Source: Obrimoposthia wandeli (taxonomy: Eukaryota). From it: a stretch of DNA of 64,000 nt. Position numbers and translations under genes: made by a program. Below are positions 1 to 64,000 of this stretch, one piece after another. The stretch is taken from assembly GCA_977020255.1 (NCBI GenBank), contig CDROCS010000253.1, positions 1,488,001 to 1,552,000 on the forward strand, in the 5' to 3' direction. The notes under the pieces were generated by a model that saw only the letters and a list, made by a program, of their open reading frames with translations, was not told where the DNA came from and made no database searches. Numbering within the stretch: position 1 is the first letter of the stretch; every line of letters begins with the position of its first letter.

Positions 1-1
1 T

Positions 2-1168
2 ATTGTTGTTAATGCTAGCGATTACGATCGTGTATTAACAGAGTTAGATAACAACAATGATTCATTAACATATAAAACACGTTTTGATTTAGCGATTGCT
101 GCTTACGAGCACACCGCTAGCTACGACGGTATGATTGCCAACTACTTTGGTAAAATGTTACCAGCGTACGGTGAAACAGAATCTAAAGCTTCTTTAGAAA
201 ATAAAGTTAAGTTCCCACGTACTTTTAATAGCCAGTTTATTAAAACACAAGATTTACGTTACGGTGAAAACTCGCATCAAGATGCTGCTTTTTACAAAGA
301 AGCGAATCCTGAAGAGGCGTCAGTTTCTACCGCGACTCAATTACAAGGCAAAGCCTTATCTTATAACAACATTGCTGATACTGATGCAGCATTAGAATGT
401 GTTAAAGAATTTGACGAACCAGCTTGTGTTATCGTTAAGCATGCAAACCCATGTGGTGTTGCTATTGGAGATGATATTTTAGCGGCTTATGAAGGCGCTT
501 ATAAAACTGATCCTACTTCTGCTTTTGGTGGCATTATCGCATTTAACCGTGAGTTAGATGCAGATACGGCTGAAGCAATTGTTTCTCGTCAATTTGTTGA
601 AGTAATTATTGCACCAAGCGTTTCAGATGCTGCTGCACAAATTGTTGCTGCTAAACCTAACCTACGTTTATTAGAATGTGGCCAGTGGGATAATAAAACC
701 ACAGGTTTTGATTTTAAACGCGTTAACGGTGGTTTATTAGTACAAGACACAGATCAAGGTCGCGTAACAAGTGATGACTTAACGGTAGTAACTAAACGTC
801 AACCTACTGATGAAGAGATGCGTGATTTGCAATTTTGTTGGAAAGTAGCAAAATTTGTTAAATCTAACGCGATTGTTTACGTTAAAAACAGCTCTACTAT
901 CGGTGTTGGTGCAGGCCAAATGAGCCGCGTATACTCAGCGAAAGTTGCGGGTATTAAAGCTGCTGATGAAAACTTAGAAGTGAAAGGGTCAGTTATGGCC
1001 TCTGATGCATTCTTCCCATTCCGTGATGGTTTAGATGCTGCAGCTGAAGCAGGAATTACTGCTGTAATTCAGCCGGGTGGCTCTATGCGTGATGACGAAG
1101 TTATTGCCGCAGCAGACGAGCATAACATCGCGATGGTGTTCACAGGTATGCGTCACTTCCGCCATTAA
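2..1168 (+). CDS. purH: Bifunctional AICAR transformylase/IMP cyclohydrolase, 5'-truncated by the window edge
   Basis: Frame is open from nt 2 ([12 protein letters not shown]...). Contains [16 protein letters not shown] and GAGQMSRV motifs and the C-terminal [11 protein letters not shown]. The ORF-track start at 131 is an internal Met. Confidence 0.97.
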
Positions 1169-1182
1169 GATTGATTCTTGTC

Positions 1183-1266
1183 GCTGTTAGGCACAATTTA
1201 GTTGTCGAATGTACTCACTGACTAACGTCAGCTCCATGCTTTCTTCTATAAATTGAGACTAACAGC
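1183..1266. repeat. Imperfect intergenic palindrome (REP-like stem-loop)
   Basis: gctgttag..caattta pairs with taaattg..ctaacagc; inner hairpin ctgac-taac-gtcag at 1218-1231. A second inverted repeat agcagtgttgatt/aatcaacactgct lies at 1306-1365. Confidence 0.5.
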
Positions 1267-1468
1267 TTAAAGAGCTTTCCTTAAGGTGAGATAGAAGTAC
1301 AGAAGAGCAGTGTTGATTTATTTACTTACAATGAAAATTAGTATGGAAATACAATCAACACTGCTTGTTTGTTTTAAATCTGTTATAAATATGCCGTTAA
1401 TTAATATCTTAATCTCGATATTATAAATCTTGGACTAAATACTAATAATTCTTAGAAGGAAAATAGTT

Positions 1469-2317
1469 ATGACAATTAAATCAAACTCGCTTAAATCAAT
1501 TGCTATTGCAGTCACCCTAAGCTGTAGTGCATTAAGTTTATCTGCTATGGCGCATGACACCCATACACACGAAAATACTGTCTCAGTAAAAGCACTTGAA
1601 AATGCTGTTTCAGGCGATCACCGTACCGCTAAAAACAAAGCGCGTGATCAATACCGTCATCCTATTGAAACGTTGAACTTTTTTGGCTTTACGCCAAATA
1701 TGACTGTTGTTGAAATTACCCCAGGTGGTGGTTGGTACACTGAAATACTAGCTCCAGCCTTAAAAGGCACCGGTAAGCTATATGGTGCTCATTACCCTGA
1801 TACGGGTGAAGATAACTATTACAGTAATTCTCGTAAAAAATTAGTGAAGAAACTTGCTTCTGATGTTGTGTTCAGTGAAGTTGTTTTAACAGACTTTACC
1901 CCACGTCAAGAAAGTGAATTAGCACCACAAGGTACTGCGGATCTAATTCTAACGTTTAGAAATCTTCATAACTGGAAAGATGCTGGTGTAGAGCAAGTGT
2001 TTAAAGATGCTTTCACTGCACTTAAGCCAGGCGGCGTTTTAGGTATCGTTGAGCACAGATTACCTGCAGGTGTTAGCCCAGAAAAAGCTAGAGGCTACGT
2101 CTCTGAAGTACACACTATTAAACAAGCCAAAGCGGCTGGTTTTAGGTTTGCTGGTTCATCTGAAGTTAATGCAAATGCAAAAGATTTAGCTATTCATCCA
2201 AAAGGTGTGTGGACATTACCGCCGCGTTTAGCACTTGAAGACAAAGACAGAGCAAAATATTTAGCGATTGGCGAAAGCGATCGCATGACATTAAAATTTG
2301 TTAAACCAGCCAAGTAA
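1469..2317 (+). CDS. Predicted exported class I SAM-dependent methyltransferase (COG4798-like)
   Basis: Sec-type signal peptide (…SALSLSAMA|HDTHTHE); motif I-like VVEITPGGGWYTEIL; ADLILTFRNLHNW; LKPGGVLGIVEHR; C-terminal GESDRMTLKFVKP; RBS aggaa upstream. Confidence 0.8.
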   Translation: MTIKSNSLKSIAIAVTLSCSALSLSAMAHDTHTHENTVSVKALENAVSGDHRTAKNKARDQYRHPIETLNFFGFTPNMTVVEITPGGGWYTEILAPALKGTGKLYGAHYPDTGEDNYYSNSRKKLVKKLASDVVFSEVVLTDFTPRQESELAPQGTADLILTFRNLHNWKDAGVEQVFKDAFTALKPGGVLGIVEHRLPAGVSPEKARGYVSEVHTIKQAKAAGFRFAGSSEVNANAKDLAIHPKGVWTLPPRLALEDKDRAKYLAIGESDRMTLKFVKPAK

Positions 2318-2357
2318 TTGCTGATTTAGCGCAAAAGAAAATACATAGGAAAAACAT

Positions 2358-3653
2358 ATGAAAATCTTAGTTATTGGCGGCGGTGGTCGTGAACATGCAT
2401 TAGCGTGGAAAGCGGCTCAATCAAGTCAGGTTACTAAAGTGTTTGTTGCCCCAGGTAATGCGGGTACAGCAACTGAAGCCAAATTAGAAAATGTTGCTAT
2501 CGATATTAGCGACAATGCTGCCCTAGTTGCTTTTGCTCAAAGTGAAGATGTTGCCTTAACTATTGTTGGTCCAGAACAACCACTTGTTGATGGTGTTGTT
2601 GATGCTTTTCAAGCGCAAGGTTTAGCTATTTTTGGCCCAAGTGCTAAAGCTGCTCAGCTTGAAGGTTCAAAGTCATTTACTAAAGACTTCCTAGCACGTA
2701 ATAAAATTCCTTCAGGTAGTTATGCAAAATTCACTGAAGTTGAACCTGCATTGGCTTATGTTCGTGAACAAGGTGCACCAATCGTTGTTAAAGCAGATGG
2801 TTTAGCAGCAGGTAAAGGCGTTATCGTTGCACTGACATTAACAGAAGCAGAAGACGCGATTACAGATATGCTAGCGGGTAATGCATTTGGTGATGCTGGC
2901 CATCGCGTAGTAATTGAAGAGTTTCTAGAAGGTGAAGAAGCAAGTTTTATCGTAATGGTTGATGGTAAAAATGTTTTACCAATGGCAACAAGCCAAGACC
3001 ATAAGCGTGCATTAAATGGTGACTTAGGTCCTAATACGGGTGGCATGGGCGCATATTCCCCAGCACCGGTAGTAACACCTGAAATCCATGATCGTATTAT
3101 GGCCGAAGTTATTATGCCAACGGTTGAAGGTATGGCAGCTGAGGATGCACCTTATAGTGGCTTCTTATATGCAGGTCTAATGATAGCAAGCGATGGTACA
3201 CCAAACGTTATTGAATATAACTGTCGTTTTGGTGATCCTGAAACACAACCTATCATGATGCGCTTACAATCAGATTTAGTTGAGTTATGTTTAGCTGCTA
3301 CCCGTGGAGAACTAGATAAAGTAACCATTGATTTTGATAGTCGTGCTGCTGTTGGTGTTGTACTTGCCGCACAAGGCTATCCAGCGAATTATCCTAAAGG
3401 TGATGTTATTTCAGGTTTAGAGTCAAACAGTAATGTATCAGCCAAAACATTTCATGCCGGTACTCAGTTAAACGAGCAAGGTGAAGTAGTGACTAATGGT
3501 GGTCGTGTACTATGTGCTACCGCATTAGGTAATACAGTAACCGAAGCACAACAAAGCGCTTATGAGTTACTACACCAAATTACATGGCAAGGTGTAGGCT
3601 TCAGAACTGACATTGCTTATCGCGCTATTGAACGTGAACAAGAAAATAGCTAA
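2358..3653 (+). CDS. purD: Phosphoribosylamine-glycine ligase
   Basis: MKILVIGGGGREHALAWK, KADGLAAGKGV, GPNTGGMGAYSP, EYNCRFGDPE and TNGGRV motifs. Confidence 0.98.
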   Translation: MKILVIGGGGREHALAWKAAQSSQVTKVFVAPGNAGTATEAKLENVAIDISDNAALVAFAQSEDVALTIVGPEQPLVDGVVDAFQAQGLAIFGPSAKAAQLEGSKSFTKDFLARNKIPSGSYAKFTEVEPALAYVREQGAPIVVKADGLAAGKGVIVALTLTEAEDAITDMLAGNAFGDAGHRVVIEEFLEGEEASFIVMVDGKNVLPMATSQDHKRALNGDLGPNTGGMGAYSPAPVVTPEIHDRIMAEVIMPTVEGMAAEDAPYSGFLYAGLMIASDGTPNVIEYNCRFGDPETQPIMMRLQSDLVELCLAATRGELDKVTIDFDSRAAVGVVLAAQGYPANYPKGDVISGLESNSNVSAKTFHAGTQLNEQGEVVTNGGRVLCATALGNTVTEAQQSAYELLHQITWQGVGFRTDIAYRAIEREQENS

Positions 3654-3733
3654 CTAAAGCGATAGATAAGTAAGGTAGAAAGATCACCTTTATGATCTAG
3701 CTCTTTTTACCCTATGATCATTTAAAACTGTTT

Positions 3734-3762
3734 AAAAAACCGACCTTAGTGTCGGTTTTTTT
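3734..3762 (+). terminator. Rho-independent terminator after purD (likely bidirectional)
   Basis: aaaaaaccgac-cttagt-gtcggttttttt. Confidence 0.85.
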
Positions 3763-4113
3763 ATTATTGAATGGAAAGTAAGGTTATTACCTCGCTTTAT
3801 ATGCATGTTTAAAGGTAATTAAGAGTAGGTTAAAAGCATTAACAAAAGTGAGAGTTCAGTCATAAATTGACCAAGGATCCTTTGTGATCGTGCCATGTAG
3901 CCCAATAAGAAAGCTATATGTTCAATAAACGCCCGAACAAGCATAAGGATGAAAATAACCCTTGCTCAAAAATGAAAAGTCTCTAAAATGCGTCATCAGT
4001 TCCAAGGGGTAACCCAAAGAGCTGTTTTGATACGTTATCTACGCGCTTTAGCGGTAAATAATGTAAGTTAACATCAAGTTTTAAATGTTTTTCGAAATGA
4101 TTTAAAATAAACG

Positions 4114-4141
4114 TTGACATCAAAATTAAGGAGCGTATTAT
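4114..4141 (+). promoter_or_regulatory. rRNA promoter, operon 1
   Basis: TTGACA-16 bp-TATTAT with an AT-rich UP region upstream; the 16 bp spacer is typical of rrn promoters. Confidence 0.85.
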
Positions 4142-4258
4142 ATGCCTCCTGCTTCGGGGCAACAGCAACGAGCAACACTGATTAACCACACGGTTTTCAG
4201 TTCAGGTGAAGAGCGAATGCGACTCTCATCTACGTTTACTTACTATATGTAACAAACG

Positions 4259-4270
4259 TTTTCTTTAACA
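4259..4270 (+). promoter_or_regulatory. boxA-like antitermination site in rrn leader (repeated in all four leaders and in each ITS, e.g. 6402-6413)
   Basis: TTTTCTTTAACA / AGTTCTTTAACA compared with the E. coli boxA TGCTCTTTAACA. Confidence 0.75.
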
Positions 4271-4506
4271 ATTAGTTATCATGCAATTTGTGTGAATACT
4301 CACATTACTTGTTTTTACATAGTTTTCCTTTCGAGGAGAACAAAAAAACGCTTAATGAATGATGTTCATGCAAATAAATACAAGTTACTTATTTCTAGCG
4401 AGATAGGTAACGACTATGTAATGCGATACTAACTTCGGTTGGTATCACGACAGAATTCATTGAGCAGTAACACATCGCTTGCGATGAGGTTACACAAACG
4501 ATTTTT

Positions 4507-4800
4507 AATTGAAGAGTTTGATCATGGCTCAGATTGAACGCTGGCGGCAGGCTTAACACATGCAAGTCGAGCGGTAACAGAGATAGCTTGCTATCTGCTG
4601 ACGAGCGGCGGACGGGTGAGTAATGCTTGGGAATATGCCTTATGGTGGGGGACAACAGTTGGAAACGACTGCTAATACCGCATAACGTCTACGGACCAAA
4701 GGGGGGGATTCTTCGGAACCTCTCGCCATTTGATTAGCCCAAGTGAGATTAGCTAGTTGGTGAGGTAATGGCTCACCAAGGCGACGATCTCTAGCTGGTT

Positions 4801-4874
<74 letters not shown>

Positions 4875-5285
4875 CACAATGGGCGAAAGCCTGATGCAGC
4901 CATGCCGCGTGTGTGAAGAAGGCCTTCGGGTTGTAAAGCACTTTCAGTTGTGAGGAAAGGGGTGTAGTTAATAGCTGCATTCTGTGACGTTAACAACAGA
5001 AGAAGCACCGGCTAACTTCGTGCCAGCAGCCGCGGTAATACGAGGGGTGCAAGCGTTAATCGGAATTACTGGGCGTAAAGCGTTCGTAGGCGGTCTATTA
5101 AGCAAGATGTGAAAGCCCAGGGCTCAACCTTGGAACTGCATTTTGAACTGGTAGACTAGAGTACTGTAGAGGGTGGTGGAATTTCCAGTGTAGCGGTGAA
5201 ATGCGTAGAGATTGGAAGGAACATCAGTGGCGAAGGCGGCCACCTGGACAGATACTGACGCTGAGGAACGAAAGCGTGGGGAGCG

Positions 5286-5326
<41 letters not shown>

Positions 5327-5420
5327 TCAACTAGCCGTTTGTGGACTTGATCCGTGAGTGGCGCAGCTAACGCACTAAGTTGACCGCCTGGGAGTACGGC
5401 CGCAAGGTTAAAACTCAAAT

Positions 5421-5470
<50 letters not shown>

Positions 5471-5547
5471 CAACGCGAAGAACCTTACCATCCCTTGACA
5501 TCCACAGAAGAGACCAGAGATGGACTTGTGCCTTCGGGAACTGTGTG

Positions 5548-5579
<32 letters not shown>

Positions 5580-5585
5580 TGTGAA

Positions 5586-5620
<35 letters not shown>

Positions 5621-5661
5621 ATCCTTATTTGCCAGCGAGTTATGTCGGGAACTTTAGGGAG

Positions 5662-5714
<53 letters not shown>

Positions 5715-5807
5715 CTTACGGGATGGGCTACACACGTGCTACAATGGCGTATACAGAGTGCTGCAATACCGCGAGGTGGAGCGAATCACACAAAGTACGT
5801 CGTAGTC

Positions 5808-5858
<51 letters not shown>

Positions 5859-5869
5859 TAGATCAGAAT

Positions 5870-5926
<57 letters not shown>

Positions 5927-5985
5927 GGATGCAAAAGAAGTGGCTAGTTTAACCTTTCGGGGAGGACGGTCACCACTTTGTGTTT

Positions 5986-6016
<31 letters not shown>

Positions 6017-6049
6017 CCTAGGGGAACCTGGGGTTGGATCACCTCCTTA
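4507..6049 (+). rRNA. rrs: 16S rRNA, copy 1
   Basis: AGAGTTTGATCATGGCTCAG near the 5' end, GTGCCAGCAGCCGCGGTAA internally, GGATCACCTCCTTA at the 3' end. Confidence 0.99.
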
Positions 6050-6135
6050 TCTTGAAGTAAAATTGCTTAATGGAAACTTCGGTTTCACGAGTGTTCACAC
6101 AAATTACATGATAACAAATTGAAAGATACCCTGAT

Positions 6136-6211
6136 GGGGCTATAGCTCAGCTGGGAGAGCGCCTGCCTTGCACGCAGGAGGTCAGCAGTTCGATCCTGCT
6201 TAGCTCCACCA
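6136..6211 (+). tRNA. tRNA-Ala (UGC), ITS of operon 1
   Basis: 76 nt cloverleaf, TGC anticodon, G3:U70 identity pair, encoded CCA. Confidence 0.98.
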
Positions 6212-6724
6212 TCTTGATTTTTACAGCGTTACTTGAATCCTCGTGTAAGAGAAACTACACGTCGCATTCAAAAGCCTTGTAAAACACAAGATAGCCACTT
6301 GATATCTTTTAACTAAAGAAAAAGACCAAACTTAAAACATCATTTGATGATGAGTTAAGTTTGGTTTTCGCCACTTTTTAACCGAATGCGTGTTAAGAAT
6401 GAGTTCTTTAACAATCTGGAAAGCTGATATAAATATCGGTATTTATATAACAAACACGGTGTCGCGCTGCTGTTTGTTACAGTATAAATACCAAGCTGTT
6501 GTTACATTCTCTTATCGTGAATGTAGTAATGGTGATAGTGCATCCCCCCAAGGATGTATTATCGAATTCATACTACTCGAAAGAGTAAGATGTCTTATCA
6601 AGTAACTCATCCCATGTCTTCGGATATGGTGAGTACGTGAAAATGTCAGACTTTACAATTACCCCGGATTAGTCTCCAGGGTGTACTTCGTGTCCATCTT
6701 TGATGAGACTACTTAGGGTTGTAT

Positions 6725-7689
6725 GGTTAAGTGACTAAGCGTATGTGGTGGATGCCTTGGCAGTTAGAGGCGATGAAGGACGTGTTAATCTGCGAAAAGC
6801 GTTGGTGAGGTGATAAAAACCGTTATAGCCAACGATGTCCGAATGGGGAAACCCACTTAGCATAAGCTAGGTATCGTTACGTGAATACATAGCGTAACGA
6901 AGCGAACCGGGAGAACTGAAACATCTAAGTACCCCGAGGAAAAGAAATCAACCGAGATTTCGTTAGTAGCGGCGAGCGAACGCGAATCAGCCCTTAAGCT
7001 TATTGGGCGCTAGTGGAATGTTCTGGAAAGGACAACGATACAGGGTGATAGTCCCGTACACAAAAATGAATTTACAGTGAAATCGAGTAGGACGGAGCAC
7101 GTGAAACTTTGTCTGAATATGGGGGGACCATCCTCCAAGGCTAAATACTACTAACTGACCGATAGTGAACCAGTACCGTGAGGGAAAGGCGAAAAGAACC
7201 CCTGTGAGGGGAGTGAAATAGAACCTGAAACCGCATACGTACAAGCAGTGGGAGCCCGATTTAGTCGGGTGACTGCGTACCTTTTGTATAATGGGTCAGC
7301 GACTTATATTCTGTAGCAAGGTTAACCGATTAGGGGAGCCGTAGCGAAAGCGAGTGTTAACTGCGCGTTTAGTTGCAGGGTATAGACCCGAAACCCGGCG
7401 ATCTACCCATGGGCAGGTTGAAGGTTGAGTAACATCAACTGGAGGACCGAACACACGTATGTTGAAAAATGCGGTGATGACTTGTGGGTCGGAGTGAAAG
7501 GCTAATCAAGCCGGGAGATAGCTGGTTCTCCCCGAAATCTATTTAGGTAGAGCCTCGCACGAACACCATTGGGGGTAGAGCACTGTTAAGGCTAGGGGGT
7601 CATCCCGACTTACCAACCCTTTGCAAACTCCGAATACCAATGAGTGATATGCGGGAGACACACTGCGGGTGCTAACGTCCGTTGTGAAG

Positions 7690-7722
<33 letters not shown>

Positions 7723-8597
7723 AAAGTACTAGTTAAGTGGGAAACGATGTGGAAAGGCATAGACAGCTAGGAGGTTGGCTTAGAAGCAGCCATCCTTTAA
7801 AGAAAGCGTAATAGCTCACTAGTCGAGTCGGTCTGCGCGGAAGATGTAACGGGGCTAAACTAGTCACCGAAGCTGCGGATTTGCAATTTATTGCAAGTGG
7901 TAGGGGAGCGTTCTGTAAGCCGTTGAAGGTGAATTGAGAAGTTTGCTGGAGGTATCAGAAGTGCGAATGCTGACATGAGTAACGATAAGGGGAGTGAAAA
8001 ACTCCCCGCCGAAAGCCCAAGGTTTCCTGTCCCATGTTAATCAGGGCAGGGTAAGTCGGCCCCTAAGGCGAGGCGGAAACGCGTAGTCGATGGGAAACAG
8101 ATTAATATTTCTGTACTTCTATATATTGCGAAGGAGGGACGGAGAGGCTAGATGAGCACGGCGTTGGTAGTCCGTGTGAAAGATAGTAGGTGGTTGACTT
8201 AGGTAAATCCGGGTCTTCATTCAACACTGAGAGTCGAGACGAGTCACTACGGTGATGAAGTCATTGATGCCATGCTTCCAGGAAAAGCTTCTAAGCTTCA
8301 GATATATAGGAACCGTACCCCAAACCGACACAGGTGGTTAGGTAGAGAATACTAAGGCGCTTGAGAGAACTCGGGTGAAGGAACTAGGCAAAATAGTACC
8401 GTAACTTCGGGAGAAGGTACGCTGCTCAACGTTAAACCCTTGCGGTGTAAGCGAAGAGTAGTCGAAGTAACCAGGTGGCTGGAACTGTTTATTAAAAACA
8501 CAGCACTGTGCAAAATCGAAAGATGACGTATACGGTGTGACGCCTGCCCGGTGCCGGAAGGTTAATTGATTCGGTTAGTCCTCGGACGAAGCTGATG

Positions 8598-8692
<95 letters not shown>

Positions 8693-8953
8693 CATGGCCA
8701 CACTGTCTCCACCCGAGACTCAGTGAAATTGAATTTGCGGTTAAGATGCCGTATACCCGCGGCTAGACGGAAAGACCCCGTGAACCTTTACTATAGCTTG
8801 ACAGTGAACATTGCTCCTACATGTGTAGGATAGGTGGGAGGCTTTGAAACCATGTCGCTAGATGTGGTGGAGCCAATCTTGAAATACCACCCTTGTATGC
8901 GTGATGTTCTAACCTAGGGCCCTTATCGGGCTTGGGGACACTGTCTGGTGGGT

Positions 8954-8996
<43 letters not shown>

Positions 8997-9074
8997 ACGA
9001 AGGTTGGCTAAGTACGGTCGGACATCGTACGGTTAGTGCAATGGCATAAGCCAGCTTAACTGCGAGACAGACAC

Positions 9075-9173
<99 letters not shown>

Positions 9174-9202
9174 ACCGCCCAAGAGTTCATATCGACGGCG
9201 GT

Positions 9203-9245
<43 letters not shown>

Positions 9246-9247
9246 TC

Positions 9248-9280
<33 letters not shown>

Positions 9281-9449
9281 TGGTACGCGAGCTGGGTTTA
9301 GAACGTCGTGAGACAGTTCGGTCCCTATCTGCCGTGGGCGTTTGAGAATTGAAGAGGGCTGCTCCTAGTACGAGAGGACCGGAGTGGACGAACCACTGGT
9401 GTTCGGGTTGTCATGCCAATGGCATTGCCCGGTAGCTACGTTCGGAACT

Positions 9450-9480
<31 letters not shown>

Positions 9481-9617
9481 AGGCTTTGAGATGAGTTCTC
9501 ACTGGGACTTTAAGTCCCCTAAAGGGTCGTTGGAGACTACAACGTTGATAGGTCAGGTGTGTAAGTGCTGCGAGGCATTGAGCTAACTGATACTAATTGC
9601 CCGTGAGGCTTAACCAT
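6725..9617 (+). rRNA. rrl: 23S rRNA, copy 1
   Basis: Starts GGTTAAGTGACTAAGCG; peptidyl-transferase region and sarcin-ricin loop CTAGTACGAGAGGACCGG; ends GAGGCTTAACCAT. Confidence 0.99.
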
Positions 9618-9786
9618 ACAACACCCAAGTAGTTTTGCTGAAAAGTGAACTGATAAGTGATTTGTATAAAGACTGACAACTACATAAAATGTAAAATCAC
9701 GTACTTACGTGTTACTTGAACCAGAATAAAGAACAAAACGATATTTATAGCTCATTGAGCAAAGCTTTCTAAGATTGTCCCCTTTT

Positions 9787-9904
9787 TGTTTAGCGACAAT
9801 AGCGCTGTGGCCCCACCTGATCCCTTTCCGAACTCAGAAGTGAAACGCAGTTGCGCCGATGGTAGTGTGGGAGTTCCCATGTGAGAGTAGGACATTGCTA
9901 GACT
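9787..9904 (+). rRNA. rrf: 5S rRNA, copy 1
   Basis: CCACCTGA..CCGAACTCAGAAGTGAAACG..CGCCGATGGTAGTGTGGG..CCCATGTGAGAGTAGG. Confidence 0.97.
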
Positions 9905-9926
9905 TCTATTTAGTTTGATAGTGAAT

Positions 9927-9973
9927 CGCAACAGCGCCGATGGTAGTGTGACTTATGTCGCAGTAAAGCCCAT
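9927..9973 (+). pseudogene. 5S rRNA-derived remnant (3' half, variant allele)
   Basis: cgcaacagcgccgatggtagtgtg-acttatgtcgcagtaaag-cccat; no 5' half of 5S in front of it. Confidence 0.55.
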
Positions 9974-9988
9974 ACTTCTAATTTGAGC

Positions 9989-10012
9989 AGCCCGTTACAT
10001 TGGTAACGGGCT
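9989..10012 (+). other. GC-rich hairpin without U-tract at the operon 1/2 junction
   Basis: agcccgttac-attg-gtaacgggct followed by acttgag, not by a T run. Confidence 0.8.
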
Positions 10013-10114
10013 ACTTGAGAAACACTATTTGTTAACTTAATTGCCTGATAAATGAGCGATTAATGTAAAAAATACTGTTTTATAAAATACTTACTTTCTT
10101 TATGAAACTAAGTG

Positions 10115-10142
10115 TTGACAATAAAACTGAGAGGCGTATTAT
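10115..10142 (+). promoter_or_regulatory. rRNA promoter, operon 2
   Basis: TTGACA-16 bp-TATTAT followed by GC-rich discriminator gcgcacc. Confidence 0.88.
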
Positions 10143-10490
10143 GCGCACCTCGCTCAGGCAAGGCCTGAGGTAAAGACGCTAACGAATGCGATTAGCGTCT
10201 GTCTTTCATAGCAATATGAACAGATATTTTTCTTTAACAATTAGTTATCATGCAATTTGTGTGAGCACTCACATTATGTTGTTTTACATAGTTTTCCTTT
10301 CGGGGAGAACAAAAAAAACGCTTAATGAATGCTGTTCATGCAAATAAATATAGTTACGTATCTTTAGTTAGGTAGGTAGCGACTATGTAATGCGATACTT
10401 ACTTCGCCTTTTATTAGGTGGATAAGTATCACGACAGAATTCATTGAGCAGTAACACATCGCTTGCGATGAGGTTACACAAACGATTTTT

Positions 10491-10784
10491 AATTGAAGAG
10501 TTTGATCATGGCTCAGATTGAACGCTGGCGGCAGGCTTAACACATGCAAGTCGAGCGGTAACAGAGATAGCTTGCTATCTGCTGACGAGCGGCGGACGGG
10601 TGAGTAATGCTTGGGAATATGCCTTATGGTGGGGGACAACAGTTGGAAACGACTGCTAATACCGCATAACGTCTACGGACCAAAGGGGGGGATTCTTCGG
10701 AACCTCTCGCCATTTGATTAGCCCAAGTGAGATTAGCTAGTTGGTGAGGTAATGGCTCACCAAGGCGACGATCTCTAGCTGGTT

Positions 10785-10858
<74 letters not shown>

Positions 10859-11268
10859 CACAATGGGCGAAAGCCTGATGCAGCCATGCCGCGTGTGTGA
10901 AGAAGGCCTTCGGGTTGTAAAGCACTTTCAGTTGTGAGGAAAGGGGAGTAGTTAATAGCTGCTTCCTGTGACGTTAACAACAGAAGAAGCACCGGCTAAC
11001 TTCGTGCCAGCAGCCGCGGTAATACGAGGGGTGCAAGCGTTAATCGGAATTACTGGGCGTAAAGCGTTCGTAGGCGGTCTATTAAGCAAGATGTGAAAGC
11101 CCAGGGCTCAACCTTGGAACTGCATTTTGAACTGGTAGACTAGAGTACTGTAGAGGGTGGTGGAATTTCCAGTGTAGCGGTGAAATGCGTAGAGATTGGA
11201 AGGAACATCAGTGGCGAAGGCGGCCACCTGGACAGATACTGACGCTGAGGAACAAAGCGTGGGGAGCG

Positions 11269-11309
<41 letters not shown>

Positions 11310-11404
11310 TCAACTAGCCGTTTGTGGACTTGATCCGTGAGTGGCGCAGCTAACGCACTAAGTTGACCGCCTGGGGAGTACGGCCGCAAGGTTAAAACTC
11401 AAAT

Positions 11405-11454
<50 letters not shown>

Positions 11455-11531
11455 CAACGCGAAGAACCTTACCATCCCTTGACATCCACAGAAGAGACCA
11501 GAGATGGACTTGTGCCTTCGGGAACTGTGTG

Positions 11532-11563
<32 letters not shown>

Positions 11564-11569
11564 TGTGAA

Positions 11570-11604
<35 letters not shown>

Positions 11605-11645
11605 ATCCTTATTTGCCAGCGCGTTATGGCGGGAACTCTAAGGAG

Positions 11646-11698
<53 letters not shown>

Positions 11699-11791
11699 CT
11701 TACGGGATGGGCTACACACGTGCTACAATGGCGTATACAGAGTGCTGCAATACCGCGAGGTGGAGCGAATCACACAAAGTACGTCGTAGTC

Positions 11792-11842
<51 letters not shown>

Positions 11843-11853
11843 TAGATCAGAAT

Positions 11854-11910
<57 letters not shown>

Positions 11911-11969
11911 GGATGCAAAAGAAGTGGCTAGTTTAACCTTTCGGGGAGGACGGTCACCACTTTGTGTTT

Positions 11970-12000
<31 letters not shown>

Positions 12001-12033
12001 CCTAGGGGAACCTGGGGTTGGATCACCTCCTTA
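10491..12033 (+). rRNA. rrs: 16S rRNA, copy 2
   Basis: Near-identical to copy 1; conserved terminal motifs present. Confidence 0.99.
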
Positions 12034-12130
12034 TCTTGAAGTAAAATTGCTTAATGGAAATCAGTTTTCGGATTGTATTTCACGAGTGTTCACACAAATT
12101 ACATGATAACAAATTGAAAGATACCCTGAT

Positions 12131-12206
12131 GGGGCTATAGCTCAGCTGGGAGAGCGCCTGCCTTGCACGCAGGAGGTCAGCAGTTCGATCCTGCTTAGCT
12201 CCACCA
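12131..12206 (+). tRNA. tRNA-Ala (UGC), ITS of operon 2
   Basis: Identical to the tRNA at 6136-6211. Confidence 0.98.
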
Positions 12207-12726
12207 TCTTGATTTTTACAGCGTTACTTGAATCCTCGTGTAAGAGAAACTACACGTCGCATTCAAAAGCCTTGTAAAACACAAGATAGCCACTTGATAT
12301 CTTTTAACTAAAGAAAGAGACCAAACTTAAAACATCATTTGATGATGAGTTAAGTTTGGTTTTTTAAACCACGAATTATGCCGAATGTGTGCTGATTTGA
12401 AGTTCTTTAACAATCTGGAAAGCTGATATAAATATCGGTATTTATATGCTGAACACGGTGTCGCGCTGTTGTTCAGGTGATTATAAATACCAAGCTGTTG
12501 TTACATTCTCTTATCGTGAATGTAGTAATGGTGATAGTGCATCCCCCCAAGGATGTATTATCGAATTCATACTACTCGAAAGAGTAAGATGTCTTATCAA
12601 GTAACTCATCGTATATCTTCGGATATACTGAGTACGTGAAAATGTCAGACTTTACAATTGCCTTGGATTAGTCTCCGGGGCGCACTTCGTTTTCAAATCT
12701 TCGGATGAGACTACTTAGGGTTGTAT

Positions 12727-13692
12727 GGTTAAGTGACTAAGCGTATGTGGTGGATGCCTTGGCAGTTAGAGGCGATGAAGGACGTGTTAATCTGCGAAAA
12801 GCTTTGGTGAGGTGATAAAAACCGTTATAGCCAAAGATGTCCGAATGGGGAAACCCACTTAGCATAAGCTAGGTATCGTTACGTGAATACATAGCGTAAC
12901 GAAGCGAACCGGGAGAACTGAAACATCTAAGTACCCCGAGGAAAAGAAATCAACCGAGATTTCGTTAGTAGCGGCGAGCGAACGCGAATCAGCCCTTAAG
13001 CTTATTGGGCGCTAGTAGAATGTTCTGGAAAGGACAACGATACAGGGTGATAGTCCCGTATACTAAAGCAACCTTTAAGTGAAATCGAGTAGGACGGAGC
13101 ACGTGAAACTTTGTCTGAATATGGGGGGACCATCCTCCAAGGCTAAATACTACTAACTGACCGATAGTGAACCAGTACCGTGAGGGAAAGGCGAAAAGAA
13201 CCCCTGTGAGGGGAGTGAAATAGAACCTGAAACCGCATACGTACAAGCAGTGGGAGCCCAATTTAGTTGGGTGACTGCGTACCTTTTGTATAATGGGTCA
13301 GCGACTTATATTCTGTAGCAAGGTTAACCGATTAGGGGAGCCGTAGCGAAAGCGAGTGTTAACTGCGCGTTTAGTTGCAGGGTATAGACCCGAAACCCGG
13401 CGATCTACCCATGGGCAGGTTGAAGGTTGAGTAACATCAACTGGAGGACCGAACACACGTATGTTGAAAAATGCGGTGATGACTTGTGGGTCGGAGTGAA
13501 AGGCTAATCAAGCCGGGAGATAGCTGGTTCTCCCCGAAATCTATTTAGGTAGAGCCTCGCACGAACACCATTGGGGGTAGAGCACTGTTAAGGCTAGGGG
13601 GTCATCCCGACTTACCAACCCTTTTGCAAACTCCGAATACCAATGAGTGATATGCGGGAGACACACTGCAGGTGCTAACGTCCGTTGTGAAG

Positions 13693-13725
<33 letters not shown>

Positions 13726-14601
13726 AAAGTACTAGTTAAGTGGGAAACGATGTGGAAAGGCATAGACAGCTAGGAGGTTGGCTTAGAAGCAGCCATCCTT
13801 TAAAGAAAGCGTAATAGCTCACTAGTCGAGTCGGTCTGCGCGGAAGATGTAACGGGGCTAAACTAGTCACCGAAGCTGCGGATTTGCAATTTATTGCAAG
13901 TGGTAGGGGAGCGTTCTGTAAGCCGTTGAAGGTGAATTGAGAAGTTTGCTGGAGGTATCAGAAGTGCGAATGCTGACATGAGTAACGATAAAGGGGGTGA
14001 AAAACCTCCTCGCCGAAAGACCAAGGTTTCCTGTCCCATGTTAATCAGGGCAGGGTAAGTCGGCCCCTAAGGCGAGGCGGAAACGCGTAGTCGATGGGAA
14101 ACAGATTAATATTTCTGTACTTCTATATATTGCGAAGGAGGGACGGAGTAGGCTAGATGAGCACGGCGTTGGTAGTCCGTGTGAAAGATAGTAGGTGGTT
14201 GACTTAGGTAAATCCGGGTCTTCATTCAACACTGAGAGTCGAGACGAGTCACTACGGTGATGAAGTCATTGATGCCATGCTTCAGGAAAAGCTTCTAAGC
14301 TTCAGATATATAGGAACCGTACCCCAAACCGACACAGGTGGTTAGGTAGAGAATACTAAGGCGCTTGAGAGAACTCGGGTGAAGGAACTAGGCAAAATAG
14401 TACCGTAACTTCGGGAGAAGGTACGCTGCTCAACGTTAAACCCTTGCGGTGTAAGCGAAGAGTAGTCGAAGTAACCAGGTGGCTGGAACTGTTTATTAAA
14501 AACACAGCACTGTGCAAAATCGAAAGATGACGTATACGGTGTGACGCCTGCCCGGTGCCGGAAGGTTAATTGATTCGGTTAGTCCTCGGACGAAGCTGAT
14601 G

Positions 14602-14696
<95 letters not shown>

Positions 14697-14957
14697 CATG
14701 GCCACACTGTCTCCACCCGAGACTCAGTGAAATTGAATTTGCGGTTAAGATGCCGTATACCCGCGGCTAGACGGAAAGACCCCGTGAACCTTTACTATAG
14801 CTTGACAGTGAACATTGCTCCTACATGTGTAGGATAGGTGGGAGGCGTTGAAACCATGTCGCTAGATGTGGTGGAGCCAATCTTGAAATACCACCCTTGT
14901 ATGCGTGATGTTCTAACCTAGGGCCCTTATCGGGCTTGGGGACACTGTCTGGTGGGT

Positions 14958-15000
<43 letters not shown>

Positions 15001-15078
15001 ACGAAGGTTGGCTAAGTACGGTCGGACATCGTACGGTTAGTGCAATGGCATAAGCCAGCTTAACTGCGAGACAGACAC

Positions 15079-15177
<99 letters not shown>

Positions 15178-15206
15178 ACCGCCCAAGAGTTCATATCGAC
15201 GGCGGT

Positions 15207-15249
<43 letters not shown>

Positions 15250-15251
15250 TC

Positions 15252-15284
<33 letters not shown>

Positions 15285-15453
15285 TGGTACGCGAGCTGGG
15301 TTTAGAACGTCGTGAGACAGTTCGGTCCCTATCTGCCGTGGGCGTTTGAGAATTGAAGAGGGCTGCTCCTAGTACGAGAGGACCGGAGTGGACGAACCAC
15401 TGGTGTTCGGGTTGTCATGCCAATGGCATTGCCCGGTAGCTACGTTCGGAACT

Positions 15454-15484
<31 letters not shown>

Positions 15485-15621
15485 AGGCTTTGAGATGAGT
15501 TCTCACTGGGACTTTAAGTCCCCTAAAGGGTCGTTGGAGACTACAACGTTGATAGGTCAGGTGTGTAAGTGCTGCGAGGCATTGAGCTAACTGATACTAA
15601 TTGCCCGTGAGGCTTAACCAT
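12727..15621 (+). rRNA. rrl: 23S rRNA, copy 2
   Basis: Full-length near-identical copy. Confidence 0.99.
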
Positions 15622-15785
15622 ACAACACCCAAGTAGTTTTGCTGAAAAGTGAACTGATAAGTGATTTGTATAAAGACTGACAACTACATAAAATGTAAAA
15701 TCACGTACTTACGTGTTACTTGAACTAAGAAAACCAAACGATATTTATAGCTCATTGAGCAAGCTTTCTAAGATTGTACCTTTTT

Positions 15786-15903
15786 TGTTTAGCGACAATA
15801 GCGCTGTGGTCCCACCTGAATCCATTCCGAACTCAGAAGTGAAACGCAGTTGCGCCGATGGTAGTGTGGGAGTTCCCATGTGAGAGTAGGACATTGCTAG
15901 ACT
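15786..15903 (+). rRNA. rrf: 5S rRNA, copy 2 (variant allele)
   Basis: 5S core motifs; gtggtcccacctgaatccattccg where the other copies have gtggccccacctgatccctttccg. Confidence 0.97.
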
Positions 15904-15929
15904 TCTAATTTGTGCTTTGGCACACGAGC

Positions 15930-15953
15930 AGCCCGTTACATTGGTAACGGGCT
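15930..15953 (+). other. GC-rich hairpin without U-tract at the operon 2/3 junction
   Basis: agcccgttac-attg-gtaacgggct followed by acttgag. Confidence 0.8.
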
Positions 15954-16055
15954 ACTTGAGAAACACTATTTTTTAACTTAATTGCCTGATAAATGTGCAA
16001 TTAACGTAAAAAATACTGTTTTATAAAATACTTAATTTCTTTATGAAACTAAGTG

Positions 16056-16083
16056 TTGACAATAAAACTGAGAGGCGTATTAT
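16056..16083 (+). promoter_or_regulatory. rRNA promoter, operon 3
   Basis: TTGACA-16 bp-TATTAT-gcgcacc. Confidence 0.88.
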
Positions 16084-16429
16084 GCGCACCTCACTCAGGC
16101 AAGGCCTGAGGTTAAGAAGATAACGAATGCGATTATCTTCTGTCTTTCATAGCAATATGAACGACATTTTTCTTTAACAATTAGTTATCATGCAATTTGT
16201 GTGAGCACTCACATTACTGTTGTTTTACATAGTTTTCCTTTCGGGGAGAACAAAAAAACGCTTAATGAATGATGTTCATGCAAATAAATATAGTTACGTA
16301 TCTTTAGTTAGGTAGGTAGCGACTATGTAATGCGCTATACTTATTCTTTTATTAAGGTGGATAATTATCACGACAGAATTCATTGAGCAGTAACACATCG
16401 CTTGCGATGAGGTTACACAAACGATTTTT

Positions 16430-16723
16430 AATTGAAGAGTTTGATCATGGCTCAGATTGAACGCTGGCGGCAGGCTTAACACATGCAAGTCGAGCGGTAA
16501 CAGAGATAGCTTGCTATCTGCTGACGAGCGGCGGACGGGTGAGTAATGCTTGGGAATATGCCTTATGGTGGGGGACAACAGTTGGAAACGACTGCTAATA
16601 CCGCATAACGTCTACGGACCAAAGGGGGGGATTCTTCGGAACCTCTCGCCATTTGATTAGCCCAAGTGAGATTAGCTAGTTGGTGAGGTAATGGCTCACC
16701 AAGGCGACGATCTCTAGCTGGTT

Positions 16724-16797
<74 letters not shown>

Positions 16798-17208
16798 CAC
16801 AATGGGCGAAAGCCTGATGCAGCCATGCCGCGTGTGTGAAGAAGGCCTTAGGGTTGTAAAGCACTTTCAGTTGTGAGGAAAGGTGGTAGTTTAATATGCT
16901 ATTGCTGTGACGTTAACAACAGAAGAAGCACCGGCTAACTTCGTGCCAGCAGCCGCGGTAATACGAGGGGTGCAAGCGTTAATCGGAATTACTGGGCGTA
17001 AAGCGTTCGTAGGCGGTCTATTAAGCAAGATGTGAAAGCCCAGGGCTCAACCTTGGAACTGCATTTTGAACTGGTAGACTAGAGTACTGTAGAGGGTGGT
17101 GGAATTTCCAGTGTAGCGGTGAAATGCGTAGAGATTGGAAGGAACATCAGTGGCGAAGGCGGCCACCTGGACAGATACTGACGCTGAGGAACGAAAGCGT
17201 GGGGAGCG

Positions 17209-17249
<41 letters not shown>

Positions 17250-17344
17250 TCAACTAGCCGTTTGTGGACTTGATCCGTGAGTGGCGCAGCTAACGCACTA
17301 AGTTGACCGCCTGGGGAGTACGGCCGCAAGGTTAAAACTCAAAT

Positions 17345-17381
<37 letters not shown>

Positions 17382-17470
17382 TTTAATTCGATGCAACGCG
17401 AAGAACCTTACCATCCCTTGACATCCACAGAAGAGACCAGAGATGGACTTGTGCCTTCGGGAACTGTGTG

Positions 17471-17502
<32 letters not shown>

Positions 17503-17508
17503 TGTGAA

Positions 17509-17543
<35 letters not shown>

Positions 17544-17584
17544 ATCCTTATTTGCCAGCGCGTTATGGCGGGAACTCTAAGGAG

Positions 17585-17637
<53 letters not shown>

Positions 17638-17736
17638 CTTACGGGATGGGCTACACACGTGCTACAATGGCGTATACAGAGTGCTGCAATACCGCGAGGT
17701 GGAGCGAATCACACAAAGTACGTCGTAGTCCGGATT

Positions 17737-17780
<44 letters not shown>

Positions 17781-17791
17781 TAGATCAGAAT

Positions 17792-17848
<57 letters not shown>

Positions 17849-17907
17849 GGATGCAAAAGAAGTGGCTAGTTTAACCTTTCGGGGAGGACGGTCACCACTT
17901 TGTGTTT

Positions 17908-17938
<31 letters not shown>

Positions 17939-17971
17939 CCTAGGGGAACCTGGGGTTGGATCACCTCCTTA
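16430..17971 (+). rRNA. rrs: 16S rRNA, copy 3
   Basis: Full-length copy with its own V3 helix allele. Confidence 0.99.
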
Positions 17972-18061
17972 TCTTGAAGTAAAATTGCTTAATGGAAACT
18001 TCGGTTTATTTCACGAGTGTTCACACAAATTACATGATAACAAATTGAAAGATACCCTGAT

Positions 18062-18137
18062 GGGGCTATAGCTCAGCTGGGAGAGCGCCTGCCTTGCACG
18101 CAGGAGGTCAGCAGTTCGATCCTGCTTAGCTCCACCA
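18062..18137 (+). tRNA. tRNA-Ala (UGC), ITS of operon 3
   Basis: Identical to the other three copies. Confidence 0.98.
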
Positions 18138-18656
18138 TCTTGATTTTTACAGCGTTACTTGAATCCTCGTGTAAGAGAAACTACACGTCGCATTCAAAAG
18201 CCTTGTAAAACACAAGATAGCCACTTGATATCTTTTAACTAAGGAAAAAGACCAAACTTAAAACATCATTTGATGATGAGTTAAGTTTGGTTTTTTAAAC
18301 CACTTTTTTAACCGAATGCGTGTTAAGAATGAGTTCTTTAACAATCTGGAAAGCTGATATAAATATCGGTATTTATATAACAAACACGGTGTCGCGCTGC
18401 TGTTTGTTACAGTATAAATACCAAGCTGTTGTTACATTCTCTTATCGTGAATGTAGTAATGGTGATAGTGCATCCCCCCAAGGATGTATTATCGAATTCA
18501 TACTACTCGAAAGAGTAAGATGTCTTATCAAGTAACTCATCCCATGTCTTCGGATATGGTGAGTACGTGAAAATGTCAGACTTTACAATTACCCCGGATT
18601 AGTCTCCGAGGTGTACTTCGTGTCAATTCTTCGGAAGAGACTACTTAGGGTTGTAT

Positions 18657-19621
18657 GGTTAAGTGACTAAGCGTATGTGGTGGATGCCTTGGCAGTTAGA
18701 GGCGATGAAGGACGTGTTAATCTGCGAAAAGCTCAGATAAGGTGATAAAAACCGTTATAGTCTGAGATGTCCGAATGGGGAAACCCACTTACCATAAGGT
18801 AGGTATCGTTACGTGAATACATAGCGTAACGAAGCGAACCGGGAGAACTGAAACATCTAAGTACCCCGAGGAAAAGAAATCAACCGAGATTTCGTTAGTA
18901 GCGGCGAGCGAACGCGAATCAGCCCTTAAGCTTATTGGGCGCTAGTAGAATGTTCTGGAAAGGACAACGATACAGGGTGATAGTCCCGTATACTAAAGCA
19001 ACCTTTAAGTGAAATCGAGTAGGACGGAGCACGTGAAACTTTGTCTGAATATGGGGGGACCATCCTCCAAGGCTAAATACTACTAACTGACCGATAGTGA
19101 ACCAGTACCGTGAGGGAAAGGCGAAAAGAACCCCTGTGAGGGGAGTGAAATAGAACCTGAAACCGCATACGTACAAGCAGTGGGAGCCCGATTTAGTCGG
19201 GTGACTGCGTACCTTTTGTATAATGGGTCAGCGACTTATATTCTGTAGCAAGGTTAACCGATTAGGGGAGCCGTAGCGAAAGCGAGTGTTAACTGCGCGT
19301 TTAGTTGCAGGGTATAGACCCGAAACCCGGCGATCTACCCATGGGCAGGTTGAAGGTTGAGTAACATCAACTGGAGGACCGAACACACGTATGTTGAAAA
19401 ATGCGGTGATGACTTGTGGGTCGGAGTGAAAGGCTAATCAAGCCGGGAGATAGCTGGTTCTCCCCGAAATCTATTTAGGTAGAGCCTCGCACGAACACCA
19501 TTGGGGGTAGAGCACTGTTAAGGCTAGGGGGTCATCCCGACTTACCAACCCTTTGCAAACTCCGAATACCAATGAGTGATATGCGGGAGACACACTGCGG
19601 GTGCTAACGTCCGTTGTGAAG

Positions 19622-19654
<33 letters not shown>

Positions 19655-20528
19655 AAAGTACTAGTTAAGTGGGAAACGATGTGGAAAGGCATAGACAGCT
19701 AGGAGGTTGGCTTAGAAGCAGCCATCCTTTAAAGAAAGCGTAATAGCTCACTAGTCGAGTCGGTCTGCGCGGAAGATGTAACGGGGCTAAACTAGTCACC
19801 GAAGCTGCGGATTTGCAATTTATTGCAAGTGGTAGGGGAGCGTTCTGTAAGCCGTTGAAGGTGAATTGAGAAGTTTGCTGGAGGTATCAGAAGTGCGAAT
19901 GCTGACATGAGTAACGATAAGGGAGTGAAAAACTCCCCGCCGAAAGACCAAGGTTTCCTGTCCCATGTTAATCAGGGCAGGGTAAGTCGGCCCCTAAGGC
20001 GAGGCGGAAACGCGTAGTCGATGGGAAACAGATTAATATTTCTGTACTTCTATATATTGCGAAGGAGGGACGGAGTAGGCTAGATGAGCACGGCGTTGGT
20101 GTCCGTGTGAAAGATAGTAGGTGGTTGACTTAGGTAAATCCGGGTCTTCATTCAACACTGAGAGTCGAGACGAGTCACTACGGTGATGAAGTCATTGATG
20201 CCATGCTTCCAGGAAAAGCTTCTAAGCTTCAGATATATAGGAACCGTACCCCAAACCGACACAGGTGGTTAGGTAGAGAATACTAAGGCGCTTGAGAGAA
20301 CTCGGGTGAAGGAACTAGGCAAAATAGTACCGTAACTTCGGGAGAAGGTACGCTGCTCAACGTTAAACCCTTGCGGTGTAAGCGAAGAGTAGTCGAAGTA
20401 ACCAGGTGGCTGGAACTGTTTATTAAAAACACAGCACTGTGCAAAATCGAAAGATGACGTATACGGTGTGACGCCTGCCCGGTGCCGGAAGGTTAATTGA
20501 TTCGGTTAGTCCTCGGACGAAGCTGATG

Positions 20529-20623
<95 letters not shown>

Positions 20624-20884
20624 CATGGCCACACTGTCTCCACCCGAGACTCAGTGAAATTGAATTTGCGGTTAAGATGCCGTATACCCGCGGCTAGACG
20701 GAAAGACCCCGTGAACCTTTACTATAGCTTGACAGTGAACATTGCTCCTACATGTGTAGGATAGGTGGGAGGCGTTGAAACTTTGTCGCTAGATGAAGTG
20801 GAGCCAATCTTGAAATACCACCCTTGTATGCGTGATGTTCTAACCTAGGGCCCTTATCGGGCTTGGGGACACTGTCTGGTGGGT

Positions 20885-20927
<43 letters not shown>

Positions 20928-21005
20928 ACGAAGGTTGGCTAAGTACGGTCGGACATCGTACGGTTAGTGCAATGGCATAAGCCAGCTTAACTGCGAGACA
21001 GACAC

Positions 21006-21104
<99 letters not shown>

Positions 21105-21133
21105 ACCGCCCAAGAGTTCATATCGACGGCGGT

Positions 21134-21176
<43 letters not shown>

Positions 21177-21178
21177 TC

Positions 21179-21211
<33 letters not shown>

Positions 21212-21380
21212 TGGTACGCGAGCTGGGTTTAGAACGTCGTGAGACAGTTCGGTCCCTATCTGCCGTGGGCGTTTGAGAATTGAAGAGGGCTGCTCCTAGT
21301 ACGAGAGGACCGGAGTGGACGAACCACTGGTGTTCGGGTTGTCATGCCAATGGCATTGCCCGGTAGCTACGTTCGGAACT

Positions 21381-21411
<31 letters not shown>

Positions 21412-21548
21412 AGGCTTTGAGATGAGTTCTCACTGGGACTTTAAGTCCCCTAAAGGGTCGTTGGAGACTACAACGTTGATAGGTCAGGTGTGTAAGTGCT
21501 GCGAGGCATTGAGCTAACTGATACTAATTGCCCGTGAGGCTTAACCAT
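18657..21548 (+). rRNA. rrl: 23S rRNA, copy 3
   Basis: Full-length near-identical copy. Confidence 0.99.
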
Positions 21549-21703
21549 ACAACACCCAAGTAGTTTTGCTGAAAAGTGAACTATGAAGTGATTGTATAAA
21601 GACTGACACAGAAAACATCACGTACTTACGTGTTACTTGAACCAAGAAAACCAAACGATATTTATAGCTCATTGAGCAAAGCTTTCTAAGATTGTCCCTT
21701 TTT

Positions 21704-21821
21704 TGTTTAGCGACAATAGCGCTGTGGCCCCACCTGATCCCTTTCCGAACTCAGAAGTGAAACGCAGTTGCGCCGATGGTAGTGTGGGAGTTCCCATGTG
21801 AGAGTAGGACATTGCTAGACT
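21704..21821 (+). rRNA. rrf: 5S rRNA, copy 3
   Basis: Same as 5S copy 1. Confidence 0.97.
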
Positions 21822-21837
21822 TCTAATTTGGCCGAAT

Positions 21838-21869
21838 CGCCGATGGTAGTGTGCATGTCGGCCCCATGT
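21838..21869 (+). pseudogene. Short scrambled 5S-like remnant
   Basis: cgccgatggtagtgtg..ccccatgt within a garbled version of the junction sequence; may be a consensus artefact. Confidence 0.35.
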
Positions 21870-22001
21870 TACATTGGACTAAATTTGTGCGGGCCCGTTA
21901 CTTGCGAAACACTATTTTTTAACTTAATTGCCTGATAAATGAGCGATTAATGTAAAAAATACTGTTTTATAAAATACTTACTTTCTTTATGAAACTAAGT
22001 G

Positions 22002-22029
22002 TTGACAATAAAACTGAGGCGCGTATTAT
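22002..22029 (+). promoter_or_regulatory. rRNA promoter, operon 4
   Basis: TTGACA-16 bp-TATTAT-gcgcacc. Confidence 0.88.
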
Positions 22030-22359
22030 GCGCACCTCACTCAGGCAAGGCCTGAGGTAAAGAAGCTAACGAATGCGATTATCTTCTGTCTTTCATAGCA
22101 ATATGAACGACATTTTTCTTTAACAATTAGTTATCATGCAATTTGTGTGAGCACTCACATTATGTTGTTTTACATAGTTTTCCTTTCGGGGAGAACAAAA
22201 AACGCTTAATGAATGATGTTCATGCAAATAAATATAGTTACGTATCTTTAGTTAGATAGGTAGCGACTATGTAATGCGATATCAACTTCGGTTGGTATCA
22301 CGACAGAATTCATTGAGCAGTAACACATCGCTTGCGATGAGGTTACACAAACGATTTTT

Positions 22360-22653
22360 AATTGAAGAGTTTGATCATGGCTCAGATTGAACGCTGGCGG
22401 CAGGCTTAACACATGCAAGTCGAGCGGTAACAGAGATAGCTTGCTATCTGCTGACGAGCGGCGGACGGGTGAGTAATGCTTGGGAATATGCCTTATGGTG
22501 GGGGACAACAGTTGGAAACGACTGCTAATACCGCATAACGTCTACGGACCAAAGGGGGGGATTCTTCGGAACCTCTCGCCATTTGATTAGCCCAAGTGAG
22601 ATTAGCTAGTTGGTGAGGTAATGGCTCACCAAGGCGACGATCTCTAGCTGGTT

Positions 22654-22727
<74 letters not shown>

Positions 22728-22855
22728 CACAATGGGCGAAAGCCTGATGCAGCCATGCCGCGTGTGTGAAGAAGGCCTTAGGGTTGTAAAGCACTTTCAG
22801 GGGTGAGGAAGAGTAGTGGATTAATACTTCATTGCTTTGACGTTAGCCCCAGAAG

Positions 22856-22903
<48 letters not shown>

Positions 22904-23138
22904 GAGCGTTAATCGGAATTACTGGGCGTAAAGCGTGCGTAGGCGGTTTGTTAAGCAAGATGTGAAAGCCCAGGGCTCAACCTTGGAACTGCATTTTGAA
23001 CTGGCAAACTAGAGTACTGTAGAGGGTGGTGGAATTTCCAGTGTAGCGGTGAAATGCGTAGAGATTGGAAGGAACATCAGTGGCGAAGGCGGCCACCTGG
23101 ACAGATACTGACGCTGAGGAACGAAAGCGTGGGGAGCG

Positions 23139-23179
<41 letters not shown>

Positions 23180-23274
23180 TCAACTAGCCGTTTGTGGACT
23201 TGATCCGTGAGTGGCGCAGCTAACGCACTAAGTTGACCGCCTGGGGAGTACGGCCGCAAGGTTAAAACTCAAAT

Positions 23275-23324
<50 letters not shown>

Positions 23325-23401
23325 CAACGCGAAGAACCTTACCATCCCTTGACATCCACAGAAGAGACCAGAGATGGACTTGTGCCTTCGGGAACTGTGT
23401 G

Positions 23402-23433
<32 letters not shown>

Positions 23434-23439
23434 TGTGAA

Positions 23440-23474
<35 letters not shown>

Positions 23475-23515
23475 ATCCTTATTTGCCAGCGCGTTATGGC
23501 GGGAACTCTAAGGAG

Positions 23516-23568
<53 letters not shown>

Positions 23569-23661
23569 CTTACGGGATGGGCTACACACGTGCTACAATG
23601 GCGTATACAGAGTGCTGCAATACCGCGAGGTGGAGCGAATCACACAAAGTACGTCGTAGTC

Positions 23662-23712
<51 letters not shown>

Positions 23713-23723
23713 TAGATCAGAAT

Positions 23724-23780
<57 letters not shown>

Positions 23781-23839
23781 GGATGCAAAAGAAGTGGCTA
23801 GTTTAACCTTTCGGGGAGGACGGTCACCACTTTGTGTTT

Positions 23840-23870
<31 letters not shown>

Positions 23871-23903
23871 CCTAGGGGAACCTGGGGTTGGATCACCTCC
23901 TTA
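22360..23903 (+). rRNA. rrs: 16S rRNA, copy 4 (carries a divergent internal patch)
   Basis: Full-length 16S; about 30 substitutions relative to copy 1 between 22801 and 23007. Confidence 0.99.
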
Positions 23904-23989
23904 TCTTGAAGTAAAATTGCTTAATGGAAACTTCGGTTTCACGAGTGTTCACACAAATTACATGATAACAAATTGAAAGATACCCTGAT

Positions 23990-24065
23990 GGGGCTATAGC
24001 TCAGCTGGGAGAGCGCCTGCCTTGCACGCAGGAGGTCAGCAGTTCGATCCTGCTTAGCTCCACCA
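23990..24065 (+). tRNA. tRNA-Ala (UGC), ITS of operon 4
   Basis: Identical to the other three copies. Confidence 0.98.
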
Positions 24066-24581
24066 TCTTGATTTTACTTGTTACTTGAATCCTCGTGTAA
24101 GAGAAACTACACGTCGCATTCAAAAGCCTTGTAAAACACAAGATAGCCACTTGATATCTTTTAACTAAAGAAAGAGACCAAACTTAAAACATCATTTGAT
24201 GATGAGTTAAGTTTGGTTTTTTAAACCATATCTTTGCCGAATGTGTGCAAATGATAAGTTCTTTAACAATCTGGAAAGCTGATATAAATATCGGTATTTA
24301 TATGCTGAACACGGTGTCGCGCTGTTGTTCATACGATTATAAATACCAAGCTGTTAGTACATTCTCTTATCGTGAATGTGGTAATGGTGATAGTGCGTTC
24401 TCCCAAGAACGTATTATCGAATTCATACTACTCGAAAGAGTAAGATGTCTTATCAAGTAACTCATCCCATGTCTTCGGATATGGTGAGTACGTGAAAATG
24501 TCAGACTTTACAATTACCTTGGATTAGTCTCCAGGGTGTACTTCGTGTTTATTCTTCGGATGAGACTACTTAGGGTTGTAT

Positions 24582-25546
24582 GGTTAAGTGACTAAGCGTA
24601 TGTGGTGGATGCCTTGGCAGTTAGAGGCGATGAAGGACGTGTTAATCTGCGAAAAGCTCAGATAAGGTGATAAAAACCGTTATAGTCTGAGATGTCCGAA
24701 TGGGGAAACCCACTTACCATAAGGTAGGTATCGTTACGTGAATACATAGCGTAACGAAGCGAACCGGGAGAACTGAAACATCTAAGTACCCCGAGGAAAA
24801 GAAATCAACCGAGATTTCGTTAGTAGCGGCGAGCGAACGCGAATCAGCCCTTAAGCTTATTGGGCGCTAGTAGAATGTTCTGGAAAGGACAACGATACAG
24901 GGTGATAGTCCCGTATACTAAAGCAACCTTTAAGTGAAATCGAGTAGGACGGAGCACGTGAAACTTTGTCTGAATATGGGGGGACCATCCTCCAAGGCTA
25001 AATACTACTAACTGACCGATAGTGAACCAGTACCGTGAGGGAAAGGCGAAAAGAACCCCTGTGAGGGGAGTGAAATAGAACCTGAAACCGCATACGTACA
25101 AGCAGTGGGAGCCCGATTTAGTCGGGTGACTGCGTACCTTTTGTATAATGGGTCAGCGACTTATATTCTGTAGCAAGGTTAACCGATTAGGGGAGCCGTA
25201 GCGAAAGCGAGTGTTAACTGCGCGTTTAGTTGCAGGGTATAGACCCGAAACCCGGCGATCTACCCATGGGCAGGTTGAAGGTTGAGTAACATCAACTGGA
25301 GGACCGAACACACGTATGTTGAAAAATGCGGTGATGACTTGTGGGTCGGAGTGAAAGGCTAATCAAGCCGGGAGATAGCTGGTTCTCCCCGAAATCTATT
25401 TAGGTAGAGCCTCGCACGAACACCATTGGGGGTAGAGCACTGTTAAGGCTAGGGGGTCATCCCGACTTACCAACCCTTTGCAAACTCCGAATACCAATGA
25501 GTGATATGCGGGAGACACACTGCGGGTGCTAACGTCCGTTGTGAAG

Positions 25547-25579
<33 letters not shown>

Positions 25580-26453
25580 AAAGTACTAGTTAAGTGGGAA
25601 ACGATGTGGAAAGGCATAGACAGCTAGGAGGTTGGCTTAGAAGCAGCCATCCTTTAAAGAAAGCGTAATAGCTCACTAGTCGAGTCGGTCTGCGCGGAAG
25701 ATGTAACGGGGCTAAACTAGTCACCGAAGCTGCGGATTTGCAATTTATTGCAAGTGGTAGGGAGCGTTCTGTAAGCCGTTGAAGGTGAATTGAGAAGTTT
25801 GCTGGAGGTATCAGAAGTGCGAATGCTGACATGAGTAACGATAAGGGGAGTGAAAAACTCCCCGCCGAAAGACCAAGGTTTCTGTCCCATGTTAATCAGG
25901 GCAGGGTAAGTCGGCCCCTAAGGCGAGGCGGAAACGCGTAGTCGATGGGAAACAGATTAATATTTCTGTACTTCTATATATTGCGAAGGAGGGACGGAGT
26001 AGGCTAGATGAGCACGGCGTTGGTAGTCCGTGTGAAAGATAGTAGGTGGTTGACTTAGGTAAATCCGGGTCTTCATTCAACACTGAGAGTCGAGACGAGT
26101 CACTACGGTGATGAAGTCATTGATGCCATGCTTCCAGGAAAAGCTTCTAAGCTTCAGATATATAGGAACCGTACCCCAAACCGACACAGGTGGTTAGGTA
26201 GAGAATACTAAGGCGCTTGAGAGAACTCGGGTGAAGGAACTAGGCAAAATAGTACCGTAACTTCGGGAGAAGGTACGCTGCTCAACGTTAAACCCTTGCG
26301 GTGTAAGCGAAGAGTAGTCGAAGTAACCAGGTGGCTGGAACTGTTTATTAAAAACACAGCACTGTGCAAAATCGAAAGATGACGTATACGGTGTGACGCC
26401 TGCCCGGTGCCGGAAGGTTAATTGATTCGGTTAGTCCTCGGACGAAGCTGATG

Positions 26454-26548
<95 letters not shown>

Positions 26549-26809
26549 CATGGCCACACTGTCTCCACCCGAGACTCAGTGAAATTGAATTTGCGGTTAA
26601 GATGCCGTATACCCGCGGCTAGACGGAAAGACCCCGTGAACCTTTACTATAGCTTGACAGTGAACATTGCTCCTACATGTGTAGGATAGGTGGGAGGCTT
26701 TGAAACCATGTCGCTAGATGTGGTGGAGCCAATCTTGAAATACCACCCTTGTATGCGTGATGTTCTAACCTAGGGCCCTTATCGGGCTTGGGGACACTGT
26801 CTGGTGGGT

Positions 26810-26852
<43 letters not shown>

Positions 26853-26930
26853 ACGAAGGTTGGCTAAGTACGGTCGGACATCGTACGGTTAGTGCAATGG
26901 CATAAGCCAGCTTAACTGCGAGACAGACAC

Positions 26931-27029
<99 letters not shown>

Positions 27030-27058
27030 ACCGCCCAAGAGTTCATATCGACGGCGGT

Positions 27059-27101
<43 letters not shown>

Positions 27102-27103
27102 TC

Positions 27104-27136
<33 letters not shown>

Positions 27137-27305
27137 TGGTACGCGAGCTGGGTTTAGAACGTCGTGAGACAGTTCGGTCCCTATCTGCCGTGGGCGTTTG
27201 AGAATTGAAGAGGGCTGCTCCTAGTACGAGAGGACCGGAGTGGACGAACCACTGGTGTTCGGGTTGTCATGCCAATGGCATTGCCCGGTAGCTACGTTCG
27301 GAACT

Positions 27306-27336
<31 letters not shown>

Positions 27337-27473
27337 AGGCTTTGAGATGAGTTCTCACTGGGACTTTAAGTCCCCTAAAGGGTCGTTGGAGACTACAACG
27401 TTGATAGGTCAGGTGTGTAAGTGCTGCGAGGCATTGAGCTAACTGATACTAATTGCCCGTGAGGCTTAACCAT
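24582..27473 (+). rRNA. rrl: 23S rRNA, copy 4
   Basis: Full-length near-identical copy. Confidence 0.99.
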
Positions 27474-27637
27474 ACAACACCCAAGTAGTTTTGCTGAAAA
27501 GTGAACTGATAAGTGATTTGTATAAAGACTGACAACTACATAAAATGTAAAATCACGTACTTACGTGTTACTTGAATCCAGAAAACAAAACGATATTTAT
27601 AGCTCATTGAGCAAGCTTTCTAAGATTGTCCCTTTTT

Positions 27638-27755
27638 TGTTTAGCGACAATAGCGCTGTGGCCCCACCTGATCCCTTTCCGAACTCAGAAGTGAAACGCA
27701 GTTGCGCCGATGGTAGTGTGGGAGTTCCCATGTGAGAGTAGGACATTGCTAGACT
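27638..27755 (+). rRNA. rrf: 5S rRNA, copy 4
   Basis: Same as 5S copies 1 and 3. Confidence 0.97.
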
Positions 27756-27767
27756 TCTATTCAGAGA

Positions 27768-27796
27768 AGCCCGTAGCTAACGCTACGGGTTTTTTG
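27768..27796 (+). terminator. rrn terminator (first)
   Basis: agcccgtagc-taac-gctacgggtt followed by a T run. Confidence 0.9.
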
Positions 27797-27808
27797 CTGT
27801 CTGGCATT

Positions 27809-27888
27809 TGAAACGCAACAGCGCGATGGTAGTGTGACTTATGTCGCAGTAAAGCCCATGTGAGAGCGTAGCGCGACATTGCTATACC
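27809..27888 (+). pseudogene. Degenerate 3'-half 5S remnant between the two terminators
   Basis: tgaaacgcaacagcgcgatggtagtgtg-acttatgtcgcagtaaag-cccatgtgagagc..gacattgctatac; shares the 18 nt insert with the remnant at 9927-9973. Confidence 0.6.
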
Positions 27889-27914
27889 TCTAATTTGTGC
27901 TGTGGCACACGAGC

Positions 27915-27942
27915 AGCCCGTTACGAAAGTGACGGGCTTTTT
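27915..27942 (+). terminator. rrn terminator (second)
   Basis: agcccgttac-gaaa-gtgacgggct-tttt; same stem as the junction hairpins but with a T run. Confidence 0.88.
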
Positions 27943-28034
27943 GCTATATGGGGTTTAATAAATTTACAGATCGACTTGCTCTAAAATATACGTTAGTTTA
28001 GTGGTCATACCACTAACAATTCAGAGTACCTGCT

Positions 28035-28856
28035 ATGCCAAGTAATAATACCGAACAAAGAGTAAATCTCGAAATAAGCAACGGGATCGCCTACGTTTGC
28101 TTGAATAGGCCAGATAAATGTAATGCGTTAGATATATTGATGTTTTATGCAATTCGAAAAACTATTAAACGCTTGAAAGCAGATAGAACAATTAGAGCGG
28201 TTATTGTTACAGGTAATGGTGATGACTTTTGTTCAGGTTTAGACATTAAATCGGTAATGTCTTCGCTAAAAGGGCCACTTGAATTACTCTTTAAGCTGTT
28301 ACCTTGGCGAGAAAATCTAGCCCAATATGTATCAACAGGTTGGAGATCAATACCCGCACCTGTAATCATGGTCATCAAAGGCCGCTGTTGGGGAGGAGGA
28401 TTACAAATTGCCTTGGGCGGGGATTTTCGGATATCTACACCTGACGCTTCAATCTCTATAATGGAATCTCGATGGGGTTTAATACCTGATATGGGTGGGA
28501 CGCTTGCCTTAAAAGAATTACTTAGATTAGATAGAGCTAAAGAACTTGCTATGACAGGAGAGGTTATTGAAGGATCACAAGCGCTTCAATACGGCTTAGT
28601 TACCCATGTTGATGATGAACCGTTTGAGAGAGCAATAAAGCTCGCCGAAATGATTTCTCAGCAGTCCCCCGATGCTATCGCAGCAACAAAAAAACTTTAT
28701 AACAAAAGTTGGTGGAGTAAACCTGGACTTGTACTTTTTAGAGAATCTTATTATCAAATAAAAATACTAATTGGTAAAAATCGAGCTATTAAAACTTACA
28801 ATCAAATTAACCAAGGGAAAAAAAATAGAGGTTTCATCAATAGAAAAAATTGGTAG
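28035..28856 (+). CDS. Crotonase / enoyl-CoA hydratase family protein
   Basis: LNRPDKCNAL, FCSGLD, GRCWGGGLQIALGGDFR and WGLIPDMG motifs. Confidence 0.92.
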   Translation: MPSNNTEQRVNLEISNGIAYVCLNRPDKCNALDILMFYAIRKTIKRLKADRTIRAVIVTGNGDDFCSGLDIKSVMSSLKGPLELLFKLLPWRENLAQYVSTGWRSIPAPVIMVIKGRCWGGGLQIALGGDFRISTPDASISIMESRWGLIPDMGGTLALKELLRLDRAKELAMTGEVIEGSQALQYGLVTHVDDEPFERAIKLAEMISQQSPDAIAATKKLYNKSWWSKPGLVLFRESYYQIKILIGKNRAIKTYNQINQGKKNRGFINRKNW

Positions 28857-28943
28857 TTACCACAATAAATCTCGCTCTGAAAAGGATGATTTTTCTGTAT
28901 AGCTTCAACTTCATCCTTATACTCTCCTAATCTTTAGTTTTAT

Positions 28944-28977
28944 TACAAAATCACTTTCTGTACAAAATCACTTTCTG
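28944..28977. repeat. Perfect 17 bp tandem duplication
   Basis: tacaaaatcactttctg x2. Confidence 0.85.
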
Positions 28978-29060
28978 TATATACCAACTTCAAGAGCTTA
29001 ATTAAGTGCTAAGTAAACTATTTCGCTAGCATCAAAGCCTCTTTATCATCTAAATAGTTA

Positions 29061-29117
29061 GTGTCCGTGTTATGTCATACGGACAGTCACGGACATACTA
29101 AGTGTCCGTTCGAACAC
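29061..29117. promoter_or_regulatory. Candidate upstream activator sites for a sigma54 enhancer-binding protein
   Basis: TGTCCG at 29062 and 29103, CGGACA at 29080 and 29090; near-palindrome gtgtccg-tt-cgaacac; 60-120 bp upstream of a -24/-12 promoter. Confidence 0.55.
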
Positions 29118-29178
29118 TATATAAAATCCTATGAATTATTAATCAAATAATTACAGTTACTTACGGATTTTTATTTTA

Positions 29179-29194
29179 TGGCATTGAACCTGCA
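29179..29194 (+). promoter_or_regulatory. sigma54 (-24/-12) promoter
   Basis: TGGCATTGAACCTGCA: GG-N10-GC with correct spacing, 36 nt before the ATG; the operon encodes its own NtrC-family activator. Confidence 0.75.
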
Positions 29195-29230
29195 GTATTA
29201 GGTCATTGTTAGATAACTAAGCAGAATTAC

Positions 29231-30502
29231 ATGATTGAAGGTACAAGTGGACAGGCTGAGGTGATAGCAAATCCTAATCAAATAGCGGTAAAGAAAATAT
29301 TACTGAGCATATTACTACTATGTACTTTGTCTTACGTTACTTTTCCAACGTTATCTCAGTGGTACTCATCAATACCGAACATTGATAATAAAAGCATTAA
29401 AATTGATACCGTTATTCGAGGGGACTTAATTCGTGATGTCGTTGTATCTGGTAAAGCTGTGGCAGCAAATGCACCACAACTTTATAGCACTGAAATAGGC
29501 AAGATAACACTACTAGCAAAACCAGGCGAGGCTGTAGCGTTAAATCAAATAGTTGCACGCTTAGTGAGCCCTGAGTTAGATGCTTTAATTAAGCAACAGC
29601 AATCAACACTAGAGCAGCTAAGCATTAATGCCAATCGTGGAGTATTGGCAGATAAAGAAGCACAACTTGATCTTGAAAGTAACATGAACGCAAGTCAATC
29701 TAAGCTCAATGTGGCTAAGCGTGAATTTCAGCGTGCAGAAATATCATACGGTAAGCAAATAATCAGTGAGGTTGATTGGTTAAAAAGTCAAGATGCAGTA
29801 ACGGATGCAAAACGATTATTTGAGCATGCTAAAAAAAGAGTATCGTTTTCAGTAGAGCGGTTACAATTTGAGAAACAGCATAGAGAGTTTCTAGTACAAA
29901 AAGAAAAGCTCATTTTAGAAGAGTTATTGCGACGTCATGATGAACTAGATATTAAAGCGCCAGTAAAAGGTGTCGTAGGTAATTGGCTTGTTGCACAGAA
30001 AAATACCATTGCAGCAAACACCGCAATTATGACAATAGTCGATTTATCTGAGTACGAAGCAGAATTAAGTGTCCCTGAGTTCTATGCTGATGATCTAGGT
30101 CTCGGTCTAGAGGTTTCAATGAAAATATCGGGTGTTTTCGTTCGTGGTGAAGTTATTGCTATATCACCCGAAGTTAAGGCTAACCAAGTAACCGTAAGAG
30201 CGAAGATAAACAACTCAGATAAAATTCAATTAAGACAAAATCAACGTATTAATGCCCGTATAGAGTTTGAGAAAAAAGAAAGTGTACTTATGGTTAAACG
30301 CGGTGCATTTATGGGTTCTTTAGGGGGTAAGTTTATCTTCAAACTTGTTGAAGGTAACTATGCAGATAAAACAGCGATAACAACCGGAGCAAGTAGTGTT
30401 GAGTATATCGAAATTACTTCGGGTATTGAGCTTGGTCAGCAAGTCATTACCTCGGATTACGCAGATTTCAATAAAGCAGAACAAATTTACCTAAGTGATT
30501 AG
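29231..30502 (+). CDS. Membrane fusion / periplasmic adaptor protein (MacA/HlyD-like)
   Basis: N-terminal TM anchor, long coiled-coil hairpin, IKAPVKGVV lipoyl-like half motif; first gene of an ABC exporter operon. Confidence 0.88.
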   Translation: MIEGTSGQAEVIANPNQIAVKKILLSILLLCTLSYVTFPTLSQWYSSIPNIDNKSIKIDTVIRGDLIRDVVVSGKAVAANAPQLYSTEIGKITLLAKPGEAVALNQIVARLVSPELDALIKQQQSTLEQLSINANRGVLADKEAQLDLESNMNASQSKLNVAKREFQRAEISYGKQIISEVDWLKSQDAVTDAKRLFEHAKKRVSFSVERLQFEKQHREFLVQKEKLILEELLRRHDELDIKAPVKGVVGNWLVAQKNTIAANTAIMTIVDLSEYEAELSVPEFYADDLGLGLEVSMKISGVFVRGEVIAISPEVKANQVTVRAKINNSDKIQLRQNQRINARIEFEKKESVLMVKRGAFMGSLGGKFIFKLVEGNYADKTAITTGASSVEYIEITSGIELGQQVITSDYADFNKAEQIYLSD

Positions 30503-30593
30503 CCTCACAGCATTCACCAATGTCGGTTACATCAATTAAAGAATATCTCACTCAGTGACACTTCAACAAGACAAAACATAAAAGGAAAATACC

Positions 30594-31343
30594 ATGCTAA
30601 AGATGAATAATATTTCTAGAATTTATCAGAGTGATACCATTCAAACGCATGCTCTAAGAGACTTCTCATTAAATGTTAAAGCAGGAGAATTTGTTGCTGT
30701 TACTGGTCCATCGGGTTCAGGTAAATCAACTTTTCTTAATGTAGCGGGTTTACTTGATAACTTTGACCAAGGCCGATATGAATTAGATGGTGTTAGTGTG
30801 CAGGGTCTGAAGGATGATGAACTATCTAGATTAAGAAATGAAAAAATAGGTTTTATCTTTCAAAACTATAACCTTATCCCTGATTACAGTATTTTTGATA
30901 ATGTTGATATGCCTTTACGTTACCGTGGTTTTAGTGCGAGTGAACGAAAGCGAAGGGTTGAGCAAGCACTAGAGAAAGTTGGTTTAGCCTCAAGGTTTAA
31001 ATACCTGCCAAGCCAGTTATCAGGCGGACAACAACAGCGTGTTGCTATTGCTAGAGCACTTGCCGGTGAACCGAAAATATTACTAGCAGATGAGCCAACA
31101 GGTAACCTTGATTCATTAATGGCACGTCAAGTGATGGAGATATTGCATGACCTTAACAAAGGTGGCGCTACTATCATTATGGTAACTCATGATCCGGACC
31201 AAGCACGTGAAGTGAACCGTAATGTACAAGTTATTGATGGTCAGCTTGCTGATTTTAAAGTTTACGCACCACTAGACAGAGCTACTGATACATCAGGCCA
31301 AACTATATCTGCCGCAGTAAGTGAGGAGATGGAAAATGCGTAG
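30594..31343 (+). CDS. ABC transporter ATP-binding protein (MacB/LolD-like)
   Basis: Walker [10 protein letters not shown], signature [14 protein letters not shown], Walker [14 protein letters not shown]-loop VTHD. Confidence 0.96.
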
Positions 31344-32634
31344 CGATAGTCTATTTGTTTATAACCTGACGTTAGCGATGCAGAGCTTTAAGCGTGCGCC
31401 TAGCTTGTATTTTCTAATAATGCTTACCTTGTCTATCGGCGTAGGTGTACTTTGTGCAAACCTTGCTTTAGTCAATTCTATGGCCAGTGATCCAATACCA
31501 GAAAAAAGTGACAAATTATTCCATATAAATATGAATACTTGGCCAGATGATCAACCACCAGATGAGCCCATGCATATCTTGCGCTATCGAGATGCAATGG
31601 CAATCGCGGCATCAGACATACCCAAACGCAGTGCGGTATTTTATGCATCAGGTGTGTATGCACGAGATGCAGAGTCAACAAGTATGACTCGATTTGATTC
31701 AGTGGTCAGAGCAACCACACCTAGTTTTTTTGAACTCACTAATGCCCCTTTTGCTTATGGTGCTGCATTTGAGAAAAGTAGGGGCATGGAAGTTGTTATT
31801 GGAGATGAATTAAATAAAAAAATATTTGCCGGTCAAAACAGTGTTGGTAAAACCTTAGAACTTGATGGTGAGTTGCTAACTATTGTTGGTGTATTAAAAC
31901 CCTGGATATTAAGACCTTTGTTTTATCATGTAACAGAAGGACGTGCTTTCAACTTAACGGATGATATTTATGCACCACTAGAAACAGCAATAGACTTAGG
32001 TTGGTCAATACATGCCAGAAGTTCTTCTGCTGTGAATTATGCAGGTATTGAAGAGACCCGCGATAGGGATGTTTATTACTTACAAGCTTGGATTGAACTA
32101 GAAGATACAAACCAAAGATCAGCAATGCAAAGCTACCTAGACAGTTATAGCCAACAACTTAAAGATGCTGGAGCACATCCTTTAGCAATAAAAAATGAAC
32201 TGCATAACGTTAATGAATGGCTAAAAGTAAAAAAAGTTGTTGATCAAAAGGTACTCGCCTTCACATTAGCTTCTGTATTGTTTTTATCGGTATGTATTTT
32301 TAATGCCAGTAGTTTATTACTCTCACGTTTTCATGCTGCAAAATTTGAAGTGGGTTTACGTCGTGCTATTGGGGCGAGCAATAGGCATATGCTGATGCAA
32401 GGCTTAACTGAAAGTGTGTTATTAGGCCTATTTACTGGTGCGGTCGCGTTAGTATTGAGTTGGTTTTTTCTAAAGTTATCAGTACAGTTTTTACCGCGTT
32501 TAGCCAATATTGCGGTGTTAGAACCGAAATTACTGGTACTCGGCATGTTGCTAGCATTAGTTACCTCCATCGCCAGTGCATTATACCCATTATATCGCGC
32601 TAATCGTTACACCATTTCTGCGGAACTTAAATAA
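31336..32634 (+). CDS. ABC permease (MacB/FtsX type)
   Basis: Start reassigned to ATG 31336 (RBS gaggag, overlaps the upstream stop). TM1, large periplasmic domain, EVGLRRAIGAS motif, three C-terminal TMs. Confidence 0.9.
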   Translation: MRSDSLFVYNLTLAMQSFKRAPSLYFLIMLTLSIGVGVLCANLALVNSMASDPIPEKSDKLFHINMNTWPDDQPPDEPMHILRYRDAMAIAASDIPKRSAVFYASGVYARDAESTSMTRFDSVVRATTPSFFELTNAPFAYGAAFEKSRGMEVVIGDELNKKIFAGQNSVGKTLELDGELLTIVGVLKPWILRPLFYHVTEGRAFNLTDDIYAPLETAIDLGWSIHARSSSAVNYAGIEETRDRDVYYLQAWIELEDTNQRSAMQSYLDSYSQQLKDAGAHPLAIKNELHNVNEWLKVKKVVDQKVLAFTLASVLFLSVCIFNASSLLLSRFHAAKFEVGLRRAIGASNRHMLMQGLTESVLLGLFTGAVALVLSWFFLKLSVQFLPRLANIAVLEPKLLVLGMLLALVTSIASALYPLYRANRYTISAELK

Positions 32635-32654
32635 CTAAAAAATAGGGAAAAACT

Positions 32655-33869
32655 ATGAATATTAAAGCACTACTTAAATCCTTATTGTTAAGAAAATTTA
32701 CCACGGGGTTATTAATCTTACAATTAGCCATAACGTTAGGTTTGTTAATTAATAGTGTTATTTTAGCCGTAGATACTAACAATAAATTGGCACAAAATAC
32801 TGGTTTAGATGCAGAGAATACCCTGATTGTTTCATTGCACCCCACATCAGGAGAATATCGTAATTTAGACTATTATCGATCTATTGTGAGTGAAGACTTA
32901 CAGCAATTAAGTAAGCTTTCAGGTGTTGAAAGCGTATCACTTATTAATCAGTTGCCAATAAATAAAAGAGGCATGTTGGGTAACGTTTATGATCTAGATG
33001 ATCCTGAAATTGTTCATCGAGATAAATACCTACAAGATTCAAAAATATTTATGACCAATGAGGAGCTTGGCAACACGCTAGCATTGGCATTACTTGAAGG
33101 ACGATTGCTAACTAAAGATGATCAGCTTGACTTTGGTAGTGATCAAAATGGTAATGTACTTATTACTGAGTCACTAAAAAAAGCACTCTATGGCGATAGT
33201 TCTGCGCTAGGGCAAGAAACCAATAATGGTCGTATTGTTGGCGTGGTGAAAGACATTATGCTCAACCCAACGATACCTCTAGATAAGCAATACGGTCTTT
33301 TTAGTAATCGAATTATGGAGTTTATATTCACTGGTCGTTATTACTTGTTAAAAGTAAGCGCGGGTCAAATGGAGGCTGTACGTAATAAAGTCAGTGATAC
33401 CATTTTAGCGGTACAAGCCGAGCGAGATATCTTCAGAATTTATACGATGGCAGAGCATATGAAACGTTTTTATCGCCATGACAAAGGTTTAGCCGAATTG
33501 TTTCTCTTACTATGTGGGCTAATGATATTTGTTACTGCTATTAGCAGTTATGCTTACTCACAATTTCATATATCACGTCAGAAAAAATACATTGGTATCA
33601 GACGCGCACTAGGCGCACGTAAAAAAGATATTCTTTTATATGTGCTCACGGAAAACTGGCTAGTATACAGTATTGGTTGTGCGTTAGGTTTGGTGATGGC
33701 TTTAGGATTTAATATATTATTAAGTCAGTATATTAGCTTGAGTAAACCAGATATTATGATGTTTTTATTGGCAAGTGCTGTCATTTTTGTAGCAGGTACT
33801 TTAGCTACTTTGATTCCAGCAATAAAGACCAGTAATATTCCACCAGTGATTGCGACTAGAACCGTTTAG
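32655..33869 (+). CDS. Second ABC permease (MacB/FtsX type)
   Basis: Same topology; IGIRRALGA motif; ends PPVIATRTV. Confidence 0.9.
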   Translation: MNIKALLKSLLLRKFTTGLLILQLAITLGLLINSVILAVDTNNKLAQNTGLDAENTLIVSLHPTSGEYRNLDYYRSIVSEDLQQLSKLSGVESVSLINQLPINKRGMLGNVYDLDDPEIVHRDKYLQDSKIFMTNEELGNTLALALLEGRLLTKDDQLDFGSDQNGNVLITESLKKALYGDSSALGQETNNGRIVGVVKDIMLNPTIPLDKQYGLFSNRIMEFIFTGRYYLLKVSAGQMEAVRNKVSDTILAVQAERDIFRIYTMAEHMKRFYRHDKGLAELFLLLCGLMIFVTAISSYAYSQFHISRQKKYIGIRRALGARKKDILLYVLTENWLVYSIGCALGLVMALGFNILLSQYISLSKPDIMMFLLASAVIFVAGTLATLIPAIKTSNIPPVIATRTV

Positions 33870-34070
33870 AGCATTGCTACGTCCAACAAGGCACTTCGGG
33901 AATGACGATAAGTTAGACTAGAATCGCGATAGGTTAAATAACCGTGTAATTTAGACACTTGCAGAGAGTCGTCATTTTCGAGGTCTCTTGTCGAAGATCC
34001 AGTTCTTAACGTTTGTATTCACGGAAAAATCTTCAATGGTAATCTTTAAAAGTAATGGTAAAGGAACAAA

Positions 34071-35378
34071 ATGCCACAAATATTAGTCGTTGATGATAAC
34101 CCCGATATACTCGAAGCCCTTGAGTTGTTATTAAGTTTGCATGGTTACTCGGTGCTGACGGCTGAAAATGAGAAACAAGCATTATTGGCTGTATCTCATC
34201 AACGTGTTGATTTAGTTATTCAAGATATGAATTTCGCGCAAGGTATTACCTCTGGAAAAGATGGGAAGTCACTATTTACTGCTTTGAAAGCACTAAACAG
34301 TGATTTACCTATCATCTTGATTACTGCGTGGACTCAATTAGAAACCGCTATATCTTTGGTGAAAAGTGGCGCAACTGACTACTTACAAAAACCTTGGGAT
34401 GATGTGAAACTGCTAGATTTAGTGGCCAAATATAGCCGAAGCTCTAAGGTAAGCCAAAATAAGAACAGTCAAAGAAAGATCAATCAAAAACCTGCGGATG
34501 ATTTCATTTATAAAAGCCAAGAAATGCAAACCTTGATATCTCAAGCGAGCAAAGTAGCTGGTGCAAACGTTAATGTATTAATTACCGGAGCTAATGGTGC
34601 AGGCAAAGAAAAGCTTGCCGATTATATTCACCAACAATCACCGCGTTATAACAGTGCTTTTATTAAAGTAAATATGGGGGCTTTACCCCATGACTTAATG
34701 GAAGCAGAACTTTTTGGAGCGGAAAAAGGTGCCTTCACCGGTGCCAATCAAGCGAGGATTGGTCGTTTTGAAGCCGCGGATGGCGGCACATTATTTTTAG
34801 ATGAAATCGCTAATTTAACCTTATCAGGTCAAATGAAATTACTCAGAGTATTGCAAACTGGTGAATTTGAACGCTTAGGGGCTAACGCAACATTGAAGGT
34901 AGATGTGAGAGTACTTAGTGCCACTAATGCTGATTTACGTTTAGCTGTTCAGCAAGGTACTTTTCGGGAAGACTTATATTATAGGTTAAATGTTATAGAG
35001 TTAAACTTACCTGATTTAGCGCGCAGAAAAGCTGATATTGTTCCGCTAGCACAATACTTTATCGGTAATGATTACGCATTGAGTGATGAAACATCACAAG
35101 CATTAACTCATTATAGTTGGCCGGGCAATGTTCGTGAATTAGAGAATGCCTGTAAGCGTGCGTTAGTCTTTGCTAATAGTAACATTTTAGCACCAAGTGA
35201 TTTTCAATTGGGTTTGAGTCAAATAGAACCAGCGTTAGATGAAAAGGAAAATATAGAGCAAGTATTGATTAAGCATAATGGCGTTATCAAACATACGGCA
35301 CTTGAGCTAGGGTTAAGTCGACAAGCTTTATACCGCCGTATAGAAAAATATCAAATAGATGTAGATACCTTATGTTAG
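34071..35378 (+). CDS. sigma54-dependent response regulator (NtrC family)
   Basis: Receiver domain (VVDD, IQDMN); AAA+ domain with GANGAGKE, GAFTGA and GTLFLDEI; C-terminal Fis-type HTH (LGLSRQALYRR). Confidence 0.95.
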   Translation: MPQILVVDDNPDILEALELLLSLHGYSVLTAENEKQALLAVSHQRVDLVIQDMNFAQGITSGKDGKSLFTALKALNSDLPIILITAWTQLETAISLVKSGATDYLQKPWDDVKLLDLVAKYSRSSKVSQNKNSQRKINQKPADDFIYKSQEMQTLISQASKVAGANVNVLITGANGAGKEKLADYIHQQSPRYNSAFIKVNMGALPHDLMEAELFGAEKGAFTGANQARIGRFEAADGGTLFLDEIANLTLSGQMKLLRVLQTGEFERLGANATLKVDVRVLSATNADLRLAVQQGTFREDLYYRLNVIELNLPDLARRKADIVPLAQYFIGNDYALSDETSQALTHYSWPGNVRELENACKRALVFANSNILAPSDFQLGLSQIEPALDEKENIEQVLIKHNGVIKHTALELGLSRQALYRRIEKYQIDVDTLC

Positions 35379-35400
35379 CCGCTATGTTAGTTGAATCCAT

Positions 35401-36696
35401 ATGTTGATCGTACAACTCATTCTCATTAATATTGCTTTTATCGTTAGCTTTTCTCTTTTATTGCCTAGCTCACCTTGGTTATTCTCTATAAGTTCAATAC
35501 TGTTAATTGCTTTAGCTGCTATGCGCTATCAGTATTACCATCGACAAACTCATCAGATCTTGCAGACGTTATTACACGGCCTACGTAACTTACAAGACGG
35601 TGACTTTTCTATTACCCTAGCGGATAACAAGAGCAATAAAAGTCAAAGCCAATCTGAAGTGTTAGCGCTCTTTAATCAAGTGACTGATAAGCTAAGGCAA
35701 GAGAAGCAATCACTCTATCAACGTGAACTTTTGTTAGATAAGGTCGTCAATGCCTCAGATGTTGTCACTGTGCTGGTTAACCACAGAGATACTATTATTT
35801 TTGCTAATCGAGCAGCGGAATACTTTTTTAATCAAAAGAGCATGTTGGGCATGTCTTGGGCTTCGTTACTCGATGAGAAGTTACCTGAGCTAATCCCCCA
35901 TAATGATAAAGATAATGCCATCATTCAATTACTGTTAGCTGAAACGAAAGCAGAACATAGCTGGCACCTGTCTCGTCATCATTTGAAACTGCATGGCAGT
36001 CGTCATCGATTAACGTTACTCAAGCCCATAACCAAAGCCATGCATCAACAAGAATTACAAACATGGAAGAAAGTAATACGCGTTATTAATCATGAGCTGA
36101 ATAACTCTATCGCCCCTATTAGCTCTATGTGTCATAGCGGTAATATACTGGCAGAACGTTTGAATGAACCACAGCTCATTCGAGTGTTCGCTACTATCTC
36201 TAAGCGGATAAATAAACTAGCAGAATTCATTCAGAGTTACAGTCAACTAGCACGACTTTCTCAACCAAAAAAGCAGGAGTTTGATTTAATAAAAACCTTG
36301 AAGCAATTACAAGAGTTGTATCAGTTTACGTTGAGTTGTCAGGATAATAGTTTGATGTTTACAGGGGATGAGAGCCAAATTGAACAGTTGTTAATAAACT
36401 TACTTAAAAATGCTCAACAAGCATGTCCTGACTACGTTACTCCTGAAAAGGCTAGTGCTGTTAGTGTTAGTCTTAAGCAGGATAAGCTCGTTATTACCGT
36501 AAGAGATTTTGGTACAGGTATGCCGGTAGAAGTATTACAGAAGGCATTCTTACCTTACTATTCAACAAAAGCAGATGGCAGCGGTATTGGTTTAAGTATT
36601 TGCCGAGAGATTAGTGATGGTCATCAAGGTCAAATAACCTTAAATAACCACCCTGAAGGCGGCTTGCAAGTAGAGCTGTATTTACCACTAAGTTAG
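35401..36696 (+). CDS. Sensor histidine kinase (NtrY-like, HAMP/PAS-like/HATPase)
   Basis: H-box INHELNNS, N-box NLLKNA, DFGTGM, STKADGSGIGL. Confidence 0.93.
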   Translation: MLIVQLILINIAFIVSFSLLLPSSPWLFSISSILLIALAAMRYQYYHRQTHQILQTLLHGLRNLQDGDFSITLADNKSNKSQSQSEVLALFNQVTDKLRQEKQSLYQRELLLDKVVNASDVVTVLVNHRDTIIFANRAAEYFFNQKSMLGMSWASLLDEKLPELIPHNDKDNAIIQLLLAETKAEHSWHLSRHHLKLHGSRHRLTLLKPITKAMHQQELQTWKKVIRVINHELNNSIAPISSMCHSGNILAERLNEPQLIRVFATISKRINKLAEFIQSYSQLARLSQPKKQEFDLIKTLKQLQELYQFTLSCQDNSLMFTGDESQIEQLLINLLKNAQQACPDYVTPEKASAVSVSLKQDKLVITVRDFGTGMPVEVLQKAFLPYYSTKADGSGIGLSICREISDGHQGQITLNNHPEGGLQVELYLPLS

Positions 36697-36741
36697 ATGT
36701 TATTTAAAAGATACTTTAACGGCTAATAACTTACAGAGTCA

Positions 36742-37224
36742 TTAAAATTGTTTATCTATTCTTACATTACCATTAGCAAGGTAAACCATCCTCACCGCAT
36801 CTTGGTGGTGAAATACCATCTGTGAATCATAATCTTGAATCACCATAAATTGCTGACATTGTTGCTCAGCGCAGTCAACTTCTATCATTAATTCGACTAA
36901 GTGAATAACGACCGTTTTCGCTTGGCTACGATTGTTGGCAACCGTACCACCAATAACCGCGCCTAAAACCGTGGCTATATCACGACCGTGACCGCCACCA
37001 AATTGATTACCAATGGCGCCGCCAATTAGTGCGCCACCAAAGGTTTTCCAACCGCTATTTTTATCTTGTATTAGTTCTTCTTGGCTAATATTTCTAGCCG
37101 AAATCACTGTACCAAAGAGTACCTTTTCAACAGGAACGGCTTTGTTTCTGTCGTAGTCAGCACTAGCTATATTACTTAATAAAAGCGCGAATAGGGCTAA
37201 ACTTGTTAATAATAACGATTTCAT
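36742..37224 (-). CDS. Glycine-zipper 2TM (SlyB/YcfJ-like) envelope protein
   Basis: Signal peptide; GGALIGGAIGNQFGGGHGRDIATVLGAVIGG glycine zipper. Confidence 0.8.
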   Translation of the reverse strand: MKSLLLTSLALFALLLSNIASADYDRNKAVPVEKVLFGTVISARNISQEELIQDKNSGWKTFGGALIGGAIGNQFGGGHGRDIATVLGAVIGGTVANNRSQAKTVVIHLVELMIEVDCAEQQCQQFMVIQDYDSQMVFHHQDAVRMVYLANGNVRIDKQF

Positions 37225-37254
37225 AGTGATACCTTCCTAGCTAACAGTTACTTT

Positions 37255-37857
37255 CTACCAGCTTACGAATTCTTTTCCTTTGGTTTTACGGATTTCAGTT
37301 TCATCAGCCCATTCAACTAAGCCACTTTCTAAATCCATTAAACGAAGGGTAAATTTGTAATAAACATCTGACTGATCTTTATTAGACTTAACTATGCTCG
37401 CTAAGTTGCCATACAGCATATATTGCGCACCCACTTGCTTACCAAATTGCATGGCTTTGTTTGGATCAACCATGCCACTGCTTTGTTGGTAATCAAGCTG
37501 TTTACGTACAGCTGCTACTCGGCCCATATCAACAAATCTAAATTTACCAGAACGAAGTAATTTGGTTGAAATAGAGTCAGTAATTGATTCGGTATCAATG
37601 TGTTCACTGGTTTTATTTTTAATACTTTCTACAAACATAATAGGACGAGTGTTAGCCGTTAAGGTACCAATGACAGGCGAGACCAATAATGAGTCAGTCA
37701 TATCACCAGCCACTTTTTGTAAGTCAGTAGAGCCAAAACTAATGTCGGTTGTTTCAACTTCAGTCGCATCGCCATAACGTACTACGGATTTGTTGGTACA
37801 ACCGGCAACAAGCGTAAGTGTTAGTGCAACACTGGTAATCATAATAAGTTTTTTCAT
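37255..37857 (-). CDS. lpoB: Penicillin-binding protein activator LpoB-like lipoprotein
   Basis: Lipobox LVAGC; NKTSEHIDT, SGKFRFVD, GAQYMLYG and LMDLESGLVEW motifs; neighbours ycfL. Confidence 0.85.
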   Translation of the reverse strand: MKKLIMITSVALTLTLVAGCTNKSVVRYGDATEVETTDISFGSTDLQKVAGDMTDSLLVSPVIGTLTANTRPIMFVESIKNKTSEHIDTESITDSISTKLLRSGKFRFVDMGRVAAVRKQLDYQQSSGMVDPNKAMQFGKQVGAQYMLYGNLASIVKSNKDQSDVYYKFTLRLMDLESGLVEWADETEIRKTKGKEFVSW

Positions 37858-37924
37858 TTGGTTTTCCTTTAACTAATTTCAATAAAGTAAATGTGTTTTT
37901 TGGTTGAATATTATCGTTTGAGTA

Positions 37925-38398
37925 CTAAAATTTAAAAAACTTTTCTGGTACTTCACGTACATAGAGACTAAACGATGCTACTTGGGTCGTTGGCGCTAAT
38001 CCTGGGACTGTCGCTGTTTGCATGCCGGCTAAATCAAGCGGTTGCCAAGGGCTTTTACCAGCTTCAATCACAAAGCCATCTTTATCAAACCAAGTAAATT
38101 GATACTGTAGTTTGAGTGTTTTTTCATAAGTGCTGGTGAGTGATAAATTAATTTCAAGCAACTCATTATTTGTTCGAGATCTGATGTCACTTATATGAAG
38201 CTTCTTACCTAACTCTGGGTTATGCACCTGTAAATGCTTACTAAATTTTTGCCCTGGGGCTATTTGGTCACTGCCCATACCAGAGGTAACCGGTGGGACA
38301 TTTTTACAACCACTGATCAGTAACGTTGCTGTCAACGCTGCAATTAACAGCGCGGAACGTTTTGTTGTAGTCGACGTCATTATTTTAACTTTTTTCAT
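37925..38398 (-). CDS. YcfL (DUF1425) family lipoprotein
   Basis: Lipobox LISGC; LQYQFTWFDKDG motif; directly upstream of lpoB. Confidence 0.8.
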   Translation of the reverse strand: MKKVKIMTSTTTKRSALLIAALTATLLISGCKNVPPVTSGMGSDQIAPGQKFSKHLQVHNPELGKKLHISDIRSRTNNELLEINLSLTSTYEKTLKLQYQFTWFDKDGFVIEAGKSPWQPLDLAGMQTATVPGLAPTTQVASFSLYVREVPEKFFKF

Positions 38399-38473
38399 TA
38401 TTTAGTACTCCATGTTTAACAGGGCGCTATGCTTAACTTATATTTTAGGTGTATTTCACTGTGATACTTTAAT

Positions 38474-39925
38474 TTAAAGATTGATACTCTGATAATTAGT
38501 ATAACTTCCGATTGAGGTTAATTTTACTAAGGTTTGCCTGTCTTCATTAATTTCAACCGTGATGGTGCGACTGTTACCGTTAATGGTCAATTCTACTTCT
38601 TGTTGGCCAAGTGCTAAGTCTAGTCGTAGTATATGAATGCTATCGGGTAGCGTACTCCAACTTCGAGTATCTGCTTTTTCAGATGCTATATTGTAAAGTC
38701 CGGCTAAAATATTACCTACATCACCACCTTTGCGGCTCATTTGTTGTCTAAGTTCTTCCTTAGCAAAAAGACGCACAACTTGTCTGGTGACAATCGCTGG
38801 CATTTCATCTTGTAATTGCTTAGCGGCAAGAGATTGTAAGCGGACAATTTCTTGAGACTGATAGGTATTGCCTTGATAGTTTAATGAGAGCCCTGAGTAT
38901 TGGCGTAAGCGGTTTTGGTAACTAGGTAAAGCTAAACTGTAAAAGCGCACATCGTTATGGCTAGTGAAAATGGGCAGATGGATGGATACTTCCTGTTTAC
39001 TCGGGATGATGCCTTGTTCAACAAGAACAACAAGCTGGCCACTTTTAGTTAAACTTTTTCGGTTATCAATGACTTGGTTATTACTTTGGGTAATCTCATT
39101 AGAAAAACGGTTGCCGTATAATTGAATGTCATTGGTCATGCCAAGCTTCGTAGCCAAGCGCCATACATCTTTTTGCACGGTTACGTTGTGAGGGTAAATT
39201 TCTAATGCTTTTTTATAGTCTATATAAGCATCATTGGCTTGTCCTGCTGCTTCATAAAGTACGCCAGATAAGTAAAAGGTGTAGGCATTTTGAAAACCAT
39301 TTTTTACTTTGCCAATGGCGGTATCCATGGATGGATATTTACTTGCTAAGCTTTCAGAACTAACACCTTTATTTGTCATTTCTTTTTGGTTGTCATAAAG
39401 CGCTTTTTGATTGGCTTGTAAGGCTTTTTTTTGTACCAAATTCGCGCGTCGTATTTCAACTAATGCACCTGAGAGATCGTTTTGGTTTAGGTAATTAAGT
39501 GCTTGGTAACAATGCAGCATGCTTTGTTCATAATAGGGAATGTCGTATCGGATTGCGCTATCGTTACTTACTATTGCGGTAACATTTTCTACGCTTCGGC
39601 TGAGTTGGATCTTGGCTGCTTGCTCTGTTTGCTGAACTTGCCGGTATACCCGGTCAAAGTCTTGCTGACTTTCGCTGTGGTTACTGGCAAGAAACTCTAA
39701 ACGAGCTTTTTCTAATAAACTTAAGGCATAACTACCATTGCTTTCACTACGCTCAGATATCAGTGAGACTGCTTGTTCGAAGTTACCTCGTTGCTGGGCA
39801 CTCTTTACGCCTTGCATCTGTTTATTGTAGTTACTAAATAAATCACCAAATGAGGTGCCGGCACAAGCACTTAGCGCGAGTGAAAGTAGTATGATTATTG
39901 GAACTTTGAAAGAAATATTGAGCAT
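38474..39925 (-). CDS. COG3014-family TPR lipoprotein
   Basis: Lipobox LSAC; YEQSMLHCYQALNY, AYIDYKKA and ADTRSWSTLP motifs; usual partner of ycfL-lpoB. Confidence 0.75.
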   Translation of the reverse strand: MLNISFKVPIIILLSLALSACAGTSFGDLFSNYNKQMQGVKSAQQRGNFEQAVSLISERSESNGSYALSLLEKARLEFLASNHSESQQDFDRVYRQVQQTEQAAKIQLSRSVENVTAIVSNDSAIRYDIPYYEQSMLHCYQALNYLNQNDLSGALVEIRRANLVQKKALQANQKALYDNQKEMTNKGVSSESLASKYPSMDTAIGKVKNGFQNAYTFYLSGVLYEAAGQANDAYIDYKKALEIYPHNVTVQKDVWRLATKLGMTNDIQLYGNRFSNEITQSNNQVIDNRKSLTKSGQLVVLVEQGIIPSKQEVSIHLPIFTSHNDVRFYSLALPSYQNRLRQYSGLSLNYQGNTYQSQEIVRLQSLAAKQLQDEMPAIVTRQVVRLFAKEELRQQMSRKGGDVGNILAGLYNIASEKADTRSWSTLPDSIHILRLDLALGQQEVELTINGNSRTITVEINEDRQTLVKLTSIGSYTNYQSINL

Positions 39926-40243
39926 TTTAGTAGCTTATCTTGTTACCAATATATAGCAAGGTGAACCCTGTTTAAAAAGTGTAAGTTTATGCAACTATAT
40001 GAAACGCATGAAGGCTGATCTAGAATAAACAGATATTATTAAAACACTGTACTCTTGGCGTATGCTTCTTTCAATTACTGTTGAAACTGTCATCTTCGAG
40101 AATGACGAATTGACTTAAAGTGCTTTGAATTCCTATTTAACTAAATAGCTTTGAATGGTCATGGGTATAGATTAATAAAATGGGCATATAAATTTATAAT
40201 GTCAGGCCTTAGGTTAAATTAAGGTATAAATAAGGATGAACCG

Positions 40244-40576
40244 ATGATGGATAAACGAGTGTGGCTCTTTATGGTAATGAGCCTGTGTATAAGTACAAGT
40301 CAAGTACAAGCTAAAGATGTCATTGTTGAAATATACAAGAAGCAGTTTATTCCCAGCGAAATAACGATTGAAGCTGGCGATAGAGTGATTTGGAAAAATA
40401 TTGAAAAACGTCAATACCACAATGTTTGGTTTAAAGGCTCAGGTGAAGAAGAACCTGATTATTTTTTTCCTGATGAAAGTTATCAGCGTAAGTTTGATCA
40501 GTCAGGTAGTTTTGCTTATGAATGTGGCCCACATCCTAAGATGAAAGGTAGGGTTATTGTTACAAATTCTGAGTAA
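40244..40576 (+). CDS. Periplasmic type 1 copper protein (cupredoxin/plastocyanin family)
   Basis: Signal peptide; HNV plus C-G-P-H-P-K-M supply the His/Cys/His/Met ligand set. Confidence 0.88.
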   Translation: MMDKRVWLFMVMSLCISTSQVQAKDVIVEIYKKQFIPSEITIEAGDRVIWKNIEKRQYHNVWFKGSGEEEPDYFFPDESYQRKFDQSGSFAYECGPHPKMKGRVIVTNSE

Positions 40577-40608
40577 TAACCTTAGAAAAGTTATTGATAT
40601 AAGTCTTG

Positions 40609-40660
40609 CTACAAAAAGGCTATAACCCTAATTTAACTGGGGTTATAGCCTTTTTTGTAG
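40609..40660 (+). terminator. Terminator between the cupredoxin gene and norC
   Basis: ctacaaaaaggctataaccc…ggggttatagccttttttgtag inverted repeat with T run. Confidence 0.75.
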
Positions 40661-40749
40661 TTAAATAAGTTAATAATAAATGCAGATTTTTTGATATAGC
40701 GCAAAATTGTTTCTAATTATGTAACTATTTATTACAACCCCTTGAAAAC

Positions 40750-40763
40750 TTGATTTCCATCAA
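40750..40763 (+). promoter_or_regulatory. FNR/DNR-family binding site upstream of norC
   Basis: Perfect TTGAT-ttcc-ATCAA; a TATTAT -10 element at 40786-40791 fits class II spacing; a weaker site TTGAT-atag-CGCAA lies at 40691-40704. Confidence 0.85.
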
Positions 40764-40843
40764 GTTGCTTACTAAGCTTCCTCGCTATTATCTACTGGCT
40801 TTATAAAAAACTTACGCATGAACTATTTCATTAAGGAAACACC

Positions 40844-41290
40844 ATGTCAGAGAGCTTTACTAAAGGCATGGCAAGGAATATTTATTACGGTGGAAGTATA
40901 TTCTTCTTCTTAATATTCTTAGCTTTGACTTTTCACACAGTAAAAGAGATGCCCAAACGGGATAATCGAGAAAATATTACCGAAGCAGTTGAACGCGGTA
41001 AACACTTATGGGAAAAAAATAACTGTATTGGTTGTCATACGCTTATTGGTGAAGGCGCATATTTTGCTCCAGAACTAATGAATGTTTATGACCGTCGCGG
41101 CGGTGGTAATGAAGTAGCTTTTAAAGCTTTCTTAAATGGTTGGATGAATGCTCAGCCATTAAACATTCCAGGTCGTCGTCAAATGCCTAACTTCCACTTA
41201 AATGACCAAGAAATTGATGATTTAGCTGAGTTCCTTATATGGACATCAAAGCTAGACGCCAATAACTGGCCACCAAACATTGAGGGGTAG
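40844..41290 (+). CDS. norC: Nitric oxide reductase cytochrome c subunit
   Basis: N-terminal TM helix (ARNIYYGGSIFF), heme motif CIGCH, GEGAYFAPEL, GRRQMPNF. Confidence 0.96.
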   Translation: MSESFTKGMARNIYYGGSIFFFLIFLALTFHTVKEMPKRDNRENITEAVERGKHLWEKNNCIGCHTLIGEGAYFAPELMNVYDRRGGGNEVAFKAFLNGWMNAQPLNIPGRRQMPNFHLNDQEIDDLAEFLIWTSKLDANNWPPNIEG

Positions 41291-42685
<1,395 letters not shown>

Positions 42686-42724
42686 TGTAAATATGTCTTA
42701 ATACATTGTGTATGTTGACTAACT

Positions 42725-42756
42725 AAAAAACCGTGACTGTGTCACGGTTTTTTTTT
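42725..42756 (+). terminator. Terminator directly after norB
   Basis: aaaaaaccgtgac-tgt-gtcacgg followed by nine T. Confidence 0.9.
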
Positions 42757-43070
42757 GCGTTTATTTTATTGATTTATTTTTTCTAAATACAATAAGATCA
42801 TAAGCTTATTGATTCATTGTGCTATGTTTTTAAAGTTAGCGTTTATTGGACATTATTAAGAACATTAATATTGGCATGGTATGAATAATCACAGCCAGCT
42901 ATGTGGTAAATGAGTTGCAAATAAAGTGATCTTAATCGCTTAAGTTAGCGTATGTAAGTGATAGTTGAAGTTGACAGTATAACGCTGTGTTTAAACGTTA
43001 ATTTAGCCTTTAACTTAATTCTAATTTAGCAAGAATAATCATTAAAACAGACTTAAGGTAACCGAATAGG

Positions 43071-44213
43071 ATGTTCAAAAAAGCAATTGTACTGCTCCAA
43101 GATTACCTAAATCATTTAGGTTTTAAGGCTCAAATTCACTTTGAGTTAGAAGGTTGTTATAAAACTACTGATAATGGCAAGGCAATTAATCTTCAAGCTA
43201 TTAACGATGCTTTATCACTGCTGGATATCGATGGTGAGGTTGTTAATGAGTATTGGAAAAATCAATGGGAGTATGTTTCTTTATTCAATGGTCAGTCCCC
43301 ACTTCAAGAAGCAGATAACTTAGTCCATGCTATCAATCATCTTCCTGCTATATTCGCTCAACATGGCATCACTGAAACGTTAATTCAGCCAGTGGTTTGG
43401 TCAGGTGATCAAGGAAAGTTAGCGGTAGGTTGTCATGATATTTTTACGACAGACACTCGAGCTGTCCATATACCAAACGCCATACAAATCAATGTCAGTG
43501 TTATTAACGATCAGGGTGTTAATATTATTTCGCATAATGGCTTTGGTGAGTACCTACAGCAATGTTTTTTGCAAACGAGCAAAGCATGTAGTTTGTTGTA
43601 TTTGCCTGAAGAAGAAGCCTTTGAACGTTTAAAACTAAAATCCTACTACGGTTTAGCTGAAGAGCTTTGTTCCCCCTGCGATATTTCTGGTGGACATCAA
43701 GGCAGTATTGCGCTGTATAAAAAATTAGGTAAGCATAATCAACAAATGGGTGAAGAGACATTATTGTTTGATCAACACAATAAGATACTGGTTACCGAAC
43801 AAAATTGGCAGAAAACAGCACGTATAGAACATAGGTTAGGGGCTTCAAGCAAGTTTTATAACCCGCACGCTAATGTGTTATTTGCCTTAATAAATGTTGT
43901 TGATGCTATTGATGCCTATCGACAAGAAAACTTCCCTTCAAATTTAAACTATTCAGCACAAACCATTGAATTACCTAAGTCATTATATAACCAATCCCAA
44001 GAAAAACATGATGTTGTTGAGGACTCTCCAGGTGCTATTGAACTATTTACGCGTTGTGATTGGTTTAGTGAGGGAGTCAACAAAGTGCAACAGTTCATGA
44101 ATAAAATAGATAATGATAGTCACCAAGCCAATTGTTTAGGTGACTTAGTGAAACAACAAATTCTCGATAAATATCAAACTAAAAAAATAGTATTACCTAT
44201 TAATTTTAACTAG
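43071..44213 (+). CDS. Divergent glutamine synthetase / gamma-glutamyl ligase catalytic-fold protein
   Basis: Ordered motifs FELEG (ExE), EYWKNQWEY (E..QxE), HIPNAIQINVS, EAFERL and RIEHR resemble the GS/GCS2 metal and ATP-binding motifs. Family assignment is by eye. Confidence 0.65.
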   Translation: MFKKAIVLLQDYLNHLGFKAQIHFELEGCYKTTDNGKAINLQAINDALSLLDIDGEVVNEYWKNQWEYVSLFNGQSPLQEADNLVHAINHLPAIFAQHGITETLIQPVVWSGDQGKLAVGCHDIFTTDTRAVHIPNAIQINVSVINDQGVNIISHNGFGEYLQQCFLQTSKACSLLYLPEEEAFERLKLKSYYGLAEELCSPCDISGGHQGSIALYKKLGKHNQQMGEETLLFDQHNKILVTEQNWQKTARIEHRLGASSKFYNPHANVLFALINVVDAIDAYRQENFPSNLNYSAQTIELPKSLYNQSQEKHDVVEDSPGAIELFTRCDWFSEGVNKVQQFMNKIDNDSHQANCLGDLVKQQILDKYQTKKIVLPINFN

Positions 44214-44243
44214 CGTAAGTAATACGTAATAAGGCGGCGCTTT

Positions 44244-46502
44244 ATGAATAGTAACCAATATAACGAATTAAATGAGCCTAAATCACCAGCGTTAACTGGC
44301 GAGTGTGTAAAGAAAAAACGAGCAGAATTAAAAAGCTACTTTAAAGCAACGTGGCAACGCTATGATTCATTGTTTTCATTGATCAATCATGATGAGGCCT
44401 TTTACCAAAGGCCTGAGCCATTAAGACATCCATTGATTTTTTACTTTGGGCATACAGCCTGTTTTTATGTCAATAAGCTCATTTTAGGTAAATATATCGA
44501 TGAGCGAGTTAACCCTAGAATTGAAGCTATCTGTGCTGTTGGTGTAGATGAAATGAGCTGGGACGATCTTAATAGTGCTCATTATGATTGGCCAACGGTT
44601 GATGAAGTAAGAGCATACCGACAAAAAGTTTTTAACGTTGTTGATAATATTATTGACACTATGTCGCTAGTATTGCCCCTTACACAAAATTCATTAGCGT
44701 GGATTATTTTAATGGGCTGTGAACATGAGCGCATTCACATTGAAACATCTTCTGTGATTATGCGTATGTTGCCATTAGCCTCATTAACGCCGAATGAATG
44801 TTGGCCTACTTGTCAGCAAAGCAGTAGCGCACCAAGTAATGCATTAGTATCCGTTGCAGCAACAGTTATTAACTTTGGTAAGCCGACTTCGGACGATAGC
44901 TTCGGCTGGGATAACGAATATGGTTGTGCAAGGTTGGCCTTAGATGACTTTCATGCGGCAAAATATTTAGTGTCTAATGAAGAGTTTTTGAGCTTTGTTG
45001 AGTCAGGTGGTTATCAAAAAAATCATTTATGGACTCAAGAAGGTCAGCAATGGCTGGCCTTTAGCGAAGCAACGATACCACGCTTTTGGTTGAAGCAATC
45101 GGGAGAATATTTGCAGCGAAACTTATTAAATGAAATGCCTTTGCCGCTTGATTGGCCTGTAGAGGTAAATTACCTAGAAGCAAAAGCCTTCTGTAATTGG
45201 AAGAATAGTTTACATGATCAAAGCATAAGTAATGATGGCTTAATCAATAAAGGTAATAAAGGCCATTATAGATTGCCTTCTGAAGGTGAATGGCTGTCTT
45301 TACGAGAGCAAGTAGCAGGTGACTTACCATCATGGCAGAAAGCACCAGGTAATATTAATAGTGAATACTTTGCTTCTTCTTGCCCGGTAAATATGTTCGA
45401 ACAAGGTGATTTTTACGACATTATTGGTAATGTGTGGCAATGGACAGAGTCTGCTATTGATGGTTTTAATGGTTTCTCTGTTCACCCCTTATATGATGAC
45501 TTCTCTACACCAACTTTTGATGGTAAACACAATCTCATTAAGGGCGGCTCTTGGATCTCGACAGGTAACGAGGCGATGCAAAACTCTCGTTATGCTTTTC
45601 GCCGACATTTCTTTCAGCATGCAGGTTTTAGATATGTTGTAAGTACAAATGAGAACGTACCTAACTTAGCCGATAATCACTATGAAACTGATATTTATGT
45701 TTGCCAACAACTTCATCATCATTTTGAGCAGCTGACTGCGTTGAGTGTTTCGATATCAGCAGAAGAGCAAAAAAACAGTAAGGAGCAGAGCCTAACTACA
45801 AGAGAACAACCGCTAGCGAGTCATTACTTAAAAATACTCGCCAACACTATTATTAATGCCGTTGATAAATATAACGGTACACCCCTGCCTAAATGTCTCG
45901 ACTTAGGGTGTAATGTGGGAGGTTTAAGTTTTATTTTGGCTAAGTATTGTAAGGCTATCGATGCGGTTGATTTTTCTGCCAGATATATTCAATACGGCGT
46001 AAAACTACAACAAAATGAATCGGTACGTTATGTCATGCCTCGTGAGGGGGAGTTAATTGATTTCCATGAATTTACTATGCCTGCTGAATTCAATGATGAG
46101 TCAAAAAAAATCCACTTTAGCCAAGGTGATATTAGTAATTTAAAAAACATTTTTACTGGTTATGATCTTATTGTCGCACAAAACATTTTAGAGCAAAGTT
46201 ATGACCCCGCTTTATTTTTGGAACAGGTATATCGACGTCTGAATACACAAGGTATTTTGGCTATTGTTTCAGATTATCATTTCAATGAAAAAGTCACTGA
46301 TAAAAGAAAATGGTTAGGAGGACAGAAAGTAAATGGTGAAAATGTGACCGGTTTTGAAGCATTAACAACTATGCTGTCCAAAAAATTTACCTTGGTTAAT
46401 CAACAAGAAGTAACACAGATAATTAAGACCAATAAACGTCACTTCACGGTGGCTCAATCTCACTTAACAATATGGCAATTAAACAAGGATAACTCGCATT
46501 AA
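44244..46502 (+). CDS. ovoA: 5-histidylcysteine sulfoxide synthase with C-terminal methyltransferase domain (ovothiol synthase)
   Basis: DinB_2 domain (LRHPLIFYFGHTA, GVDEMSWDD, HERIHIE = HX3HXE iron ligands); FGE-like domain (GWDNEYG, GNVWQW, GGSWISTGN, RYAFRRHFFQHAGFRY); SAM motif LDLGC. Confidence 0.92.
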   Translation: MNSNQYNELNEPKSPALTGECVKKKRAELKSYFKATWQRYDSLFSLINHDEAFYQRPEPLRHPLIFYFGHTACFYVNKLILGKYIDERVNPRIEAICAVGVDEMSWDDLNSAHYDWPTVDEVRAYRQKVFNVVDNIIDTMSLVLPLTQNSLAWIILMGCEHERIHIETSSVIMRMLPLASLTPNECWPTCQQSSSAPSNALVSVAATVINFGKPTSDDSFGWDNEYGCARLALDDFHAAKYLVSNEEFLSFVESGGYQKNHLWTQEGQQWLAFSEATIPRFWLKQSGEYLQRNLLNEMPLPLDWPVEVNYLEAKAFCNWKNSLHDQSISNDGLINKGNKGHYRLPSEGEWLSLREQVAGDLPSWQKAPGNINSEYFASSCPVNMFEQGDFYDIIGNVWQWTESAIDGFNGFSVHPLYDDFSTPTFDGKHNLIKGGSWISTGNEAMQNSRYAFRRHFFQHAGFRYVVSTNENVPNLADNHYETDIYVCQQLHHHFEQLTALSVSISAEEQKNSKEQSLTTREQPLASHYLKILANTIINAVDKYNGTPLPKCLDLGCNVGGLSFILAKYCKAIDAVDFSARYIQYGVKLQQNESVRYVMPREGELIDFHEFTMPAEFNDESKKIHFSQGDISNLKNIFTGYDLIVAQNILEQSYDPALFLEQVYRRLNTQGILAIVSDYHFNEKVTDKRKWLGGQKVNGENVTGFEALTTMLSKKFTLVNQQEVTQIIKTNKRHFTVAQSHLTIWQLNKDNSH

Positions 46503-46704
46503 TGACAAAAAAAGAGAAGACTATAGCGCTTTTTATAAATAGTAACAGTTGGTAGTAATAGATACGTTAAAAGAGTCTGTATCACCTGTTCTTACTAAGT
46601 TCCTTAGACGCCAATAGTCATTGTAAAATGTAAAGCTAATGTCGTATTAGATACTAATAACAATGCTTATGGCTTTATTGTTTTCTTTTTAGCCTAAACA
46701 GCTG

Positions 46705-46718
46705 TATAATGCGCGCCC
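46705..46718 (+). promoter_or_regulatory. Probable typA -10 element with GC-rich discriminator
   Basis: TATAAT-gcgcgccc. Confidence 0.55.
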
Positions 46719-46784
46719 AATTATAGTCCAATTCGTTTGTCTGCTTAAAGTAGCGGTCAACGACAGTAACAGCGAGTAAAGCCT

Positions 46785-48602
46785 GTGTTAGATAAATTAA
46801 GAAATGTGGCAATTATTGCTCACGTTGACCACGGAAAAACCACTTTAGTTGATAAATTATTAGAGCAGTCTGGTACCCTAGATACGCGTGGCGGTCTAGA
46901 AGAACGTACGATGGATTCGAATGATATCGAAAAAGAACGTGGTATCACAATCTTAGCTAAAAATACAGCTGTTAACTGGAATGGCTACCGTGTAAACATC
47001 GTAGATACTCCTGGCCATGCTGATTTTGGTGGTGAAGTTGAGCGTGTAATGTCAATGGTAGATTCAGTTTTACTTATTGTTGATGCACAAGAAGGCCCTA
47101 TGCCACAAACGCGTTTCGTAACGAAAAAAGCGTTTGCTCAAGGTTTAAAACCAATTCTTGTTATTAACAAAGTTGATAAGCCTGGTTCTCGTCCTGATTG
47201 GGTTATGGACCAAGTTTTTGAATTGTTTGATAACCTTGGCGCTACAGATGAACAGCTTGACTTTAAAGTTGTTTACGCTTCAGCAATCAATGGTTGGGCT
47301 TCGTTAGAAGAAGGCGTCACTGGCACTGACATGACTCCTTTATTTGATACTATTATTAAAGAGGTTCCACAACCAATCGCTGATCCAGAGGGTGCATTTC
47401 AAATGCAAATCTCTCAACTTGATTACAACTCGTACTTAGGTGTAATTGGCGTTGGTCGTATTACCCGTGGTTCTGTTAAGCCGAACCAACAAGTAACGAT
47501 ACAATTAGCAAACGGCGGCGTTCATAACGCTAAAGTAGGTAAAGTATTTGGTTATTTAGGACTAGAGCGCCTTGATATCGCTGAAGGTTTTGCCGGTGAT
47601 ATTATTGCAATTACTGGTTTAGGCGAATTAAAGATTTCTGATACGATTTGTTGTCCTACAGAAGTTGAAGGTTTACCTGCATTATCTGTTGATGAACCAA
47701 CTATCAACATGACTTTCCAAGTAAACACTTCACCATTTTGTGGTAAAGAAGGTAAGTATGTTACTTCACGTAACATCAAAGACCGTTTAGACAAAGAATT
47801 GATTCATAACGTTGCTTTACGTGTTGAACAATTAGAAGATGCTGATAAATTTAAAGTATCAGGTCGTGGTGAACTTCACTTAGGTATTTTAATTGAAAAC
47901 ATGCGTCGTGAAGGTTTTGAATTAGCGGTATCACGTCCAGAAGTTATTATTCGTGAAATTGATGGTCAGTTACAAGAACCATATGAAACAGTAACGATTG
48001 ATGTTGAAGAACAGCATCAAGGTCCTATCATGGAGAAGATGGGTGTTCGTAAAGCTGAATTAACTGATATGGCACCAGATGGTACAGGTCGTATTCGTAT
48101 GGACTTCATCATGCCTAGCCGTGGTTTGATTGGTTTCCAAACTGAATTTATGACATTAACGTCAGGCTCTGGTTTGATTTATCATACTTTCTTTGAATAC
48201 GGACCTCATAAGGGTGGCGAAATTGGCCAACGTAAAAATGGTGTAATGGTTGGTAATGCAACTGGTAAAGCACTAACTAACGCTATCTTTAACTTACAAT
48301 CTCGTGGTCGCATGTTGATCGGACACGGTGTTGATATTTATGAAGGTCAAGTTATTGGTATTCATAGTCGTGATAACGATTTAACAGTAAATGCCCTTAA
48401 AGGTAAGCAGTTAACTAACGTTCGTTCATCAGGTACTGATGAAGCACAAACATTAACGCCACCTATTGTTATGTCATTAGAGCAAGCATTAGAATTTATC
48501 GATAACGATGAATTAGTAGAAGTAACACCGCTAAGTATTCGTATACGTAAAAAATTCTTGAAAGAGAATGATCGTAAACGTGAAGGTCGTGGTATTAAAT
48601 AA
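46785..48602 (+). CDS. typA: Translational GTPase TypA/BipA
   Basis: [35 protein letters not shown] and DELVEVTP motifs. Confidence 0.98.
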
Positions 48603-48632
48603 TTACCGACTCACTTTTGTGAGTTGTAATTT

Positions 48633-48668
48633 AAAAACGCCTATTACGTAAGTAATAGGCGTTTTTTT
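48633..48668 (+). terminator. Terminator after typA
   Basis: aaaaacgcctattac-gtaa-gtaataggcgttttttt. Confidence 0.9.
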
Positions 48669-49128
48669 GTGACTGTTATTAAGTGATAAGTCTTAAGTAT
48701 AAATTAATAGCCAAGAAAACGTGCTATTGACAGCAAGTCTATCTTGTAAAACCGATAGTGCATGGCTGTCAGTGCAATCAACAAAGATGTTAATTTTTAG
48801 AGTAAATAATACCAATTCCATTAATTTATTGCTCACCTGTGCTGGTTAAAATATTCCATGTCAGCGTCGCTCTCAATCCCAATAGCCAGCTATTACTCAA
48901 TCAAGCGCCTTGCCCTGATTTATTTTCCCTATGCACAACAAGATCACAAACTTAATGGGATTGGTATAACAGTTTAATTATCGCAAACGATAAAGAAGTA
49001 TTCTGATATTCATATCTTGTTACTTCTGCTTTAAAAATAACCAAGCAAGGACGATTTTTTATAACTACGCTTATGAATATCAAGCAATAAGTAGAGCACG
49101 GATTTTTCCAAATAAAAGGAATTGCATT

Positions 49129-49317
49129 ATGTCCCCAGCACAACTAAAAGAACTTCAAGAGCTAAGTCAAATTTTTAGTCAAGGTAAAGCTAACCCAAAA
49201 CAAATTCAGCAGCTTTCAGCTTTGCTCGCACACATAAACCGTTATGATGAAGAAGATAAAGCGGCAGAAAAGGAACAAGTAAATTTTATTTCCGCGCCAC
49301 ACTTTGGTTGCTCTTAA
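49129..49317 (+). CDS. Small hypothetical protein (62 aa)
   Basis: RBS aaagga upstream; amphipathic helical composition; no family recognised. Confidence 0.55.
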   Translation: MSPAQLKELQELSQIFSQGKANPKQIQQLSALLAHINRYDEEDKAAEKEQVNFISAPHFGCS

Positions 49318-49367
49318 ATAATTACCCTACTAAAAATGGAGCAGGGCAGATTAGAGCTTTACTTTCA

Positions 49368-49592
49368 CTAACCGTTGTCTTGATAAGTTGCTGCATCTAT
49401 TATCGACCATAAATGAAATATTCCAGCAATAATTGCTGGAATGACCATCCACCAAAGCGCATAACCACCCACGCACACAATGGCAAAAATTAATGCCGTC
49501 ATTAACCTACCTTGTACTAGCTGCCCTAAGCCAGGGAAAAATATATTACATATAGCGGATATCACATTACCCGCAGAACCTTGACTTGCCAT
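49368..49592 (-). CDS. Small membrane protein (PGLGQL motif)
   Basis: Start moved to MASQG (RBS ggag); FFPGLGQLVQGR followed by hydrophobic helices. Confidence 0.7.
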   Translation of the reverse strand: MASQGSAGNVISAICNIFFPGLGQLVQGRLMTALIFAIVCVGGYALWWMVIPAIIAGIFHLWSIIDAATYQDNG

Positions 49593-49678
49593 CAGCCACT
49601 CCATTTTATTTGGTGAAAAGCAGCGCTAAGCTAGCTAATTAATGTGGCCTATCTTAATATATATGTTCAATAGAGCAA

Positions 49679-50614
49679 ATGACTAAATTGTTAACAAATA
49701 TGAGTTTATTCAAAGAAACAAGGCTAGTAAGTTTTTGGCATGAAAATAAAGGGCTACTTTTTTATTTTATCCGCCGTGTACAGCGTGAGCAGATACAGGT
49801 TGTTGCCGGTTATTTATCTTATGTTTGTTTAATGTCATTAGTGCCACTAGTCGTTGTAATGTTATCGGTAATGACCGCATTTCCTCTCTTTGCAGAGCTA
49901 CAGGATAGTATCGAGCAATTTGTTTATCAAAATTTTGTACCCGCTGCAGGAGATGTGGTGCAGGAGTATTTAACTGGTTTTGTAGAAAATGCCTCAAAAA
50001 TGTCCGCTGTGGCAATTTCCTTCTTGTTTTTGGCGGCACTATTATTGATTTCATCAATTGATAATACCTTTAATAAAATTTGGCGAGTCACGGATAAGCG
50101 CCGCACTATTACGTCATTTGCCATGTATTGGATGGTATTAACACTGGGGCCGATATTAGTTGGAGCAAGTATTGCGCTATCCTCTTATTTAGTTTCTATT
50201 GTCGCTGTTGATGAATATGACGTACTAGGCTTATCTGACATGTTTTTACGCATACTGCCACTGCTTTCTTCCATTATCGCTTTTGTCATCCTTTATATAG
50301 CAGTACCTAATAAAGCGGTACCTTTTAAATTTGCCTTATCCGGTGCTATTGTTGCAGGTGTTTTATTTGAACTTGCTAAGAAAGCTTTTGCTTTATATAT
50401 AACGGCATTTCCTTCTTATCAAGTGATCTACGGTGCACTGGCAACTATTCCTATTATATTTCTGTGGGTTTATGTCTCTTGGCTTATTGTGCTGACAGGA
50501 GCACTGATAACTGTTTCTTTACAAGAGTATCCTTTATTTAAAGATCAGGCGTTAAAAGAGCCAAAAACAAAAGACAACGATGGACTAAAAACAAACGATG
50601 AGAAAATATCATGA
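49679..50614 (+). CDS. yihY: YihY/BrkB family inner membrane protein
   Basis: [31 protein letters not shown] motifs; typA-yihY-dtd synteny. Confidence 0.9.
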
Positions 50615-51048
50615 TAGCTTTAATACAACGTGTGAGTCAGGCAAGTGTCACCGTCGATAATAAAATTATTGGGGAAATAGGGAAGGGCTTATTAGTTTTT
50701 CTTGCCATTGAACCATTAGACACTGAACAAAAAGCAAAACGATTAGCGGAACGTGTTGCCGGATATCGTGTATTTAATGATGAAAATGACAAGATGAATC
50801 TAAATGTTAAACAAGCCGATGGCAATATCTTAGTGGTATCTCAATTTACCTTAGCTGCAGATACCTCAAGTGGCATGCGGCCAAGCTTCACCTCAGCAGC
50901 AAAACCCGACTTTAGTAATCAGTTATATCAGTTCTTTGTTAACCAACTTAGGGATAAAGGTTTTGCAGTACCTACTGGGAAGTTTGCCGCAGACATGAAA
51001 GTTGCCTTAATTAATGATGGGCCAGTGACGTTTACCTTAACAATCTAA
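50611..51048 (+). CDS. dtd: D-aminoacyl-tRNA deacylase
   Basis: [18 protein letters not shown] and NDGPVT motifs. Confidence 0.97.
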
Positions 51049-51105
51049 CTCAGTAGGGCATTGTTTGTTTTTTAACTAATTAAGCTATCACTTTTAAATT
51101 AGTGG

Positions 51106-51122
51106 TGTTATAATCTCGCGCC
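51106..51122 (+). promoter_or_regulatory. spc operon promoter (extended -10)
   Basis: TG-t-TATAAT followed by ctcgcgcc discriminator. Confidence 0.6.
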
Positions 51123-51293
51123 CAGCAAGTTTGAGTTCTGATTTTAACTTCGGTTTTAAGTTTAAATTTCAAACAAGGTGGGGGTCTTTCAAAAGGCAGT
51201 GACGGGTCAATTTTTGGCCTTAAATTTTATATTATCTTATTCTTTATCTTGTATTTAGCAAGGTTTAAAAAAGATAACAATGGAGCAAAATCA

Positions 51294-51662
51294 ATGATCC
51301 AAATGCAATCACAGCTGAATGTTGCTGATAACAGTGGCGCTAAGCGTGTTCAATGTATAAAGGTTCTTGGTGGCTCGCACCGTCGCTATGCACGCATTGG
51401 TGATATCATCAAAGTTGCCGTAAAGGAAGCAAGTCCTCGCGGTAAAGTAAAAAAAGGTGATGTTCACACTGCGGTAGTGGTGCGCACTAAGAAAGGTGTT
51501 CGTCGTACAGATGGTTCTGCTATCCGTTTCGATGAAAACGCGGCTGTAATGTTAAACGCTAACTTACAACCAATTGGTACTCGTATTTTCGGGCCTGTGA
51601 CACGTGAACTTCGTAATGAGAAATTTATGAAGATCGTATCATTAGCACCAGAAGTACTATAA
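51294..51662 (+). CDS. rplN: 50S ribosomal protein L14
   Basis: [17 protein letters not shown]…SLAPEVL, 122 aa; start corrected to 51294 (RBS ggag). Confidence 0.98.
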
Positions 51663-51674
51663 GGAGTCACGATA

Positions 51675-51989
51675 ATGGCATCTAAAATTCGTCGTGATGA
51701 TGAAGTAATTATACTTGCAGGTAAAGACAAGGGCAAAACTGGTAAAGTTACCAAAGTTCTTGTTGAAGACGGCAAAGTATTCGTAGAAGGTATTAACCTA
51801 ATCAAGAAACACACTAAGCCTGTACCTCAGTTACAGCAGCCTGGTGGGATTGTTGAGAAAGAAGCACCTTTACAAGTTTCCAACGTAGCGATCGTTAACT
51901 CAGCAACGGGTAAAGCAGATCGTGTTGGTTTTAGAATTGAAGACGGTAAAAAAGTACGTTTTTTCAAATCTAATAACGAATTAATTTAA
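51675..51989 (+). CDS. rplX: 50S ribosomal protein L24
   Basis: KOW motif [13 protein letters not shown]; spc gene order. Confidence 0.98.
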
Positions 51990-52001
51990 TTGGAGTAAAC
52001 G

Positions 52002-52547
52002 ATGGCGAAACTGCATGATTTATATAAAGATACAGTTGTAGCTGAATTGCAAAAGCAATTTGGTTATAAAAGTGTCATGCAAGTCCCTCGGATTGAAAAG
52101 ATCACCCTTAACATGGGTGTTGGTGAAGCTATTTCTGATAAAAAAGTTTTAGAACACGCCACAAATGATCTTACTGCAATCTCAGGACAAAAGCCGGTCA
52201 CGACAGTAGCACGCAAATCAGTTGCGGGCTTCAAAATTCGTGAAGGCTACCCTATTGGTACGAAAGTAACTCTACGCGGCGAACGTATGTGGGAATTTTT
52301 AGAGCGTTTAATCTCTATTTCTATTCCTCGTATCCGTGATTTCCGTGGCTTAAACCCTAAGTCATTCGATGGTCGTGGTAACTACAGCATGGGCGTTCGT
52401 GAGCAAATCATCTTTCCTGAAATCGAATACGATAAAATCGATAAGATTCGCGGATTAGATATCACTATTACTACTAGCGCGAAAGATAACGAAGAAGGAC
52501 TTGCTTTATTGTCTGCCTTTGAATTCCCGTTCAAGAAGAAGGTGTAG
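52002..52547 (+). CDS. rplE: 50S ribosomal protein L5
   Basis: [23 protein letters not shown] motifs. Confidence 0.98.
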
Positions 52548-52551
52548 AGTT

Positions 52552-52857
52552 ATGGCTAAAACGTCAATGAAAGCTCGTGAAGCTAAAAGAACCAAGTTAG
52601 TAGCACAATATGCTGAAAAGCGTGCTGCGTTAAAAGCAATCATCTCAGGCACTGATTCTTCGGATGAAGAACGCTGGGATGCTGTATTGAAACTTCAAAG
52701 TTTACCTCGTGATTCGAGCAGTAGTCGTCAACGTAACCGTTGTAGTATTACTGGCCGTCCACATGGTTTCTTACGTAAATTCGGTTTAAGCCGTATTAAA
52801 TTACGTGAAACCATGATGCGCGGTGAAGTTCCAGGTCTTAAGAAAGCTAGTTGGTAA
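52552..52857 (+). CDS. rpsN: 30S ribosomal protein S14 (101 aa form)
   Basis: [13 protein letters not shown]…GLKKASW; start corrected to 52552. Confidence 0.98.
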
Positions 52858-52876
52858 TTCACGGGAGTAAATGGTT

Positions 52877-53266
52877 ATGATGACTGATCCTATCGCGGAC
52901 ATGTTTACACGCATCCGCAACGGTCAATCTGCAGCAAAAGTTGCAGTACAAATGCCATCTTCTAAAGTTAAAGTTGCGATTGCAACTTTGCTTAAAGAAG
53001 AAGGTTATATTTCAGAGTTTTCAGTATCAGGTGAAGTAAAACCTGAACTAGCTGTAACGTTGAAGTATTTTGAAGGTAAAGAAGTAATTGAAAAGATCAA
53101 ACGTGTTTCACGTCCTGGTCTTCGTATATACAAAAGCTGTGATGAACTTCCTAAAGTTCTTGCAGGTATGGGTATTGCGATCATTTCAACTTCTAAAGGT
53201 TTGATGACGGATCGTGCCGCTCGCTCTGCGGGTATTGGCGGTGAAGTTCTTGGTTTCGTAGAGTAA
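52877..53266 (+). CDS. rpsH: 30S ribosomal protein S8
   Basis: [28 protein letters not shown]; start 52877 chosen from RBS spacing (52871 also possible). Confidence 0.97.
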
Positions 53267-53276
53267 GGAGAATAAT

Positions 53277-53810
53277 ATGTCTCGTGTTGCAAAAGCACCT
53301 GTCGTTGTTCCTGCTGGCGTTACCATTACGTTATCAGGTCAAGACATTACAGTTAAAGGTCCAGTAGGCGAATTATCTCGCACGATCCACAGTGACGTTG
53401 TTGTTTCTCAAGAAGAAAACAACATCATTACTAATATCGTTGCTGATGTTAAAGGCGCTTGGGCTCAAGCCGGTACTACACGTGCTTTAATCAATAATAT
53501 GGTTGAAGGTGTTAGTAAAGGTTTTGAAAAGAAATTAGTTTTACAAGGTGTTGGTTACCGTGCCAAAGCTGCTGGTAAGTCTTTAGATTTATCTTTAGGT
53601 TTTTCACACCCAATTAAACATGCGATTCCTGAAGGAATTACTTGTGAAACTCCTAGCCAAACTGAAATTACACTGAAAGGTTGTGATAAGCATTTAGTTG
53701 GTCAAACCGCTGCGAACATTCGCGCATACCGTAAACCTGAGCCTTATAAAGGTAAAGGTGTTCGTTATGTTGATGAATACGTTCGTCGTAAAGAAGCTAA
53801 GAAGAAGTAG
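53277..53810 (+). CDS. rplF: 50S ribosomal protein L6
   Basis: [20 protein letters not shown]. Confidence 0.98.
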
Positions 53811-53819
53811 GGTAATACT

Positions 53820-54173
53820 ATGGATAAGAGAACATCTCGTTTGCGCCGCGCTAAACGCGCTCGTGCAAAAATTAGCGAGTTGGGTGCGAATCGTTTAGTT
53901 GTATTCCGTACTCCTCGTCACATTTACGCTCAATTGATCGCTCCTACTGGATCTGAAGTAATTGCATCTGCATCTACTTTAGACAAAGAGCTTAGTGCTG
54001 AGATTGAAAAAACAGGTAATGTTGCAGCAGCAACTGCAGTAGGTAAAGCAATCGCTGAACGTGCTGTAGCAAAAGGTATCACTAAGATAGCTTTTGATCG
54101 CTCTGGTTTCCTTTACCATGGTCGCGTAAAAGCGTTAGCAGAAGCAGCTCGTGAAGCTGGTCTTCAATTCTAG
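53820..54173 (+). CDS. rplR: 50S ribosomal protein L18
   Basis: [27 protein letters not shown]. Confidence 0.98.
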
Positions 54174-54182
54174 GGGTTGATA

Positions 54183-54692
54183 ATGGCTAATCATAATCAA
54201 GAAAACTCACAGCAAAGTGATATGGCTGAAAAGCTAATTGCCGTTAACCGCGTTTCAAAAGTGGTTAAAGGTGGTCGCATATTCAGTTTTACTGCACTAA
54301 CAGTAGTTGGTGACGGTAATGGTCGCGTTGGTTTTGGTTACGGTAAAGCACGTGAAGTGCCTGCTGCAATCCAAAAAGCAATGGAAAAAGCGCACCGTAA
54401 CATAGTAACGATTGACTTGAAGGGTACTACTCTTCAACATGTTATTACTGGCAAACATTCTGGTTCTAAAGTCTTCATGAAACCAGCTTCTGAAGGTACA
54501 GGTATCATCGCCGGTGGCGCGATGCGTGCAGTACTTGAAGTTGCAGGCGTTCAGAACGTATTGTCAAAAGCATACGGTTCTACTAACCCAATCAACGTAG
54601 TTCGCGCTACTGTTTCTGCCCTAGTGAATATGCATTCACCAGAAGGCATGGCAGCTAAACGTGGCAAACGCGTTGACGAAATTTTGGGGTAA
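54183..54692 (+). CDS. rpsE: 30S ribosomal protein S5
   Basis: [20 protein letters not shown]; start corrected to ATG 54183. Confidence 0.98.
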
Positions 54693-54698
54693 TTGAGA

Positions 54699-54878
54699 AT
54701 GTCTAAAACAGTTAAAGTAACTCAACTAAAAAGTTCTATTGGTCGTTTACCGAAGCATAGAGCTACATTAAAAGGCCTTGGTCTACGTCGTATCAATCAT
54801 ACAGTTGAGTTAGAAGACACTCCATCTGTACGTGGTATGATTAACAAGGTTTACTATATGGTTAAGGTGGAGGATTAA
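54699..54878 (+). CDS. rpmD: 50S ribosomal protein L30
   Basis: [21 protein letters not shown]; start at ATG 54699. Confidence 0.97.
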
Positions 54879-54880
54879 TT

Positions 54881-55315
54881 ATGCATTTAAATACTTTATC
54901 CCCTGCACCGGGATCTCACAAAGCTAGAAAACGCTGTGGTCGTGGTATTGGTTCAGGCATCGGTAAAACTGGTGGTCGTGGTCATAAAGGTCAGAAATCT
55001 CGTTCTGGCGGTAGTGTACGTCCAGGTTTTGAAGGTGGTCAAATGCCATTGAAACAACGTTTACCTAAATTTGGTTTTACTTCACGTAAATCTTTAGTTC
55101 GCGCTGAAGTTCGTTTACACGAATTAAACCTTATCACTGGTGATGTTGTTGATATTCATGCACTTAAAGACGCTGGCCTTATTACACGTAATATCGTAGC
55201 TGTTAAAGTTATGTTATCTGGCGAAATTACTCGTCCAATTACATTACGTGGTATTGCAGTAACTAAAGGCGCACAAGCAGCTATTGAAGCTGCTGGTGGC
55301 AAAATAGAGGAATAA
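54881..55315 (+). CDS. rplO: 50S ribosomal protein L15
   Basis: [30 protein letters not shown]. Confidence 0.98.
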
Positions 55316-55321
55316 TACACA

Positions 55322-56659
55322 ATGGCTACACCAGGAATGGCTGCTTCACAAGGTAGTAAAGGCGCGGGCGGTTTGTCTGAGCTAAAACAAAGATTATGGT
55401 TCGTATTCGTTGCCTTAGTTGTGCTTCGTTTAGGGTCTTTTGTGCCAATCCCTGGTATTGACGCCGCTGTATTAGCTCAGTTCTTTGAACAACAAAAGGG
55501 CACCATTGTAGAGATGTTTAACATGTTCTCCGGTGGTGCACTTGAGCGAGCCTCAGTATTGGCACTTGGTATTATGCCGTACATCTCAGCTTCGATTATT
55601 ATGCAATTGCTCACTGTGGTTCATCCCGCAATGGCAGAGCTTAAAAAAGAAGGTGAAGCTGGACGTCGTAAAATCAGTCAATACACACGCTACGGCACTT
55701 TAGTTCTAGCAACAGTACAATCGATAGCGATTGCCAGAAGTTTACCGGAAATGATGCAAGGGCTTGTTATAAATGCAGGTTTTAGTTTCTATTTCACCGC
55801 AGTAATTAGTTTGATCACGGGTACCATGTTTTTAATGTGGTTAGGTGAGCAAATTACTGAACGCGGTATCGGTAATGGTATTTCGATTATCATTTTTGCA
55901 GGTATTGTTGCTGGCATGCCATCCGCGGTTGGTCAAACAGCTGAAATGGCGCGTCAAGGTGAATTGCACTTATTAGTATTATTGCTTATAGGCGTTGTGG
56001 TATTTGCAGTAACTTTCTTAGTAGTATTTGTGGAACGTGGTCAACGACGTATTGTTGTTAACTACGCTAAACGTCAGCAAGGCCGTAAGGTGTTTGCTGC
56101 ACAAAGTACACATTTACCGTTGAAAGTGAATATGGCTGGTGTTATACCGCCAATCTTTGCCTCAAGTTTAATCTTGTTTCCAGGCACGCTTGCGAGCTGG
56201 TTTGGTCAAGGTGACGGCCCTGTCGCTGATTTCTTACAAGGTGTTTCAGGAGCTATGTCTCCAGGACAACCGTTGTATGTGATGATGTTAGCGGGAGCAA
56301 TTATATTTTTCTGTTTCTTTTACACGGCTCTTGTTTTCAATCCGCGTGAAACTGCAGATAACTTGAAAAAGTCAGGTGCGTTCATTCCAGGGATTCGTCC
56401 GGGTGAACAAACATCCAAATATATTGATAAAGTCATGACACGTTTAACCCTTTGTGGTGCGGCGTATATTACCTTTGTCTGTTTGGTTCCACAGTTTATG
56501 ATCATGGCATGGGACGTACAGTTCTATTTCGGCGGGACATCTTTATTGATTATCGTAGTAGTGATTATGGACTTTATGGCACAAGTACAAACGCATATGA
56601 TGTCTCATCAATATGACAATGTACTTAAAAAAGCGAACTTGAAAGGCTATGGTCGTTAG
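55322..56659 (+). CDS. secY: Preprotein translocase subunit SecY
   Basis: [37 protein letters not shown] motifs. Confidence 0.99.
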
Positions 56660-56689
56660 ACCGAGCTGATTTAGTTAACGGAGTATAAA

Positions 56690-56803
56690 ATGAAAGTACG
56701 TGCATCCGTAAAAAAGATTTGTCGTAATTGTAAAGTGGTAAAGCGTAAAGGCGTAATTCGCGTTCTTTGTGTTGAACCAAAGCACAAACAAAGACAAGGT
56801 TAA
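56690..56803 (+). CDS. rpmJ: 50S ribosomal protein L36 (zinc-ribbon form)
   Basis: Read by hand (not in the ORF track): [37 protein letters not shown], 37 aa. Confidence 0.97.
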
Positions 56804-56954
56804 GCTTAGCTTTTAATCTAATATCTTTTAGAAGTGGCATTATGTAGATTTATCTGTATAATGCCGCTTCGATTTGCAGAAAAAGAGAATGGTTGGGTAT
56901 CCTAACGGGCTTTCCAACCAAAGTAATTTTAATTATAAATAGGAGATGTGATTA

Positions 56955-57311
56955 GTGGCCCGTATCGCTGGCATTAACATCCCTGATCGTAAGCATGCAG
57001 TAATCGCCATTACTGCGATTTACGGTATCGGAGCTACACGTGCGAAAGCAATTTGTGCAGCAACTGGTATCGCTGAATCAACGAAGATCAGTGAATTAGA
57101 CGAAGCAAAAATAGATTTGCTACGCGCTGAAGTGGATAAATTTACCGTTGAAGGTGATTTACGCCGTGAAGTTTCAATGAACATTAAACGTCTTATGGAT
57201 TTAGGTTGTTACCGTGGCATTCGCCATCGTCGCAGTCTTCCTCTACGTGGTCAACGCACTAAAACAAATGCGCGTACCCGTAAAGGCCCTCGTAAGCCAA
57301 TTAAGAAGTAA
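56955..57311 (+). CDS. rpsM: 30S ribosomal protein S13
   Basis: [23 protein letters not shown]; GTG start. Confidence 0.98.
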
Positions 57312-57324
57312 GAGGAACTAGACA

Positions 57325-57714
57325 ATGGCTAAAACACCAGTTCGTACGCGTAAACGCGTAAAAAAACAAGTTGCTGATGGCATGGCTCATATCCATGCTT
57401 CTTTCAACAACACAATCGTGACTCTTACAGACCGTCAAGGTAATGCGTTATCTTGGGCGACTGCCGGTGGTTCAGGTTTCCGTGGTTCACGTAAATCTAC
57501 TCCATTTGCTGCGCAAGTAGCTGCAGATCGCGCAGGCGCTGTTGCAAAAGAGTTTGGTTTGAAGAATATTGAAGTGTTCGTAAAAGGTCCAGGTCCAGGT
57601 CGTGAATCTGCTATCCGTGCCTTAAATGCTGCTGGTTTTAAAATCACCAACATTACTGACGTAACACCTATTCCTCATAATGGTTGTCGTCCTCCGAAGA
57701 AACGTCGCGTTTAA
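57325..57714 (+). CDS. rpsK: 30S ribosomal protein S11
   Basis: [29 protein letters not shown]. Confidence 0.98.
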
Positions 57715-57746
57715 GCGCTTTTTTTTAGGATAGTTGGAGAAAGAAA

Positions 57747-58367
57747 ATGGCTAGATATTTAGGTCCTAAGTTAAAACTTAGTCGCCGCGAAGGTACAGAT
57801 TTGTTCCTTAAAAGCGGTGTTAGAGCAATTGACACTAAATGTAAAATCGAAACAATACCAGGTCAACACGGCGCCCGTCGCGGTCGTTTGTCAGACTATG
57901 GTGTTCAACTTCGTGAAAAACAAAAAGTTCGTCGTATTTTTGGCGTGCTTGAAAAACAATTCAGTAATTACTACAAAGAAGCGGCACGTCAAAAAGGCAA
58001 CACAGGTGAAAACTTGTTACAGCTTTTAGAGACTCGTTTAGATAACGTAGTTTACCGTATGGGTTATGCAAGCACTCGTGCTGAAGCCCGTCAATTAGTT
58101 AGCCATAAGGCTATCGTGGTAAACGGCGTTGTAGTTAATATTCCATCTTTCACTGTTAAAGCTGAAGATACTGTTTCTGTTCGTGAGAAGTCTAAAACTC
58201 AAGCGCGTATCATTGCTGCTTTAGAATTAGCTGATCAACGTGAGAAACCACTTTGGGTTGAAGTAGATACTAAGAAGCTTGAAGGCGTTTTCAAACGTGT
58301 TCCAGATCGTGCTGACTTATCTGCCGAAATTAATGAACAGTTGATTGTTGAACTTTACTCTAAATAG
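57747..58367 (+). CDS. rpsD: 30S ribosomal protein S4
   Basis: [35 protein letters not shown]. Confidence 0.98.
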
Positions 58368-58395
58368 TAAAGTTGCACTTTAAGAGAGGACATAT

Positions 58396-59385
58396 ATGCA
58401 GGGTTCTGTAACCGAATTCCTTAGACCGCGCTTAGTTGGCATTGAAACCATTAGCCCTCGTCGTGCTAAGGTTACTTTAGAGCCACTAGAACGTGGTTTT
58501 GGTCACACTTTAGGTAATGCGTTACGCCGCATTCTTTTATCTTCAATGCCGGGTTGTGCCGTAACTGAAGTTGAAATTGACGGTGTTTTACATGAGTACA
58601 GTAGTAAAGAAGGTGTTCAAGAGGACATCATCGAAATATTGTTAAACCTTAAAGGGCTTGCAGTTATTTTAGAAGGCAAGAATGAAGCCGTTCTTACCTT
58701 AACTAAGTCTGGTGAAGGCCCTGTAACGGCAGCTGATATACAACATGACGGAGATGTAGAAATTGCAAATCCTGAACATGTTATCTGCACCTTAACAGGT
58801 GAAGGTAGTATCAGCATGCGCATTAAAGTTGAAATGGGACGTGGTTACGTTCCCGCTTCTGCGCGCCGTGATGCCGAGGAAGAAGATCGAGCTATTGGTC
58901 GTTTGTTGGTTGATGCTTCATTCAGCCCAGTAGTTAGAATTGCTTATGATGTTGATTCTGCACGTGTTGAACAACGTACAGATTTAGACAAATTAGTTTT
59001 AGATATGGAAACCAATGGTACATTGGATCCGGAAGAAGCTATCCGTCGTGCTTCAACTATTCTTGCTGAACAGCTTGATGCGTTTGTTGAACTTCGTGAT
59101 ATCAAAGAAGTAGAGCAAGTGGAAGAAAAACCATTGTTCGACCCAATCTTGCTTCGTCCTGTTGATGATCTAGAATTAACTGTTCGTTCAGCTAACTGTT
59201 TAAAAGCAGAAGCAATTCAATACATTGGTGATTTAGTACAACGTGCTGAAGTTGAGCTTCTTAAAACGCCTAATTTAGGTAAGAAGTCATTAACTGAAAT
59301 CAAAGACGTGTTAGCGTCGCGTGGTTTGTCTCTAGGCATGCGCCTAGAAAACTGGCCACCTGAAAGCATTGTTGACAACGACTAG
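58396..59385 (+). CDS. rpoA: RNA polymerase alpha subunit
   Basis: [34 protein letters not shown]. Confidence 0.99.
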
Positions 59386-59428
59386 TTCGATCATCATTTT
59401 TTTAACAGTTAGAGAGAAGGATTAACTT

Positions 59429-59833
59429 ATGCGTCATCGTCAAAGCGGTCGCCAGTTAAACCGTAATAGCAGTCATCGTAAAGCGATGTTCCGCAATATG
59501 GCAAGCTCTTTAGTTAAGCACGGCGTTATTAAAACGACTGTAGCTAAAGCTAAAGAACTACGTATGGTAGTAGAGCCATTGATTACATTGGCTAAAACTG
59601 ACAGTGTTGCAAATCGCCGTTTAGCGTTTGCTCGTACACAAGATAAAGAAGTAGTAGGTATTTTATTCAACGAACTTGGTACTCGTTACCAAGAACGTCC
59701 AGGTGGTTACACTCGCATTTTAAAATGTGGTTTCCGTACTGGTGATAAAGCGCCTATGGCTTATATTGAATTAGTAGACCGCCCAGTAGTAGAAGATGCT
59801 CCTGAAGTAGTTGAAGAATCAGCAGAAGCTTAA
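59429..59833 (+). CDS. rplQ: 50S ribosomal protein L17
   Basis: [22 protein letters not shown]. Confidence 0.98.
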
Positions 59834-59854
59834 ACGAAAGTTTAAACTTTATTT

Positions 59855-59882
59855 AAAAAACCGAGCCTAGGCTCGGTTTTTT
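59855..59882 (+). terminator. Terminator of the alpha operon
   Basis: aaaaaaccgagc-ctag-gctcggtttttt. Confidence 0.9.
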
Positions 59883-60028
59883 ATTGTCTAAATTTTGACA
59901 AAACTATTGACCATGAATATAGTGACTATGTTACTTTCATCGCCTAACTTGTGGTTTTCTTGCTTGACCTAGACGTTAATTCACCGTATAAAATATCTAT
60001 TGTACTTTAGTTTATCCTTTGAGCCTTT

Positions 60029-60928
60029 ATGTCGACACGGAATCCAATAATAGCAGTGACTGGTTCATCGGGAGCTGGCACATCAACAACAACGGCTGCA
60101 TTTGAGCATATTTTTAGAACACTCGGTATATCCTCGGTAAATGTGGAAGGTGATAGCTTTCATCGATTCTCACGCCAAGAAATGGATATGGAAAAGCGCA
60201 AAGCTAAAGAAGCACGCACCAATATCAGCTATTTTGGTGATCTTGCTAATGACTTTACCGCGTTAGAAAAACAATTTCGTGATTATAGTGAAACAGGTAA
60301 AGGGCAAATTAGACGCTATTTACATACGTTTGATGAAGCGGTTCCATACAATCAAATGCCTGGCACGTTTACCCCATGGGAAGACTTTGGTGAAGGTACA
60401 GACTTATTATATTATGAGGGGCTTCACGGCGGTGTAGTAACTGAGGAAAATGATGTAGCTAAGCATGTTGATTTACTTATTGGTATGGTACCGATTGTTA
60501 ATTTAGAGTGGATTCAAAAGATTATTCGCGATACCAATAAGCGTGGTCATTCTCGAGAAGCCGTTACGGCAAGTATAGTGCGTAGTATGGAAGATTATAT
60601 CTCCTTCATCACACCACAGTTTTCACGTACACATATCAATTTCCAGCGTGTGCCCACGGTAGATACCTCTAATCCATTTAGCGCTAAGGCAATTCCTAGC
60701 TTAGATGAAAGTTTTGTGGTTATTCGTTTTCGAGAAGTGAAGAATGTCGATTTTCAATATTACCTTCGTATGATTGACGGATCCTTTATGTCACGCATTA
60801 ATACCCTTGTCGTCCCAGGTGGAAAAATGGGTTTAGCAATGGAGTTAATTTTAACACCACTTATCCGTGACTTAATGGATCGTAAAAACCAAGCAAATAA
60901 GCAGCTCGACTGGATGAGTGATTTATAA
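60029..60928 (+). CDS. prkB: Phosphoribulokinase-family protein
   Basis: AVTGSSGAGT, EGDSFH, YEGLHG and FQRVPTVDTSNPF motifs. Confidence 0.92.
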   Translation: MSTRNPIIAVTGSSGAGTSTTTAAFEHIFRTLGISSVNVEGDSFHRFSRQEMDMEKRKAKEARTNISYFGDLANDFTALEKQFRDYSETGKGQIRRYLHTFDEAVPYNQMPGTFTPWEDFGEGTDLLYYEGLHGGVVTEENDVAKHVDLLIGMVPIVNLEWIQKIIRDTNKRGHSREAVTASIVRSMEDYISFITPQFSRTHINFQRVPTVDTSNPFSAKAIPSLDESFVVIRFREVKNVDFQYYLRMIDGSFMSRINTLVVPGGKMGLAMELILTPLIRDLMDRKNQANKQLDWMSDL

Positions 60929-61018
60929 AGCTCACTTTCTATCGGACTTACAGAAACGTAACGAAGTTTCTGTAAGTTAAGGTAAATAGAGTGTTTTTAT
61001 CTTGTTGCTTTAAGGTAC

Positions 61019-61777
61019 TTATTTACCGATAAATAGTTCACTTAACTCGGTAGTTAGCTGTGCGGTTATTTTTTTTTCATCATGAGCCGATATTAACTGT
61101 TTATCAACGTCAGAACCAACATCAAAAATATGTTGTTTCAAGTCGATACACTGCTTAGCTAACTTACAATGAAATAAGTTATGAGTTGTCATAACACTGT
61201 CTTTAATCTGGTATTTTTCGCGTGTATCTTTAGCTAAATGATCACTAATCTGAGTAATGTCATGATCACTGAAGTGCTTTTTACCACGTTGATCTCGAGT
61301 CATGCCACGGATACGATAATCTATATCGATAACATCCGCTGAGAAAGCTTCAATAACATAATCTAAGACCTTTAAAGGTGAAATAACGCCACAAGTCGAT
61401 AATTCTATATCAGCTCTGAAAATGGCAATACCATTCTGCGCGGTTTCTTCTGGATAGGTGTGAATACATAAATGGCTTTTATCTAGATGAGCAACTAAAG
61501 ATTCAGGTTTAGCTTCTTCTGAAATCATCAAAGTCACACTCGCCCCTTGCGGCGTGTAATCTTGGCTTGCTATATTTAAGACATTACCACCGATGGCGTG
61601 ACAAACCTTAGTAAGTAAAACTTCAAGCAGTTCACTGCTATAGGTTTGATTGATGTAGGCATTATAGCGATCAACGGACTGAGTTGATGGTAAATAATGT
61701 ATTCTATATAACGAAAAGCTTAAACTTTTCGTTAAATTATTAAAACCGTACAGAGGGATTTTATTGTCAGTATGCAT
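61019..61777 (-). CDS. speD: S-adenosylmethionine decarboxylase proenzyme (E. coli type)
   Basis: GFNNLTKSLSF, QGASVT, self-cleavage motif HLDK|SH, HTYPE, STCGVISPLK. Confidence 0.88.
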   Translation of the reverse strand: MHTDNKIPLYGFNNLTKSLSFSLYRIHYLPSTQSVDRYNAYINQTYSSELLEVLLTKVCHAIGGNVLNIASQDYTPQGASVTLMISEEAKPESLVAHLDKSHLCIHTYPEETAQNGIAIFRADIELSTCGVISPLKVLDYVIEAFSADVIDIDYRIRGMTRDQRGKKHFSDHDITQISDHLAKDTREKYQIKDSVMTTHNLFHCKLAKQCIDLKQHIFDVGSDVDKQLISAHDEKKITAQLTTELSELFIGK

Positions 61778-61791
61778 AAAGTTAAATAGCT

Positions 61792-62196
61792 TTATTGAAT
61801 GACAATTTCAAAATCGTGAGTAATTTCAACTGTGGTATTTAACATTAAGGCGACAGAGCAATACTTGTCTGCTGATAAGTTCACCGCACGTTCAACATGT
61901 TTAGGTGCAACATTACTTCCAGTGATAACAAAGTGAAGATGAATTTTTTTAAACAGTGCAGGTACAGCGTCAACACGAGTACCAGAAATTTCCACATGAC
62001 AACCAGTAATATTTTGTCTCGCTTTTTGTAAAATACTAACCACATCCACTGAAGAGCACCCACCAAGAGAAATCAACACGCCTTCCATAGGGCTTGGGGC
62101 TAAGTTGCCAGCATTTGCATCTAAAACTAGGGTGTGGCCGCTTTCTGAGGTGCCCATGAATAGTTCTTCGCCTAACCATTTTACTTGTGCTTTCAT
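61792..62196 (-). CDS. yhfA: OsmC-family protein (YhfA-like)
   Basis: PSPME, LGGCSSVDVV, KYCSV motifs; near prkB as in enterobacteria. Confidence 0.85.
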   Translation of the reverse strand: MKAQVKWLGEELFMGTSESGHTLVLDANAGNLAPSPMEGVLISLGGCSSVDVVSILQKARQNITGCHVEISGTRVDAVPALFKKIHLHFVITGSNVAPKHVERAVNLSADKYCSVALMLNTTVEITHDFEIVIQ

Positions 62197-62341
62197 TATC
62201 GACTCTATTTACAATTAATATATAGGGATTCTATCGAAGTTAAAGCATCACCACCAGTTGTTATGTGTAATCGAGGCTTTATAAGGAGGTAGCGCTGTAT
62301 TCAGAACGCTACAAGTAGATAAAGATCAGTCTCGGCTATTA

Positions 62342-62692
62342 TTAATCTTTATGGATAACGCTATCAAAGAGGTTTTTGATTAAACCGGCAAATTCACGTA
62401 TGAATGCTTGCTGTGCGGGATTAACGGGATTATTGATAACACCGGAAAGAATTTCTTCAAGATCATAAACGATAGCATCAACTTCACGAATAATGGCATT
62501 ACGTTGATTAAATGTTAAGTTTTCGTTTTGACTGCAAACGGTGATAATTTGTTCGCATAATTCTACTTCAATAGCTGACATCACGGTTTCGTTAGCTTGT
62601 GCTGGTGCTGGTGCTGTTGAATTTTCAAATAAACTGAAATGTTCTGTCAGATACTCAATAACTTGAATGTAACCGTCAGTGTCTGTAACCAT
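62342..62692 (-). CDS. Conserved hypothetical protein (DUF3802-like)
   Basis: DGYIQVIEYLTEH, IIREVDAIVYDLEEIL; family recognised from memory only. Confidence 0.55.
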   Translation of the reverse strand: MVTDTDGYIQVIEYLTEHFSLFENSTAPAPAQANETVMSAIEVELCEQIITVCSQNENLTFNQRNAIIREVDAIVYDLEEILSGVINNPVNPAQQAFIREFAGLIKNLFDSVIHKD

Positions 62693-62863
62693 AATATATT
62701 TACTTACCTTTGTGAATGAATAGTACTTTTGTTTGAGTATAGCAGTTCGTTTAGGATTTTAGTAAGCGTAGAATAATAGCCCTTTTTTTTTATAAAATAG
62801 TGTTTATAAAAACAAAGGGCTTATAAAAAGGCAATGTAGTAATAGACTTTATAAGGTATAAAT

Positions 62864-64000
62864 TTATGTCAGTGTTGTCGGGGCAACCATTAATACGGCA
62901 CGTTGACCATTACCGACATTGGCATTAGGGAAGACGATACTCTCACCTGGAAGCGTTGTTCGGTATTCTTCTCCGGTATCGGTTGATAATAAAGTATCAA
63001 CCGGGTAATCAGTAAAATTACTCGCTTCATCAGTAATATAAAGTTCAAATTTATCGCTAACTTTAGTGATATCACCTAACGCTTTAAATAAATTGAAATC
63101 GTTATTATCAAAACTTTTTAGTGCTATTGGTTCATTGCTAATAAGGGCACTTAGGTTATTTGTCATGTCTTGAAAATTAGCCATGTCATTTTCTCCAAAG
63201 GGTCTTACTTTACCTAACTCGATAGTAAAAGCATGCGCGGCAAAGTTTGCACTACTGAAGTAGGAGAATGTCCCGCTGGGTCCATGACCAAATAAAATAG
63301 TGTTAACACCACAACTAGCCATAAAGCTTAACTGTTCTTTATCCCATGGTTTACCTGCTTGGTAAGGATAAATGGCAAATTTTTCATACTTAGAGTGTCG
63401 AATAGCGGTATGTAAATCGTAGTGGTAGTTAGTTACTTTACCGTCACTCGCATCAGCGCCAGCGTTAAAGAAATCACTAACATAACCTTCTAACTTTTCA
63501 GCACGATACTTTTCAAAACAGGGATCGATATCTTTGTACTTGCCACAAAATAATCGATTTAAATTCTCAGTTTGAAAACGTTTTGCGATATTCATAGAAA
63601 CAGGGTTACCCATAATTAATAGGGTACGGTGTTTCACTTGAATTTTTTGCGCAATAATATCACTAATCAACTGTTGTACTATTTCAATCGGCGCAGTCTC
63701 ATTACCATGAATGCCCGATGAAATAACAATACTCTTACTTGGTGTTGCCGAACCGTCTGTAATTATTTCAGGTTCGACATTATCAGGTTCAATCAATAGA
63801 ACACCTGTATCGAGTAAGCTCACTTTCGCTTGCTTGACCTTAAAACTTAATTGGTTATCAGCGCCAGTTTGCAGAAAACCTTGTTCAAACTGTCGTGTTA
63901 ACGCGATAAAGTCACCTTGCTCAACAAAGTGGCGATAAGCTTGGATAAAGTTATCAGCGGTAATATCGGTAAGGTTTTGTGTTACTGGTGTAAGAGTATT
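62864..64000 (-). CDS. astE: Succinylglutamate desuccinylase, 5' end beyond the window
   Basis: SGIHGNETAP, NLNRLF, DLHTA and TIELGKV motifs. The frame is open from 64000 (…GDFIALTR…), so the ORF-track start at 63823 is internal. Confidence 0.9.
   Translation of the reverse strand, partial: NTLTPVTQNLTDITADNFIQAYRHFVEQGDFIALTRQFEQGFLQTGADNQLSFKVKQAKVSLLDTGVLLIEPDNVEPEIITDGSATPSKSIVISSGIHGNETAPIEIVQQLISDIIAQKIQVKHRTLLIMGNPVSMNIAKRFQTENLNRLFCGKYKDIDPCFEKYRAEKLEGYVSDFFNAGADASDGKVTNYHYDLHTAIRHSKYEKFAIYPYQAGKPWDKEQLSFMASCGVNTILFGHGPSGTFSYFSSANFAAHAFTIELGKVRPFGENDMANFQDMTNNLSALISNEPIALKSFDNNDFNLFKALGDITKVSDKFELYITDEASNFTDYPVDTLLSTDTGEEYRTTLPGESIVFPNANVGNGQRAVLMVAPTTLT

What the first reader, a model, noticed from the sequence alone, without database searches (positions are those of the whole stretch)
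43071..46502. Candidate new thiohistidine pathway: GS-fold ligase operonic with OvoA, no lyase adjacent
Seen: a 380 aa protein with GS/gamma-glutamyl-ligase motifs (FELEG, EYWKNQWEY, QINVS, FERL, RIEHR) ends 30 nt before ovoA with no terminator between them. No PLP lyase (OvoB-like) and no senB/senC genes are in the window. Established: ovothiol A needs OvoA plus a C-S lyase using free Cys and His; the actinobacterial ergothioneine route uses a same-fold ligase (EgtA) to supply gamma-Glu-Cys; GS-like enzymes such as PuuA and GmaS glutamylate amines. I know of no characterised OvoA pathway with such a ligase. Inference: it supplies gamma-Glu-Cys as sulfur donor, or glutamylates/amidates the thiohistidine product to give a new ovothiol derivative. 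By eye, the GS segment NR..IR is replaced by GHQGSIALY, hinting at a non-GS substrate.
Basis: partly seen in the sequence, partly recalled or inferred. Interest (0 to 1): 0.75.

Follow-up and report, generated by a model that had tools for sequence, protein, structure and literature searches.

The report
Headless glutamine-synthetase-like ligase partnered with OvoA
Just upstream of the ovothiol gene ovoA, this marine Colwellia carries an unannotated enzyme folded like the catalytic half of glutamine synthetase; the pairing recurs in almost every relative checked, which suggests these bacteria make a still unknown ovothiol-type antioxidant derivative.

Summary
ORF 43071-44213 (380 aa) ends 30 nt before a canonical bifunctional ovoA (44244-46502), with no terminator between them.

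- **No sequence match.** The protein matches no Pfam, NCBIfam or PDB sequence profile.
- **Fold.** Its AlphaFold model aligns to glutamine synthetase (GS) catalytic domains (Z about 20, 260 residues, GS residues about 107-442). It is a "headless" GS that lacks the N-terminal beta-grasp domain.
- **Active site.** Most GS metal, ATP and glutamate contacts are invariant down to 28% identity. The exceptions are H269, replaced by Gln, and Arg339/Arg344, both lost.
- **Family size.** The family is small: 63 clusters at 50% identity among 1.84 billion proteins.
- **Linkage to ovoA.** ovoA lies directly downstream in 78 of 80 genome loci; the other two contigs end there. In five of six informative divergent members a stand-alone OvoA sulfoxide-synthase gene is adjacent, in two other arrangements.
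- **Other neighbours.** In 38 of 80 relatives a PLP enzyme follows ovoA, so "no lyase adjacent" is a local feature of this genome.
- **Sulfur donor.** OvoA keeps its cysteine contacts and the lid loop proposed to exclude gamma-Glu-Cys. That disfavours the gamma-Glu-Cys supply idea.

Best reading: an ATP-dependent amide ligase that tailors 5-thiohistidine or ovothiol. The chemistry is untested. I found no description of this pairing in the paper library.

The parts
42725..42753 (+). Intrinsic terminator of the upstream haem-copper oxidase gene. It marks the 5' boundary of the unit.
   Evidence: 13-bp stem followed by a T-run (sequence).
43010..43039 (+). Promoter-like site 31 nt upstream of the start codon. 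Evidence is weak.
   Evidence: TTAACT-18-AATAAT, 9 of 12 matches. Such sites are no more frequent here than in shuffled sequence.
43071..44213 (+). GSL: a 380-aa stand-alone GS-fold catalytic domain and putative ATP-dependent carboxylate-amine ligase. Predicted metal ligands are E25, E27, E60, E67, Q139 and E253. Predicted substrate/ATP contacts are F72, S143, R186, R251 and R255.
   Evidence: No Pfam, NCBIfam or PDB sequence hit. AF2 model pTM 0.77. Z 19-20.5 to GS residues about 107-442. Motif mapping. Residue invariance. An in-frame stop lies 4 codons upstream of the ATG.
44214..44243 (+). 30-nt spacer with an AAGG Shine-Dalgarno-like element and no terminator.
   Evidence: In relatives the gap has a median of 22.5 nt and is 60 nt or less in 68 of 76 loci.
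44283..45638 (+). OvoA N-terminal 5-histidylcysteine sulfoxide synthase domain (DinB_2 plus FGE-sulfatase), residues 14-465.
   Evidence: TIGR04344 at 644 bits against a cut-off of 400. Pfam domains. 8khq alignment conserves R62, Y68, H71, H162, H166, Y406 and lid loop 98-117.
45681..46478 (+). OvoA C-terminal SAM-dependent N-methyltransferase domain, residues 480-745.
   Evidence: TIGR04345 at 234 bits against a cut-off of 170. Matches OvoM 9bxl at 2.4e-37.

Best explanation
The 380-aa protein, called GSL here, founds a small unannotated family of "headless" glutamine-synthetase-fold enzymes: the GS catalytic domain without the N-terminal beta-grasp domain.

It is a dedicated, co-transcribed partner of the 5-histidylcysteine sulfoxide synthase OvoA. 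It most likely remains an active ATP/Mg- or Mn-dependent carboxylate-amine ligase that works through an acyl-phosphate.

By homology the acyl donor is probably L-glutamate. The amine site lacks the neighbouring-subunit N-domain that builds the small ammonium pocket in GS, so it is probably open to a large amine.

The most likely job is tailoring the pathway product. It would join 5-thiohistidine or ovothiol A through its alpha-amine to glutamate, or through its carboxylate to an amine. The result would be a new amide-linked 5-thiohistidine derivative, the OvoA-branch counterpart of the recently found 2-thiohistidine dipeptides.

- **Shown here:** fold, residue conservation, gene linkage.
- **Inferred:** activity, substrates, product.

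I put about 0.85 on "GS-fold enzyme functionally tied to OvoA" and about 0.4 on the specific tailoring chemistry.
For: **Fold**
- Foldseek ranks GS first at E 4e-9.
- VIA gives Z 19-20.5 at rmsd 3.3-3.9 over 260 residues. Model residues 1-380 align to GS residues about 107-442 only.
- Family ranking by Z: GS-I, GmaS, naphthylamine-GS and PA5508 17.7-20; GS-III 17; GS-II 14.7; Dop/PafA 11-12; YbdK 11.7; Glu-Cys ligases 7.7-11.5.

**Active site**
- GS E129, E131, E212, E220, F225, S273, R321, R355, E357 and R359 correspond to E25, E27, E60, E67, F72, S143, R186, R251, E253 and R255.
- All of these except F72 are invariant down to 28% identity.

**Linkage**
- ovoA lies directly downstream on the same strand in 78 of 80 species-level loci, while the flanking genes differ.
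- The gap has a median of 22.5 nt and sometimes overlaps.
- Members at 32-40% identity sit next to stand-alone OvoA N-domain genes, either directly downstream of them (L088, L089, L090) or divergent from them (L083, L084).

**Additional to the core pathway**
- A PLP enzyme follows ovoA in 38 of 80 loci.

**Against substrate supply**
- The OvoA cysteine contacts and lid loop are conserved.

**Precedent**
- Amide ligases clustered with these synthases make thiohistidine dipeptides (PMC13674229).
- An acetyltransferase tailors 5-thiohistidine (PMC12631010).
Against: - No biochemical or expression data exist, and no RNA runs were found.
- Two GS arginines that handle the ATP phosphates and the transition state (R339, R344) are lost, and metal ligand H269 is Gln. 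Catalysis could therefore differ from that of a ligase.
- The active-site loops (residues 107-135 and 176-214) are modelled at pLDDT below 50. Pocket shape cannot be read from the model.
- In GS the active site needs the neighbouring N-domain, and how a headless domain closes its site is unknown.
- One divergent member (P0144, L086) has no OvoA within 8.9 kb.
- No gamma-glutamyl or other amide derivative of ovothiol has been reported from these bacteria.
Confidence: 0.45

Rival explanations
1. Substrate supply. GSL makes gamma-Glu-Cys, or another pre-modified Cys or His, which OvoA then uses, as EgtA does for mycobacterial EgtB.
For: GSL belongs to the same broad carboxylate-amine ligase superfamily as EgtA/GCS2. 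It is encoded upstream of ovoA. The glutamate-binding residues are retained.
Against: - OvoA keeps R62, Y68, H71 and the 98-117 lid loop, at the same length. The OvoA_Th2 structure paper proposes that this lid admits only free L-Cys. The motif is present in 75 of 77 relatives.
- No EgtC-like amidohydrolase is co-conserved to remove the glutamyl group.
- The model is far closer to GS than to YbdK or Glu-Cys ligases.
- An unchecked scan note says this genome has its own glutathione genes.
Confidence: 0.12
2. Non-ligase role. GSL is a kinase-type or ATP-binding accessory or regulatory subunit of OvoA, or it performs different chemistry on the His-Cys sulfoxide, such as phosphorylation or intramolecular amide closure.
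For: - Arg339 and Arg344 are lost and H269 is Gln.
- The N-domain that completes the GS active site is absent.
- The Glu327 flap is remodelled, with an 8-residue longer loop.
- GSL stays with the sulfoxide-synthase domain whether or not the methyltransferase domain is present.
Against: The remaining metal, ATP and glutamate contacts are invariant across the whole family. That is the pattern of an active GS-type catalyst, not of a scaffold.
Confidence: 0.2
3. Unrelated neighbour. The adjacency is inherited synteny within one family of bacteria and has no functional link to thiohistidine metabolism.
For: Most loci come from one family, Colwelliaceae and its neighbours. One divergent member lacks a nearby OvoA.
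Against: The flanks vary while the pair persists in 78 of 80 loci. The association recurs in three gene orders, including divergent transcription, at 28-40% identity and at 25-50% GC. GSL is found almost only beside OvoA.
Confidence: 0.03

Closest known systems
GS-I-type gamma-glutamyl-amine ligases: PuuA, GmaS (7cqn, 9qur), 1-naphthylamine GS (8wwu), PA5508 (4hpp)
   Same: They are the best structural matches (Z 17.7-20). They share the metal-binding Glu motifs, the Glu-binding Arg, and the RxExR and NPY motifs. hhalign to PuuA gives E 4.3e-4 over the whole catalytic domain.
   Different: GSL has no N-terminal beta-grasp domain. Arg339 and Arg344 are lost, H269 is Gln and H271 is Asn. It gives no PF00120 hit even at E 10. 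Its genomic partner is OvoA rather than amine-catabolism genes.
EgtA (GCS2/YbdK-type gamma-Glu-Cys ligase of actinobacterial ergothioneine synthesis)
   Same: It is a carboxylate-amine ligase without a beta-grasp domain, of similar size, encoded next to a sulfoxide synthase.
   Different: The structural match is much weaker (YbdK 1tt4, Z 11.7, rmsd 4.6). There is no GCS2 profile hit. The partner OvoA appears built for free Cys. No EgtC or EgtD is present.
Thiohistidine dipeptide ligases AshB and TgiB (ATP-grasp) and the YbdK-like TgiB-II (PMC13674229)
   Same: They are ATP-dependent amide ligases clustered with sulfoxide synthases. They tailor a thiohistidine with glutamate or glycine.
   Different: They have a different fold (ATP-grasp, or YbdK-like for TgiB-II). 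They act on 2-thiohistidine and reject 5-thiohistidine. That survey counted neighbours by CDD annotation, so an unannotated protein like GSL would not appear in it (my inference).
5-thiohistidine N-acetyltransferase (5THNAT, PMC12631010)
   Same: It is, according to that paper, the only described enzyme that derivatises the 5-thiohistidine alpha-amine, and it was found through the OvoA gene neighbourhood.
   Different: It is a GNAT fold that uses acetyl-CoA, and it occurs in Bacteroidota.
PafA/Dop (Pup ligase and depupylase)
   Same: They have a GS-related catalytic fold that works without a beta-grasp domain, using an open beta-sheet cradle and a glutamyl-phosphate intermediate.
   Different: The structural match is only Z 11-12. 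They have protein substrates and an actinobacterial proteasome context.

Membership tests
Glutamine synthetase catalytic domain (Pfam PF00120 Gln-synt_C) | Sequence match to the family profile above its gathering score | tested here: not met
   There is no PF00120 hit even at E 10 and no NCBIfam hit. A profile of the family finds no GS in the PDB and no canonical GS among 1.84 billion proteins.
Glutamine synthetase catalytic domain (Pfam PF00120 Gln-synt_C) | GS catalytic-domain fold | tested here: met
   Z 19-20.5, 260 residues aligned, rmsd 3.3-3.9, covering GS residues about 107-442.
Glutamine synthetase catalytic domain (Pfam PF00120 Gln-synt_C) | Six metal ligands (E129, E131, E212, E220, H269, E357) | tested here: inconclusive
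   Five of six are retained and invariant (E25, E27, E60, E67, E253). H269 is an invariant Gln139.
Glutamine synthetase catalytic domain (Pfam PF00120 Gln-synt_C) | Phosphate and transition-state arginines R339, R344 and R359 | tested here: not met
   R359 is kept as R255. R339 is deleted and R344 is Tyr216.
Canonical GS and GS-like ligases (GS-I, PuuA, GmaS) | N-terminal beta-grasp domain (Gln-synt_N) that completes the neighbouring active site | tested here: not met
   The first metal motif starts at residue 24. A stop lies 4 codons upstream of the ATG. Relatives extend by at most about 20 residues. No small co-conserved ORF was found.
EgtA / GCS2 (PF04107) | Profile match, and closest structural similarity to YbdK-type ligases | tested here: not met
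   There is no Pfam hit. YbdK gives Z 11.7 against about 20 for GS.
OvoA (bifunctional 5-histidylcysteine sulfoxide synthase and methyltransferase) | TIGR04344 and TIGR04345 above their cut-offs, with iron ligands and substrate contacts present | tested here: met
   644 bits against 400 and 234 bits against 170. 8khq matches at E 6e-213, with R62, Y68, H71, H162, H166, Y406, F409, T413 and lid 98-117 conserved.
Sulfoxide-synthase-linked thiohistidine amide ligases (AshB/TgiB type) | ATP-grasp fold | tested here: not met
   The fold is GS-type, and no ATP-grasp structure appears among the matches.
Sulfoxide-synthase-linked thiohistidine amide ligases (AshB/TgiB type) | Conserved clustering with a sulfoxide synthase gene | tested here: met
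   78 of 80 loci, plus 5 of 6 informative divergent members.
Sulfoxide-synthase-linked thiohistidine amide ligases (AshB/TgiB type) | ATP-dependent ligation of a thiohistidine to an amino acid | not testable with these tools
   This needs enzyme assays and LC-MS.

The most novel reading that the evidence does not exclude
Colwelliaceae and related marine gammaproteobacteria make a previously unknown low-molecular-weight thiol: an amide-linked (probably gamma-glutamyl) derivative of ovothiol A or 5-thiohistidine. The enzyme responsible belongs to a new family of N-domain-less GS-fold ligases that evolved specifically as partners of OvoA. This would be the first ligase specific for 5-thiohistidine and a new architecture within the GS superfamily.
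Probability: 0.4. Interest if true: 0.8.

Novelty: new variant of a known kind. Interest (0 to 1): 0.7.

Why it matters
Ovothiol is one of the strongest natural thiol antioxidants. Until 2025 no enzyme was known that derivatises 5-thiohistidine. The ligases reported in 2026 act only on 2-thiohistidine.

A conserved, unannotated GS-fold enzyme tied to OvoA in over a hundred marine species gives a concrete, cheap-to-test route to a new thiohistidine metabolite: two genes, E. coli expression and thiol LC-MS.

It would also define a new GS-superfamily architecture that works without the N-terminal domain normally needed to complete the active site. Finally, it shows that neighbourhood surveys which count only annotated domains miss such partners.

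Tried and rejected
- **Sequence methods, all negative.** Pfam, also at E 10; NCBIfam; phmmer and a family profile against PDB sequences.
- **hhalign against single sequences.** The family against E. coli GlnA aligned only the RIExR..NPY segment (probability 0.7%). A MAFFT co-alignment placed PuuA correctly but misplaced GlnA in the middle. The more diverse alignment against PuuA gave a full-length but weak match (E 4.3e-4, probability 34%).
- **Guanidino-kinase alternative.** Rejected: arginine kinase gives Z 6 and McsB 5.6.
- **\"GSL replaces the C-S lyase\".** Rejected: 38 relatives carry GSL, OvoA and a PLP enzyme together, and GS chemistry does not fit the reaction.
- **Expression.** No RNA runs hold the stretch, so I did not use read laying and co-transcription remains inferred.
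- **RNA elements.** No Rfam element lies in 42600-46900.
- **Not done.** I did not build an OvoA tree to ask whether GSL-linked OvoAs form one clade. I could not check whether this genome has a lyase elsewhere.
Full report
**Observation**

The window carries two adjacent genes on the + strand: ORF 43071-44213 (380 aa) and ORF 44244-46502 (752 aa), 30 nt apart. A strong terminator at 42725-42753 closes the upstream haem-copper oxidase gene. No terminator-like site lies between the two ORFs.

The downstream gene is a canonical bifunctional OvoA.
- TIGR04344 scores 644 bits (cut-off 400) and TIGR04345 scores 234 bits (cut-off 170).
- The solved OvoA of Hydrogenimonas thermophila (8khq) matches at E 6e-213 over both domains.

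I found no PLP lyase, SenB or SenC in the scanned ORFs of the window. I did not scan the ribosomal-protein block 52871-59833 gene by gene.

**What the 380-aa protein is**

Sequence methods are blind to it.
- There is no Pfam hit even at E 10, and no NCBIfam hit.
- There is no PDB hit with the single sequence or with a family profile.

An AlphaFold2 model built on 25 homologues has pTM 0.77 and mean pLDDT 71. The core is confident, and the loops 107-135 and 176-214 are poor.

The model matches glutamine synthetases.
- Foldseek gives E 4e-9.
- VIA gives Z 19-20.5, 260 residues, rmsd 3.3-3.9. Model residues 1-380 cover GS residues about 107-442, which is the catalytic domain only.

An unbiased scan of 48,161 chains ranks the families as follows:

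| Family | Z |
|---|---|
| GS-I, PA5508, naphthylamine-GS, GmaS | 17.7-20 |
| GS-III | 17 |
| GS-II | 14.7 |
| Dop/PafA | 11-12 |
| YbdK | 11.7 |
| Glu-Cys ligases | 7.7-11.5 |
| Arginine kinase | 6 |

The protein is therefore a GS-type catalytic domain without the N-terminal beta-grasp domain.
- The first metal motif starts at residue 24.
- An in-frame stop lies four codons upstream of the start.
- Homologues add at most about 20 residues.
- No small co-conserved ORF could supply the missing domain.

**Active site**

A profile of diverse family members aligns to E. coli PuuA over its whole catalytic domain (hhalign E 4.3e-4, 262 columns). All motifs are in register. I checked the E. coli GlnA numbering on the sequence itself. 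The mapping is:

| GS (E. coli GlnA) | GSL | Status |
|---|---|---|
| E129, E131 | E25, E27 | retained |
| E212, E220 | E60, E67 | retained |
| F225 | F72 | retained |
| S273 | S143 | retained |
| R321 | R186 | retained |
| R355, E357, R359 | R251, E253, R255 | retained |
| H269 | Q139 | replaced |
| H271 | N141 | replaced |
| R339 | none | deleted |
| R344 | Y216 | replaced |

The Glu327 flap is replaced by a loop eight residues longer.

Across members down to 28% identity, E25, E27, E60, Q65, E67, H133, P135, N136, Q139, S143, R186, K221, R251, E253 and R255 are invariant. This is the signature of a working catalyst rather than a decayed domain. The roles of these GS residues rest on my knowledge of the GS literature, not on a test here.

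**How rare it is**

An exhaustive profile search of 1.84 billion representatives returns only 63 clusters at 50% identity, many of them fragments, and no canonical GS. The word-index search finds 541 proteins. All named ones are called "hypothetical", and they come mostly from Colwellia and Thalassotalea.

**Linkage to OvoA**

A scan of species-level genomes found 125 relatives, and 80 loci were kept.
- In 78 of them ovoA lies immediately downstream on the same strand. In the other two the contig ends at that point.
- The flanking genes of this window are shared only by the few closest genomes.
- The closest genome is Colwellia demingiae, with GSL 82% and TypA 98% identical.
- The GSL-to-ovoA gap has a median of 22.5 nt, is 60 nt or less in 68 of 76 loci, and sometimes overlaps by 4 nt.

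Divergent members are more telling.
- At 36-40% identity (L088, L089, L090) GSL lies directly downstream of a stand-alone OvoA N-domain gene. That gene scores TIGR04344 448-665 bits and has no methyltransferase domain.
- At 32% identity (L083, L084) the two genes are transcribed divergently.
- One member (P0144) has no OvoA within 8.9 kb. One contig ends too early to tell.

The association thus survives three gene orders, 25-50% GC and loss of the methyltransferase domain. That ties GSL to the sulfoxide-synthase step or to its 5-thiohistidine product.

**Other co-conserved genes**

Clustering all ORFs of the 80 loci shows two more recurrent neighbours.
- A TPR-GGDEF protein lies directly upstream in 48 loci.
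- A PLP-dependent class I/II aminotransferase-fold protein lies directly downstream of ovoA in 38 loci, often overlapping it.

The PLP protein is nearest to the GntC/VioD/PRK07324 models, all below their cut-offs. It scores only about 100 bits on the PatB C-S lyase model (PDB matches). It is a plausible but non-canonical lyase.

It is absent from this window. "No lyase adjacent" is therefore a local state. GSL is additional to an otherwise complete pathway rather than a replacement for the lyase.

**Supply or tailoring?**

The OvoA_Th2 structure paper (PMC10696552) reports three points.
- L-Cys is held by R62, Y68 and the backbone of V102.
- H71, H162 and H166 bind the metal.
- A lid loop (residues 98-117) closes a small sub-pocket. 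The authors propose that this pocket admits only free L-Cys, unlike EgtB, which uses gamma-Glu-Cys.

All these residues, and the lid at the same length, are conserved in the window's OvoA. The core motifs are present in 75 of 77 relatives. No EgtC-like amidohydrolase is co-conserved.

This disfavours the gamma-Glu-Cys supply idea. It leaves action after OvoA as the best reading: ligation of 5-thiohistidine or ovothiol to glutamate, or to another partner.

**Literature**

I found no paper that describes a GS-like partner of OvoA. Three papers bear on it.
- PMC13674229 (JACS 2026) shows that ATP-grasp ligases, and one YbdK-like enzyme, clustered with sulfoxide synthases make 2-thiohistidine dipeptides and reject 5-thiohistidine. 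Its neighbourhood census used CDD annotations, which in my reading would not register an unannotated protein. It does list GGDEF at 2.0%.
- PMC12631010 describes a 5-thiohistidine N-acetyltransferase. It states that no other enzymes producing 5-thiohistidine derivatives were known.
- PMC8433421 surveys bacterial OvoA and OvoB and does not mention Colwellia or gene context.

**Limits**

- Co-transcription is inferred from spacing and conservation. No RNA runs were available.
- The substrate pocket cannot be read from the low-confidence loops.
- I could not search this genome or the relatives' genomes for OvoB or GshA elsewhere.
- Two unchecked scan notes mention glutathione genes elsewhere in this genome.

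**Verdict**

The function, an amide ligase that tailors a 5-thiohistidine, is a reasoned inference with about 0.4 probability. This is a new variant of a known kind, and it is readily testable.

Noticed in passing
L005:8257-9402 and 37 other loci (e.g. L013:9263-10447, L077:7957-9063): The PLP enzyme that follows ovoA in 38 of 80 relatives is not a MalY/PatB-type OvoB. Its best matches are the GntC/VioD/PRK07324 models, which include cyclodehydratases that work by beta-elimination, and all are below their cut-offs. It may be a distinct type of thiohistidine C-S lyase, or it may do other chemistry.
   Followed up: partly
L004:4179-5951 and 47 other loci, directly upstream of GSL: A TPR-GGDEF diguanylate cyclase of about 600 aa is co-conserved upstream of GSL-ovoA in 48 of 80 loci but is absent from this window. 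GGDEF is listed at 2.0% among sulfoxide-synthase neighbours in PMC13674229.
   Followed up: no
L089:3465-8040; L088:448-4931; L084:669-4228: Divergent GSL members, paired with stand-alone OvoA N-domain genes, have further neighbours. These are a class III aminotransferase (twice), a BKACE-family enzyme, and an FAD amine-oxidase-like protein directly after GSL. They may extend the pathway.
   Followed up: no
window 40244-42685: A cluster of cupredoxin (110 aa), mono-haem cytochrome c (148 aa) and a haem-copper oxidase subunit I (463 aa). The last matches COX1 (253 bits) but scores only 35 bits on ccoN (cut-off 583). The layout resembles NorC/NorB and could be a nitric-oxide-reductase-like oxidase.
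   Followed up: no
window 38474-39925 (- strand): A 483-aa ORF without any Pfam family. Its only hit is a faint one to a ResA-like WAxxUGC model (20 bits against a cut-off of 300).
   Followed up: no
L018:7129-7921 and L024:7126-7906: In two Colwellia MAGs about 790 nt of AT-rich sequence, closed in all three forward reading frames, separates GSL from ovoA. Elsewhere the gap is under 90 nt.
   Followed up: partly
window about 4000-28000: GC-rich blocks (0.45-0.49 against 0.37-0.39 elsewhere) recur about every 6 kb. This is consistent with several tandem rRNA operons. An earlier scan note concerns a patch in 16S copy 4.
   Followed up: no
window 46785-48602: typA/bipA follows ovoA here. In E. 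coli the neighbour of bipA is the true glutamine synthetase gene glnA, transcribed divergently. This looks coincidental, since the typA flank is shared only by the three closest genomes.
   Followed up: partly
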